Part shown: positions 1-64,000 of the stretch, one piece after another | Layout of the letters: each line of letters opens with the position of its first letter | Numbering within the stretch: position 1 is the first letter of the stretch | DNA from: Escherichia coli | Lineage (GTDB): Bacteria > Pseudomonadota > Gammaproteobacteria > Enterobacterales > Enterobacteriaceae | Assembly (NCBI RefSeq): GCF_003018255.1 | Contig: NZ_CP027440.1 | Length of the DNA: 64,000 nt | Direction: 5' to 3' (one strand) | The notes under the pieces: generated by a model | Told to the model about the DNA's origin: nothing | The model's database searches: none | Seen by the model: only the letters and a program-made list of their open reading frames with translations | Position numbers and translations under genes: made by a program

Positions 1-398
1 GGCTTTATAACAGCAAAGCAGAAAATATCATCAAAACCTGCCGTATCTTACTGGAACAACATAATGGCGAGGTTCCGGAAGATCGTGCTGCGCTTGAAGC
101 CCTACCTGGCGTAGGTCGTAAAACAGCCAACGTCGTATTAAACACTGCATTCGGCTGGCCGACTATTGCTGTCGATACGCACATTTTCCGCGTTTGTAAT
201 CGTACTCAATTTGCGCCGGGGAAAAACGTCGAACAGGTAGAAGAAAAGCTACTGAAAGTGGTTCCGGCAGAGTTTAAAGTCGACTGCCACCATTGGTTGA
301 TCCTGCACGGGCGTTATACCTGCATTGCCCGCAAGCCCCGCTGTGGCTCTTGTATTATTGAAGATCTTTGTGAATACAAAGAGAAAGTTGACATCTAA
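1..398 (+). CDS. nth: endonuclease III, C-terminal fragment (5' end outside window)
   Basis: Frame from nt 3 translates to ...LPGVGRKTANVVL...CIARKPRCGSCIIEDLCEYKEKVDI*, with HhH motif and 4-Cys cluster; stop TAA at 396-398. Confidence 0.9.
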   Translation, partial: LYNSKAENIIKTCRILLEQHNGEVPEDRAALEALPGVGRKTANVVLNTAFGWPTIAVDTHIFRVCNRTQFAPGKNVEQVEEKLLKVVPAEFKVDCHHWLILHGRYTCIARKPRCGSCIIEDLCEYKEKVDI

Positions 399-1008
399 TG
401 ATAAGGGGTAACACCGATTACCCCATTGATAACCTTTCTTTATCCTCTTTTAAAACATCTTTTTAACGTCAATGATGCCATTGCTTAGCGTTATCATCAG
501 GTAATCCGTTTGCGGATAACCAAAAATGCAGGTTAATTGTTTTTTTAATAGCGAAATTTTCTATTCATTCGTGATCAAGATCACGATGCTGTGGCAATGT
601 AAAAACATTGCAAGAACTAGGTTAAAATCATTTAAATTTACACACGCAACAAATATTGACCTACAAAACATTACACTGGCTATTTTTCAGAAACTGGACT
701 ATCTCACTAGGAAAAACGCTAAATAGCAGAACATATCGCCGTTAAGCCATCATCCCCCTCTCAGGGTAGTGAAAAAATCTGCCGTTACGTTTTTTGAAAA
801 ATTTAACGCTGGATAACATTTCCCGGAATGGTTGAATTCCCCGCCTCAGTTATATGTAACAGATTATTACAAAGGACTTGTCTGAAAATGCAAGATAGTG
901 AACATTACCTGCCGTTTCCCCTCCCACTATAACAATTGCGCGTATGTTTTTTAGGCATAACGCGAGAAAGCACCCCCGTTAATATGGGATGTAAAAAAAG
1001 AGGTAAAA

Positions 1009-2511
1009 GTGTCCACTGCAAACCAAAAACCAACTGAAAGCGTCAGTTTGAACGCTTTCAAACAACCGAAGGCGTTCTATCTCATCTTCTCGATTGAGTT
1101 ATGGGAACGTTTTGGTTATTACGGCCTACAAGGAATTATGGCTGTTTACCTGGTTAAACAACTGGGTATGTCTGAAGCGGATTCAATCACCCTTTTCTCT
1201 TCCTTTAGTGCCCTGGTTTATGGTCTGGTCGCTATCGGCGGCTGGTTAGGTGACAAGGTACTGGGTACTAAACGCGTAATTATGCTTGGCGCTATTGTGC
1301 TGGCGATTGGTTATGCTCTGGTTGCCTGGTCTGGTCACGACGCCGGTATCGTTTATATGGGTATGGCGGCTATTGCGGTCGGTAACGGCCTGTTTAAAGC
1401 TAACCCGTCTTCTCTGCTTTCTACATGCTATGAGAAAAACGACCCGCGTCTGGACGGTGCATTCACCATGTACTACATGTCCGTCAACATCGGCTCTTTC
1501 TTCTCTATGATCGCCACCCCGTGGCTGGCCGCGAAATACGGCTGGAGTGTTGCGTTTGCGTTGAGCGTTGTAGGCCTGCTGATCACTATCGTTAACTTCG
1601 CCTTCTGCCAACGCTGGGTTAAACAGTACGGTTCAAAACCAGACTTCGAGCCTATCAACTACCGTAACCTGCTGCTGACCATTATTGGTGTTGTGGCACT
1701 GATCGCTATCGCCACCTGGCTGCTGCACAATCAGGAAGTTGCGCGTATGGCGCTGGGCGTTGTTGCCTTCGGTATTGTGGTTATCTTCGGTAAAGAAGCT
1801 TTCGCGATGAAAGGTGCTGCGCGTCGTAAAATGATCGTTGCCTTCATCCTGATGCTCGAAGCAATCATCTTCTTCGTGCTGTACAGCCAGATGCCAACGT
1901 CACTGAACTTCTTTGCGATTCGTAACGTTGAACACACCATTCTGGGCCTGGCCGTAGAACCTGAGCAGTATCAGGCACTGAACCCGTTCTGGATCATCAT
2001 TGGTAGCCCGATTCTGGCCGCTATCTATAACAAGATGGGCGATACCCTGCCGATGCCAACTAAGTTTGCAATCGGTATGGTGATGTGTTCTGGTGCGTTC
2101 CTGATTCTGCCGCTGGGTGCAAAATTCGCGTCTGACGCAGGTATCGTGTCTGTAAGCTGGCTGGTCGCAAGCTATGGCCTGCAGAGTATCGGGGAACTTA
2201 TGATCTCTGGTCTGGGTCTGGCAATGGTTGCACAACTCGTTCCGCAGCGTCTGATGGGCTTCATTATGGGTAGCTGGTTCCTGACCACTGCCGGTGCAAA
2301 CCTGATTGGTGGTTATGTTGCGGGTATGATGGCTGTGCCGGATAACGTTACCGATCCACTGATGTCACTGGAAGTCTATGGTCGCGTATTCTTGCAGATT
2401 GGTGTCGCTACTGCCGTTATTGCAGTACTGATGCTGCTGACCGCGCCGAAACTGCACCGCATGACGCAGGATGACGCTGCAGACAAAGCGGCGAAAGCAG
2501 CCGTAGCGTAA
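1009..2511 (+). CDS. dtpA: dipeptide/tripeptide:H+ symporter (POT family)
   Basis: 500 aa ORF, GTG start preceded by AAAGAGG; N-terminus [17 protein letters not shown]... recognised as DtpA (TppB/YdgR). Confidence 0.93.
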
Positions 2512-2533
2512 AATTCAGGGAAACTCTTTTACA

Positions 2534-2570
2534 AGCCGCTAACTTTTCGTTAGCGGCTTTTTTTTTTGTT
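2534..2570 (+). terminator. intrinsic terminator downstream of dtpA
   Basis: Inverted repeat AGCCGCTAAC/GTTAGCGGCT followed by a T-run of about 10. Confidence 0.8.
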
Positions 2571-2617
2571 CAGCAACGCACTACCATACTTTAAACCACA
2601 GACAAAAGGAGTTACCG

Positions 2618-3223
2618 ATGAAATTGTTCTACAAACCGGGTGCCTGCTCTCTCGCTTCCCATATCACCCTGCGTGAGAGCGGAAAGGATTTTACGCTCGT
2701 CAGTGTGGATTTAATGAAAAAACGTCTCGAAAACGGTGACGATTACTTTGCCGTTAACCCTAAGGGACAGGTACCTGCATTGCTGCTGGACGATGGTACT
2801 TTGCTGACGGAAGGCGTAGCGATTATGCAGTATCTTGCCGACAGCGTCCCCGACCGCCAGTTGCTGGCACCGGTAAACAGTATTTCCCGCTATAAAACCA
2901 TCGAATGGCTGAATTACATCGCCACCGAGCTGCATAAAGGTTTCACACCTCTGTTTCGCCCTGATACACCGGAAGAGTACAAATCGACAGTTCGCGCGCA
3001 GCTGGAGAAGAAGCTGCAATATGTGAACGAGGCACTGAAGGATGAGCACTGGATCTGCGGGCAACGATTTACAATTGCTGATGCCTATCTGTTTACGGTT
3101 CTGCGCTGGGCATACGCGGTGAAACTGAATCTGGAAGGGTTAGAGCACATTGCGGCATTTATGCAACGTATGGCTGAACGTCCGGAAGTACAAGACGCGC
3201 TGTCAGCGGAAGGCTTAAAGTAA
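2618..3223 (+). CDS. gstA: glutathione S-transferase
   Basis: 201 aa [25 protein letters not shown]...; recognised as E. coli GstA. Confidence 0.93.
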
Positions 3224-3230
3224 TAGCCAT

Positions 3231-3254
3231 CGGCCCACAGGTCGTTGTGGGCCG
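3231..3254. terminator. stem-loop between convergent gstA and pdxY
   Basis: 9 bp perfect stem CGGCCCACA/TGTGGGCCG in the 43 bp gap; no strong T-run, so terminator function is inferred. Confidence 0.5.
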
Positions 3255-3266
3255 AAATGAGATATT

Positions 3267-4130
3267 TCAGAGCTTTGTTGCGCTGAAATAATGTTCTGGT
3301 TTGGCAATACGATCCTGAGCAGCAACCACTTGCAGCTCATATTCCTGCATTGCTTTGGTGGTCACCATGATTTCGTATACTGCAGCGGTCACATGTTCCA
3401 GAGCCTCCTGCAGCGTTGCCCCCTGAAGCAGTTTCACCAGCAGTAAACCGCTCGTCACATCACCAACACCTACCGGCTGGCGCATACCAAAATCCACCAG
3501 CGGACGGCTGATATGCCAGGCTTCATCGGCGGTAACCAGCAGCATTTCAAAACGGTCACGGCTGTAGCCAGCCCGCGCCAGGTGTTTAACCAACACAATT
3601 TGTGGCCCTTGCGCAATGAGTTCACGCGCTGCCAGAACCGCTTCTTCGACGTTATTTACCGCATGCTCACAGAGTATTTCCAGCTCAACCAGATTCGGCG
3701 CAATGATATCGCTGGCAGGCAAACCGTGCCGCACATGAAACTCTGCGACACCCGGTGCAACGATACAGCCTTTTTCCGGATGACCCATTACCGGATCGCA
3801 AAAATATTTCGCCTGCGGATTCGCTGCTTTCACCTGACGAACGATACCGAGAATATGTTCACCCTGCTCCGCCGAACCCAGATAGCCACTTAATACGGCA
3901 TCACAGGTGTGTAATTTATCAATGGCGGCAATGCCTTGCACAATTTCGGTTAAATGGCTGGGCGGCATCACGCAGCCAGTCCATTTGCCGTATTGAGTGT
4001 GATTAGAAAATTGAACGGTGTTCAGCGGCCAGACGTTCGCGCCCAGGCGGCGCATCGGAAACTCTGCCGCACTGTTACCCGCATGACCATAAACAACGTG
4101 AGACTGGATAGCGAGAATATTTTTCATCAT
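3267..4130 (-). CDS. pdxY: pyridoxal kinase 2
   Basis: 287 aa [25 protein letters not shown]...; recognised as PdxY; upstream gene of the pdxY-tyrS-pdxH arrangement. Confidence 0.92.
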
Positions 4131-4188
4131 GTTCCCTGTATAAAAACCAGGGGGAGTGATTTCTCACTCCCCCTTTCCACTTAATGCA

Positions 4189-5463
4189 TTATTTCCAGCA
4201 AATCAGACAGTAATTCTTTTTGCCGCGACGCAATAAGGTAAAACGACCAAACAGACGATCTTCTTCTTTAAAGAAGTATTCAGGATCGGACTGTTTTTCA
4301 CCGTTAATGGTGATGGCATTGGAGGCGATAGTTTTACGCGCCTGACCACGGGAAGGTTGCAGTTCAGAATCGACCAGCGCCTGCATCAGGTCTGCGCCCT
4401 TCTCCATCTCAACCATCGGTACGCCGTCCTGCGCCAGCTGTTCGAAGTCCGCTTCACTCAGCGCACTCAAGGAACCGCTGAACAGGCATTCGGTAATACG
4501 TTTTGCCGCCTGCAAACCGTCTTCACCATGCACCAGACGTGTCACCTGTTCTGCAAGCACATACTGGGCGCGCGGTGCTTTACCGCTGTTTTTATCTTCT
4601 TCTTCCAGGGCGTTGATCTCTTCAATGCTCATGAAGGTGAAGAACTTCAGGAAGCGGTAAACGTCGGCATCCGCAGTGTTGATCCAGAACTGGTAGAATT
4701 TGTACGGGCTGGTTTTCTTCGGATCCAACCAGACTGCGCCGCCTTCAGTTTTACCAAATTTGGTGCCGTCTGCTTTGGTGATCAGCGGAACGGTCAAGCC
4801 AAACACCTGATTCTGATGCAGACGACGGGTCAGGTCGATACCAGAAGTGATGTTACCCCACTGGTCAGAACCACCGATTTGCAGCACCACACCGTACTGT
4901 TTGTTCAGACAGGCGAAGTCATAACCCTGCAACAGGTTGTAGGAAAACTCAGTGAACGAAATCCCCTGATCTTCACGGTTGAGACGCTGCTTAACCGCTT
5001 CTTTGTTGATCATCTGGTTAACGGAGAAGTGTTTGCCAATATCGCGCAGGAAGGTCAGCACATTCATATTGCCGAACCAGTCATAGTTGTTCGCCGCGAT
5101 AGCAGAGTTTTCTCCACAGTCGAAATCGAGGAACGGGGCAACCTGCTTGCGGATTTTGTCCACCCACTCCTGAACAGTTTCTTCAGTGTTCAGCTTACGC
5201 TCGGCAGCTTTGAAGCTCGGGTCGCCAATCAGACCCGTCGCGCCGCCTACCAGCGCAACCGGCTTGTGGCCCGCCTGCTGGAAGCGTTTCAGGCATAACA
5301 ATGGAACAAGATGCCCCAAATGCAAGCTGTCAGCGGTAGGATCGAAGCCGCAATAGAGCGCGATCGGGCCTTGCGCCAGTCGCTCTGCTAACGCTTCCTC
5401 GTCCGTCACCTGGGCTACCAGCCCCCGCTCTTGCAATTGTTTAATCAAGTTACTGCTTGCCAT
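4189..5463 (-). CDS. tyrS: tyrosyl-tRNA synthetase
   Basis: ORF track gives 428 aa ([10 protein letters not shown]...); GGAG lies 8 nt before the second ATG, giving the 424 aa form [14 protein letters not shown]; HLGH class I motif present. Confidence 0.93.
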
Positions 5464-5591
5464 CAAAATCTCCATGTATATAACGACTGCACCTTTGCCG
5501 GTACACGACTTTTCGCCAGATGCGAAAGAGACATAGAATAAAGTGCCAGAATCAGGAGTACCAGCGATTAAAGCAAGATTTTTGCATCTTT

Positions 5592-6248
5592 TCAGGGTGC
5601 AAGACGATCAATCTTCCACGCATCATTTTCACGCTGGTACAAAAAGCGGTCATGCAGGCGATGCTCACCGCCCTGCCAGAACTCAATCTGTTCAAGGCTG
5701 ACGCGAAAACCGCCCCAAAAACTCGGCAATGGCACTTCGCCCTGTTGAAACTTCTGCTTCAGCTCCAGGAATTTACTTTCAAGGATACCGCGGGCAGAAA
5801 TGCGACTGGACTGCTTCGAAACCCATGCACCAATCTGGCTATCACGTGGGCGACTATGAAAATATTTCATCACTTCGAGAGTCGAAAGTCGTTCCGCTTT
5901 ACCGATCACCATCACCTGGCGCTCAAGGGTATGCCACGGGAACAGCAGGCTAACGCGCGGATTATTTTCGATTTGATGTGCTTTACGGCTGCCGAGGTTG
6001 GTGTAAAACACCATGCCTTTTTCGTCGTAATGTTTGAGTAAAACGATGCGCTGATAAGGCTGACCATGTTCATCCACGGTAGCGACCACCATCGCGGTAG
6101 GGTCCGCCAGTTTGGCTTCACACGCCTGAGAGAGCCAGCGTTCAAAAAGGGTTAATGGATCGGCGGGAAGATCGCGGCGGCGTAATCCGCCTTTGGTGTA
6201 TTCACGGCGCAGATGCGCGATTTGCTGCAATTCGTCGTTATCAGACAT
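5592..6248 (-). CDS. pdxH: pyridoxine/pyridoxamine 5'-phosphate oxidase
   Basis: 218 aa [25 protein letters not shown]...; recognised as PdxH. Confidence 0.93.
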
Positions 6249-6306
6249 GGTTTTCTTTACGGATTGTCAGTGGGTGACGCTATTGTGCGCCGCCCCTGGA
6301 AAAATC

Positions 6307-6636
6307 TCAACGCTGTGGATTTTGTAACTGACAGTTATTCAAGACGATGCGGTCGCGTTTATAGACAGTCGCTTCCTCGCCTTTCGACCAGAAAACATAG
6401 ATCCCGTCGGTGTAACGTGCACCAGACGCAGAAATGCCCTGTTTGAGATGCAGTAGTTGATTATCGTAAACAAAACTGACTTCCTGGCGCGGATTATTCA
6501 GTTTGACCGTCAACGGTTTTTCATCACACTGGTATTCCAGCGTATCGGTTTGCATGCGCTCAAACAGTTGATTGAACGCGCTACAGTCGGTGAGAAGGAC
6601 CGGCAAACAGATCAGTAACAGTTTTTTCATAGACAT
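6307..6636 (-). CDS. mliC: membrane-bound lysozyme inhibitor of C-type lysozyme (lipoprotein)
   Basis: 109 aa ORF with signal peptide and lipobox-like LLTDCS; recognised as MliC/YdhA; exact start among the N-terminal Met codons uncertain. Confidence 0.85.
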
Positions 6637-6733
6637 ATCCCGAAGACTTTCCTGGTCTGGAGGGCAATACGCCCTCCCTAACGTTCCAAGTGTAACGGCA
6701 GACGCGGTAAGAAAAATTCAGTTAACTCTGATA

Positions 6734-7843
6734 TCACGGGTTAGCGGGGAAAATAGCCCCGAGTACCGTCTCCTGGCTTGCGCCAGTGACGGAAGGCAGA
6801 TTTCCTGGTAATCCCGCAAGCGTCCGCCAGGCAAGCCAGGCGAAAGCCAATGCTTCCATGTCATCGCCACTAATGCCAACGGCATCAGTGGTGGTGACTT
6901 CTGTGCCTGGCAGTAATGCCGCCAGACGCGCCATGAGTAGCGGATTACGACTTCCTCCACCACATACCATCAATCGTTCACAGCCACCGCTCAACAAAAC
7001 TTGTTCAGAAATGGTCACGGCGGTGAGTTCTGCCAGTGTGGCCTGCACATCACGGGGATCAACACCCGGAAAATGGCGCAAATGGCGCTCCAGCCAGCCG
7101 TAGTTAAAGTATTCGCGTCCGGTGCTTTTCGGTGCGGGTTGCGAGAAATACGGGTCGCTGAGCATATTTTGCAGCAGTGGGAGAATAACTTTACCCGCCC
7201 GTGCCCACTCGGCATCTTTATCGTAAGGTTTACCGGCCTGACGCCAGATCCAGGCATCCATCAGCATGTTACCAGGACCGGTATCGTAGCCCCCAACCGG
7301 CTGCCCAGGAATGAGCAGTGACAGATTGGCGATGCCGCCAATATTGAGCACCATTCGTCGCTCGGTTGGGTGAGCCAGCAGCGCATGATGGAACGCAGGT
7401 ACCAGCGGTGCGCCTTGTCCTCCCAAGGCAATATCGCGACGGCGAAAATCACCGACAACCGTAATTCCGGTGCGTGCCACAATTTGATTGTTATCGCCAA
7501 TCTGTAAAGTGTGTGGTGCCACGCCCGTCGGTTCATGCCAGACGGTTTGACCGTGACAGCCGATCGCAACGATATCTCTCGCCTGCAGGTTTTGTTCCTT
7601 AAGCAAGGCATTGACCGCATCAGCAAAAAGTCGCCCGAGTTGAGTATCAAGCTGTCCAAACTGAGAAAGTGTAAGCTGCTGGCCCTGGCAAATATCCAGT
7701 ACAGCCTGTTTCAGAGACACCGGGATCGGCCAGCTCAAACTTGCCAGCTGTGCGACCCGGTGTTCATCAATTGTCGCCAACACAACATCAACACCATCAA
7801 GGCTGGTGCCTGACATAACGCCAATAAAGCGGCCCGATTTCAT
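6734..7843 (-). CDS. anmK: anhydro-N-acetylmuramic acid kinase
   Basis: 369 aa [26 protein letters not shown]...; recognised as AnmK/YdhH. Confidence 0.92.
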
Positions 7844-7976
7844 AGTTCATCCTTTTTCAATCTGACGTTTGCGCACCACTCAAACATAAACTTTTCGTGA
7901 ATACCATGCGGAATGACCGATTTTTACCGTTGGTAGTAAAACATTATCTTCAAATCAATAATCATCATGAATGTTT

Positions 7977-7993
7977 TGTTTATAATTGGTTGA
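7977..7993 (+). promoter_or_regulatory. candidate PhoP box upstream of slyB
   Basis: TGTTTA-N5-GGTTGA direct repeat about 125 bp upstream of the slyB start; slyB is a known PhoP-activated gene. Confidence 0.4.
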
Positions 7994-8116
7994 TCCTACT
8001 TTCATTATGATTTGCTCATATTTGGTAGAACATGTAACCATGGATTCACATATGCCATATACTTTGACCATGAGGGATGCTTGCGTGGCGTTTCATGGTG
8101 AACAGGAGATTTTTCA

Positions 8117-8584
8117 ATGATTAAACGCGTATTGGTTGTTTCAATGGTAGGTCTGTCTCTTGTCGGTTGTGTTAATAACGACACCCTGTCAGGGGATGTT
8201 TATACCGCTTCTGAAGCGAAACAAGTACAGAATGTCAGCTATGGCACCATCGTTAACGTACGTCCGGTACAGATTCAGGGCGGTGATGATTCCAACGTTA
8301 TCGGCGCAATTGGCGGTGCTGTTCTTGGTGGTTTCCTGGGGAATACTGTTGGTGGCGGAACCGGGCGTTCTCTGGCTACTGCTGCAGGCGCTGTTGCAGG
8401 TGGCGTAGCCGGTCAGGGCGTACAGAGTGCAATGAACAAAACGCAGGGTGTCGAGCTGGAAATTCGTAAAGACGATGGTAATACCATCATGGTGGTACAG
8501 AAACAAGGCAACACTCGTTTCTCTCCGGGCCAACGTGTCGTACTGGCCAGCAATGGCAGTCAGGTGACCGTTTCCCCGCGCTAA
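8117..8584 (+). CDS. slyB: outer membrane lipoprotein SlyB (glycine-zipper)
   Basis: 155 aa ORF with signal peptide, lipobox LVGC and Gly-rich GAIGGAVLGGFLGNTVGGGTG segment. Confidence 0.93.
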   Translation: MIKRVLVVSMVGLSLVGCVNNDTLSGDVYTASEAKQVQNVSYGTIVNVRPVQIQGGDDSNVIGAIGGAVLGGFLGNTVGGGTGRSLATAAGAVAGGVAGQGVQSAMNKTQGVELEIRKDDGNTIMVVQKQGNTRFSPGQRVVLASNGSQVTVSPR

Positions 8585-8593
8585 ATAAGTTTG

Positions 8594-8620
8594 CGTGTGG
8601 TCAGGTTACTGACCACACGC
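8594..8620. terminator. bidirectional stem-loop between slyB and slyA
   Basis: 11 bp perfect inverted repeat GCGTGTGGTCA/TGACCACACGC in the 46 bp convergent gap. Confidence 0.7.
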
Positions 8621-8630
8621 CCCCTTCATT

Positions 8631-9065
8631 TCACCCTTTGGCCTGTAACTCAATGATATTATGCTCAAGTTTTGCGATGAGCTTAATCAGTTGTTCCAGT
8701 TCCTCTGCGGAGATGCCATGTAAAATTTCCGCGCGGGTTTTGTTAATAACAGCTTCCATTTCGCTGATCAGCGGCTCTGCCTTTTCCGTCAGTTTAATAC
8801 GTTTAGCCCGACGATCGCTGGCACAAGTTTGACGCGAAATTAACCCTTTTTCTTCCAGTTGGTCCAGAGTACGGACCAGTGATGGCTGCTCGATGCCAAT
8901 CGCTTTTGCCAGTTGAATTTGCGACTGGTCTGGAGGTAACTGATGGATATTGTGTAACGTAACCCAATGGGTTTGTGTTAACTCCAGCGGTTTCAGGCGA
9001 TGGTCTATCAGAGCACGCCATATGCGCACCAACCGTGCCAGATCAGAACCTAGTGGCGATTCCAA
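8631..9065 (-). CDS. slyA: MarR-family transcriptional regulator SlyA
   Basis: ORF track 146 aa from ATG at 9071 ([11 protein letters not shown]...); I recall a 144 aa annotated form starting two codons later at TTG; either way clearly SlyA. Confidence 0.9.
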
Positions 9066-9265
9066 TTTCATCTCCTTATAATTAGCTTGCTAAGATATTA
9101 TGCGGCTTTTAGAATAGTGTGCAGCAATTGTATTGCTAAAACAAATGTATTGCTGCATTTGGTTACCGTCAGACATATTTTTCAGAAATTGCGCGTAAAT
9201 TTTTCGCACTTAAAGAATATTTATTAATCTAACGCAATATATTCGGTCGTAAAGGAATCTACTTT

Positions 9266-9502
9266 GTGAAGTTTATGCTCAATGCAACAGGATTGCCCTT
9301 ACAAGATCTGGTGTTCGGTGCGTCCGTCTACTTTCCTCCGTTTTTCAAAGCCTTCGCGTTTGGATTCGTCATCTGGCTTGTCGTACACCGCCTGCTTCGT
9401 GGCTGGATCTACGCCGGTGACATCTGGCATCCCTTGTTAATGGATTTATCGCTGTTTGCGATTTGCGTTTGCCTTTCCCTGGCAATACTGATTGCGTGGT
9501 AA
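9266..9502 (+). CDS. ydhI: small inner-membrane protein (DUF1656, AaeX-like)
   Basis: 78 aa hydrophobic ORF immediately upstream of ydhJ; recognised as YdhI. Confidence 0.85.
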
Positions 9503-9504
9503 CT

Positions 9505-10362
9505 ATGTCAATTAAAACAATTAAGTATTTCTCAACAATCATTGTAGCGGTAGTTGCGGTTCTTGCCGGATGGTGGCTGTGGAATTATTACATGCAATCT
9601 CCGTGGACACGCGACGGGAAAATACGCGCAGAACAGGTTTCTATCACCCCTCAGGTGTCGGGACGTATTGTTGAGCTGAATATAAAAGACAACCAACTGG
9701 TTAACGCGGGGGATCTTCTGCTCACGATCGATAAAACGCCCTTTCAGATCGCCGAGCTGAACGCACAGGCTCAGTTGGCGAAAGCGCAATCTGACCTCGC
9801 AAAAGCCAATAACGAAGCGAATCGTCGTCGTCATCTCTCACAAAATTTTATTTCTGCCGAAGAACTCGATACCGCTAACCTCAATGTTAAAGCGATGCAG
9901 GCCAGTGTTGATGCCGCACAGGCGACGCTGAAACAGGCACAATGGCAACTGGCGCAAACGGAAATTCGCGCCCCGGTGAGTGGATGGGTGACTAACCTCA
10001 CTACCCGCATCGGCGATTACGCTGACACCGGGAAACCGCTGTTTGCCCTTGTCGACAGCCACTCGTTTTACGTCATTGGTTATTTTGAAGAAACCAAGTT
10101 GCGCCATATCCGCGAAGGTGCACCAGCACAAATTACCCTCTATAGTGATAACAAAACGTTACAGGGTCACGTTTCCAGTATCGGTCGGGCGATTTATGAT
10201 CAGAGCGTTGAAAGTGACTCAAACCTTATTCCGGATGTGAAACCTAACGTCCCCTGGGTTCGCCTCGCCCAACGAGTTCCCGTCCGCTTTGCGCTGGATA
10301 AAGTCCCAGGCGATGTCACGCTGGTGTCGGGCACCACCTGTAGTATTGCCGTAGGTCAATAA
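9505..10362 (+). CDS. ydhJ: membrane fusion protein (HlyD/AaeA-like efflux adaptor)
   Basis: ORF track 299 aa from 9463; internal Met [24 protein letters not shown] gives 285 aa with an N-terminal TM anchor; stop TAA overlaps the ydhK ATG in TAATG. Confidence 0.85.
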
Positions 10363-12374
10363 TGAACGCATCGTCATGGTCCTTGCGCAATTTGCCCTGG
10401 TTCAGGGCCACGCTGGCGCAATGGCGTTATGCGTTACGCAATACCATTGCCATGTGTCTGGCGCTGACGGTTGCCTATTATTTAAATCTGGATGAACCCT
10501 ATTGGGCGATGACCTCGGCTGCCGTGGTTAGCTTTCCCACCGTTGGAGGTGTCATCAGCAAAAGCCTCGGACGCATCGCTGGCAGTTTGCTCGGAGCCAT
10601 TGCGGCACTGCTTCTTGCCGGACATACGCTCAATGAGCCGTGGTTTTTTCTTTTGAGCATGGCGGCGTGGCTTGGCTTTTGTACCTGGGCCTGTGCGCAC
10701 TTCACGAATAATGTCGCGTATGCATTTCAACTGGCGGGCTACACAGCTGCCATCATCGCCTTTCCGATGGTTAATATTACTGAGGCCAGCCAGCTGTGGG
10801 ATATCGCTCAGGCGCGCGTTTGCGAGGTGATTGTCGGTATTTTGTGCGGCGGCATGATGATGATGATCCTGCCGAGCAGTTCCGATGCTACAGCCCTTTT
10901 AACCGCATTGAAAAACATGCACGCCCGATTACTGGAACATGCCAGTTTACTCTGGCAGCCTGAAACAACCGATGCCATTCGTGCAGCACATGAGGGGGTG
11001 ATTGGACAGATACTGACCATGAATTTGCTCCGTATCCAGGCTTTCTGGAGCCACTATCGTTTTCGCCAGCAAAACGCACGCCTTAATGCGCTGCTCCACC
11101 AGCAATTACGTATGACCAGTGTCATCTCCAGCCTGCGACGTATGTTGCTCAACTGGCCCTCACCGCCATGTGCCACACGAGAAATTCTCGAACAGCTGCT
11201 GACGGCGCTCGCCAGTTCGCAAACAGATGTTTACACCGTCGCACGTATTATCGCCCCGCTACGCCCGACCAACGTCGCCGACTATCGGCACGTCGCCTTC
11301 TGGCAGCGACTACGTTATTTTTGCCGCCTTTATCTGCAAAGTAGTCAGGAATTACAACATCTGCAAAGCGGTGTGGATGATCATACCAGACTTCCACGGA
11401 CATCCGGCCTGGCTCGTCATACCGATAACGCCGAAGCTATGTGGAGCGGACTGCGTACATTTTGTACGTTGATGATGATTGGCGCATGGAGTATTGCTTC
11501 GCAATGGGATGCCGGTTCCAATGCATTAACGCTGGCAGCAATTAGCTGCGTACTCTACTCCGCCGTCGCAGCACCGTTTAAGTCGTTGTCACTGCTGATG
11601 CGCACGCTGGTGTTACTTTCGCTATTCAGCTTTGTGGTCAAATTTGGCCTGATGGTCCAGATTAGCGATCTGTGGCAATTTTTACTGTTTCTCTTTCCAC
11701 TGCTGGCGACGATGCAGCTTCTTAAATTGCAGATGCCCAAATTTGCCGCATTGTGGGGGCAACTGATTGTTTTTATGGGTTCGTTTATCGCTGTCACTAA
11801 TCCCCCGGTGTATGATTTTGCTGATTTTCTTAACGATAATCTGGCAAAAATCGTTGGCGTTGCGCTGGCGTGGTTAGCGTTCGCCATTTTGCGTCCAGGG
11901 TCGGATGCTCGTAAAAGCCGTCGTCATATTCGCGCGCTGCGCCGGGATTTTGTCGATCAACTTAGCCGCCATCCAACACTGAGTGAAAGCGAATTTGAAT
12001 CGCTCACTTATCATCACGTCAGTCAGTTGAGTAACAGCCAGGATGCGCTGGCTCGCCGTTGGTTATTACGCTGGGGTGTAGTGCTGCTGAACTGTTCTCA
12101 TGTTGTCTGGCAATTGCGCGACTGGGAATCGCGTTCCGATCCGTTATCGCGAGTACGGGATAACTGTATTTCACTGTTGCGGGGAGTGATGAGTGAGCGT
12201 GGCGTTCAGCAAAAATCACTGGCGGCCACACTTGAAGAATTACAGCGGATTTGCGACAGCCTTGCTCGTCATCATCAACCTGCCGCCCGAGAGCTGGCGG
12301 CAATTGTCTGGCGGCTGTACTGCTCGCTTTCGCAACTTGAGCAAGCACCGCCGCAAGGTACGCTGGCTTCTTAA
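10362..12374 (+). CDS. ydhK: FUSC-family (AaeB-like) efflux/inner membrane protein
   Basis: 670 aa multi-TM ORF; start overlaps the ydhJ stop by 1 nt, suggesting translational coupling. Confidence 0.88.
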
Positions 12375-12896
12375 TTACTTAATTACACCACAGGCATAGC
12401 GTTCACCGCCACCGCCCAGCGGTTTAGGTTGATCGGACATATTATCGCCGCCAACGTGGACCATCAGTGCTTTGTCTTTGACTTCATCCAGTGATTTCAG
12501 ACGAGGCGCGATGACGGCATCGGTAGCTTTGCCGTCATTATTGACGACCAGTGCAGGCAGATCGCCTAAATGCCCGGCACCTTCTGGCCCTTCATGTTTA
12601 CCGGTATTTTGTGGATCAAGATGCCCGCCTGCGGATTCTGCGGCGCTGGCTTTGCCATCTTTGGTGGCTGGCTGGCAGCTTCCTTTGGCATGAATATGGA
12701 AGCCATGTTCACCGGGAGGTAATGCTTTCAGATCGGGCGAAAACTCCAGACCTTTATCGGTTTCAGTAATGGTGACGCTACCAATTGACTGCCCAACCCC
12801 TTGCGACGTGACGAGGTTCATCTCGACTTTTTCACTGGCAGCTTGTGCGCCGGTCGCAACAACCAGCGCCAGAATGGCCAGACTAAAACGTTTCAT
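12375..12896 (-). CDS. sodC: periplasmic Cu,Zn superoxide dismutase
   Basis: ORF track 190 aa; internal start MKRFSLAILALVVATGAQA (signal peptide) gives 173 aa; His-rich copper-site motifs HGFHIHAKGSC and GGGGERYACGVIK. Confidence 0.92.
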   Translation of the reverse strand: MKRFSLAILALVVATGAQAASEKVEMNLVTSQGVGQSIGSVTITETDKGLEFSPDLKALPPGEHGFHIHAKGSCQPATKDGKASAAESAGGHLDPQNTGKHEGPEGAGHLGDLPALVVNNDGKATDAVIAPRLKSLDEVKDKALMVHVGGDNMSDQPKPLGGGGERYACGVIK

Positions 12897-12976
12897 AAGA
12901 CCTCCGTTCATTGTGCATTCCTGAATAAGTGTAAACCAGTGACACATTTTTGAACGGCAGCTATTCCTAAAAGTGC

Positions 12977-13873
12977 TTACGGTACGTCGTAACCTAGTGC
13001 CGCTTTACGGATACGGAACCATTGTTGACGGGTCATTTTCAGTGTTTCTGCTTCGACTGCTGCCCGTACGCGCTCAATTTTACCTGAGCCGATAATTGGC
13101 AGCGGCTGCGACGGTAAACGTAATACCCAGGCGTAAACCACCTGTTCAATCGAGCCCGCGTTTAACTCCTCTGCCACCACAGCCAGTTCATCACGCAGCG
13201 GCTGGAAATAATCATCATTAAACAGACGACCACCACCAAGGCAGGACCACGCCATCGGACGAACACGCAGTTGTTGCAGTTGGTCGAGCGTGCCATCCAG
13301 CAGTAACGGCTGATGTACCGGGGATATTTCCACCTGATTAGTGGCAAGGGTAAACGGCAGGCGTGATTGCAAAAGCGCAAATTGCACAGGCGTAAAGTTC
13401 GATACGCCAAAATGACGCACTTTGCCGCTCTGATGCAGATGTTTAAACGCGTCCGCCACTTCATCGGCATCCATTAACGGGTCTGGTCGGTGGATTAACA
13501 GCAGATCCAGATGATCGGTCGCGAGATTAATTAGCGACTGTTCGGCGCTCTTAATGATGTGATCGCGGTCAGTGATGTAATGACCAATGACGTTTTCTTC
13601 ACGCGCGGTCGTCGCGATACCGCATTTACTGACGATTTCCATCCGTTCACGCAGGTGAGGTGCCAGTTTCAACGCCTCGCCAAACGCCGCTTCGCACTGA
13701 TAGCCACCATAAATATCAGCATGGTCCACGGTGGTCACGCCGAAATCCAGATGCTCTTCAATAAAACTGACCAGCTGGCGGGCGGACATATTCCAGTCCA
13801 TCAATCGCCAGTAGCCCATCACAAAACGGGAAAACTCCGGGCCTTGCGGCGCAATAGTAATACGCTGAACCAT
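12977..13873 (-). CDS. ydhF: aldo-keto reductase family oxidoreductase
   Basis: 298 aa ORF; recognised as YdhF. Confidence 0.88.
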   Translation of the reverse strand: MVQRITIAPQGPEFSRFVMGYWRLMDWNMSARQLVSFIEEHLDFGVTTVDHADIYGGYQCEAAFGEALKLAPHLRERMEIVSKCGIATTAREENVIGHYITDRDHIIKSAEQSLINLATDHLDLLLIHRPDPLMDADEVADAFKHLHQSGKVRHFGVSNFTPVQFALLQSRLPFTLATNQVEISPVHQPLLLDGTLDQLQQLRVRPMAWSCLGGGRLFNDDYFQPLRDELAVVAEELNAGSIEQVVYAWVLRLPSQPLPIIGSGKIERVRAAVEAETLKMTRQQWFRIRKAALGYDVP

Positions 13874-13921
13874 AATCGCTTCCTCTTATCAGATATGAGA
13901 GGAGTATACGCAAGATTAGGC

Positions 13922-14161
13922 TCAAAAGAGTGATGGTTGCTCCGGTTCGTCTGATGACGCTGGCTTATTTGCGCGTAATTTGCGCATTAATCGCTGCCGA
14001 CAAAGGCGCAGCACCTCTTGTTTTTCGCCATCGCTCATTTTATTCCAGTTAAAACGCTCATCCCGACTACGAAAACAGCCGCGACAAAACCCGCGTTCGT
14101 CAGACTGGCAAATTCCCCGGCACGGGCTCTGGACGGGAAAGAACTCTAATTGCTCCGCCAC
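13922..14161 (-). CDS. ydhL: DUF1289 Cys-rich small protein
   Basis: ORF track 136 aa; the form I recall is 79 aa starting at GTG (VAEQLEFFPVQSPCRGICQSDERGFCRGCF...); the longer frame would overlap the nemR start on the other strand. Confidence 0.75.
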   Translation of the reverse strand: MAEQLEFFPVQSPCRGICQSDERGFCRGCFRSRDERFNWNKMSDGEKQEVLRLCRQRLMRKLRANKPASSDEPEQPSLF

Positions 14162-14233
14162 TTCGCCCTCCTCAAATAAGATTATTACCATTATTGAAGC
14201 TGTTAATGCCCAAAGTAGCAACTTTGCTTGCAC

Positions 14234-14249
14234 TAGACCGACTGGTCTA
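14234..14249. promoter_or_regulatory. NemR operator-like palindrome
   Basis: TAGACC-GACT-GGTCTA (6 bp inverted arms, 4 bp spacer) about 15 bp upstream of the nemR start; matches the TetR-family NemR box type. Confidence 0.6.
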
Positions 14250-14263
14250 CTACACTCCAACGC

Positions 14264-14863
14264 ATGAACAAACACACCGAACATGATACTCGCGAACATC
14301 TCCTGGCGACGGGCGAGCAACTTTGCCTGCAACGTGGATTCACCGGGATGGGGCTAAGCGAATTACTAAAAACCGCTGAAGTGCCGAAAGGGTCCTTCTA
14401 TCACTACTTTCGCTCTAAAGAAGCGTTTGGCGTTGCCATGCTTGAGCGCCATTACGCCACATATCACCAACGACTGACTGAGTTGCTGCAATCCGGCGAA
14501 GGTAACTACCGCGACCGCATACTGGCTTATTACCAGCAAACACTGAACCAGTTTTGCCAACATGGAACCATCAGTGGTTGCCTGACAGTAAAACTCTCTG
14601 CCGAAGTGTGCGATCTGTCAGAAGATATGCGTAGCGCGATGGATAAAGGCGCTCGCGGCGTGATCGCCCTGCTCTCGCAGGCGCTGGAAAATGGCCGTGA
14701 TAGCCATTGTTTAACCTTTTGTGGCGAACCGCTGCAACAGGCACAAGTGCTTTACGCACTATGGCTGGGTGCGAATCTGCAGGCCAAAATTTCGCGCAGT
14801 TTCGAGCCACTGGAAAACGCGCTGGCACATGTAAAAACCATTATTGCGACGCCTGCCGTTTAG
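14264..14863 (+). CDS. nemR: TetR-family electrophile-sensing repressor
   Basis: 199 aa ORF MNKHTEHDTREHLLATGEQLCLQRGF...; recognised as NemR/YdhM. Confidence 0.92.
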   Translation: MNKHTEHDTREHLLATGEQLCLQRGFTGMGLSELLKTAEVPKGSFYHYFRSKEAFGVAMLERHYATYHQRLTELLQSGEGNYRDRILAYYQQTLNQFCQHGTISGCLTVKLSAEVCDLSEDMRSAMDKGARGVIALLSQALENGRDSHCLTFCGEPLQQAQVLYALWLGANLQAKISRSFEPLENALAHVKTIIATPAV

Positions 14864-14899
14864 CAGGCATTTTTTATCACCAGACGACCGGGAGCCTTT

Positions 14900-15997
14900 A
14901 TGTCATCTGAAAAACTGTATTCCCCACTGAAAGTGGGCGCGATCACGGCGGCAAACCGTATTTTTATGGCACCGCTGACGCGTCTGCGCAGTATTGAACC
15001 GGGTGACATCCCTACCCCGTTGATGGCGGAATACTATCGCCAACGTGCCAGTGCCGGTTTGATTATTAGCGAAGCCACGCAAATTTCTGCCCAGGCAAAA
15101 GGGTATGCTGGTGCACCTGGCATCCATAGTCCGGAACAAATTGCCGCATGGAAAAAAATTACCGCTGGCGTTCATGCTGAAAATGGTCATATGGCCGTAC
15201 AGCTGTGGCACACCGGACGCATTTCTCACGCCAGCCTGCAACCTGGCGGTCAGGCACCGGTAGCGCCTTCCGCACTTAGCGCGGGAACACGTACTTCTCT
15301 GCGCGATGAAAATGGTCAGGCGATCCGTGTTGAAACATCCATGCCGCGTGCGCTTGAACTGGAAGAGATTCCGGGTATCGTCAATGATTTCCGTCAGGCC
15401 ATTGCTAACGCGCGTGAAGCCGGTTTTGATCTGGTAGAGCTCCACTCTGCTCATGGTTATTTGCTGCATCAGTTCCTTTCTCCTTCTTCAAACCATCGTA
15501 CCGATCAGTACGGCGGCAGCGTGGAAAATCGCGCACGTCTGGTGCTGGAAGTGGTCGATGCCGGGATTGAAGAATGGGGTGCCGATCGCATTGGCATTCG
15601 CGTTTCGCCAATCGGTACTTTCCAGAACACAGATAACGGCCCGAATGAAGAAGCCGATGCACTGTATCTGATAGAACAACTGGGTAAACGCGGCATTGCT
15701 TATCTGCATATGTCAGAACCAGATTGGGCGGGGGGTGAACCGTATACTGATGCGTTCCGCGAAAAAGTACGCGCCCGTTTCCACGGTCCGATTATCGGCG
15801 CAGGTGCATACACGGTAGAAAAAGCCGAAACGCTGATCGGCAAAGGGTTAATTGATGCGGTGGCATTTGGTCGTGACTGGATTGCGAACCCGGATCTGGT
15901 CGCCCGCTTGCAACGCAAAGCTGAGCTTAACCCACAGCGTGCCGAAAGTTTTTACGGTGGCGGCGCGGAAGGCTACACTGATTACCCGACGCTGTAA
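14900..15997 (+). CDS. nemA: N-ethylmaleimide reductase (Old Yellow Enzyme family)
   Basis: 365 aa [31 protein letters not shown]...; recognised as NemA. Confidence 0.93.
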
Positions 15998-16077
15998 TCC
16001 AACATTGCGAGCGGCGCAAAGCCGCCGCTATACTAAAACAACATTTTGAATCTGTTAGCCATTTTGAGGATATAAAG

Positions 16078-16485
16078 ATGCGTCTTCTTCATACCATGCT
16101 GCGCGTTGGCGATCTGCAACGCTCCATCGATTTTTATACCAAAGTACTGGGCATGAAACTGCTGCGTACCAGCGAAAACCCGGAATACAAATACTCACTG
16201 GCGTTTGTTGGCTACGGCCCGGAAACCGAAGAAGCGGTGATTGAACTGACCTACAACTGGGGCGTGGATAAATACGAACTCGGCACTGCTTATGGTCACA
16301 TCGCGCTTAGCGTAGATAACGCCGCTGAAGCGTGCGAAAAAATCCGTCAGAACGGCGGTAACGTCACCCGTGAAGCGGGTCCGGTAAAAGGCGGCACTAC
16401 GGTTATCGCGTTTGTGGAAGATCCGGACGGTTACAAAATTGAGTTAATCGAAGAGAAAGACGCCGGTCGCGGTCTGGGCAACTAA
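16078..16485 (+). CDS. gloA: glyoxalase I (lactoylglutathione lyase)
   Basis: 135 aa [32 protein letters not shown]...; recognised as GloA. Confidence 0.94.
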
Positions 16486-16587
16486 TCTCCTGCCGGGCGT
16501 GAACTCATCGCGCCCGCATCTTTACTGCATCGACAAGTAATATTTGTCATAATGCGCGCTGCAATTTATCCGTATTAAGAGAATCAG

Positions 16588-17235
16588 ATGTCCGATAACG
16601 CTCAACTTACCGGTCTGTGCGACCGTTTTCGTGGTTTTTATCCTGTTGTGATCGATGTTGAAACAGCTGGATTTAACGCCAAAACCGATGCGCTGCTTGA
16701 GATTGCCGCCATCACCCTGAAAATGGATGAACAAGGCTGGCTGATGCCGGACACCACATTACATTTCCACGTCGAACCATTTGTCGGCGCAAATTTGCAG
16801 CCAGAGGCCCTCGCCTTCAACGGCATTGACCCGAACGATCCCGATCGCGGCGCGGTCAGCGAATACGAGGCGCTGCACGAAATTTTTAAAGTTGTGCGTA
16901 AAGGTATTAAAGCGAGCGGTTGTAACCGCGCCATTATGGTGGCGCACAACGCCAATTTCGATCACAGCTTTATGATGGCCGCCGCAGAACGCGCCTCACT
17001 GAAACGTAACCCGTTCCACCCTTTCGCCACTTTTGACACTGCTGCACTGGCCGGGCTGGCACTCGGACAAACCGTATTGTCAAAGGCTTGCCAGACCGCT
17101 GGCATGGACTTCGACAGCACCCAGGCGCACTCCGCGCTGTACGACACCGAACGCACTGCTGTGCTGTTTTGTGAAATCGTCAACCGCTGGAAACGTCTGG
17201 GAGGCTGGCCGCTACCTGCCGCCGAAGAGGTGTAA
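16588..17235 (+). CDS. rnt: ribonuclease T (DEDDh exonuclease)
   Basis: 215 aa [32 protein letters not shown]...; recognised as RNase T. Confidence 0.94.
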
Positions 17236-17327
17236 TCGAGTCGATGCCTGATGACATGCAATGATTCAGGCATCTATAGTGAGGCTATTCCACGCATCAT
17301 GCATGATATTCACGGGGAATAGCGTTA

Positions 17328-20300
17328 ATGGCAGATAATCCAAACCTTTCATCGCCCCTGCCGGACGTGTTTTCACCGGCAACCCGCGACTGGTTTCTTC
17401 GCGCCTTTAAACAGCCGACCGCTGTCCAGTCGCAAACATGGCATGTGACGGCGCGAGGCGAACATGCGCTGGTGATTGCACCGACCGGCTCCGGGAAAAC
17501 GCTGGCAGCATTTCTCTACGCCCTCGATCAGCTCTTCCGCGAAGGCGGCGAAGATACCCGCGAGGCGCATAAACGTAAAACCTCACGCATCCTCTATATT
17601 TCACCGATAAAAGCCCTTGGCACCGACGTTCAGCGCAACTTGCAGATCCCGTTACAGGGTATTGCCGATGAACGGCGGCGGCGCGGCGAAACGGAAGTCA
17701 ATCTTCGCGTGGGGATCCGTACTGGCGATACGCCCGCACAGGAACGCAGCAAACTCACCCGTAATCCGCCGGATATTCTGATCACCACACCCGAATCACT
17801 CTATCTGATGCTGACCTCCCGCGCGCGCGAAACGCTACGCGGCGTCGAAACGGTAATTATTGATGAAGTCCACGCGGTAGCAGGCAGTAAACGTGGTGCG
17901 CATCTGGCGTTAAGTCTGGAGCGGCTCGATGCGCTGCTCCACACCTCAGCACAGCGAATTGGCCTTTCTGCCACTGTGCGTTCAGCCAGCGATGTGGCAG
18001 CATTTCTTGGTGGCGATCGCCCGGTTACGGTAGTCAACCCGCCCGCAATGCGCCATCCGCAGATACGGATTGTCGTACCGGTCGCCAATATGGATGATGT
18101 CTCATCGGTCGCCAGCGGCACCGGCGAAGACAGCCATGCCGGCCGGGAAGGCTCCATCTGGCCATATATTGAAACGGGTATCCTTGATGAAGTTTTGCGC
18201 CATCGCTCGACCATTGTCTTTACTAATTCACGCGGGCTGGCGGAAAAACTGACGGCACGATTAAATGAGCTTTACGCCGCACGCTTACAGCGTTCCCCAT
18301 CTATCGCCGTTGATGCGGCCCATTTCGAGTCGACCTCCGGCGCAACCTCTAACCGTGTACAAAGTAGCGACATTTTTATTGCCCGCTCACACCACGGCTC
18401 CGTCTCTAAAGAACAACGAGCAATCACCGAACAGGCGCTGAAATCGGGTGAATTACGCTGTGTGGTTGCAACCTCCAGTCTCGAACTGGGGATTGATATG
18501 GGCGCGGTGGATCTGGTGATTCAGGTGGCAACGCCGCTTTCTGTTGCCAGTGGGTTACAACGCATTGGACGTGCCGGACACCAGGTAGGTGGTATCTCCA
18601 AAGGGCTTTTTTTCCCCCGAACCAGGCGTGACTTAGTCGATTCCGCAGTCATTGTTGAGTGTATGTTCGCAGGCAGGCTGGAAAACCTGACACCACCGCA
18701 TAATCCACTCGACGTCCTTGCGCAGCAAACCGTTGCCGCCGCGGCGATGGATGCATTACAGGCAGACGAATGGTACTCCCGCGTACGCCGTGCCGCACCG
18801 TGGAAAGATCTGCCAAGACGTGTTTTTGACGTCACGCTGGATATGCTTTCCGGGCGCTATCCCTCTGGCGATTTTTCTGCTTTTCGACCAAAACTGGTCT
18901 GGAACAGGGAGACCGGGATATTGACCGCCCGACCTGGCGCTCAGCTGTTGGCGGTTACCAGCGGTGGCACCATTCCGGATCGTGGCATGTATAGCGTGTT
19001 ATTACCCGAAGGTGAAGAACAGGCCGGTTCGCGGCGGGTGGGTGAACTGGATGAGGAGATGGTATATGAGTCGCGGGTGAACGACATTATCACTCTCGGC
19101 GCTACCTCATGGCGGATCCAGCAAATCACCCGCGATCAGGTGATTGTGACTCCTGCTCCAGGTCGTTCTGCCCGCCTTCCCTTCTGGCGTGGTGAAGGTA
19201 ACGGACGTCCGGCAGAATTAGGCGAGATGATCGGCGATTTTCTCCATTTACTGGCGGATGGCGCGTTCTTTTCCGGGACTATTCCCCCGTGGTTGGCAGA
19301 AGAAAATACGATCGCCAATATTCAGGGGTTGATTGACGAGCAGCGCAACGCGACGGGCATCGTTCCGGGGAGTCGTCATCTGGTCCTCGAACGGTGCCGT
19401 GATGAAATTGGTGACTGGCGTATTATTTTGCACTCTCCCTATGGAAGACGGGTGCATGAACCCTGGGCGCTGGCGATTGCCGGGCGAATACATGCACTAT
19501 GGGGCGCTGACGCGTCTGTGGTTGCCAGTGATGACGGCATTGTTGCGCGCATTCCTGACACCGATGGTAAATTGCCTGATGCCGCGATTTTTTTGTTTGA
19601 ACCAGAAAAGTTGCTGCAAATTGTCCGCGAGGCGGTAGGCAGCTCGGCACTTTTCGCCGCCCGTTTTCGCGAATGCGCCGCGCGGACATTATTAATGCCG
19701 GGCCGCACGCCGGGCCATCGCACCCCGCTCTGGCAACAACGGCTGCGCGCCAGTCAGTTGCTGGAAATCGCTCAGGGATATCCAGATTTTCCGGTCATTC
19801 TCGAAACCCTACGCGAATGTCTGCAAGATGTTTATGATCTTCCCGCGCTGGAACGTTTGATGCGTCGCCTGAACGGTGGCGAAATTCAAATATCCGATGT
19901 AACGACCACTACGCCTTCGCCTTTCGCCGCCAGTTTATTGTTCGGCTATGTCGCGGAATTTATGTACCAGAGCGACGCCCCGCTGGCAGAGCGCCGGGCA
20001 TCCGTACTGTCGCTGGACAGCGAGTTACTGCGCAATCTACTCGGACAGGTCGATCCGGGGGAATTACTCGACCCACAGGTCATTCGCCAGGTGGAAGAAG
20101 AGTTGCAACGACTGGCTCCTGGCAGAAGAGCGAAAGGTGAAGAAGGATTGTTCGACCTGCTGCGCGAACTGGGGCCAATGACCGTTGAAGACCTGGCGCA
20201 ACGACATACAGGCAGCAGTGAAGAGATTGCGTCGTATCTGGAAAATCTTCTTGCAGTAAAACGAATCTTCCCGACCATGATTAGCGGGCAGGAGCGTCTT

Positions 20301-21944
20301 GCCTGTATGGATGATGCCGCCAGGCTGCGCGATGCTCTCGGCGTACGACTACCAGAGTCACTGCCAGAGATTTATTTGCACCGAGTCAGTTACCCGCTTC
20401 GCGACCTCTTTCTGCGCTATCTCCGGGCTCATGCTCTGGTCACGTCTGAACAACTGGCTCATGAGTTTAGTCTCGGTATTGCCATTGTCGAAGAGCAACT
20501 TCAGCAACTGCGCGAACAGGGGCTGGTGATGAATCTGCAACAAGACATCTGGGTGAGCGATGAAGTATTTCGTCGTCTGCGTTTGCGCTCGCTGCAAGCC
20601 GCCAGAGAAGCGACGCGTCCCGTTGCGGCCACGACCTATGCGCGATTGCTGCTGGAACGTCAGGGCGTATTACCCGCCACCGATGGTAGCCCGGCACTCT
20701 TTGCCTCAACATCGCCAGGCGTTTATGAGGGCGTGGATGGCGTCATGCGGGTGATCGAACAGCTTGCCGGAGTCGGTTTACCCGCCTCACTCTGGGAAAG
20801 CCAGATCCTGCCTGCCCGCGTACGCGACTATTCGCCAGAAATGCTCGATGAATTACTGGCAACCGGTGCGGTTATCTGGTCGGGGCAAAAAAAGCTGGGT
20901 GAAGATGACGGTCTGGTGGCACTGCATCTACAGGAATATGCCGCAGAATCGTTCACTCCCGCCGAAGCGAATCAGGCGAATAGTTCGGCGCTGCAGCAAG
21001 CGATAGTCACGGTTCTGGCTGACGGAGGAGCCTGGTTTGCACAACAAATCAGCCAACGGATACGCGATAAAATCGGCGAATCGGTTGATCCCTCAGCCAT
21101 GCAAGAGGCGTTATGGGCGCTGGTCTGGCAAGGCGTCATCACCAGCGACATTTGGGCACCGTTACGCGCCCTCACCCGCAGCAGTACCAACACACGCACC
21201 TCAACTCGCCGCAGTCACCGGGCTCGTCGTGGACGTCCTGTCTATGCGCAACCCGTCTCGCCGCTGGTATCTTACAACACACCAAAGCTTGCTGGACGCT
21301 GGTCGTTATTGCAGGTGGAGCCACTAAACGATACCGAAAGGATGCTGGCGCTGGCGGAAAATATGCTCGACCGCTACGGCATCATCAGTCGTCAGGCGGT
21401 GATAGCCGAAAATATCCCTGGCGGGTTTCCATCGATGCAAACGCTTTGTCGAAGTATGGAAGACTCCGGGCGAATTATGCGAGGTCGTTTTGTAGAAGGT
21501 CTGGGTGGCGCGCAATTCGCTGAACGTCTGACTATTGACCGATTGCGCGATCTGGCGACACAAGCCACGCAAACGCGCCACTATACACCAGTGGCGCTCT
21601 CTGCCAACGATCCGGCTAATGCATGGGGAAATCTTCTGCCCTGGCCTGCACATCCGGCAACGCTGATACCAACGCGTCGGGCGGGTGCGCTGGTGGTCGT
21701 TTCTGGCGGCAAATTGTTACTCTATCTGGCGCAAGGTGGCAAAAAAATGCTGGTCTGGCAGGAAAAAGAGGAATTACTCGCCCCAGAGATTTTCCACGCG
21801 CTGACTACCGCACTGCGTCGCGAACCACGGCTGCGCTTTACGCTAACAGAAGTGAATGACCTACCGGTCCGGCAAACGCCGATGTTTACGCTGCTGCGTG
21901 AGGCGGGATTTTCAAGTTCGCCACAAGGGCTGGATTGGGGATAG
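17328..21944 (+). CDS. lhr: large ATP-dependent helicase Lhr (SF2, DEAH)
   Basis: 1538 aa ORF with Walker A APTGSGKT and DEVH motifs; recognised as Lhr. Confidence 0.94.
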   Translation: MADNPNLSSPLPDVFSPATRDWFLRAFKQPTAVQSQTWHVTARGEHALVIAPTGSGKTLAAFLYALDQLFREGGEDTREAHKRKTSRILYISPIKALGTDVQRNLQIPLQGIADERRRRGETEVNLRVGIRTGDTPAQERSKLTRNPPDILITTPESLYLMLTSRARETLRGVETVIIDEVHAVAGSKRGAHLALSLERLDALLHTSAQRIGLSATVRSASDVAAFLGGDRPVTVVNPPAMRHPQIRIVVPVANMDDVSSVASGTGEDSHAGREGSIWPYIETGILDEVLRHRSTIVFTNSRGLAEKLTARLNELYAARLQRSPSIAVDAAHFESTSGATSNRVQSSDIFIARSHHGSVSKEQRAITEQALKSGELRCVVATSSLELGIDMGAVDLVIQVATPLSVASGLQRIGRAGHQVGGISKGLFFPRTRRDLVDSAVIVECMFAGRLENLTPPHNPLDVLAQQTVAAAAMDALQADEWYSRVRRAAPWKDLPRRVFDVTLDMLSGRYPSGDFSAFRPKLVWNRETGILTARPGAQLLAVTSGGTIPDRGMYSVLLPEGEEQAGSRRVGELDEEMVYESRVNDIITLGATSWRIQQITRDQVIVTPAPGRSARLPFWRGEGNGRPAELGEMIGDFLHLLADGAFFSGTIPPWLAEENTIANIQGLIDEQRNATGIVPGSRHLVLERCRDEIGDWRIILHSPYGRRVHEPWALAIAGRIHALWGADASVVASDDGIVARIPDTDGKLPDAAIFLFEPEKLLQIVREAVGSSALFAARFRECAARTLLMPGRTPGHRTPLWQQRLRASQLLEIAQGYPDFPVILETLRECLQDVYDLPALERLMRRLNGGEIQISDVTTTTPSPFAASLLFGYVAEFMYQSDAPLAERRASVLSLDSELLRNLLGQVDPGELLDPQVIRQVEEELQRLAPGRRAKGEEGLFDLLRELGPMTVEDLAQRHTGSSEEIASYLENLLAVKRIFPTMISGQERLACMDDAARLRDALGVRLPESLPEIYLHRVSYPLRDLFLRYLRAHALVTSEQLAHEFSLGIAIVEEQLQQLREQGLVMNLQQDIWVSDEVFRRLRLRSLQAAREATRPVAATTYARLLLERQGVLPATDGSPALFASTSPGVYEGVDGVMRVIEQLAGVGLPASLWESQILPARVRDYSPEMLDELLATGAVIWSGQKKLGEDDGLVALHLQEYAAESFTPAEANQANSSALQQAIVTVLADGGAWFAQQISQRIRDKIGESVDPSAMQEALWALVWQGVITSDIWAPLRALTRSSTNTRTSTRRSHRARRGRPVYAQPVSPLVSYNTPKLAGRWSLLQVEPLNDTERMLALAENMLDRYGIISRQAVIAENIPGGFPSMQTLCRSMEDSGRIMRGRFVEGLGGAQFAERLTIDRLRDLATQATQTRHYTPVALSANDPANAWGNLLPWPAHPATLIPTRRAGALVVVSGGKLLLYLAQGGKKMLVWQEKEELLAPEIFHALTTALRREPRLRFTLTEVNDLPVRQTPMFTLLREAGFSSSPQGLDWG

Positions 21945-21994
21945 AGAAAGGACTGACGAATGCCCGTTCGCATCCGTCAGTATTGCAGGACGGA

Positions 21995-22342
21995 TTATTC
22001 AGCGTCCGGCTCTTCAGACTTGTATTTAGCGGCAGTTTCTTTGATCAGCTGCTGCAGTTCGCCACGCTGATACATTTCGATCACGATATCACAACCGCCG
22101 ACCAGCTCGCCGTCAACCCACAGTTGCGGGAAGGTCGGCCAGTTAGCATATTTCGGCAGTTCCGCACGAATGTCCGGATTCTGCAGGATATCAACATAGG
22201 CAAAACGTTCGCCACATGCGGCAAGCGCCTGGACTGCCTGGGCAGAGAAACCGCAGCTCGGCAGTTTCGGTGAACCTTTCATGTACAGCAGGATCGGGTT
22301 TTCAGCAATCTGGCGTTGGATTTTTTCGATAGTGGTGCTCAT
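21995..22342 (-). CDS. grxD: monothiol glutaredoxin (Grx4)
   Basis: 115 aa ORF with CGFS active-site motif (PKLPSCGFSAQ). Confidence 0.93.
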   Translation of the reverse strand: MSTTIEKIQRQIAENPILLYMKGSPKLPSCGFSAQAVQALAACGERFAYVDILQNPDIRAELPKYANWPTFPQLWVDGELVGGCDIVIEMYQRGELQQLIKETAAKYKSEEPDAE

Positions 22343-22676
22343 TGTCTTGCTTCCTCAAACTTCTTTACGGCAGTAATCTGACATTGTAGCGGGTCAGTGC
22401 GGCATCGGAAAATAACATTTTCATCACGCTTTTGCTATTTTATCCCTTTGCTCTATTTGTTGCATTTCAAATATTCGTTTCTTCCCTGACGCACGGCAAA
22501 CTGGCGTATTTATAACCATTTTTAGCTTTCACTGCTGCATTTTTTTGCGCTCGCCAACGAAACGTATTTTTTAACAATAAAAGCTATTAACTTTCTCTTC
22601 TTCTATGCATTAGAATCATCAAGTTTTGTAAATCAGACGCAGGCATGATAGACCTGCCTTAACAGAGGGACGCTCA

Positions 22677-23504
22677 GTGGCGCGGATAAACCGTATTTCG
22701 ATCACGCTCTGTGCTTTACTTTTTACCACCCTGCCTTTAACGCCTATGGCCCATGCTTCAAAGCAAGCCAGGGAGAGTTCTGCTACTACTCATATCACCA
22801 AAAAAGCAGATAAAAAGAAAAGCACGGCAACCACCAAAAAGACCCAGAAAGCCAGCCAGAAAACAGCGAAAAAAGCCGCCAGTAAAAGTACGACCAAAAG
22901 CAAAACCGCTTCTTCCGTTAAAAAATCTTCCATTACCGCTTCTAAAAACGCCAAAACTCGCAGCAAACATGCCGTCAATAAAACGGCCTCAGCCAACTTT
23001 ACCGAAAAGTGTACCAAACGTAAGGGCTATAAATCGCATTGTGTGAAAGTCAAAAATGCCGCGTCAGGAACCCTTGCCGACGCGCACAAAGCGAAGGTGC
23101 AAAAAGCCACGAAAGTGGCAATGAATAAACTGATGCAACAAATTGGTAAGCCATATCGTTGGGGCGGCAGCTCACCGCGTACCGGTTTTGATTGCAGCGG
23201 CCTGGTTTATTACGCTTATAAAGATTTGGTGAAAATTCGTATTCCGCGTACGGCGAATGAAATGTATCACCTGCGTGATGCAGCACCTATCGAACGTAGT
23301 GAACTGAAAAACGGCGACCTGGTCTTCTTCCGTACTCAGGGACGCGGTACAGCCGATCATGTCGGCGTGTATGTCGGCAACGGCAAATTTATTCAGTCAC
23401 CGCGCACGGGCCAAGAAATTCAAATCACTTCTCTCAGTGAAGACTACTGGCAGCGCCACTATGTTGGCGCTCGTCGGGTAATGACCCCAAAAACACTTCG
23501 CTAA
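22677..23504 (+). CDS. mepH: peptidoglycan DD-endopeptidase, NlpC/P60 family
   Basis: ORF from GTG at 22677 (275 aa) with signal peptide, Lys/Thr/Ser-rich linker and C-terminal NlpC/P60 domain (DCSGLVYYAY...H); exact start uncertain by a few codons. Confidence 0.88.
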   Translation: MARINRISITLCALLFTTLPLTPMAHASKQARESSATTHITKKADKKKSTATTKKTQKASQKTAKKAASKSTTKSKTASSVKKSSITASKNAKTRSKHAVNKTASANFTEKCTKRKGYKSHCVKVKNAASGTLADAHKAKVQKATKVAMNKLMQQIGKPYRWGGSSPRTGFDCSGLVYYAYKDLVKIRIPRTANEMYHLRDAAPIERSELKNGDLVFFRTQGRGTADHVGVYVGNGKFIQSPRTGQEIQITSLSEDYWQRHYVGARRVMTPKTLR

Positions 23505-23510
23505 AACTTT

Positions 23511-23548
23511 ACCCTGTTGTTACGGCAACAGGGTAAGTTCATCTTTTG
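23511..23548 (+). terminator. intrinsic terminator downstream of mepH
   Basis: ACCCTGTTG/CAACAGGGT stem followed by a T-rich tract. Confidence 0.6.
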
Positions 23549-23631
23549 TCTCACCTTTTAATTTGCTACCCTATCCATACGCACAATAAGGCTATTGTAC
23601 GTATGCAAATTAATAATAAAGGAGAGTAGCA

Positions 23632-24213
23632 ATGTCATTCGAATTACCTGCACTACCATATGCTAAAGATGCTCTGGCACCGCACATTTCTGCGGAAACC
23701 ATCGAGTATCACTATGGCAAGCATCATCAGACTTATGTCACTAACCTGAACAACCTGATTAAAGGTACCGCGTTTGAAGGTAAATCACTGGAAGAGATTA
23801 TTCGCAGCTCTGAAGGTGGCGTATTCAACAACGCAGCTCAGGTCTGGAACCATACTTTCTACTGGAACTGCCTGGCACCGAACGCGGGTGGCGAACCGAC
23901 TGGAAAAGTCGCTGAAGCTATCGCCGCATCTTTTGGCAGCTTTGCCGATTTCAAAGCACAGTTTACTGATGCAGCAATCAAAAACTTTGGTTCTGGCTGG
24001 ACCTGGCTGGTGAAAAACAGCGATGGCAAACTGGCTATCGTTTCAACCTCTAACGCGGGTACTCCGCTGACCACCGATGCGACTCCGCTGCTGACCGTTG
24101 ATGTCTGGGAACACGCTTATTACATCGACTATCGCAATGCACGTCCTGGCTATCTGGAGCACTTCTGGGCGCTGGTGAACTGGGAATTCGTAGCGAAAAA
24201 TCTCGCTGCATAA
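23632..24213 (+). CDS. sodB: Fe superoxide dismutase
   Basis: 193 aa [39 protein letters not shown]...; recognised as SodB; RBS AAAGGAGAG upstream. Confidence 0.95.
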
Positions 24214-24231
24214 TAACTGATGGCAAATGCA

Positions 24232-24300
24232 ACATTGCCTGATGCACTTCGCTTACCATGCCAACTCGGATGAAGCGTTAACACCGCATCCGGCAAGATA
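24232..24300. repeat. degenerate REP-like palindromic element
   Basis: Reverse complement reads tGCCGGATGCGGtGTtAACGCtTcATCCG..., resembling the REP consensus GCCGGATGCGGCGTGAACGCCTTATCCGGCCTAC with several mismatches. Confidence 0.45.
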
Positions 24301-24324
24301 AATCGCACGTTGCCAGCAACTGTA

Positions 24325-24353
24325 ACGCAGAAGGTTATCCTTCTGCGTTTTTG
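24325..24353 (+). terminator. intrinsic terminator of sodB
   Basis: ACGCAGAAGG-TTAT-CCTTCTGCGT hairpin followed by TTTTTG. Confidence 0.8.
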
Positions 24354-24358
24354 TGTAA

Positions 24359-25528
24359 TTAGCTGTTGGCAACGCAAACTGCCTCAGGTTGTTTTCTGGC
24401 TGACATAAACACCAGCAATAATGCCAGTCCCGCGACAATCGCCCCCATCACCGGCACAAAGCTGTATCCCAGCCCAGCGGAAATTACCGCACCACCAGCA
24501 GCAGCTCCCAGCGCATTTCCAAGATTAAAGGCACCAATATTGACTGATGAAGACAGACCAGGCGCTTCACTGGCGACACGCATCACGCGCATCTGTAACG
24601 GCGGTACGACCGCAAAGGTTGCAGCTCCCCACACCACCATGCTAATAGCTGCGCCGAACTCATTGCGGGCCAGGAACGGGATTGCTAGCATAATCACCAT
24701 CAGCAGCAACAAAAAGCCTTTCAACGTGCCGTTAACTGAACGATCTGCCAGTTTGCCGCCGAGATAGTTACCGATAGAGAATCCGACACCAATCAGCACC
24801 AGCATTGCCGTAACGAACACCGGCGTTGCGTGGGTAATACTTTGCAGTACCGGAGAGATATAGGTGTAGAGGGTAAACATTGCACCAGCTCCCAGTACCG
24901 TCGTCAGCAATGCAGACAGCACCTGCGGACGCATTAATACCGCCAGCTCTTTTTTCACTTCAGGTCGCGCCCCTGCGCCACCTTTAGGTAATGAGAAGAA
25001 CAGACTTACCATTGAAATCACGCCCAGCCCCGCCGTTGCCAGAAATGACATCCGCCAGCCGATGGTTTCGCCCAACCAGGTCGCTGCCGGAACGCCACCG
25101 ATATTTGCCAGGGTTAACCCCATAAACATAGTGGCAACTGCGCTGGCCTGTTTATGTTTTGGCACCACGCTTGCGGCCACAACTGAACCCAAACCAAAAA
25201 ATGCTCCGTGATTCAGGCTGGTCAAAATGCGTGAAAGCATCAGCGTCATATAATCCGGCGCGATGGCGGAAAGTACGTTGCCGAGCGTGAAAATCGCCAT
25301 CAGGAAAATCAACGCACTGCGGCGAGCACGATGAGAAAGTAGAAGCGTCATCAGCGGCGCGCCAACCATTACGCCAACTGCATAGGCACTGATTAACATT
25401 CCGGCAGCGGGAATCGAGACATCCACACCGCGCGCAATGACGGGCAATAAGCCCATTGGCGAGAACTCCGTTGTCCCGATACCAAACGCGCCAATCGCCA
25501 GCGCCAGCAACGGATAGTTAATTTTCAT
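24359..25528 (-). CDS. ydhP: MFS transporter (DHA1 family)
   Basis: 389 aa 12-TM-type ORF MKINYPLLALAIGAFGIGTTEFSPMGLLPV...; recognised as YdhP. Confidence 0.88.
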   Translation of the reverse strand: MKINYPLLALAIGAFGIGTTEFSPMGLLPVIARGVDVSIPAAGMLISAYAVGVMVGAPLMTLLLSHRARRSALIFLMAIFTLGNVLSAIAPDYMTLMLSRILTSLNHGAFFGLGSVVAASVVPKHKQASAVATMFMGLTLANIGGVPAATWLGETIGWRMSFLATAGLGVISMVSLFFSLPKGGAGARPEVKKELAVLMRPQVLSALLTTVLGAGAMFTLYTYISPVLQSITHATPVFVTAMLVLIGVGFSIGNYLGGKLADRSVNGTLKGFLLLLMVIMLAIPFLARNEFGAAISMVVWGAATFAVVPPLQMRVMRVASEAPGLSSSVNIGAFNLGNALGAAAGGAVISAGLGYSFVPVMGAIVAGLALLLVFMSARKQPEAVCVANS

Positions 25529-25693
25529 GCCTTATCTCCACCTCTTCGCGTCATTACGCGATATTCATTAAAGTGGCGAAAGCATGACAGCAATCACAAA
25601 AAAATGAAAATAACAAAAAGAGAAAACACTTTTGCCATTTTGCTAACAAACAGGAAGGAGATGCGAGGGAGAACGCGCTCCCTCGAGAGGAAA

Positions 25694-25783
25694 TCAGTGC
25701 AGCGCGGCAGTCAAACCCACGGCCACGATCAAACCGAGGACGATAATCGTTGTTACCAGTGAAAATTTAAGGTCGGTGCTCAT
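25694..25783 (-). CDS. ynhF: 29 aa hydrophobic small membrane protein
   Basis: Manual translation of the minus strand: ATG...TGA encoding MSTDLKFSLVTTIIVLGLIVAVGLTAALH; below the ORF-track size cutoff; matches the small protein YnhF I recall between ydhP and purR. Confidence 0.7.
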   Translation of the reverse strand: MSTDLKFSLVTTIIVLGLIVAVGLTAALH

Positions 25784-26021
25784 CAAGTTTTCTCCTTTTT
25801 TATTACCACACAAAAAGTGATATTACGCATTTTTACACACTGTGATGAAAAAATCTCCCGTCATTTATAATGATAAGTGTTTTTACCACTTCCCCTTTTC
25901 GTCAAGATCGGCCAAAATTCCACGCTTACACTATTTGCGTACTGGCCATTGACCCCTTCCTGACGCTCCGTGTCGTTTTTCCGGCGTACCGCAACACTTT
26001 TGTTGTGCGTAAGGTGTGTAA

Positions 26022-26037
26022 AGGCAAACGTTTAGCT
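26022..26037 (+). promoter_or_regulatory. PurR operator (pur box) O1 in the purR leader
   Basis: AGGCAAACGTTTAGCT matches the pur-box core GCAAACGTTT; purR is autoregulated by two downstream operators. Confidence 0.7.
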
Positions 26038-26081
26038 TGCGATTTTGCAGGAGCTGAAGTTAGGGTCTGGAGTGAAATGGA

Positions 26082-27107
26082 ATGGCAACAATAAAAGATG
26101 TAGCGAAACGAGCAAACGTTTCCACTACAACTGTGTCACACGTGATCAACAAAACACGTTTCGTCGCTGAAGAAACGCGCAACGCCGTGTGGGCAGCGAT
26201 TAAAGAATTACACTACTCCCCTAGCGCGGTGGCGCGTAGCCTGAAGGTTAACCACACCAAGTCTATCGGTTTGCTGGCGACCAGCAGCGAAGCGGCCTAT
26301 TTTGCCGAGATCATTGAAGCGGTTGAAAAAAATTGCTTCCAGAAAGGTTACACCCTGATTCTGGGCAATGCGTGGAACAATCTTGAGAAACAGCGGGCTT
26401 ATCTGTCGATGATGGCGCAAAAACGCGTCGATGGTCTGCTGGTGATGTGTTCTGAGTACCCAGAGCCGTTGCTGGCGATGCTGGAAGAGTATCGCCATAT
26501 CCCAATGGTGGTGATGGACTGGGGTGAAGCAAAAGCTGACTTCACCGATGCGGTCATTGATAACGCATTCGAAGGCGGCTACATGGCCGGGCGTTATCTG
26601 ATTGAACGCGGTCATCGCGAAATCGGCGTTATCCCTGGCCCGCTGGAACGTAACACCGGCGCAGGCCGCCTTGCCGGTTTTATGAAGGCGATGGAAGAAG
26701 CGATGATCAAAGTGCCGGAAAGCTGGATTGTACAGGGTGACTTTGAACCTGAATCCGGTTATCGCGCCATGCAGCAAATACTGTCGCAACCGCATCGCCC
26801 TACTGCCGTCTTCTGTGGTGGCGATATCATGGCAATGGGCGCACTTTGTGCTGCTGATGAAATGGGTCTGCGCGTGCCGCAGGATGTTTCGCTGATCGGT
26901 TATGATAACGTGCGCAACGCCCGCTATTTTACGCCAGCGCTGACCACGATCCATCAGCCAAAAGATTCGCTGGGCGAAACGGCGTTCAACATGCTGTTGG
27001 ATCGTATCGTCAATAAACGCGAAGAACCGCAGTCCATTGAAGTGCATCCGCGCTTGATTGAACGCCGCTCCGTGGCTGACGGCCCGTTCCGCGACTATCG
27101 TCGTTAA
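26082..27107 (+). CDS. purR: purine repressor (LacI family)
   Basis: 341 aa [31 protein letters not shown]...; recognised as PurR. Confidence 0.95.
26110..26125 (+). promoter_or_regulatory. PurR operator (pur box) O2 inside the purR coding region
   Basis: GAGCAAACGTTTCCAC at codons 10-15 of purR; second pur-box match. Confidence 0.65.
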
Positions 27108-28036
27108 TCACCCGTTGCGGGAGTCTCTTCCGGCTCCCGCAGCCACTCCTTATTCAGCGTCTCACTATCGCCGAGATACTCAAGCAACCAGGTTAACGCA
27201 GGCGACATATCATTTTGCTGCCATGTCAGACAACATGCCGAATCCGGGAAGGGGTTTTCCAGTTCTAGTGCTACCCACTTCCCCTCATTAAGCCACGGTT
27301 TGGCGAAATGTGTTGGCACCATCCCTATGCATAATCCTGCCGAGATACAGGTTGCCGATGATTCCCAGTCAGGCACGACAAGTCTTTTTTGGTTATCCAG
27401 CAACCAGGTAATACGTTTAGGTAGCGTTCGCGAGGTGTCTTCGCGCACCAACGACGGCCAGTTGCGCAACGTATCATCGCTGAACGGGCCATCCATCAAC
27501 GCCAGCGGGTGGTGGCTGGCAACAACGCAACTCCAGCTTAGCATCCCCATATCGCGGAAGGCATAACGACCGCCTACCGGAATCGCGCGTGTTGCGCCAA
27601 TCGCCAGTTCCACGCGCCCGTCGGAAAGCGCATCCCAGACACCGTTGAACACTTCCTGAAAGACAAGAAGTTCGACATCATCAAAATGGCGATAAAAATC
27701 AACGATCATCTGCCGTGTACGTTCTGGCCTGACAATATTATCCACTGCGATAGCTAACTGACCGCGCCAGCCGTTCGCTATCTGCTGACATTGCTGCCGG
27801 GTGATCTGCATTTTTTTGACAACAGAGCGCCCTTCTTTGAGAAACCACGCCCCGGCAGCGGTCAGTTCCACATCACGGTGACGTCGTTCAAACAGCGGCA
27901 CCGCCAGCCACTCTTCCAGCTGACGCACGGTATAGCTGACCGCAGAAGGAACGCGATGCAACTCCTGTGCCGCAGCGCTAAAACTACCATTACGCGCTAC
28001 CGCATCAACAACTTCGAGTGAATATTCTGACCACAT
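27104..28036 (-). CDS. punR: LysR-family transcriptional regulator
   Basis: 310 aa ORF with N-terminal HTH ([41 protein letters not shown]); recognised as YdhB/PunR; divergent from punC. Confidence 0.88.
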
Positions 28037-28148
28037 AGTCTGCCTGCAAAATTTTTGAAACCAGTCATCAAATATTACCGTTTCACAACACTAATTTCAC
28101 TCCCTACACTTTGCGGCGGTGTTTAATTGAGAGATTTAGAGAATATAC

Positions 28149-29360
28149 ATGCAACCTGGGAAAAGATTTTTAGTCTGGCTGGCGGGTTTGAGCGTACTCG
28201 GTTTTCTGGCAACCGATATGTATCTGCCTGCTTTCGCCGCCATACAGGCCGACCTGCAAACGCCTGCGTCTGCTGTCAGTGCCAGCCTTAGTCTGTTCCT
28301 TGCCGGTTTTGCCGCAGCCCAGCTTCTGTGGGGGCCGCTCTCCGACCGTTATGGTCGTAAACCGGTATTATTAATCGGCCTGACAATTTTTGCGTTAGGT
28401 AGTCTGGGGATGCTGTGGGTAGAAAACGCCGCTACGCTGCTGGTATTGCGTTTTGTACAGGCTGTGGGTGTCTGCGCCGCGGCAGTTATCTGGCAAGCGT
28501 TAGTGACGGATTATTATCCTTCACAGAAAGTTAACCGTATTTTTGCGACCATCATGCCGCTGGTGGGTCTATCTCCGGCACTGGCTCCTCTGTTAGGAAG
28601 CTGGCTGCTGGTCCATTTTTCCTGGCAGGCGATTTTCGCCACCCTGTTTGCCATTACCGTGGTGCTGATTCTGCCTATTTTCTGGCTCAAACCCACGACG
28701 AAGGCCCGTAACAATAGTCAGGATGGTCTGACCTTTACCGACCTGCTACGTTCTAAAACCTATCGCGGCAACGTGCTGATATATGCGGCCTGTTCAGCCA
28801 GTTTTTTTGCATGGCTGACCGGCTCACCGTTCATCCTTAGTGAAATGGGCTACAGCCCGGCAGTTATTGGTTTAAGTTATGTCCCGCAAACTATCGCGTT
28901 TCTGATTGGTGGTTATGGCTGTCGCGCCGCACTGCAGAAATGGCAAGGCAAGCAGTTATTACCGTGGTTGCTGGTACTGTTTGCTGTCAGCGTCATTGCG
29001 ACCTGGGCTGCGGGCTTCATTAGCCATGTGTCGCTAGTCGAAATCCTGATCCCATTCTGTGTGATGGCGATTGCCAATGGCGCGATCTACCCGATTGTTG
29101 TCGCCCAGGCGCTGCGTCCCTTCCCACATGCAACTGGTCGCGCCGCAGCGTTGCAGAACACTCTACAACTGGGTCTGTGCTTCCTCGCAAGTCTGGTAGT
29201 TTCCTGGCTTATCAGTATCAGCACGCCATTGCTCACCACCACCAGCGTGATGTTATCAACAGTAGTGCTGGTCGCTCTGGGTTACATGATGCAACGTTGT
29301 GAAGAAGTAGACTGTCAGAATCATGGCAATGCCGAAGTCGCTCATAGCGAATCACACTGA
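28149..29360 (+). CDS. punC: MFS transporter (purine nucleoside/drug exporter type)
   Basis: 403 aa multi-TM ORF; recognised as YdhC/PunC. Confidence 0.88.
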
Positions 29361-29650
29361 TCTATATCGATATGATTATACTTAGGCTGCTAACAAAATT
29401 TTGTTGTATGATTGAAATTAGCGGCCTATACTAATTTCGAGTTGTTAAAGCTACGATAAATATTATGTTTTTACGGGGACAGGATCGTTCCCGACTCACT
29501 ATGGATGGTCATTTCGGCAAGGGTTCCTCCTTTCCCTCTGTTCTACGTCGGATTATAGACTCGCGGTTTTTTCTGCGAGATTTCTCACAAAGCCCAAAAA
29601 GCGTCTACGCTGTTTTAAGGTTCTGATCACCGACCAGTGATGGAGAAACT

Positions 29651-30799
29651 ATGAGTTCATCGTGTATAGAAGAAGTCAGTGTACCGGATGACAACTGGTA
29701 CCGTATCGCCAACGAATTACTTAGCCGTGCCGGTATAGCCATTAACGGTTCTGCCCCGGCGGATATTCGTGTGAAAAACCCCGATTTTTTTAAACGCGTT
29801 CTGCAGGAAGGATCGTTGGGGTTAGGCGAAAGTTATATGGATGGCTGGTGGGAATGTGACCGACTGGATATGTTTTTTAGCAAAGTCTTACGCGCAGGTC
29901 TCGAGAACCAACTCCCCCATCATTTCAAAGACACGCTGCGTATTGCCGGCGCTCGTCTCTTCAATCTGCAGAGTAAAAAACGTGCCTGGATAGTCGGCAA
30001 AGAGCATTACGATTTGGGTAATGACTTGTTCAGCCGCATGCTTGATCCCTTCATGCAATATTCCTGCGCTTACTGGAAAGATGCCGATAATCTGGAATCT
30101 GCCCAGCAGGCGAAGCTCAAAATGATTTGTGAAAAATTGCAGTTAAAACCAGGGATGCGCGTACTGGATATTGGCTGCGGCTGGGGCGGACTGGCGCACT
30201 ACATGGCATCTAATTATGACGTAAGCGTGGTTGGCGTCACCATTTCTGCCGAACAGCAAAAAATGGCTCAGGAACGCTGTGAAGGCCTGGATGTCACCAT
30301 TTTGCTGCAAGATTATCGTGACCTGAACGACCAGTTTGATCGTATTGTTTCTGTGGGGATGTTCGAGCACGTCGGACCGAAAAATTACGATACCTATTTT
30401 GCGGTGGTGGATCGTAATTTGAAACCGGAAGGCATATTCCTGCTCCATACTATCGGTTCGAAAAAAACCGATCTGAATGTTGATCCCTGGATTAATAAAT
30501 ATATTTTTCCGAACGGTTGCCTGCCCTCTGTACGCCAGATTGCTCAGTCCAGCGAACCCCACTTTGTGATGGAAGACTGGCATAACTTCGGTGCTGATTA
30601 CGATACTACGTTGATGGCGTGGTATGAACGATTCCTCGCCGCATGGCCAGAAATTGCGGATAACTACAGTGAACGCTTTAAACGGATGTTTACCTATTAT
30701 CTGAATGCCTGTGCAGGTGCTTTCCGCGCCCGTGATATTCAGCTCTGGCAGGTGGTGTTCTCACGCGGTGTTGAAAACGGCCTTCGAGTCGCTCGCTAA
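29651..30799 (+). CDS. cfa: cyclopropane-fatty-acyl-phospholipid synthase
   Basis: 382 aa ORF with SAM-binding motif VLDIGCGWGGLA; recognised as Cfa. Confidence 0.94.
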   Translation: MSSSCIEEVSVPDDNWYRIANELLSRAGIAINGSAPADIRVKNPDFFKRVLQEGSLGLGESYMDGWWECDRLDMFFSKVLRAGLENQLPHHFKDTLRIAGARLFNLQSKKRAWIVGKEHYDLGNDLFSRMLDPFMQYSCAYWKDADNLESAQQAKLKMICEKLQLKPGMRVLDIGCGWGGLAHYMASNYDVSVVGVTISAEQQKMAQERCEGLDVTILLQDYRDLNDQFDRIVSVGMFEHVGPKNYDTYFAVVDRNLKPEGIFLLHTIGSKKTDLNVDPWINKYIFPNGCLPSVRQIAQSSEPHFVMEDWHNFGADYDTTLMAWYERFLAAWPEIADNYSERFKRMFTYYLNACAGAFRARDIQLWQVVFSRGVENGLRVAR

Positions 30800-30809
30800 A
30801 GGCTATTCT

Positions 30810-30832
30810 ATCGCCCCCTCTCCGGGGGCGAT
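30810..30832. terminator. bidirectional stem-loop between cfa and ribC
   Basis: Perfect 9 bp GC-rich inverted repeat ATCGCCCCC-TCTCC-GGGGGCGAT in the 39 bp convergent gap. Confidence 0.7.
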
Positions 30833-30838
30833 TTCAGA

Positions 30839-31480
30839 TCAGGCTTCTGTACCTGGTTGATTCATGGCATTTTCTCGTGCTGCCAGCACACGTTCTACGG
30901 TATCTACCACTGCCTGAGTTTGTGGATCAATTTCAATGTTGACGCGTGCGCCGAGTTTTTTCTTCCCAAGAGTCGTGCGTTCCAGGGTTTCCGGAATTAA
31001 ATGGACGCAAAAACGCGTTGGCGTGACTTCGCCGACGGTCAGGCTAATACCGTCGATGCCAATAAATCCTTTGTACAGAATATATTTCATCAACTGACTA
31101 TCCTGGACTTTAAACCAGATCTGGCGATTATTTTCCGAGGTTAATATTTTCGCCACTTCAGCGGTGGTCATAATATGACCTGACATTAAGTGTCCGCCAA
31201 TTTCATCACTGAATTTCGCCGCACGCTCAACGTTTACCCAATCCCCCACTTTTAAATCGCCAAGATTGGTAATGCGTAACGTTTCTTTCATCAGGTCAAA
31301 ACTGACATGGTTGCCGTTAATTTCCGTCACGGTCAGGCAGCAACCGTTATGCGCCACGGACGCACCGGTTTCCAGGCCCTCCAGCATGTGGTCGGGTAAC
31401 TCCACCACATGCGTACGAAAATTTGGTTTCTCGTCAATCGACACCAGTTTTGCGGTGCCCTGTACAATCCCCGTAAACAT
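30839..31480 (-). CDS. ribC: riboflavin synthase
   Basis: 213 aa [33 protein letters not shown]...; recognised as riboflavin synthase. Confidence 0.93.
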
Positions 31481-31673
31481 ACTTACAACTCCTGAAATCA
31501 GTTAAGACATTCTGTTCAGCACAATAGCAGGTGGCAAACGCCCTTACCAGTGAAGGGGTAAGAATGACTATTTTTTCACTGGAGAATTAATAAATCCTCG
31601 CTACAATAGACTGAATTTCCCCTGCTTCTTCTTTTTGCTGCCCATTCAGGCGGCTTTTTAGTCTCTCATATAA

Positions 31674-33068
<1,395 letters not shown>

Positions 33069-33077
33069 TAAAGACAA

Positions 33078-33110
33078 GGCGCAACCTTCACGGGTTGCGC
33101 CTGTGTTTTT
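33078..33110 (+). terminator. intrinsic terminator after mdtK (convergent with ydhQ)
   Basis: GGCGCAACC-TTCACG-GGTTGCGCC hairpin followed by TGTGTTTTT. Confidence 0.75.
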
Positions 33111-34365
33111 ACGCAGGCTGGAGCGTTGCGCCAATCCCGTCTTCGTCTGGCTGTAGTTTCAGTGCGTTACACAGAGTTTGCCGACTGGCATCTGTTATCT
33201 CAACGTGTATATCACCAGTAACTTCCCCTTTCACATTGATGAAGTCAGGTGAAATTTCTTTCGCACTGGTTTGCAGGCAAATCGCTCCCTCTCCGCGCAG
33301 GCGTTTCACTTTCAGTTGCACATGCGTTGCCGCACCAGTGATTAGCCACAGTTTTCCGCCATTTAGATTGATGCTACCAACACTGAAAGTGACACTGTCA
33401 CCTTTTACCGTACTGCCGTCGAGAATCAATACACCGCCCTGCTGTACAGTAATCGTTGATTGTTGCAGATCTGCGCCATAGCCAATAATCATTGAAGCGC
33501 CGTCCAGTAATGCAACACTACCGGTCAGTTCAACCGGTGCGCGATCTTCCTCTACGACAAAATTTTCGTCCGCGCTGGTGGGTGACAACAGGATGACTGT
33601 CCCACCTTGTATTACCGCATTTTCCAGCGTACCGGCATGCACTTCAGCCCGACCACCCACATTAACGGACAGGTTTTGCGTCTTACCGGAACTGTAGAGC
33701 TGAAGACCATCCGTCCCCAGACGATAAGTGGATCCATTCTCAACAATAGTGTCAGAGTCTTCACCACCGAGATTATTCATGGTGCCACCAGCAAGCAATG
33801 TATCACTGGCTTTCCCCGCCAGCATAAAAACGCCGCCCTGATTAATCTCACAATTGCTGGCTTCCCCACCTGGATACACCAACAATTCACCACCTTCATC
33901 TACCACGACCGCTGAGGTTGTCCCATTGACCAACAGGCCACCCTCTTGATCGAGAATAATTTTTTCCGCGCGATGGCCTTCCAGTACACGCAGGTTACCG
34001 CCATTTTCCAGCAACAAACCGCAGGCATAACCTTTATCAACGCTGAATTCACCTTCGGGATGGCGGCCATTAACCGTAGCGAGCGTAGAGAGACTAATTG
34101 CGCCTCCCTCGGACTGAACAATATCTGTGGCAATGGCACCGTCGCTGACCGATAGCGTGCCATTGTTGCCGTACTGTGTGCATTTGGCGATCCCACCGGT
34201 TGCCACTTTCAACCAGCCAGCCCCCGTGACCACGGTATTTTCGGCTCTTCCGCCAGCTTCAACAATTAACTCACCTTCAGTAAGTTGCGTCGCGCCAATG
34301 ACCTCGCCGGTCTTAACAATTTGCACGTTCCCGTCGCTCATCAAGTTTTTCGCATCAGATCCCAT
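33109..34365 (-). CDS. ydhQ: autotransporter-passenger-like repeat protein
   Basis: 418 aa ORF rich in Gly/Thr/Val beta-strand-type repeats; no obvious N-terminal signal peptide and too short for a C-terminal beta-barrel; recognised as YdhQ. Confidence 0.85.
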   Translation of the reverse strand: MGSDAKNLMSDGNVQIVKTGEVIGATQLTEGELIVEAGGRAENTVVTGAGWLKVATGGIAKCTQYGNNGTLSVSDGAIATDIVQSEGGAISLSTLATVNGRHPEGEFSVDKGYACGLLLENGGNLRVLEGHRAEKIILDQEGGLLVNGTTSAVVVDEGGELLVYPGGEASNCEINQGGVFMLAGKASDTLLAGGTMNNLGGEDSDTIVENGSTYRLGTDGLQLYSSGKTQNLSVNVGGRAEVHAGTLENAVIQGGTVILLSPTSADENFVVEEDRAPVELTGSVALLDGASMIIGYGADLQQSTITVQQGGVLILDGSTVKGDSVTFSVGSINLNGGKLWLITGAATHVQLKVKRLRGEGAICLQTSAKEISPDFINVKGEVTGDIHVEITDASRQTLCNALKLQPDEDGIGATLQPA

Positions 34366-34618
34366 GATTTATTCCTTTGCTGCATCTGTGTGCCTTTATT
34401 GCTACCTAAGTGTAAAGGCTACGGAGGATTTATCCACGACAGATTTTGAGATGGTGGCAAACAACTCTGTTTAAACTCTGATACACGGATTATTGGGTTG
34501 TATCTGATGTAAATGCGATCCTGAATAAAAATCGCCCTTGCAAATCAACAAAATATAGCCAATTTGCTTAAAAGCTCTGCAAACGGTCGAAATAGCGCAG
34601 AAAATTACGTTTTGCCTC

Positions 34619-34647
34619 TTGCCACCTTCCCACTCTGCCGCTAATAT
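34619..34647 (+). promoter_or_regulatory. candidate sigma70 promoter of the valV-valW tRNA operon
   Basis: TTGCCA -35, 17 bp spacer, TAATAT -10, followed by GC-rich discriminator TCGTCCCCG about 20 bp before the tRNA 5' end. Confidence 0.55.
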
Positions 34648-34673
34648 TCGTCCCCGTTGTCACCTACAACGTT

Positions 34674-34750
34674 GCGTTCATAGCTCAGTTGGTTAGAGCA
34701 CCACCTTGACATGGTGGGGGTCGTTGGTTCGAGTCCAATTGAACGCACCA
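34674..34750 (+). tRNA. valV: tRNA-Val (anticodon GAC)
   Basis: 77 nt: GCGTTCATAGCTCAGTTGGTTAGAGCACCACCTTGACATGGTGGGGGTCGTTGGTTCGAGTCCAATTGAACGCACCA; canonical D-loop, T-loop GTTCGAGTC and encoded CCA. Confidence 0.95.
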
Positions 34751-34754
34751 TCCT

Positions 34755-34831
34755 GCGTCCGTAGCTCAGTTGGTTAGAGCACCACCTTGACATGGTGGGG
34801 GTCGGTGGTTCGAGTCCACTCGGACGCACCA
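34755..34831 (+). tRNA. valW: tRNA-Val (anticodon GAC), tandem copy
   Basis: 77 nt copy 4 bp downstream of valV; differs in acceptor stem (TCCG...CGGA vs TTCA...TGAA) and T-stem with compensatory changes; encoded CCA. Confidence 0.95.
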
Positions 34832-34938
34832 GATTTTCTTAATCTGGTCTTCTCCTTTTTCCCTCTGTTTCTTCTCTATATCCAATACGTTAAAAGATTT
34901 ACACTGTCTTCGTATGCGTTATCAGAAGGAGAATCGCT

Positions 34939-35244
34939 ATGGCAACTTTGTTACAACTTCATTTTTCTTTCAATGGCCCATTTGGCGACGCAATGGCTGA
35001 GCAGCTTAAACCGCTTGCTGAGTCGATTAATCAGGAACCTGGTTTTCTGTGGAAGGTATGGACAGAAAGTGAAAAGAACCACGAAGCCGGTGGGATCTAC
35101 CTTTTTACTAATGAAAAAAGCGCCCTTGCCTATCTGGAAAAACATACTGCCCGACTGAAAAATCTCGGCGTTGAGGAAGTTGTCGCCAAAGTTTTCGATG
35201 TCAATGAGCCACTTAGTCAAATCAATCAGGCAAAACTCGCCTGA
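34939..35244 (+). CDS. ydhR: small monooxygenase-like protein
   Basis: 101 aa ORF with RBS AGAAGGAG; recognised as YdhR. Confidence 0.85.
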
Positions 35245-35369
35245 CAGAATTTAATCAAGGGCGGTTAGCGCCCTTTTCATCCCTGTCTGAAATTTCTCAA
35301 ATTCTAAAAATCTCAACCAAACTTATCTGATAACACTAAATTCGAAAGAATGCGTACAGGTAAGTAACA

Positions 35370-36980
35370 ATGAAAAAAATTGCTATTGTGGGTGCCGGGC
35401 CTACGGGGATCTACACCTTATTCTCGCTTCTACAGCAACAAACTCCACTTTCTATTTCTATCTTCGAGCAGGCTGATGAAGCCGGTGTCGGGATGCCATA
35501 CAGTGATGAGGAAAACTCAAAAATGATGCTGGCAAATATTGCCAGTATTGAAATACCGCCGATTTATTGTACGTATCTCGAATGGCTACAAAAGCAAGAA
35601 GCCAGCCATCTCCAGCGTTATGGCGTTAAAAAAGAAACCTTGCACGATCGTCAGTTTTTACCGCGAATTCTGCTGGGCGAATATTTCCGCGATCAATTTT
35701 TACGATTAGTAGACCAGGCACGACAGCAAAAATTTGCAGTGGCTGTTTATGAATCATGCCAGGTTACCGATCTGCAAATTACAAATGCTGGCGTCATGCT
35801 CGCTACAAATCAGGATTTACCCAGCGAGACGTTTGATTTAGCGGTGATCGCCACGGGTCACGTCTGGCCTGATGAAGAAGAAGCAACCCGAACGTATTTT
35901 CCCAGCCCGTGGTCAGGCCTGATGGAAGCAAAGGTCGATGCGTGTAACGTGGGTATTATGGGAACATCCTTGAGCGGACTGGATGCGGCAATGGCAGTGG
36001 CTATTCAGCATGGTTCGTTCATTGAAGATGATAAACAACACGTCGTTTTTCACCGCGATAACGCAAGTGAAAAGCTAAATATTACGTTGATGTCGCGTAC
36101 GGGTATTTTACCCGAAGCCGATTTCTATTGCCCTATTCCCTACGAGCCCTTACACATCGTCACCGATCAAGCATTAAATGCTGAGATTCAAAAAGGCGAA
36201 GTGGGCCTTTTGGATCGGGTATTTAGATTGATAGTAGAGGAAATCAAATTTGCTGATCCAGACTGGAGCCAACGCATAGCCTTAGAAAGCCTGAATGTCG
36301 ATTCCTTTGCTCAAGCCTGGTTTGCCGAGCGCAAACAACGCGACCCATTCGACTGGGCAGAAAAAAATCTCCAGGAAGTCGAACGCAATAAACGAGAAAA
36401 ACATACTGTTCCCTGGCGTTATGTCATTCTGCGCCTGCATGAAGCCGTACAGGAAATTGTTCCTCATCTGAATGAACACGACCATAAACGGTTCAGTAAA
36501 GGCCTTGCCCGGGTTTTCATCGATAATTATGCGGCAATCCCTTCAGAGTCTATTCGTCGACTACTGGCCTTACGTGAAGCGGGAATCATTCATATTCTCG
36601 CCCTCGGTGAAGACTACGAAATGGAAATTAATGAGTCGCGCACCGTCCTGAAAACGGAAGACAATAGCTACTCGTTTGACGTTTTTATTGATGCCCGTGG
36701 GCAGCGTCCGCTTAAAGTGAAAGATATTCCTTTCCCTGGACTACGCGAACAATTACAGAAAACAGGGGATGAAATCCCTGATGTTGGCGAAGATTATACG
36801 CTACAGCAACCCGAAGAAATTCGTGGGCGCGTAGCGTTCGGCGCGTTGCCCTGGTTGATGCACGACCAGCCATTCGTACAGGGACTTACGGCATGTGCAG
36901 AAATTGGTGAGGCGATAGCTCAGGCGGTCGTAAAGCCTGCATCCCGTGCTCGTCGGCGTCTTTCGTTTAATCAAATGTAA
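35370..36980 (+). CDS. ydhS: FAD/NAD(P)-binding protein
   Basis: 536 aa ORF with N-terminal dinucleotide-binding fingerprint IAIVGAGPTG; recognised as YdhS; start may differ by a codon or two. Confidence 0.85.
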   Translation: MKKIAIVGAGPTGIYTLFSLLQQQTPLSISIFEQADEAGVGMPYSDEENSKMMLANIASIEIPPIYCTYLEWLQKQEASHLQRYGVKKETLHDRQFLPRILLGEYFRDQFLRLVDQARQQKFAVAVYESCQVTDLQITNAGVMLATNQDLPSETFDLAVIATGHVWPDEEEATRTYFPSPWSGLMEAKVDACNVGIMGTSLSGLDAAMAVAIQHGSFIEDDKQHVVFHRDNASEKLNITLMSRTGILPEADFYCPIPYEPLHIVTDQALNAEIQKGEVGLLDRVFRLIVEEIKFADPDWSQRIALESLNVDSFAQAWFAERKQRDPFDWAEKNLQEVERNKREKHTVPWRYVILRLHEAVQEIVPHLNEHDHKRFSKGLARVFIDNYAAIPSESIRRLLALREAGIIHILALGEDYEMEINESRTVLKTEDNSYSFDVFIDARGQRPLKVKDIPFPGLREQLQKTGDEIPDVGEDYTLQQPEEIRGRVAFGALPWLMHDQPFVQGLTACAEIGEAIAQAVVKPASRARRRLSFNQM

Positions 36981-36985
36981 AGCTA

Positions 36986-37798
36986 TCAGCACTCAACAAA
37001 CTGATGCTGTTCATTAAGGCGATAGCGGACTCCGGCTCGAATATTGTTTTCACCTTCAATGGCGACGGCGAAGCGAACTCTTTCGCCGTCATGATATGCC
37101 AGTGCGGCGCTTCCCCCTGGCCCGAGAATAATTGAGTCGACCACGCCCGTGCTCACTATTGTTGAATCTTCACCGCTGGCAATGATGTGTACATTGTCGC
37201 CGCTGTTGGCAATTCTGGCGTTTGCGCCAAAGCTGGCGATTTGCACCAGGTCACCATTACTGGCGACATGACATCGTTCACCCAATGTACAAACGCGTAC
37301 TCGCATTCCGGTATTCGCAATCCGACTGCTATCTCCAGCGCTGCTTATCCGCGAAGAATTACCGGTTACAGCAACCCGTGCGCGTTCACCGGAGCTGCCA
37401 ATGTGACTGTTAAAGCCGACACTTCCAATCCGCACGCTATAACCCATACTGGCAATTTGCGCGGCATACCCAGCGGTTGCGATTCTGGCATTATCCTCAC
37501 AACAGCCGATGCGAGCATGATCGTCGCTGCGGGCAAACTGACTGCAAAATGCTCTCTCTCCGGGATCTGTGGCCAGTTTTTGCATAGAAGAAACTTCCTG
37601 ATGCGCGAAGTTTTCATCCGCCAGCCATTTTTTCCACGCATACTCAACCAGACTCTCCGCCCAGTCCGTATATCCTTCCTCAATCAGTGCATGATGAATA
37701 TCGGCATAACTACCGCCGCGTGGGAAATGGCGCAGAAACCAGCGATACATCACCGCTCCGATACGCCATTCTCGCAGGTCTGCTCGTGTAATGATCAT
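36986..37798 (-). CDS. ydhT: beta-solenoid-like nonapeptide-repeat protein, last gene of ydhYVWXUT
   Basis: 270 aa ORF; residues 93-227 form 15 consecutive 9-residue repeats (e.g. DNARIATAG, NSSRISSAG, DSSRIANTG, ANARIANSG); recognised as YdhT. Confidence 0.85.
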   Translation of the reverse strand: MIITRADLREWRIGAVMYRWFLRHFPRGGSYADIHHALIEEGYTDWAESLVEYAWKKWLADENFAHQEVSSMQKLATDPGERAFCSQFARSDDHARIGCCEDNARIATAGYAAQIASMGYSVRIGSVGFNSHIGSSGERARVAVTGNSSRISSAGDSSRIANTGMRVRVCTLGERCHVASNGDLVQIASFGANARIANSGDNVHIIASGEDSTIVSTGVVDSIILGPGGSAALAYHDGERVRFAVAIEGENNIRAGVRYRLNEQHQFVEC

Positions 37799-37801
37799 TC
37801 G

Positions 37802-38587
37802 TTAGTGCCGGTGATAGCCATCGACCATGCTTTTAAAGGTTTCGTGTGGCGTACGCCCCGTGGTGCAAAGATAAAGATGACCGAAGATAAAAAAGAGGCT
37901 TATAAATGCCAGAGCAAAATGCGCCTGCAATAACCAGTATCTTACGCCAGGAAACATATCTCCCACGGCTTGCGGATAGAGACACAGCAGCCCCGTCAAT
38001 AGTAACAATGGCAGCAATCCATACATGACACCAACATAGGCGACCTGCTGTAAGGGATTAAATTTAGACTGGGTTGTTGCCGGGAAAGGATGTTCTTCCC
38101 CCTGCATAATGCCAAACAAATAGAATCGCGTTTGTTTTGCCGCTCGCTCCAGCCCCCCCTGACGACGAATGCGATAGTGGTGACCATTACCCCCAACGGC
38201 ATTGATCAGAACAAAGCCGAGCCAGCATGCCAGTAACAAAAATCCGCAAACTTCATGCACCGCAACCAGACTTTTAACCGTAGTTGCGCCCACCAGCGCA
38301 AAGTGATTTATCAGCCCACTTGCCAGCAACAATACAAAGAGTAACGCATTCGACCAGTGCCATAATCTGACCGCTTTGCTGTAAAGATAAACCTTCTCAC
38401 CATGGTCGTTGGCTGATTTCTTCACGCCACGAGCACGAAGCAAGGCATGCAGCCCCAGCACCAACCACATCCCTACCAGCAATAGTCCGGCAATGATCAA
38501 CCACACCGGCCAAAATTGGGGAGTGAACAGTGGCACATAGTTCGCCAACTGGCTCTGAAACTGTTCAGCATGTTGCGACGGGTTCAT
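37802..38587 (-). CDS. ydhU: PhsC-like cytochrome b-type membrane subunit
   Basis: 261 aa multi-TM ORF with conserved His residues; 3 bp from ydhT and 4 bp overlap with ydhX; recognised as YdhU. Confidence 0.85.
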   Translation of the reverse strand: MNPSQHAEQFQSQLANYVPLFTPQFWPVWLIIAGLLLVGMWLVLGLHALLRARGVKKSANDHGEKVYLYSKAVRLWHWSNALLFVLLLASGLINHFALVGATTVKSLVAVHEVCGFLLLACWLGFVLINAVGGNGHHYRIRRQGGLERAAKQTRFYLFGIMQGEEHPFPATTQSKFNPLQQVAYVGVMYGLLPLLLLTGLLCLYPQAVGDMFPGVRYWLLQAHFALAFISLFFIFGHLYLCTTGRTPHETFKSMVDGYHRH

Positions 38588-39252
38588 ACATTTTCCTTTT
38601 TAATCAAATGTTGACCGAACCGGCGATACAGGTGCGGTTTCCCGGCACCAGGTAGCTGATATTGATAGTATTTATTTTCCTGCAACCACGCCTGAATTTC
38701 TGGGCTATCTTCGCGACCAAAGATCAATGCGTGTTCCGGACAGGCGCTGACGCAAATGGGCGGAAAGCCTTTTGCCAGTCGGGACTCAGCGCAGAAATCA
38801 CATTTATCTGCCACTTTAGTGACAGGGTTAAGGTAGCGAACCTGGTAAGGACAAGCGCCAATGCAATAACTGCAGCCGATGCACTGCGATTTTTCTACCC
38901 GCACGATCCCCTGCTCATCACGCCACGACGCCCCTGTCGGGCAAACGTCGATGCAAGGAGCATCTTCACAGTGCTGGCATGACTGGCGAAAAAAGTGATA
39001 CTGCGTTTCGTTGTCGTTATCGGTGACTGGAATGTGTGCTATCGATAAACGGCTTCCCTGAGCGGGGACGTGGTTAGTTTTACGGCATGCGCGGGCGCAA
39101 ATATTACAGCCATTGCACCGTGACTCGTCATGAATCATGGCATACCGAACTTTCTTTTCTTGCATCGTGTTCGCTAACAGAGAAGACGCAGAACCAGTAA
39201 AAAAGATTACTGTTCCCATCCCCAGAACAAATTTGCGTCGAGTGAAGGACAT
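38584..39252 (-). CDS. ydhX: Tat-exported 4Fe-4S ferredoxin-type subunit
   Basis: ORF track 239 aa; internal start MSFTRRKFVLGMG... (twin-arginine motif) gives 222 aa; four Cys-cluster motifs including CQHCEDAPCIDVCP and CIGCSYCIGACP. Confidence 0.85.
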   Translation of the reverse strand: MSFTRRKFVLGMGTVIFFTGSASSLLANTMQEKKVRYAMIHDESRCNGCNICARACRKTNHVPAQGSRLSIAHIPVTDNDNETQYHFFRQSCQHCEDAPCIDVCPTGASWRDEQGIVRVEKSQCIGCSYCIGACPYQVRYLNPVTKVADKCDFCAESRLAKGFPPICVSACPEHALIFGREDSPEIQAWLQENKYYQYQLPGAGKPHLYRRFGQHLIKKENV

Positions 39253-39315
39253 CTGATTATCCCCTAATGCAGTGGCTGCTACTGTCCACCCTATCCATGA
39301 CATCTCCCTGAAATT

Positions 39316-39963
39316 TCAGGGGTTCTGAAACTGCTCTACCTCGAACCATTCGCATAAGCCATACGCCTTGCCATAGGTCATAAATCGCTCGCTAAACAAG
39401 TACAACACCGCCGTCGATGACTCCACCTGCCGTATATCAGCATATTCAGGTGCAATATCCATCGCGGCGATCGCGGCTTCGATCTGCGCTTCCTGGAAGT
39501 AATATGGCGCTTGCATCAGCATGGCGACTTTGTAAGGACGAGGATACGTCTGGCACTCAAAACGAACGGCGTGTGCAATGGCGCGACAAATGTCCTGCTC
39601 CACAACTTGCAAAGACATCGCCGCGTAGTTTTCACTCATGGCCTGCGTTGAGTAATAGTAATCATCCTGGCTTCCCGTCATACACGCGATATCCGCGTGG
39701 TCTCCGTTCTGCTTAATGTTTTCCAGCAAAACTGACAGTTCCTCTTCTGCAACCGAATAGGGCGGCGAGAGAAACACGGCGCGCGCCACCAGCTGCCCAG
39801 CCGCAGAATGCTGACGAATGAACTCTGCCAGGATTTCAGCAGGTTCTGGTTCGGTTACCGTATCAACGGGGTGACGCATCCCCTGCAACCATTGCCGCTT
39901 CGCCTCATCAACTTCGCTGACTTTCGCTAACGGCAATTCATCCTGATGGTTCATCTCACCCAT
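39316..39963 (-). CDS. ydhW: uncharacterised protein of the ydh oxidoreductase operon
   Basis: 215 aa acidic ORF between ydhV and ydhX; recognised as YdhW; no catalytic motif seen. Confidence 0.8.
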   Translation of the reverse strand: MGEMNHQDELPLAKVSEVDEAKRQWLQGMRHPVDTVTEPEPAEILAEFIRQHSAAGQLVARAVFLSPPYSVAEEELSVLLENIKQNGDHADIACMTGSQDDYYYSTQAMSENYAAMSLQVVEQDICRAIAHAVRFECQTYPRPYKVAMLMQAPYYFQEAQIEAAIAAMDIAPEYADIRQVESSTAVLYLFSERFMTYGKAYGLCEWFEVEQFQNP

Positions 39964-39966
39964 TCC

Positions 39967-42716
<2,750 letters not shown>

Positions 42717-42917
42717 TTATTTCGCATCCTCTTCGCAAACACAGTGCTGACAATTCAGCAGCCTGATATTAGGCACTCAACTAATACGCTGCTGACTCTG
42801 TCCTCAACACCAGATATTTTCCCTAACCCAATAGTGTATGAGAAAAGATTTAACGCTGATAAACTAATCCTTTATGGTTAGGAGAAAAAATAATGTGATT
42901 ATTCTGGGCTCTTAACA

Positions 42918-42931
42918 TTGATCGTTATCAA
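42918..42931 (-). promoter_or_regulatory. FNR (CRP/FNR-family) binding site upstream of ydhY
   Basis: Perfect match TTGAT-CGTT-ATCAA to the FNR consensus TTGAT-N4-ATCAA, about 200 bp upstream of the ydhY start in an AT-rich region. Confidence 0.7.
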
Positions 42932-43171
42932 TTAAAATCACAAAGCAAGAAATTATAAGTGAACTGATATTTATTATCATTTGAAATAAATTTAACTTAA
43001 CCGACAATTATTTGTGAAGTTCATCGCAGAAAATAAAAATAACTTTATCGCTATAAATTAAAATACACACCGAAATTCGTATAATTTCAGCAGTTGTTAT
43101 TTAGAATGATTAACTGGACCGCAACTGAAGCAAGAATATCAGGATGAAGCTTACCGCCTCATCCTGAATGG

Positions 43172-43381
43172 TCATTTTACCAGTGCGTTAATGACGGTTT
43201 CCATCGCCTGCTTTTCCAGCTCACTGCGCTGAATGCGTTTATTGGCTAATGCTGTACGTAATACGCCTGCGATAACAATATGCTTTGGTTCCTGCCCCAG
43301 ATCGCGCATTTCCAGCACAACTTTACCGACAACTCTGCACATTTCTCGGTACAGTTCATCCTCTTTTGTCCGATTTCCCAT
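43172..43381 (-). CDS. fumD: small fumarase D (formerly ydhZ)
   Basis: 69 aa ORF MGNRTKEDELYREMCRVVGKVVLEMRDLGQEPKH...; recognised as YdhZ/FumD. Confidence 0.85.
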   Translation of the reverse strand: MGNRTKEDELYREMCRVVGKVVLEMRDLGQEPKHIVIAGVLRTALANKRIQRSELEKQAMETVINALVK

Positions 43382-43716
43382 TCTTTATACCTATTTATCA
43401 TGCCAACTATCAGCATATATCAATCTAACCAATTAAACAAAAATCAAACAAAATCAGACAAATAACGCGATAAATTATTTTAACTGTAGCAATTGAGCGA
43501 TGATGTATTTATACACCGGATGAACTTTCACTTATCTTCACAGTGACAACCCCGGCACCAGACGTTGCGCAAACAGCGAAGTTTTTGCGTAACCTTTTCC
43601 CTGGAACGTTAAATCTTTGATAACAATTTATTGTCTAACAAGTTGTATATTTTTTGAAACGCTGTTTTTGTTTTCCTTTTGGATTAATTTCAGCGTATAA
43701 TGCGCGCCAATTGACT

Positions 43717-43732
43717 CTTGAATGGTTTCAGC
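43717..43732. promoter_or_regulatory. candidate Cra (FruR) operator upstream of pykF
   Basis: CTTGAATGGTTTCAGC; reverse complement GCTGAAACCATTCAAG matches the Cra half-site GCTGAAAC; pykF is a known Cra-repressed gene. Confidence 0.5.
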
Positions 43733-43937
43733 ACTTTGGACTGTAGAACTCAACGACTCAAAAACAGGCACTCACGTTGGGCTGAGACACAAGCACACAT
43801 TCCTCTGCACGCTTTTTCGATGTCACCTATCCTTAGAGCGAGGCACCACCACTTTCGTAATACCGGATTCGCTTTCCGGCAGTGCGCCCAGAAAGCAAGT
43901 TTCTCCCATCCTTCTCAACTTAAAGACTAAGACTGTC

Positions 43938-45350
43938 ATGAAAAAGACCAAAATTGTTTGCACCATCGGACCGAAAACCGAATCTGAAGAGATGTTAGCT
44001 AAAATGCTGGACGCTGGCATGAACGTTATGCGTCTGAACTTCTCTCATGGTGACTATGCAGAACACGGTCAGCGCATTCAGAATCTGCGCAACGTGATGA
44101 GCAAAACTGGTAAAACCGCCGCTATCCTGCTTGATACCAAAGGTCCGGAAATCCGCACCATGAAACTGGAAGGCGGTAACGACGTTTCTCTGAAAGCGGG
44201 TCAGACCTTTACTTTCACCACTGATAAATCTGTTATCGGCAACAGCGAAATGGTTGCGGTAACGTATGAAGGTTTCACTACTGACCTGTCTGTTGGCAAC
44301 ACCGTACTGGTTGACGATGGTCTCATCGGTATGGAAGTTACCGCCATTGAAGGTAACAAAGTTATCTGTAAAGTGCTGAACAACGGCGACCTGGGTGAAA
44401 ACAAAGGTGTGAACCTGCCTGGCGTTTCCATTGCCCTGCCAGCACTGGCTGAAAAAGACAAACAGGACCTGATCTTTGGTTGCGAACAAGGCGTAGACTT
44501 TGTTGCTGCTTCCTTTATTCGTAAGCGTTCTGACGTTATCGAAATCCGTGAGCACCTGAAAGCGCACGGCGGCGAAAACATCCACATCATCTCCAAAATC
44601 GAAAACCAGGAAGGCCTCAACAACTTCGACGAAATCCTCGAAGCCTCTGACGGCATCATGGTTGCGCGTGGCGACCTGGGTGTAGAAATCCCGGTAGAAG
44701 AAGTTATCTTCGCCCAGAAGATGATGATCGAAAAATGTATCCGTGCACGTAAAGTCGTTATCACTGCGACCCAGATGCTGGATTCCATGATTAAAAACCC
44801 ACGCCCGACTCGCGCAGAAGCCGGTGACGTTGCAAACGCCATCCTCGACGGTACTGACGCAGTGATGCTGTCTGGTGAATCCGCAAAAGGTAAATACCCG
44901 CTGGAAGCGGTTTCTATCATGGCGACCATCTGCGAACGTACCGACCGCGTGATGAACAGCCGTCTCGAGTTCAACAATGACAACCGTAAACTGCGCATTA
45001 CCGAAGCGGTATGCCGTGGTGCCGTTGAAACTGCTGAAAAACTGGATGCCCCGCTGATCGTGGTTGCTACCCAGGGCGGTAAATCTGCTCGCGCAGTACG
45101 TAAATACTTCCCGGATGCCACCATCCTGGCACTGACCACCAACGAAAAAACGGCTCATCAGTTGGTACTGAGCAAAGGCGTTGTGCCGCAGCTGGTTAAA
45201 GAGATCACTTCTACTGATGATTTCTACCGTCTGGGTAAAGAACTGGCTCTGCAGAGCGGTCTGGCACACAAAGGTGACGTCGTAGTTATGGTTTCTGGTG
45301 CACTGGTACCGAGCGGCACTACTAACACCGCATCTGTTCACGTCCTGTAA
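43938..45350 (+). CDS. pykF: pyruvate kinase I
   Basis: ORF track is 542 aa in-frame from 43722; true start is the internal ATG giving 470 aa [40 protein letters not shown]. Confidence 0.95.
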
Positions 45351-45381
45351 TATTGCTTTTGTGAATTAATTTGTATATCGA

Positions 45382-45410
45382 AGCGCCCTGATGGGCGCTT
45401 TTTTTATTTA
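45382..45410 (+). terminator. intrinsic terminator of pykF
   Basis: AGCGCCC-TGAT-GGGCGCT hairpin followed by TTTTTTTATTT. Confidence 0.85.
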
Positions 45411-45586
45411 ATCGATAACCAGAAGCAATAAAAAATCAAATCGGATTTCACTATATAATCTCACTTTATCTAAGATGAATCCGATGGAAGCATCCTGTTT
45501 TCTCTCAATTTTTTTATCTAAAACCCAGCGTTCGATGCTTCTTTGAGCGAACGATCAAAAATAAGTGCCTTCCCATCAAAAAAATA

Positions 45587-45616
45587 TTCTCAACATAAAA
45601 AACTTTGTGTAATACT
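45587..45616 (+). promoter_or_regulatory. lpp promoter
   Basis: TTCTCA -35, 17 bp spacer, TAATAC(T) -10, preceded by an A-tract; leaves a leader of about 38 nt before the lpp ATG. Confidence 0.7.
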
Positions 45617-45648
45617 TGTAACGCTACATGGAGATTAACTCAATCTAG

Positions 45649-45897
<249 letters not shown>

Positions 45898-45914
45898 TAG
45901 TACCTGTGAAGTGA

Positions 45915-45945
45915 AAAATGGCGCACATTGTGCGCCATTTTTTTT
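45915..45945 (+). terminator. intrinsic terminator of lpp
   Basis: AATGGCGCACA-TTG-TGCGCCATT hairpin followed by a T-run of 8. Confidence 0.85.
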
Positions 45946-45960
45946 GCCTGCCATTTACCG

Positions 45961-46965
45961 CTACTGCGTCGCGCGTAACATATTCCCTTGCTCTGGTTCA
46001 CCATTCTGCGCTGACTCTACTGAAGGCGCATTGCTGGCTGCGGGAGTTGCTCCACTGCTCACCGCAACCGGATACCCTGCCCGACGATACAACGCTTTAT
46101 CGACTAATTTCTGATCTACACCCTTATTGTCTTTAAATTGCGTAAAGCCTGCTGGCAGTGTGTATGGCATTGTCTGAACGTTCTGCTGTTCTTCTGCCGA
46201 TAGTGGTCGATGTACTTCAACATAACGCATCCCGTTAGGCTCCACGGAATATTTCACCGGTTCGTTGATCACTTTCACCGGCGTTCCCGTCCGCACGCTG
46301 GAGAATAAGGCTTTAATATCCGGTGCATTCATGCGAATACACCCTGAACTGACGCGCAAACCGACGCTGTCCGGCGCACTGGTGCCGTGAATGAGGTATT
46401 CGCCATTACCATGCGCGAGGCGCAGTGCGTAACGTCCTAGTGGGTTATTGGGCCCGGCAGGAACGACTGGTGGTAATTTAATGCCACGTTCCAGCGAACG
46501 TTGACGAATGCCCGCCGTAGGCGTCCAGGTTGGGTTAGGGATTTTCTGCCCCACACGCGTTTCCATCACCGGCGTTTCCAGCCCCTGCAAACCAATACCT
46601 ATCGGATAAACCTGCACGATATTTTCTCCCGGCGGATAATTATAAAGGCGCAGCTCTGCAAGGTTTACAATAATCCCCTGACGCGGCGCATCAGGTAATA
46701 ATAGTTGTGAAGGAATAGTTATCGTCGTACCGGGTTTTGGCACCGGGGCGATAGTGTTATTGGCTTCAAGGATCAACATTGCCGCAGTATCAAAACGTCG
46801 GGCGATGGCCTGAAGGTTTTTATCCCCTTCTTGCACCGTATACGTTTGATTTTGCCCAACCAGTCGACTGCCGGTTGGTGGTAGCGGATAATCAACCGCC
46901 CAGGCAGCCTGGATGGCGCTAAAAGCGCCGATAAGCGTGAGTGTAAGCAAAGACGCGCATTTCAT
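45961..46965 (-). CDS. ldtE: L,D-transpeptidase (LysM + YkuD domains)
   Basis: 334 aa ORF with signal peptide [23 protein letters not shown]; recognised as YnhG/LdtE. Confidence 0.9.
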
Positions 46966-47113
46966 TGTAAACCTCCTGTATTTGCCGGAGACTCACGCTG
47001 AAACGTCGGATGGCGCTTATGTTCACCTGAAACCAAAACACTCCTGTGCAGGCCAGTGTAAACATTGACCACCCGGCAATGTGAGCCAACCGGATGAAAG
47101 CTGTCCCTTTAGT

Positions 47114-47530
47114 TTAGCTAAGTGCAGCGGCTTTGGCGCGAATTGCGCGAATCATCGCTTCCAGACCTTGTGAGCGTGATGGGGTGAGATGTTGGGTGAG
47201 CGCCATTTTTTCAAACCACGGGCGCACATCGAAATTGACAATATCCTGCGGCGTCATTTGATCGTAAAGAATAAAGACGACCGCAATAAGCCCTTTTACA
47301 ATGGCCGCATCGCTGTCGCCCTGTAATTCAATAATTCCCTGCGCATTTTGACGCATCACAATCCACACCTGACTCTGGCAGCCCTGGATGCTATTTTGCG
47401 GGCTTTTGTCTTCGTCACGTAATTCTGGCAGACGCTGACCCAACTCAATAATGTAGAGATATTTCTCTTCCCAGTTGGCGCAGCGTAAAAAATTACGCAG
47501 CAATTTTTCTTTATCCGGCAATAAAGCCAT
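47114..47530 (-). CDS. sufE: sulfur acceptor protein SufE
   Basis: 138 aa [34 protein letters not shown]...; last gene of sufABCDSE. Confidence 0.94.
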
Positions 47531-47542
47531 AGTGCCTCCCTG

Positions 47543-48763
47543 TTATCCCAGCAGACGGTGAATACGTTGCAGGCCGGTCACCAGACGATCCACTTCTTCA
47601 TGGGTGTTATACATGGCCAGCGATGCCCGACACATCGCAGGGACGTTGTAATAGGCCATTAATGGCATTGCGCAGTGATGTCCGGTACGCACAGCAATGC
47701 CGTAATTATCGAGAAAACTGCCAACATCATAGGCGTGGTGTTTACCGAGATTAAAAGCAATAACGCCAAGCCTGTTTTGTGGGCCATAGAGAGTGAGATC
47801 CGGTACAGATTCCAACTGTGATAACGCGTAATGCATCAGATTCTGTTCATACTCGGCTATGTTATTAAGCCCCAGCGCCGAAACATACTCCAGCGCCGCG
47901 CCAAGACCAATGATGCCTCCGGTATTGGGTGTACCGGCTTCAAACCGCCATGGTGCTTTGGTCCAGGTAGTGCCTTCACTCAGGCTGACGGTGGCGATCA
48001 TAGAACCGCCCCCTTCCCACGGCGGCATCTCCTGCAACAAGGCTTCTTTGACATAAAGAATGCCAATTCCGGTAGGGCCATACAGTTTATGCCCGGAGAA
48101 CACGTAAAAATCGCAATCCAGCGCCTGAACATCCACCGGATGATGCATCACCGCCTGAGCGCCATCCACCAGCACTTTTGCGCCATGTTGATGCGCAAGT
48201 GTGATCATCTCCGCCAGCGGATTTTCTGTCCCAAGCACGTTGGAGACATGAGTAATTGCCAGCAGACGAGTTTTCTCATCAAACAGCGTAGGCAGCGTCT
48301 CCAGTTGCAGAGTACCGTCGGGGTTGAGCGGGATCACACGCAGCTCTGCGCCAACGCGTGCACAAAGCATCTGCCAGGGGACAATGTTAGCGTGGTGCTC
48401 CATCTGACTGATGATGATGTTATCGCCCGCTCGCACATTGCTGTTGCCCCAGCTATTGGCGACCAGATTGATCCCTTCCGTCGTGCCGCGGACGAACACC
48501 AGCTCTTCCGCCGAACGGGCATTAATAAACAGCGATGCCCGCTTGCGCACGTTCTCCATTTTCTCGGTCGCCTGGGCGCTTAAGGTATGAATACCGCGAT
48601 GCACCGCCGCGTAGCCATGACGATAAAACTCAGCCTCGGCATCAATCACCTGGCTCGGTTTCTGCGCACTGGCGGCGCTGTCGAGATAAGCCAGCGGCAA
48701 ACCGTTTACCTCACGAGAAAGCACCGGAAAGTCGGCCCGCACTTTGTCGACGGAAAAAGTCAT
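47543..48763 (-). CDS. sufS: cysteine desulfurase (group II, PLP-dependent)
   Basis: 406 aa [39 protein letters not shown]...; recognised as SufS. Confidence 0.95.
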
Positions 48764-50031
48764 CTTGCACCTCCTGGCAGTCGTTGACCGATTCGGGCCA
48801 GCACCTGCTGTTTAAGCCCCTCATCACGCAGTGCTTCCGTCAGTTCGGCAGCAAAGGCGTAAATGATCATCTGCTGGGCATCTTGCTGATTGATCCCGCG
48901 CGAGCGCAGATAAAACATCTGTTCGTCATCAATACGCCCCACCGTCGCGCCGTGGCTGCATTTCACATCATCTGCATAGATTTCCAGCTGCGGTTTCGTA
49001 TCCACTTCCGCCAGTTTGCCCATCAGCAGATTATTGTTGGTCATCTGACCATCCGTTTTGATGGCGTGCTGCGCGACGTTGATCAAACCGTTAAATACCG
49101 CGCGGCCTTTGTCGCTGACGATAGTTTTGTGCAACTGTCGGCTGTTACAAAAACCTTTATTGTGTTCCAACCAGGTACGAGTATCACACACCTCGTTTTT
49201 CACCGGCATCGCCAGGCTATTGATCCGCAGCGTGCTGTTTTCGCCATTGAGTTGCGTACTGGTGTTGTGTCGTAATACTGCGCCACCCAGCAGGAAACTG
49301 TGGCTAAATGCGGTGGCATCGTCAGCCAGCAACAAATCGTTATGAGCAAAGTGGTGACTGAGCGGGTTTTCAAACGCCAGCTTGATATGCTGCAAATGGG
49401 CGTTCGCTGCGACGTTGATAGTGAACCGTGCGCCGGTGAAGTGACGAGCATCATTAAGGCTGACAAAATGTTCGATCACCGTTGCTTCGGCACCTTCCGC
49501 CAGATCCAGATGATGCCGGTAATGGGCAGTATTCACCTCTTCACCTGCCACGCCCTGGGTGATATGCATTAACAGCAATGGCTTTGCCGGCCGTTGACCG
49601 CGCTTCACGGCGATATGCGTCACGCTTTGTGCCAGGCTTTCCGTCAAATGCAGAAACACTTCCGCCTGAATAGCATCGGGTAACCCCTGACGGTCGTCGT
49701 TAATGCTCACTTCATATCCGCTGCCTTCAGTTGCATCGCTCAGTGCGGGCACGTAACGTCCATCGACAAACACCAGCCGCACGGCGTCTAATGTTAACGC
49801 TAAGGCATCACGCTGCTGTGGGGATATCTCCCCCGCAATGCTGACAAACTGGCTATTGGTCAGCCCGTCCAGCGGCGTATATTTCCAGTTTTCATGTTTA
49901 CGTGTCGGCAGTCCGGTACGCAGCAATTGTTGTAAATGCTGCTGTGCTTGCGGGGAGCGTTTCGCCCCTTCAGCTTCAAACAAATGATGCCACTGTTGCA
50001 GTGCGTTACTGCTGTTCGGTAAGCCAGCCAT
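48760..50031 (-). CDS. sufD: Fe-S cluster assembly protein SufD
   Basis: 423 aa ORF; 4 bp overlap with sufS and overlap with sufC typical of the operon. Confidence 0.93.
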
Positions 50032-50752
50032 AACCCTGCTCCTCCAGTTGTTTGACCAACGTGAAATCGCCGGATTTCACAATTCGTCCCTGATACAGCA
50101 CATGGACGTAATCAGGCTTGATGTAGTCGAGAATGCGTTGGTAGTGCGTAACAATGATGAATGAACGCTTGCCGTCACGCAGCGAGTTCACGCCATCGGC
50201 AACCACTTTTAATGCGTCAATATCCAGCCCGGAGTCTGACTCATCAAGAATGCATAACTCCGGTTCCAGCACCGCCATTTGCAAAATATCGTTGCGCTTT
50301 TTCTCACCGCCGGAAAAACCAACGTTTACCGAACGGGTTAATAAATCTTCCGGCATCTTCAGGAGAGCGATTTTCTCTTCCATCAAATCCTGAAAATCAA
50401 AGCGGTCGAGCGTTTCCTGGCCGCGATAGCTGCGCACCGCATTAAGTGCCGTTTGCAGGAAAAACTGGTTACTGACGCCGGGAATTTCCACCGGATACTG
50501 GAAGGCCATAAAGATGCCTTCACCTGCACGATCTTCCGGTGACAGCGCAAGCAAATCTTTGCCTTTGAACTCAACCGTGCCGCCCGTCACCTCATAATCT
50601 TCTCGCCCGGCAAGCGTTGCCGATAAGGTACTTTTGCCAGAACCGTTTGGCCCCATAATGGCGTGAACTTCGCCGGGACGAACGTCGAGGCTTAATCCAC
50701 GCAGGATAGCTTTATCTTCCACGCTGACGTGTAAATCTTTAATACTTAACAT
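50006..50752 (-). CDS. sufC: Fe-S cluster assembly ATPase SufC
   Basis: 248 aa ABC-type ATPase with Walker A GPNGSGKST. Confidence 0.95.
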   Translation of the reverse strand: MLSIKDLHVSVEDKAILRGLSLDVRPGEVHAIMGPNGSGKSTLSATLAGREDYEVTGGTVEFKGKDLLALSPEDRAGEGIFMAFQYPVEIPGVSNQFFLQTALNAVRSYRGQETLDRFDFQDLMEEKIALLKMPEDLLTRSVNVGFSGGEKKRNDILQMAVLEPELCILDESDSGLDIDALKVVADGVNSLRDGKRSFIIVTHYQRILDYIKPDYVHVLYQGRIVKSGDFTLVKQLEEQGYGWLTEQQ

Positions 50753-50761
50753 GTTTATTCC

Positions 50762-52249
50762 TTATCCGACGCTGTGTTCAAGACTGATGGCGAGGAGTTT
50801 TTGTGCTTCAACGGCAAATTCCAGCGGCAGTTCCGAGAACACGTCTTTGCAAAAACCGTTAACAATCATCGAGATGGCATCTTCTTCGCTGATCCCGCGT
50901 TGCAGGCAGTAAAACAGTTGATCTTCACCAATACGTGATGTCGTTGCCTCGTGCTCCAGCTGAGCGCTGTTATTGCGACATTCGACATACGGGAAGGTAT
51001 GCGCCCCACAATTAGCGCCAATCAGCATTGAATCGCACTGAGTGAAATTGCGCGCATTGGTTGCCGTCGGCATGATTTTCACTAAGCCGCGATAACTGTT
51101 CTGACTATGTCCGGCAGAGATCCCTTTCGAGATAATGGTCGATTTGGTGTTTTTACCGATGTGGATCATCTTGGTGCCGGTATCCGCTTGCTGATGACCG
51201 CTGGTCAGCGCCACTGAGTAAAACTCACCAATGGAGTTATCGCCGCGCAAAATGCAGCTGGGATATTTCCACGTAATCGCTGACCCGGTTTCTGATTGCG
51301 TCCATGACATTTTGCTGTTTTCGCCTTCGCACAACGCACGCTTGGTGACGAAGTTGAGAATACCGCCGGTGTTGTTATCGCCAGGGAACCAGTTTTGTAC
51401 CGTGGAATATTTCACCTCGGCGTTTTTATGGATGATGACTTCCACCACCGCCGCGTGTAACTGATAGCTGTCACGCACCGGAGCGGAACAGCCTTCAATG
51501 TAGCTAACGTAGCTGTCTTCGTCGGCCACCAGAATGGTGCGCTCAAACTGCCCGGTTTTTTCCGCGTTAATGCGAAAATAGGTGGAAAGTTCCATCGGGC
51601 AACGCACGCCTTTAGGCACATAAATAAACGTACCGTCAGAGGCTACCGCCGCATTAAGTGCGGCAAAGAAGTTGTCATTCCCCGGCACCACGGTGCCGAG
51701 ATATTTACGCACCAGTTCCGGGTGATCGTGGATCGCCTCGCCAAAGGAACAAAAAATAATTCCCTGCTCCGCCAGTTTTTCGCGATAAGTAGTGGCAACC
51801 GAAACAGAGTCGAAAATGGCATCCACTGCCACCTCTTTGCCTTCCCGCACGGGAACGCCCAACTGCTCAAACGCCGCCTCCACCTCTTTACTTAAAAAGG
51901 CGTTCGCGCCAGTTTGCTGCACCGCGCCGGGTTCAGACGCACAAGTGTCGTCACAATTACCGCACGATGGTGCCGAATAGTAGCTGTAATCCTGATAATT
52001 CAGCTTGTCGTAGTGCGCTTTCAACCAGTGCGGTTCTTCCATCTCCAGCCATGCGCGATAGGCATTTAGACGAAACTCCAGCATCCACTCCGGCTCATTA
52101 CGCTTCGCCGAAATTGCGCGCACCACCTCTTCGTTTATCCCCTTTGCCAGCTCATCGGTGGCTAACTGGGTGAAGAATCCTTCTTTATAATTCAGCGGGC
52201 CGCCGGTCCAGGTTTTGACATCGTCAGTTGCTTCAGTATTACGAGACAT
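50762..52249 (-). CDS. sufB: Fe-S cluster scaffold SufB
   Basis: ORF track 508 aa; internal start [26 protein letters not shown] gives 495 aa. Confidence 0.93.
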
Positions 52250-52257
52250 AGTACCGC

Positions 52258-52626
52258 CTATACCCCAAAGCTTTCGCCACAGCCACATTCATTCTGGGCT
52301 TTAGGGTTGTGAAATTTGAATATCTGATTAAGTCCTTCACGAACGAAATCGACTTCCGTGCCATCAATAAACGGCATCGCTTGCAGCGGGACAAACAGCT
52401 TCGCGCCATCGTGTTCAAACAGCAGATCGTCTTTGTCCGGCTCGCTAACACTGTCGAGCACATAGCCAAAGCCCGCGCAGCCCGTTTGCTTCACGCCTAA
52501 GCGCACGCCGACCATACCCGGCTGCTTTGCCACCAGCTCGCGGATGTGGACAGCGGCTGCGGGTGTCAGCGTTAAGCCCTGCCAGGCGAAATCCTGTGGA
52601 TTAAAGGTTCCTGAATGCATGTCCAT
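52258..52626 (-). CDS. sufA: A-type Fe-S carrier SufA
   Basis: 122 aa ORF ending ...[11 protein letters not shown] with conserved Cys ligands; first gene of the suf operon. Confidence 0.94.
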
Positions 52627-52669
52627 CGATTTACCTCACTTCATCGCTTTCAGCGTATAACAGCATGTT

Positions 52670-52688
52670 AGTGATAATGATTATCAGT
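52670..52688 (-). promoter_or_regulatory. Fur box in the sufA promoter
   Basis: GTGATAATGATTATCAGTT matches the Fur consensus GATAATGATAATCATTATC, about 45-60 bp upstream of the sufA ATG. Confidence 0.65.
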
Positions 52689-52950
52689 TCAACCCAGCAA
52701 ACGCAGGGACTTTAGCGTAAAACATGCTTTTTACCTGCTTTTAATAAGCATAGACCCTGATGTGTGGGTTAACAGGCACGCTAAGAATTAGGTATCTCAT
52801 TGTTAGATAATGATTATTATCTAAGGAGCATTAAGGCTGTGATGAAAAAGAAAAAGTTGTATTGAAAATGACTATTTAAGGGATAGGTAAAAAAGTGCAG
52901 CGTTCAGAAATAAGAAAACCCTTAAGTCTGTGCGACACAGGCTTAAGGGT

Positions 52951-53018
52951 TTCTACCCCATCCGGCGCTTATCTCCGGCACTCACAGTGGCTTAGCTCTT
53001 GAAGGGGCGATAAGAATA
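52951..53018 (-). ncRNA. rydB: small RNA RydB (approximate ends)
   Basis: Placement from my recollection of rydB lying between sufA and ydiH on this strand; a perfect 11 bp hairpin AAACCCTTAAG/CTTAAGGGTTT at 52913-52950 plus U-rich tract lies just 3' and may be its terminator, so the 3' end may extend to about 52908. Confidence 0.45.
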
Positions 53019-53174
53019 ATCTCATAAAGCTAACCCGCCGTTTTAACACAAACTGCGATTAGTATTATTTTTGAACAATATCAGGCGGATAGATAAGCAG
53101 TATTAAGAAGGTCATCGAACCTGGACGGAGGTTAATCCAGGTCGATTTGGCAAAATTGCGGCATTAAGTCAGGA

Positions 53175-53363
53175 TCAATGCACGCCCAGACGCCAGGCAA
53201 AGTAGATTTCTTCTTTTAATTCAGCAGAAGAGAGAGTAAGCAGGTCAGCAAATTCAAGTTCTAGTTGTTTCAGACGTTTGAGATATTGGGCAGGTGAAAG
53301 ATTGCTCTGGTCACGGCGTAAAAATTCAATGGCCAGCTGGGTGGGATCAAGTTGAGTAGACAT
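53175..53363 (-). CDS. ydiH: small uncharacterised protein
   Basis: ORF track 89 aa; the form I recall is 62 aa starting MSTQLDPTQLAIEFLRRDQ... Confidence 0.75.
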   Translation of the reverse strand: MSTQLDPTQLAIEFLRRDQSNLSPAQYLKRLKQLELEFADLLTLSSAELKEEIYFAWRLGVH

Positions 53364-53462
53364 AGCATCCTCGCTTTTAGACAAGACCTGCACAGTATAC
53401 CACCGTTTACTGTGCAGATAATGACCAAAAGCAATATGCGTCACACTTTTCTGGTGACAACG

Positions 53463-53873
53463 TCACAAAATGGCGGTCGTTAATCGTGACGAACAGCACA
53501 AACGCCCTTTCTCATCGAAGATTTCAATCTGCCAGACCTGGTGACGCGAACCGAGATGCAACGGTTTGCATACGCCGCGCACCCGCCCTTCTCGTGCCGA
53601 GCGGACGTGGTTAGCATTGATTTCCAGACCAACCACCTTTTGCTCACCTTCGGTACATAAATAACCGGCAACGGAACCGATACTTTCGGCCAGTACCACG
53701 GATGCCCCTCCATGCAGCAACCCGAAAGGCTGCTTTGTCCGCGAGTCTACTGGCATTGTCGCTTCAAGGGTGTCATCACCAATATGTTCAAAGCGAATAT
53801 CCAGCAACCCCACCATGTTTCCTTCACCCATGGCATTCAGTGCTTCCAGGGTGATTTTTCGTTTCCATATCAT
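53463..53873 (-). CDS. menI: 1,4-dihydroxy-2-naphthoyl-CoA hydrolase (hotdog-fold thioesterase)
   Basis: 136 aa ORF MIWKRKITLEALNAMGEGNMVGLLDIRFEHIGDD...; recognised as YdiI/MenI. Confidence 0.9.
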   Translation of the reverse strand: MIWKRKITLEALNAMGEGNMVGLLDIRFEHIGDDTLEATMPVDSRTKQPFGLLHGGASVVLAESIGSVAGYLCTEGEQKVVGLEINANHVRSAREGRVRGVCKPLHLGSRHQVWQIEIFDEKGRLCCSSRLTTAIL

Positions 53874-56800
53874 TTAATAATCTCCAGTAAAGCCTGCACA
53901 GGATGGCGTACCCCCGTGCCTTCGACCCGTTTTACCTGGCTACGGCAGGAATATCCGGTCGCCAGACAGCGATTACGCGGCAGTCGCTGCATCGCCTGAT
54001 GCCAGGATAACTCATAGATCCCGAGCGAATTTTTATGGTTTTTCGCTTCATGTCCGTAAGTCCCTGCCATGCCGCAGCACCCCACGCTGACATTTTCCAG
54101 TTTCGCGCCAAAACGGGCAAATATCGCAACCCATTGTGCTGGCGCGCCCGGCAAAGCGGTAACTTCGGTACAGTGACCAAAGAAATACCATGATTCACCG
54201 CTGACTGTAGCCACTGGCTGTGAGTCAAGTGCGCTTGCCAGCCATTCATTCGCCAGTAAGACGTTAAACTCGCCACGTTCCTCGCCCAGCGCCAGTTTAT
54301 ATTCATCGCGATAACAAAGTACCAGCGCCGGATCGACGCCCACCATTGGCATCCCCAGCTTCGCCATACGGTTGAGGAAATCCGCCGTCTTTTTCGCCGT
54401 CTTCGCAAAACGATTAAGAAAGCCTTTGATATGCTGGGCTTTGCCATTTGGCGAAAATGGCAGTAACACAGGCTGGAAACCTAATTTTTCAACCAGACGG
54501 ACAAAATCCGCCACCACTTGCGCATCGTAATAGCTGGTAAAGGGGTCCTGCACCACCAACACCGTGCGCGCTTTCTGCTCTGCATTGAGAGCTTCAAGCT
54601 GTTCCAGCGTCATATTCGCCGAGCGATGCCCCACCATTTGTTGTTGTAGCGAGGGGACTGACAGCAGTGGCAAATCAACCATGCCGATATGTTTTTCCGA
54701 GAGCTTGCGCACCAGCGGCTGGTTAATGAAGAAGTTAAAGGTTTTCGGCGCGCGTGCCATCAGCGGTGCGTAGCTCTCGACCGTAGCAACGAGGTGGTCA
54801 CGAAGCGGGCGTAAATAACGGGTGTGATAGAGCTGCAGAAAACGAGAGCGAAACTCCGGCACATCAATTTTGATGGGGCACTGGGTCGAACACGCTTTAC
54901 AGGCAAGACAGCCCGACATCGCCTCTTTGACTTCGTGTGAGAAGTCGTATTCGCCTTTATTCGCATGCCAGCTATTGCGCGTGCGGGCAATTAACGTCCG
55001 CAAACTGACGCCGGATTCAGGCAGTTCTTGTTCCAGTTTGAGTGGGTCAACGCCGCGATCCGCCAACAAGCGCAGCCATTCACGCACCAGCGTTGCGCGC
55101 CCTTTCGGTGAATGAATCCGGTTCTGGGTGATCTTCATCGACGGACACATCGAACTACGGGCATCAAAGTTGAAGCATAAACCGTTGCCGTTACACTCCA
55201 TCGCACCGCGCCACTGCTGGCGTACCGCAATGGGGATCTGCCGATCGAATGTACCGCGCTTCACCGCGTCCACTTTCATCATCGGCGCATCGAGACCTTC
55301 TGGCGGGCAAATCTTCCCTGGGTTGAGTCGGTTATGCGGGTCAAATGCCGCTTTCACTTTGCGCAGTTCTGCAAAAAGTTCCTCACCGAAAAACGCAGGG
55401 CTGTATTCGGCACGAAAACCTTTGCCGTGTTCGCCCCACAACAAACCACCGTATTTCGCGGTAAGCGCCACTACGTCATCAGAGATTTGCTTCATCAAAA
55501 TCTCTTGTTGCGGATCGCACATATCCAGCGCAGGACGGACGTGCAAGACACCTGCGTCGACGTGACCGAACATACCGTAGCTTAAGCCGTGGCTGTCGAG
55601 CAGCGCGCGAAATTCAGCAATATAATCGGCCAGATGTTCCGGCGGTACGCAGGTATCCTCAGCAAACGGAATTGGCTTAGCGGCACCTTTGGCATTGCCA
55701 AGCAGACCAACGGCTTTTTTGCGCATCGCATAGATACGTTCAACACCCGCCAGCTCGCGGCACACCTGCCAGCCAATCACACCTGCCTGTTGGCTGGCAA
55801 TCAGTTCATCCAACCGCGCACAGAGTGCATTTACCCGCTCATCAATCAGCGTCTCATCATCACCAGCAAATTCCACAATGTTCAGCCCGAGCATTTCTTT
55901 GTCAGGCACATCGGTAATCAACTCGCTGACGGAATGCCAGACAATATCTTCCCGCGCCAGATTCAGCACTTTTGAGTCCACCGTCTCTACCGAAAGCGCC
56001 CGCGCCTCAACCATAAACGGCGCGTTACGCAGCGCGGAGTCAAAAGAGTCATATTTGACGTTCACCAGACGGCGCACTTTAGGCAAGGGCGTAATATCCA
56101 GCCGCGCTTCGGTAATAAAGGCCAGCGTCCCTTCTGAACCCGTCAGAATGCGCGTCAGGTCGAACTCGGTCATCTCATCGTTAAAGACATGACGCAGATC
56201 GTAACCGGTAAGAAAGCGGTTAAGTTTGGGGAAGTTGTCGATGATTAACTGGCGTTGCTGACGGCAACATTGATAAACCGTGTTATAAATTCGCCCGATT
56301 GCGGTATTGGTTTTACCCAGCGTTTCTGCCAGTTCGACGGGTAAAGGTTGCGTATCGAGAATATCGCCCCCCAACAACACCGCGCGTACGCCAAGTACGT
56401 GATCTGACGTTTTGCCATAGACCAGCGATCCCTGACCGGATGCATCGGTATTGATCATCCCACCGAGCGTTGCCCGGTTGCTGGTCGAAAGTTCCGGCGC
56501 AAAAAAGTAGCCGAACGGTTTCAGGTACTGATTGAGTTGATCTTTTATCACCCCGGCCTCAACGCGCACCCAGCCCTCTTCAGGGTTAATTTCGATGATG
56601 CGGTTCATATGGCGGGACATATCAACAATAATCCCCTGGTTGAGCGCCTGACCGTTAGTGCCGGTGCCGCCGCCGCGGGGGGTAAAGATCAGCGATGAAT
56701 AGCGTTCCTGCGCGGCAAGACGGGCTATAAGCGCCACATCTGCGGTTGAACGCGGAAATACCACCGCATCGGGGAGAAGTTGGTAAATACTGTTGTCGGT

Positions 56801-56926
56801 CGACATTGTCAGACGATCGGCATAACTTGTCGCCGTATCGCCGGTAAAACCTTGTTGCTCCAGCTCTTGCAAAAAATTAAGCACCAGTTGAACGACGCCG
56901 GGTGCCTGGGAAATCTGTGGAATCAT
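53870..56926 (-). CDS. ydiJ: large FAD-linked oxidase with C-terminal Fe-S/CCG domains
   Basis: ORF track 1042 aa; internal start MIPQISQAPGVVQLVLNFLQ gives 1018 aa; FAD-binding PCMH-type N-terminal domain and C-terminal Cys-rich region (CLACKACSTQCP). Confidence 0.88.
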   Translation of the reverse strand: MIPQISQAPGVVQLVLNFLQELEQQGFTGDTATSYADRLTMSTDNSIYQLLPDAVVFPRSTADVALIARLAAQERYSSLIFTPRGGGTGTNGQALNQGIIVDMSRHMNRIIEINPEEGWVRVEAGVIKDQLNQYLKPFGYFFAPELSTSNRATLGGMINTDASGQGSLVYGKTSDHVLGVRAVLLGGDILDTQPLPVELAETLGKTNTAIGRIYNTVYQCCRQQRQLIIDNFPKLNRFLTGYDLRHVFNDEMTEFDLTRILTGSEGTLAFITEARLDITPLPKVRRLVNVKYDSFDSALRNAPFMVEARALSVETVDSKVLNLAREDIVWHSVSELITDVPDKEMLGLNIVEFAGDDETLIDERVNALCARLDELIASQQAGVIGWQVCRELAGVERIYAMRKKAVGLLGNAKGAAKPIPFAEDTCVPPEHLADYIAEFRALLDSHGLSYGMFGHVDAGVLHVRPALDMCDPQQEILMKQISDDVVALTAKYGGLLWGEHGKGFRAEYSPAFFGEELFAELRKVKAAFDPHNRLNPGKICPPEGLDAPMMKVDAVKRGTFDRQIPIAVRQQWRGAMECNGNGLCFNFDARSSMCPSMKITQNRIHSPKGRATLVREWLRLLADRGVDPLKLEQELPESGVSLRTLIARTRNSWHANKGEYDFSHEVKEAMSGCLACKACSTQCPIKIDVPEFRSRFLQLYHTRYLRPLRDHLVATVESYAPLMARAPKTFNFFINQPLVRKLSEKHIGMVDLPLLSVPSLQQQMVGHRSANMTLEQLEALNAEQKARTVLVVQDPFTSYYDAQVVADFVRLVEKLGFQPVLLPFSPNGKAQHIKGFLNRFAKTAKKTADFLNRMAKLGMPMVGVDPALVLCYRDEYKLALGEERGEFNVLLANEWLASALDSQPVATVSGESWYFFGHCTEVTALPGAPAQWVAIFARFGAKLENVSVGCCGMAGTYGHEAKNHKNSLGIYELSWHQAMQRLPRNRCLATGYSCRSQVKRVEGTGVRHPVQALLEIIK

Positions 56927-57314
56927 TATATTGACCCTTTCCTGCGGTCTGTGATGTAGGTCGATACACTGTTCTTTCAGGCGGCTGCAATAGCGCACTG
57001 AAAGGTGATGTTTGTTTACTCTATGGATTTCGTGTTGCAGGAAGGCGGCAAGCGAGTGAACTCCAGGAGCTTACAACAGTAAGTAACTGGGGTGAACGAA
57101 CGTAGCCGCAGCATATGCAACTTGAAATACGACGAGTAAATCGTTTGCGTGTTGCCTGAGTTGTTGTACCACATTTTTTTCTAACACGCCCATCAGAATT
57201 AAGGGCAGAATCGGCCTGTTAAAAACCGCTGAAATTGCTCATCATTATGCAGGTGAGTTTCGCGTGTTCACGTCGCGTCGACGATTTGACGCACAAAAAA
57301 GGTGAAAAGTAGTT

Positions 57315-58427
57315 ATGGTAAATGTTCGTCAGCCCAGGGATGTCGCACAAATTCTGCTTTCGGTGCTGTTTTTAGCCATCATGATTGTGGCATGTCTGTG
57401 GATTGTTCAACCCTTTATTCTCGGCTTTGCATGGGCCGGTACAGTGGTTATCGCCACCTGGCCGGTATTGTTACGTTTGCAAAAGATCATGTTTGGCCGC
57501 CGCTCTCTCGCCGTTCTGGTGATGACGCTGTTATTAGTGATGGTGTTTATCATCCCTATTGCCTTGTTGGTTAACAGTATTGTCGATGGCAGCGGTCCGC
57601 TAATTAAAGCCATTTCCAGCGGTGACATGACGTTACCCGATCTGGCGTGGCTTAATACCATTCCGGTGATTGGCGCGAAGCTATATGCAGGCTGGCACAA
57701 CTTGCTGGATATGGGGGGTACGGCGATCATGGCGAAAGTCCGTCCTTATATTGGCACCACCACCACCTGGTTCGTTGGGCAGGCGGCGCATATCGGGCGC
57801 TTTATGGTGCATTGTGCGCTGATGCTTCTCTTCAGTGCCCTGCTGTACTGGCGCGGTGAACAGGTGGCACAAGGCATTCGCCATTTTGCAACCCGTCTGG
57901 CAGGCGTTCGCGGTGATGCTGCTGTGCTACTGGCGGCACAGGCTATCCGCGCGGTGGCGCTGGGTGTGGTGGTGACGGCGTTAGTACAGGCAGTGCTTGG
58001 CGGTATCGGCCTCGCCGTATCCGGCGTACCTTATGCAACTTTGCTCACGGTGTTAATGATCCTCTCCTGCCTTGTCCAGCTTGGACCGTTGCCGGTACTG
58101 ATTCCGGCGATTATCTGGCTCTACTGGACCGGTGATACCACCTGGGGAACGGTATTGTTAGTGTGGAGCGGTGTGGTTGGCACGCTGGATAACGTCATCC
58201 GCCCAATGTTAATTCGCATGGGTGCCGATTTACCGCTGATCCTGATCCTCTCTGGTGTTATTGGTGGTTTGATTGCTTTCGGGATGATCGGCCTGTTTAT
58301 TGGTCCGGTTCTGTTAGCCGTTTCCTGGCGTCTTTTTGCCGCGTGGGTGGAAGAAGTCCCACCGCCGACGGACCAACCGGAAGAAATTCTCGAAGAACTT
58401 GGCGAAATCGAGAAATCGAATAAGTAA
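57315..58427 (+). CDS. ydiK: AI-2E/UPF0118-family membrane transporter
   Basis: 370 aa multi-TM ORF MVNVRQPRDVAQILLSVLFLAIMIVACLW...; recognised as YdiK. Confidence 0.88.
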   Translation: MVNVRQPRDVAQILLSVLFLAIMIVACLWIVQPFILGFAWAGTVVIATWPVLLRLQKIMFGRRSLAVLVMTLLLVMVFIIPIALLVNSIVDGSGPLIKAISSGDMTLPDLAWLNTIPVIGAKLYAGWHNLLDMGGTAIMAKVRPYIGTTTTWFVGQAAHIGRFMVHCALMLLFSALLYWRGEQVAQGIRHFATRLAGVRGDAAVLLAAQAIRAVALGVVVTALVQAVLGGIGLAVSGVPYATLLTVLMILSCLVQLGPLPVLIPAIIWLYWTGDTTWGTVLLVWSGVVGTLDNVIRPMLIRMGADLPLILILSGVIGGLIAFGMIGLFIGPVLLAVSWRLFAAWVEEVPPPTDQPEEILEELGEIEKSNK

Positions 58428-58433
58428 TTTCTC

Positions 58434-58460
58434 ATCAGGCGGCTCTGCCGCCTGATTGTT
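58434..58460 (+). terminator. stem-loop downstream of ydiK
   Basis: ATCAGGCGG-CTCT-GCCGCCTGAT perfect hairpin just after the stop; weak T-tract. Confidence 0.6.
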
Positions 58461-58612
58461 AACCCCTGCTAATTGATATTTGCTTGCTCTTCCCCATATT
58501 TTCCTGCTTACCGCCATTCAGCTGGTAGTACCTGTCGCAAATTCTTTACAGTTTTTAAACTAATGAGACGAATCTGATCGACGCAAAAAGTCCGTATGCC
58601 TACTATTAGCTC

Positions 58613-58718
58613 ACGGTTATAAATCAACATATTGATTTATAAGCATGGAAATCCCCTGAGTGAAACAACGAATTGCTGTGTGTAGTCTTTGCCCATCTCC
58701 CACGATGGGCTTTTTTTT
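58613..58718 (+). ncRNA. rprA: small regulatory RNA RprA (RpoS translational activator)
   Basis: ACGGTTATAAATCAACATATTGATTTATAAGCATGGAAATCCCCTGAGTGAAACAACGAATTGCTGTGTGTAGTCTTTGCCCATCTCCCACGATGGGCTTTTTTT recognised as RprA, with terminal hairpin CCCATC...GATGGG plus T-run. Confidence 0.88.
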
Positions 58719-58855
58719 AACATTTTTCCGCTTTGCTATCTCGCCCCTCACGCTTTCCAATAATGTTGCACAAGATACTGTGACTCTCTTCAAGCCGTCA
58801 GCAGGCTGATAATGTTATTTATATTTTATTGTTTATTTCATGCAGCCATTACACG

Positions 58856-59212
58856 ATGAACGCTTATGAACTCCAGGCACTTCGCCATATTTTTGCCATG
58901 ACTATTGATGAATGCGCGACCTGGATTGCCCAGACCGATGACAGTGAAAGCTGGCGTCAGTGGGAAAATGGCAAATGCGCCATTCCTGATCGTGTAGTCG
59001 AGCAACTGTTGGCTATGCGTCAGCAACGAAAAAAACATCTTCATGCCATCATAGAGAAAATAAATAACCGCATCGGCAACAACACCATGCGTTTTTTCCC
59101 CGACTTAACCGTGTTTCAACAAGTCTACCCTGATGGCAATTTTATTGACTGGAAGATCTATCAATCGGTAGCCGCTGAATTATATGCACACGATCTGGAG
59201 CGGCTTTGTTAA
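58856..59212 (+). CDS. ydiL: DUF1870-family small protein
   Basis: ORF track 127 aa; the form I recall is 118 aa starting MNAYELQALRHIFAMTIDE... Confidence 0.8.
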   Translation: MNAYELQALRHIFAMTIDECATWIAQTDDSESWRQWENGKCAIPDRVVEQLLAMRQQRKKHLHAIIEKINNRIGNNTMRFFPDLTVFQQVYPDGNFIDWKIYQSVAAELYAHDLERLC

Positions 59213-59311
59213 TTTCTCCACACAAAGGAATTGTCTTTGTTACAACAATAATGAACGGATACTGACACAACATCTCTACACTTTTTAAAGCACCTTTGCT
59301 AAGTAGAACCT

Positions 59312-60526
59312 ATGAAAAATCCCTATTACCCTACCGCACTTGGGTTGTATTTTAATTACCTGGTGCATGGTATGGGCGTCATTTTGATGAGCCTGAATAT
59401 GGCCTCGCTGGAGACGCTTTGGCAGACTAATGCCGCGGGCGTCTCGATAGTTATCTCATCACTGGGCATTGGTCGATTAAGTGTCTTGCTTTTTGCAGGA
59501 TTATTATCCGATCGCTTTGGTCGCCGCCCTTTTATCATGCTCGGGATGTGCTGCTATATGGCCTTCTTTTTTGGCATCCTGCACACCAATAACATCATTA
59601 TCGCTTATGTTTTTGGCTTTCTGGCGGGAATGGCAAACAGTTTTCTCGATGCAGGCACCTATCCCAGTTTGATGGAAGCTTTTCCACGCTCACCGGGTAC
59701 AGCCAATATTTTAATTAAAGCATTTGTTTCCAGCGGACAATTTTTATTACCGCTAATTATCAGCCTGTTAGTGTGGGCTGAACTGTGGTTCGGTTGGTCC
59801 TTTATGATTGCCGCAGGCATTATGTTTATTAACGCTCTGCTTTTATACCGTTGTACGTTCCCACCCCATCCGGGTCGTCACTTACCTGTCATAAAGAAAA
59901 CCACCAGCTCTACGGAACATCGCTGTTCAATTATCGATTTAGCCAGTTATTCCCTATATGGCTATATCTCAATGGCAACGTTTTATCTGGTTAGCCAGTG
60001 GCTGGCACAATACGGACAATTTGTCGCCGGCATGTCATACACCATGTCGATCAAATTACTCAGTATCTACACCGTGGGTTCGCTGCTTTGTGTATTTATT
60101 ACCGCTCCACTCATTCGTAATACCGTTCGCCCAACAACATTACTGATGCTGTACACCTTTATCTCATTTATCGCCCTGCTCACCGTCTGCCTGCATCCCA
60201 CATTTTATGTGGTGATAATATTTGCTTTCGTCATCGGTTTTACCTCCGCAGGCGGTGTTGTACAAATTGGCCTGACGTTAATGGCGGAACGTTTTCCCTA
60301 CGCTAAAGGAAAAGCAACGGGGATCTATTACAGTGCGGGCAGCATTGCAACCTTTACTATTCCGTTGATTACGGCTCATCTTTCGCAAAGAAGTATTGCC
60401 GATATTATGTGGTTCGATACCGCCATCGCTGCCATCGGCTTTATACTGGCACTGTTTATTGGCTTACGCAGTCGCAAAGAAACGCGGCATCACTCGCTAA
60501 AGGAAAATGTCGCTCCGGGTGGGTAA
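59312..60526 (+). CDS. ydiM: MFS transporter
   Basis: 404 aa multi-TM ORF; paralogous to the adjacent ydiN (shared motifs LHG..VI...NM.SL and GRL..L.F.G..SD.FGRR). Confidence 0.88.
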   Translation: MKNPYYPTALGLYFNYLVHGMGVILMSLNMASLETLWQTNAAGVSIVISSLGIGRLSVLLFAGLLSDRFGRRPFIMLGMCCYMAFFFGILHTNNIIIAYVFGFLAGMANSFLDAGTYPSLMEAFPRSPGTANILIKAFVSSGQFLLPLIISLLVWAELWFGWSFMIAAGIMFINALLLYRCTFPPHPGRHLPVIKKTTSSTEHRCSIIDLASYSLYGYISMATFYLVSQWLAQYGQFVAGMSYTMSIKLLSIYTVGSLLCVFITAPLIRNTVRPTTLLMLYTFISFIALLTVCLHPTFYVVIIFAFVIGFTSAGGVVQIGLTLMAERFPYAKGKATGIYYSAGSIATFTIPLITAHLSQRSIADIMWFDTAIAAIGFILALFIGLRSRKETRHHSLKENVAPGG

Positions 60527-60752
60527 TGCAATATTCTTTTCAGGTCATGCAAGATCTTACGGATAAATAACTCTTTCTGCGCTAACTAAGGAAAATCGCG
60601 ATCAAAAACAAACTATGACATGCAATATTCCTGGAAACATAAACTTTATGCCATGTACCCAGGGAAAATTATCTTCAGTATAGTAATTATGTAAACCGTC
60701 GGAGAACAATACGTACGGTAACGAAATTATCTTTCAGCAAGGAGCTGTGAAA

Positions 60753-62018
60753 ATGTCTCAAAATAAGGCTTTCAGCACGCCATTTATCCTGGCTGTTCTT
60801 TGTATTTACTTCAGCTATTTCCTGCACGGCATTAGTGTTATTACGCTTGCCCAAAACATGACATCTTTGGCAGAAAAGTTTTCCACTGACAACGCGGGCA
60901 TTGCCTATTTAATTTCCGGTATCGGATTGGGGCGATTGATCAGTATTTTATTCTTCGGAGTGATCTCCGATAAGTTTGGTCGTCGGGCGGTGATATTAAT
61001 GGCAGTAATAATGTATCTGCTATTCTTCTTTGGTATTCCTGCTTGCCCGAATTTAACTCTCGCCTACTGTCTGGCAGTGTGCGTAGGTATCGCTAACTCA
61101 GCGCTGGATACGGGTGGCTACCCCGCGCTTATGGAATGCTTTCCGAAAGCCTCTGGTTCGGCGGTCATACTGGTTAAAGCGATGGTGTCATTCGGGCAAA
61201 TGTTCTACCCAATGCTGGTGAGCTATATGTTGCTCAATAACATCTGGTACGGCTATGGGCTGATTATTCCGGGTATTCTGTTTGTACTGATCACGCTGAT
61301 GCTGTTGAAAAGCAAATTCCCCAGCCAGTTGGTGGACGCCAGCGTAGCTAATGAATTACCGCAAATGAACAGCAAACCGTTAGTCTGGCTGGAAGGTGTT
61401 TCATCAGTACTGTTCGGTGTAGCCGCATTCTCGACCTTTTATGTGATTGTGGTGTGGATGCCCAAATATGCGATGGCTTTTGCTGGTATGTCAGAAGCTG
61501 AGGCATTAAAAACCATCTCTTATTACAGTATGGGTTCGCTGGTCTGTGTCTTTATTTTTGCCGCCCTGCTGAAAAAAATGGTCCGGCCCATCTGGGCTAA
61601 TGTATTTAACTCTGCACTGGCAACAATAACAGCTGCCATTATCTACCTGTACCCTTCTCCATTGGTGTGTAATGCCGGAGCCTTTGTTATCGGTTTCTCA
61701 GCAGCTGGCGGCATTTTACAGCTCGGCGTTTCGGTCATGTCAGAGTTTTTCCCAAAAAGCAAAGCCAAAGTCACCAGTATATATATGATGATGGGTGGAC
61801 TGGCTAACTTTGTTATTCCGCTGATTACCGGTTATCTGTCGAACATCGGCCTGCAATATATCATTGTTCTCGATTTTACTTTCGCGCTGCTGGCCCTGAT
61901 TACCGCAATTATTGTTTTTATCCGCTATTACCGCGTTTTCATTATTCCTGAAAATGATGTGCGGTTTGGCGAGCATAAATTTAGCACCCGGTTAAACACG
62001 ATTAAGCATAGAGGTTAA
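60753..62018 (+). CDS. ydiN: MFS transporter
   Basis: ORF track starts at GTG 60747; AAGGAG lies 8 nt before the ATG at 60753, giving 421 aa ([16 protein letters not shown]...); 11 bp before ydiB. Confidence 0.88.
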
Positions 62019-62029
62019 AGGAGTTAATT

Positions 62030-62896
62030 ATGGATGTTACCGCAAAATACGAATTGATTGGGTTGATGGCCTATCCCATCCGCCACAGTTTATCGCCCGA
62101 AATGCAGAATAAAGCCTTAGAAAAAGCGGGATTGCCATTTACCTATATGGCCTTTGAAGTGGATAACGATAGTTTTCCCGGAGCAATTGAAGGATTAAAA
62201 GCCCTCAAAATGCGCGGAACTGGTGTATCAATGCCGAACAAACAACTGGCGTGTGAATATGTTGATGAATTAACGCCAGCGGCCAAACTGGTGGGAGCCA
62301 TCAACACCATCGTTAATGATGATGGCTATCTGCGTGGCTATAACACCGACGGCACGGGTCATATTCGCGCCATTAAAGAGAGCGGTTTTGATATCAAAGG
62401 CAAAACGATGGTGCTATTAGGGGCCGGTGGTGCCTCAACGGCAATTGGCGCGCAGGGGGCAATTGAAGGTTTAAAAGAAATTAAACTCTTTAACCGTCGG
62501 GATGAGTTCTTCGATAAAGCTCTCGCCTTCGCGCAGCGGGTTAACGAAAACACCGATTGCGTCGTGACAGTCACCGATCTCGCCGATCAGCAAGCCTTTG
62601 CAGAAGCCCTGGCTTCCGCCGACATTTTAACCAATGGCACCAAAGTGGGTATGAAACCCCTTGAGAATGAATCATTGGTTAATGATATCAGTCTGTTACA
62701 TCCGGGACTTCTGGTCACTGAATGCGTGTATAACCCTCATATGACGAAGTTATTGCAGCAGGCGCAACAAGCGGGTTGCAAAACGATTGATGGATACGGC
62801 ATGTTGTTGTGGCAAGGGGCTGAACAGTTCACGTTATGGACTGGCAAAGATTTCCCTCTGGAATATGTTAAACAGGTCATGGGGTTCGGTGCCTGA
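62030..62896 (+). CDS. ydiB: quinate/shikimate dehydrogenase (NAD(P)-dependent)
   Basis: 288 aa [38 protein letters not shown]... with Rossmann GAGGAS motif; recognised as YdiB. Confidence 0.93.
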
Positions 62897-62926
62897 CAGG
62901 CTGACCGCGTGCAGAAAGGGTAAAAA

Positions 62927-63685
62927 ATGAAAACCGTAACTGTAAAAGATCTCGTCATTGGTACGGGCGCACCTAAAATCATCGTCTCGCTGATGGCGAA
63001 AGATATCGCCAGCGTGAAATCCGAAGCTCTCGCCTATCGTGAAGCGGACTTTGATATTCTGGAATGGCGTGTGGACCACTATGCCGATCTCTCCAATGTG
63101 GAGTCTGTCATAGCGGCAGCAAAAATTCTCCGTGAAACCATGCCAGAAAAACCGCTGCTGTTTACCTTCCGCAGTGCCAAAGAAGGCGGCGAGCAGGCGA
63201 TTTCCACCGAGGCTTATATTGCACTCAATCGTGCAGCCATCGACAGCGGCCTGGTTGATATAATCGATCTGGAGTTATTTACCGGCGATGATCAGGTTAA
63301 AGAAACCGTCGCCTACGCCCACGCGCATGATGTGAAAGTTGTCATGTCCAACCATGACTTCCATAAAACGCCGGAAGCCGAAGAAATCATTGCCCGTCTG
63401 CGCAAAATGCAGTCCTTCGATGCCGATATTCCTAAGATTGCGCTGATGCCGCAAAGTACCAGCGATGTGCTGACGTTGCTTGCTGCGACCCTGGAGATGC
63501 AGGAGCAGTATGCCGATCGTCCAATCATCACGATGTCGATGGCAAAAACTGGCGTAATTTCTCGTCTGGCTGGTGAAGTATTTGGCTCGGCGGCAACTTT
63601 TGGTGCGGTAAAAAAAGCCTCTGCGCCAGGGCAAATCTCGGTAAATGATTTGCGTACGGTATTAACTATTTTACATCAGGCATAA
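62927..63685 (+). CDS. aroD: 3-dehydroquinate dehydratase (type I)
   Basis: 252 aa [40 protein letters not shown]...; recognised as AroD. Confidence 0.95.
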
Positions 63686-63830
63686 GCAATAATATTTCGG
63701 CGGGAATACTCTCCCCCGCCGAACTAAAAAAAGTATTTTTAACCGTATTTAATAAAAATATTTCGTGAGTCTCTGTGCGCTAATTCTCCATCTGGCGTAG
63801 GGAAAATCACACCTGAATCAGGAATTAACA

Positions 63831-64000
63831 ATGAAACCTGTAAAACCACCTCGCATTAATGGACGAGTGCCGGTCCTGTCGGCACAGGAAGCGGTGAATT
63901 ATATTCCCGACGAAGCAACACTTTGTGTGTTAGGCGCTGGCGGCGGTATTCTGGAAGCCACCACGTTAATTACTGCTCTTGCTGATAAATATAAACAGAC
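63831..64000 (+). CDS. ydiF: acyl-CoA:acetate CoA-transferase, N-terminal fragment (3' end outside window)
   Basis: ATG at 63831 preceded by GGAATTAACA; translation MKPVKPPRINGRVPVLSAQEAVNYIPDEATLCVLGAGGGILEATTLITALADKYKQ...; recognised as YdiF. Confidence 0.8.
   Translation, partial: MKPVKPPRINGRVPVLSAQEAVNYIPDEATLCVLGAGGGILEATTLITALADKYKQ

Follow-up and report, generated by a model that had tools for sequence, protein, structure and literature searches.

Clusters for the catabolism of quinate and shikimate are represented by quiBCXA in Acinetobacter, qsuABCD in Corynebacterium, quiC1 in Pseudomonas, and qut/qa in fungi. Carnitine/crotonobetaine reduction in Escherichia coli depends on CaiABCD and FixABCX, caffeate respiration in Acetobacterium woodii on CarABCDE, and the conversion of shikimate to cyclohexanecarboxyl-CoA in Streptomyces collinus on ansJKLM/chcA. 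Cider lactobacilli are also said to reduce quinate and shikimate, in work of the 1970s attributed to Whiting and Coggins. Among gut bacteria, Eggerthella lenta and Sutterella wadsworthensis respire shikimate, reducing the ring C=C bond to give 3,4,5-trihydroxycyclohexanecarboxylate (hydroshikimate), and this supports growth of S. wadsworthensis; the enzyme implicated in E. lenta was a flavin reductase of the periplasmic type rather than a CoA-dependent system (bioRxiv 10.1101/2022.12.26.521950).

In E. coli, ShiA is the characterized shikimate/dehydroshikimate importer. For quinate, EcoCyc records a dead-end metabolite, and the iJO1366 model has an orphan transport reaction. Why E. coli has retained a second quinate/shikimate dehydrogenase, one linked to NAD, is a real gap, and the role of ydiF, ydiO, and ydiQRST has been weakly documented so far. 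Here we examined ydiL-ydiM-ydiN-ydiB-aroD in a 64,000-nucleotide stretch of E. coli DNA (the window). Judging from its sequence and gene context, this known, core E. coli region is probably a module for uptake and interconversion of plant-derived quinate and shikimate. This idea is already in print (2006, 2009, and 2023), and published phylogenomics agree with it. The first-pass annotation, which had proposed the same module, restates a published hypothesis on annotated core genes and adds little alone.

Gene content of the ydiL-aroD region

Five plus-strand open reading frames (ORFs) were confirmed, and RefSeq annotates the same genes on an E. coli chromosome that is 99.9% identical. ydiL (58856 to 59212) encodes a 118-residue helix-turn-helix protein of the Aca2/YdiL family (PF08965, E = 4e-60, residues 1 to 118) that also matched PDB 1S4K (E = 8e-47) and Aca2 (E = 2.5e-14). 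DNA binding and autorepression were shown for Aca2, to which YdiL is likened by sequence match; YdiL is probably a DNA-binding protein as well and would act as a local regulator. ydiM (59312 to 60526) and ydiN (60753 to 62018; ATG start, with an in-frame GTG at 60747) encode major facilitator superfamily (MFS) transporters of 404 and 421 residues. The ydiN-ydiB junction is exactly 11 bp (62019 to 62029, plus strand) and holds an AGGAG ribosome-binding site for ydiB (62030 to 62896), and aroD (62927 to 63685) follows after a gap of 30 bp; the tandem order and 11-bp spacing of the first-pass annotation thus match the coordinates. The plus-strand 5' end of ydiF (63831 to 64000), which is truncated by the window edge, encodes a family I CoA-transferase and is the first gene of the adjoining block of ydiF-ydiO, ydiP, and ydiQRS.

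YdiB scored 669.9 bits against NF009390 (NCBIfam cutoff, 349), was near-identical to PDB 1NPD/1O9B (E = 4e-194), and contained both the catalytic Lys/Asp pair (K71 and D107) and the NAD-favoring acidic residue D158. AroD scored 290.8 bits against TIGR01093 (cutoff, 139.3) and contained the Schiff-base K170 with H143 and E86. By these scores and residues, YdiB is assigned as an NAD-dependent quinate/shikimate dehydrogenase and AroD as a type I 3-dehydroquinate dehydratase, and enzymes so assigned can together run quinate to 3-dehydroquinate, 3-dehydroshikimate, and shikimate.

YdiM and YdiN aligned over their full length (385 residues, 37% identity, BLASTP E = 6e-87), which bears out their proposed paralogy; on this alignment, they are products of an ancient divergence and not of a recent tandem duplication. 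PF07690 was found in the YdiN cluster representative (99% identical) and in all listed homologues, and partial NCBIfam MFS matches covered residues ∼10 to 390 of both proteins. Against the aromatic acid:H+ symporter family TIGR00895, YdiM and YdiN reached 40.6 and 42.3 bits (cutoff, 418.55); TCDB, as cited in the literature, places them at 2.A.1.15.12 and 2.A.1.15.13, a distant likeness by HMM. YdiM is orthologous (46 to 58% identity) to the central MFS gene of Firmicute clusters, which sits between the dehydrogenase and dehydroquinase genes, and YdiN belongs to a proteobacterial clade that travels with ydiB-aroD-ydiF-ydiO. Both proteins would transport quinate, shikimate, or dehydroshikimate, with import the more likely direction. 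Against this, EcoCyc curators see no compelling evidence for quinate transport in K-12, and experiments have tied ydiM to isoprenol tolerance and to copper/bo3 oxidase activity.

Gene neighborhoods across species

To place these genes in context, we compared 78 loci from different species, found by YdiM/YdiN-family patterns, and counted neighbors within 10 kb. A YdiB-like dehydrogenase was found in 66 of these loci and an AroD-like type I dehydroquinase in 61, a context that supports a hydroaromatic uptake and conversion module rather than purely biosynthetic genes. The trio of transporter, dehydrogenase, and dehydroquinase recurs in Firmicutes, Betaproteobacteria, and Alphaproteobacteria in different orders and with tight spacing (in Lactobacillaceae, as ydiB-ydiM-aroD). 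Some clusters add a shikimate kinase, and one, from Telmatospirillum (L088), is a classical catabolic quinate cluster with a QuiC1-type dehydroshikimate dehydratase.

A cluster-specific LysR gene is present in Yersinia, Dickeya, and Firmicutes. In Yersinia and Dickeya it lies between ydiM and ydiN, and its product is 44 to 47% identical to the LysR encoded divergently from the Firmicute clusters. Neither the window nor any locus from Escherichia, Citrobacter, or Kosakonia contained it; that E. coli lacks it is a new observation here. Loss of this activator in E. coli may explain the lack of a known quinate phenotype in K-12.

Linkage to ydiF-ydiO-ydiQRS

The products of ydiF-ydiO-ydiQRS are a CoA-transferase, an acyl-CoA dehydrogenase, and an electron-transferring flavoprotein (ETF). 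Orthologues 70 to 84% identical accompanied the transporter-dehydrogenase-dehydroquinase trio in at least four arrangements, one in Enterobacterales, one in Sutterella and L093, one in L080 and L087, and one in L092, and the S. wadsworthensis locus (L039) holds ydiN-ydiB-aroD-ydiF-ydiO together with ydiQRS. Linkage in L086 is ambiguous, since the acyl-CoA dehydrogenase there reaches only 67% identity, as CaiA-like proteins also do. Of 35 Firmicute genome loci (L045 to L079), 12 had a gene of the FadH/enoate-reductase family adjoining the cluster, as did three metagenome loci (L084, L085, and L089). The conserved linkage of the trio to C=C reductase genes is, like the missing LysR, new here.

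We lean toward the view that these five genes form the left end of a "ydi" cluster that is old, has been inherited vertically, and serves in the handling of hydroaromatic acids from plants. In the cytoplasm, the products would be salvaged for aromatic biosynthesis. They would also pass to the CoA-transferase YdiF and a putative enoyl-CoA reductase system, YdiO/YdiQRST, both encoded next door, where saturation of the ring double bond would act as an electron sink under anaerobic conditions. More tentatively, and with rather less than even confidence, we propose that ydiN-ydiB-aroD and ydiF-ydiO-(ydiP)-ydiQRST-fadK form one unit, a pathway for anaerobic reduction of quinate and shikimate. Quinate would first be converted to shikimate by YdiB, AroD, and YdiB again without net redox change, which would explain the dual specificity and NAD preference of YdiB. 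Shikimate would then be converted to its CoA thioester by YdiF or FadK, and the ring double bond of shikimate-CoA would be reduced by YdiO, with electrons passing through YdiQRST. Such a route would run parallel to the reduction of carnitine and of caffeate. In Firmicutes, an enoate reductase that does not depend on CoA would bring about the same outcome.

Gene context suggests such a ring reduction, by analogy with what was shown physiologically for cluster-carrying Sutterella. By sequence, YdiO is a generic acyl-CoA dehydrogenase, and homologues at 62 to 67% identity are named crotonobetainyl-CoA reductase by their sources. Several observations count against the proposal. One YdiO-clade gene (74% identity) was solitary, without such neighbors; S. 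wadsworthensis has many flavin reductases; and ydiFO, ydiQRST, and fadK are assigned in the literature to anaerobic fatty acid beta-oxidation. If true, the proposal would account for about ten E. coli y-genes in functional terms and would supply quinate with both a source and a fate.

Candidate control sites

Upstream of ydiL, which always precedes ydiM in Enterobacterales, the block CAATAATGTTGCACAAGATACTGTGACTCTCTTCAAG (58758 to 58794, plus strand) was near-invariant in Escherichia, Citrobacter, Kosakonia, and Intestinirhabdus, with variable flanks. It contains TGTGA-N6-TCAAG, which resembles a CRP half-site pair, and is probably the ydiL promoter or operator; no convincing inverted repeat was found near ydiL. 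The ydiL promoter has been reported to be turned on in the mouse gut.

The region upstream of ydiN contains two direct TGCAAKAT repeats on the plus strand, 21 bp apart (60527 to 60555; cores at 60527 to 60534 and 60548 to 60555) and conserved in the footprint alignment, as a candidate distal operator. These are followed by a candidate proximal operator, TGCAATATTCCTGGAAA (60621 to 60637, plus strand), 132 bp before the ydiN ATG, and by a −10-like TATAGT (60679 to 60684). The ydiP-ydiQ gap repeats this layout, with the same TGCAAKAT core 73 bp upstream of the proximal site, and the 17-mer TGCAAKATWSYTGGNAA, found in 30 of 89 loci, occurs solely upstream of ydiN and upstream of ydiQ. A two-site operator layout thus appears to be common to the ydiN and ydiQ promoters, which is also new here. 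ChIP-exo of YdiP in aerobic glucose medium gave no peaks at ydiN, ydiQ, or ydiF. Together, the reductase linkage, the lost LysR, and the common operator lead to a concrete experiment on enteric/gut use of abundant dietary plant acids.

No terminator-like site was found in the ydiN-ydiB or ydiB-aroD gaps, and the packing of ydiN-ydiB-aroD is operon-like, a sequence arrangement compatible with a single transcript. A G+C-rich hairpin with an 11-bp stem 3' of aroD (63696 to 63723), conserved in most Enterobacteriaceae, is likely the end of that transcript; it has no T-run on the plus strand. It is important to note that neither the promoter scan nor the terminator scan exceeded chance expectation. 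Published transcriptomes (a shikimate-overproducing strain; carbon limitation) show co-induction of ydiN, ydiB, and aroD.

Alternative functions

Those same transcriptomes gave rise to the proposal of an overflow valve, in which YdiN, and perhaps YdiM, would export quinate, dehydroshikimate, or shikimate, and YdiB and AroD would run "backwards" to make by-products; YdiB overexpression altered the product spectrum in the literature. However, deletion of ydiN raised extracellular shikimate 1.3-fold, as did deletion of the importer gene shiA, and these titer rises therefore fit re-uptake rather than export. Moreover, a YdiN relative is part of a catabolic quinate cluster, which requires import, and conserved coupling to reductases and shikimate kinase would be superfluous for an export valve. 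We thus consider export unlikely. It is less probable still that the genes are coincidental neighbors, with aroD and ydiB purely biosynthetic and YdiM (copper to bo3 oxidase/solvent efflux) and YdiN unrelated carriers. Although NCBIfam puts neither transporter in a substrate-defined family, the trio recurs across phyla with a common LysR regulator, the ydiN-ydiB junction is operon-like, and the three genes are co-induced.

Base composition and conservation

The first-pass annotation had also noted that the transporter genes look AT-richer than their neighbors, and this was borne out: ydiL, ydiM, and ydiN had the three lowest G+C contents (0.454, 0.459, and 0.452) among the 45 window genes (mean, 0.511; standard deviation [SD], 0.027), with ydiB at 0.478 and aroD at 0.498. 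Synonymous codon usage was not unusual. GC3 was 0.494 for ydiM and 0.519 for ydiN, less than 1 SD from the window mean (0.531; SD, 0.044), and the scaled chi-square of synonymous codon use was 0.158 and 0.101, no higher than the average for the window (0.183). The shortfall lay in GC1 (0.45 versus about 0.59), and the FYMINK/GARP amino acid ratio was the window maximum. The AT excess in codon position 1 therefore reflects amino acid composition; AT-richness is a protein-composition effect and no sign of recent import.

GC3 of the orthologues was host-typical in every genus, the block was kept in 5,425 of 5,426 complete E. coli genomes, and its order and position were conserved across Enterobacterales, with Escherichia, Yersinia, and Dickeya spanning the range. 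Within this order, shared synteny may reflect nothing more than common descent, a point against the module reading.

Separate, recent import of the transporter genes from a low-G+C donor, as an AT-rich island, therefore deserves almost no credence despite their low G+C and the abundance of the family in Firmicutes, since host-like composition, core-genome status, conserved synteny, and borders free of mobility genes and tRNA all contradict it. The earlier interpretation is thus partly supported: comparison across species supports the module reading, and the separately acquired or diverged segment is not supported. Given the Firmicute abundance and the 40 to 58% identity of LysR, transporter, and enzyme genes across phyla, it is plausible that the module moved between phyla in an ancient transfer.

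Comparison with known systems

Like the catabolic quinate/shikimate clusters, which have a dedicated regulator, the E. coli locus encodes a transporter, a quinate/shikimate dehydrogenase, and a dehydroquinase together, and the Telmatospirillum catabolic cluster includes a YdiN relative (50% identity). The suggested comparison with qui/qut clusters thus held for this combination of genes but not for dehydroshikimate dehydratase: a query confined to the QuiC1 type, taken from L088, matched L042 and L088 only and nothing in L001, the ydiL-aroD region with 6 kb on each side. Lacking, by this query, the dehydratase and the protocatechuate branch, the E. coli cluster therefore cannot be a carbon-source pathway. 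Its dehydroquinase is type I and also the sole biosynthetic one, and YdiB is cytoplasmic and NAD-linked, unlike the PQQ-dependent QuiA. ShiA is likewise an MFS carrier, of the substrate class proposed for YdiM and YdiN, and its deletion and that of ydiN raise shikimate titer by similar amounts; it is a member of another MFS family, and its gene does not lie among those of pathway enzymes.

By gene content, ydiF-ydiO-ydiQRST-fadK resembles Cai/Fix and Car (CarC was among the PDB matches) in combining a CoA-transferase and/or ligase, ETF alpha/beta, FixC/FixX-like proteins, and an acyl-CoA dehydrogenase, which in Cai/Fix and Car serves as enoyl-CoA reductase. YdiF is a family I CoA-transferase, whereas CaiB is family III, and only the ydi set is linked to genes for a dehydrogenase, a dehydroquinase, and an MFS carrier. 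Among organisms that reduce these acids, Lactobacillaceae, the family of the cider lactobacilli, carry the ydiB-ydiM-aroD trio, and the shikimate respirer S. wadsworthensis shares the genes ydiN-ydiB-aroD-ydiF-ydiO and ydiQRS with E. coli. In pathway logic, ansJKLM/chcA offers a precedent for shikimate-derived acids activated as CoA thioesters and reduced by acyl-CoA-dehydrogenase-like and enoyl-CoA reductases, with the difference that it is biosynthetic and makes antibiotic starter units.

Results

The ydiL-ydiM-ydiN-ydiB-aroD region (58856-63685) is part of the core E. coli chromosome. By megablast, 58500-64000 was matched in 5425 of 5426 complete E. coli genomes, and in 5315 E. coli genomes a single match covered at least 80% of the query. 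The five open reading frames (ORFs), all on the plus strand and annotated likewise by RefSeq, are ydiL (118 aa, starting at 58856), ydiM (404 aa), ydiN (421 aa, ATG at 60753), ydiB (288 aa), and aroD (252 aa, ending at 63685). YdiM and YdiN are 37% identical end to end (E = 6e-87), and 11 bases, AGGAGTTAATT, separate the ydiN stop codon (62016-62018) from the ydiB ATG. The ORFs, this identity, and the junction sequence agree with the layout, the ydiM/ydiN paralogy, and the 11-bp gap described in the first-pass annotation. The gap is filled by the ydiB ribosome-binding site, ydiB and aroD are spaced by 30 bp, and neither gap contained a terminator-like site; in sequence, the ydiN-ydiB-aroD packing is operon-like. 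A G+C-rich hairpin lies 3' of aroD (63696-63723). With the exception of this hairpin, the scan for consensus promoters and terminators, in which counts were no higher than in shuffles, was not used as evidence. An Rfam scan of 58300-64000 (E <= 1) returned only the sRNA RprA (RF00034, 118.5 bits), with no riboswitch or leader upstream of ydiM and ydiN. The rprA gene (58613-58720) lies between ydiK and ydiL, and its terminator hairpin (58691-58710) is followed by a T-run.

Three observations concern gene models. An in-frame GTG lies two codons 5' of the annotated ydiN ATG (60747-60755), and because both codons are conserved in many Enterobacteriaceae, either may be the true ydiN start. For ydiJ (53870-56998, minus strand), the longest ORF from a GTG is 1042 aa, while the RefSeq protein is 1018 aa (53870-56926). 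One assembly encodes a 668-aa protein (P0007) in which YdiN (100% identity over 91% of the query) is joined to shikimate-dehydrogenase domains, presumably as the result of an assembly error or of a frameshift or deletion that spans the 11-bp junction.

YdiB scored above the NCBIfam equivalog cutoff for quinate/shikimate dehydrogenase (670 bits versus 349), is essentially identical to PDB 1NPD/1O9B, and retains K71, D107, and D158. AroD scored above the cutoff of the type I dehydroquinase model, with K170, H143, and E86 retained. YdiL is a full-length match to the Aca2/YdiL family (Pfam E = 4e-60; PDB 1S4K); it has been recognized as an Aca2-like protein (PMC8434428), and its promoter is turned on in the mouse gut (PMC6561318). 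When inverted repeats that might form an Aca2-like operator were sought around ydiL, a single weak palindrome turned up, and it lies within the coding sequence. YdiM is orthologous to the transporter in Firmicute clusters (46-58% identity) and YdiN falls in a proteobacterial clade; thus, the tandem pair consists of two old subfamilies that adjoin each other and is not a local duplication.

The first-pass annotation had judged the transporter genes AT-richer than their neighbors, as would fit a separately acquired or diverged segment. The first part is borne out by calculation: ydiL, ydiM, and ydiN have the three lowest G+C contents (0.454, 0.459, and 0.452) of the 45 genes in the window (mean, 0.511; sd, 0.027). 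The second part finds no support, given the near-universal presence of the region in E. coli and its codon usage. GC3 is ordinary (0.479, 0.494, and 0.519 for ydiL, ydiM, and ydiN; window mean, 0.531; sd, 0.044), as is synonymous codon use (scaled chi-square of 0.158 for ydiM and 0.101 for ydiN; mean, 0.183; sd, 0.087). The G+C deficit sits in the first codon position (0.45 versus about 0.59), and the FYMINK/GARP amino-acid ratios of YdiL, YdiM, and YdiN (1.52, 1.40, and 1.25) are the highest in the window (mean, 0.89). In other genera, GC3 of the orthologues is host-typical (about 0.62 in Citrobacter, 0.65 in Kosakonia, and 0.88 in Sutterella), and their total G+C still lies a few points under that of neighboring genes. 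It is therefore the proteins, and not foreign DNA, that account for the AT-richness; a transfer, if any, was ancient. A second G+C dip (0.41 to 0.45), equal in depth, occurs at 52500-53500 around the small ydiH and the region upstream of sufA.

To place these genes in context, we used patterns derived from a YdiM/YdiN alignment to search a single genome of each species, which yielded 78 loci. By tblastn, a YdiB-like gene was found within 10 kb in 66 of these and an AroD-like gene in 61. Escherichia, Citrobacter, Kosakonia, Intestinirhabdus, Yersinia, Serratia, Dickeya, Brenneria, Symbiopectobacterium, and Prodigiosinella share one conserved gene order, ydiL-ydiM-ydiN-ydiB-aroD-ydiF-ydiO-ydiP-ydiQ-ydiR-ydiS. 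A tightly packed unit of dehydrogenase, YdiM-like transporter, and dehydroquinase is found in Lactobacillaceae, Carnobacterium, Vagococcus, Megasphaera, Paenibacillus, Sporolactobacillus, and some clostridia. The comparison with qui/qut clusters proposed earlier yielded one case, a classical catabolic cluster of Telmatospirillum in which a YdiN relative is encoded alongside three enzymes (a dehydrogenase, a type II dehydroquinase, and a QuiC1-type dehydroshikimate dehydratase) and a TetR regulator. A YdiN relative adjoins shikimate kinase in two metagenomic loci. Together, these contexts support hydroaromatic acids as substrates. In Prodigiosinella (L044, 4703-5152), an ORF resembling shikimate kinase (33% identical to the kinase of the proteobacterial metagenomic locus L082) also lies between ydiL and ydiM, a further tie of the ydiL-ydiM submodule to shikimate.

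The association extends to a set of reductase genes. Downstream of aroD lie ydiF (starting at 63831; family I CoA-transferase), ydiO (acyl-CoA dehydrogenase), ydiP (AraC-type regulator), ydiQ and ydiR (ETF beta and alpha), and the FixC-like ydiS. Elsewhere, this set remains linked to the transporter and its two enzyme genes in other arrangements. In Sutterella (for example L039, from S. wadsworthensis, and L093), ydiS-ydiR-ydiQ occupy one strand and ydiN-ydiB-aroD-ydiF-ydiO the other, with 60-84% protein identity to E. coli. In the metagenomic proteobacterial loci L080 and L087, the transporter, ydiF, ydiO, ydiQ, ydiR, ydiB, and aroD form one tight operon (YdiF, 70%; YdiO, 83%; YdiB, 77% identity), with ydiS after aroD in L080. 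A further locus, L092, reached from the YdiO side, holds transporter, CoA-transferase, acyl-CoA dehydrogenase, two ETF, dehydroquinase, FixC, FixX, and acyl-CoA synthetase genes. There was one case of a lone YdiO-clade gene without ydi neighbors. We downgraded another metagenomic proteobacterial locus, L086, as evidence because the identity of its acyl-CoA dehydrogenase to YdiO is just 67% and cai-like genes form a set nearby. In Firmicutes, the place of ydiF-ydiO-ydiQRS is taken by a 670- to 700-aa FMN/FAD protein of the FadH 2,4-dienoyl-CoA reductase/enoate reductase family, the gene for which adjoins the transporter-dehydrogenase-dehydroquinase trio in 12 of 35 genome loci; contigs of Carnobacterium- and Vagococcus-like bacteria also show this arrangement. 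Thus, two unrelated enzymes, each of a kind that would reduce a C=C bond in conjugation with a carboxyl or thioester group, have been recruited to one module.

The Sutterella genes (Betaproteobacteria; L037, L039, and L093), ydiN-ydiB-aroD-ydiF-ydiO plus ydiQRS, have a GC3 of 0.8 to 0.9 and look as if the entire set had been transferred horizontally long ago and has since ameliorated.

Yersinia, Dickeya, Brenneria, Serratia, and relatives carry a LysR gene, in divergent orientation, in the interval that separates ydiM from ydiN; its product shows 44-47% identity (E = 1e-79 to 1e-98) to the LysR encoded divergently upstream of Firmicute clusters. Full-length tblastn matches (at least 24% identity) occurred in 49 loci, none of them Escherichia, Citrobacter, or Kosakonia, and none occurred in the window. 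No LysR remnant was found in the window, where the best tblastn match (22% identity) was to a LysR gene at 27104-28036 that is unrelated. The lost regulator once lay in what is now, in E. coli, an AT-rich gap of 226 bp between ydiM and ydiN. In Kosakonia oryziphila (L043, about 9600-9900), the ydiM-ydiN gap carries a ∼200-bp insertion with terminal inverted repeats (GAGCCTATCCCAGTAGG ... CCTAATGGGATAGGCTC) that is lacking in sister species and looks like a miniature transposable element.

Footprinting of this gap across 16 loci (E. coli L001, covering the region plus 6 kb on each side, and 15 other Enterobacteriaceae) revealed TGCAAKAT cores at 60527 and 60548, 21 bp apart, and a longer proximal site, TGCAATATTCCTGGAAA, at 60621. 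The ydiP-ydiQ gap has the same layout, with cores at L001 positions 15163 and 15236. In both the ydiN and ydiQ promoters, the distal-to-proximal distance is 73 bp and the proximal site lies 126-132 bp 5' of the start codon. The 10-mer ATGCAATATT by itself is no more frequent than chance, and the longer 17-mer and its position are the only informative features of the proximal site. The 17-mer pattern occurred in 30 of 89 loci, at the ydiN and ydiQ promoter positions only; as it was built from the two E. coli sites, we count as evidence only the recurrences outside this species. The two promoters share a putative operator. YdiP was considered as its factor, but published ChIP-exo data (aerobic glucose) show no sites at ydiN, ydiQ, or ydiF, and one study ties YdiP to cold-shock genes; we therefore leave the factor unnamed.

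Other noncoding sites are conserved. In the aroD-ydiF gap (63744-63765, and in L007-L043), a different palindrome upstream of ydiF, GAATATT...AATATTC in Citrobacter and Kosakonia and CGTATTTAATAAAAATATTTCG in E. coli, suggests a separate regulator for ydiF-ydiO. Upstream of ydiL, a ∼37-bp block (58758-58794) is near-invariant from Escherichia to Kosakonia amid variable surroundings; within it, TGTGACTCTCTTCAAG is similar to a CRP site of which one half is good, and this may bear on the induction reported under carbon limitation and in the gut. The ydiL-ydiM gap (59270-59300) holds a short conserved dyad, AGC-N4-7-GCT (TAAAGCACCTTTGCTAAG), just 5' of the ydiM start codon, and ydiM has no obvious ribosome-binding site; the dyad may be an operator or a translational hairpin.

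Discussion

The enzyme identities, operon-like packing, and conserved contexts are shown here, and they allow a pathway to be proposed. YdiN and YdiM would import quinate, shikimate, or dehydroshikimate, and YdiB with AroD would turn quinate into shikimate in an overall redox-neutral conversion. The product would enter biosynthesis or be activated by YdiF/FadK and then reduced by YdiO with YdiQRST, so that the ring double bond would be an electron sink. We consider a joint hydroaromatic-reduction cluster a testable lead of moderate probability. Whiting and Coggins reportedly described, in the 1970s, the reduction of quinate and shikimate to dihydroshikimate by cider lactobacilli.

The observation of the first-pass annotation, as submitted, is ordinary. 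Its reading of a hydroaromatic uptake and conversion module is reasonable and is supported by gene context, but it is already in print and still unproven. Co-induction of ydiN/ydiB/aroD and the idea of YdiN as a carrier of shikimate or by-products date from 2006 (summarized in PMC4585142), and Hu et al. (2009; PMC2672614) grouped YdiL, YdiM, and YdiN with aro genes. In a 2023 study, shikimate-pathway genes were reported next to about 75% of YdiM/YdiN homologues, and ydiM was shown to affect bo3 oxidase (PMC10588857). Deletion of ydiN raised shikimate titer 1.3-fold (PMC8788726), and quinate is a dead-end metabolite in EcoCyc (PMC3781023). The points that go beyond this published hypothesis are the LysR loss, the linkage to C=C reductases, and the shared operator. 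In an incomplete search of the literature, we found no paper joining ydiB/aroD with ydiF/ydiO, and nothing linking these genes in work on dihydroshikimate/hydroshikimate or lactobacillus quinate genes.

Counting against the reductive proposal, ydiFO/ydiQRST/fadK are cited as anaerobic beta-oxidation genes (PMC3967523). The physiology of S. wadsworthensis would support it: this species, in which the ydi cluster is present (L039), grows by reducing shikimate to 3,4,5-trihydroxycyclohexanecarboxylate (bioRxiv 10.1101/2022.12.26.521950).
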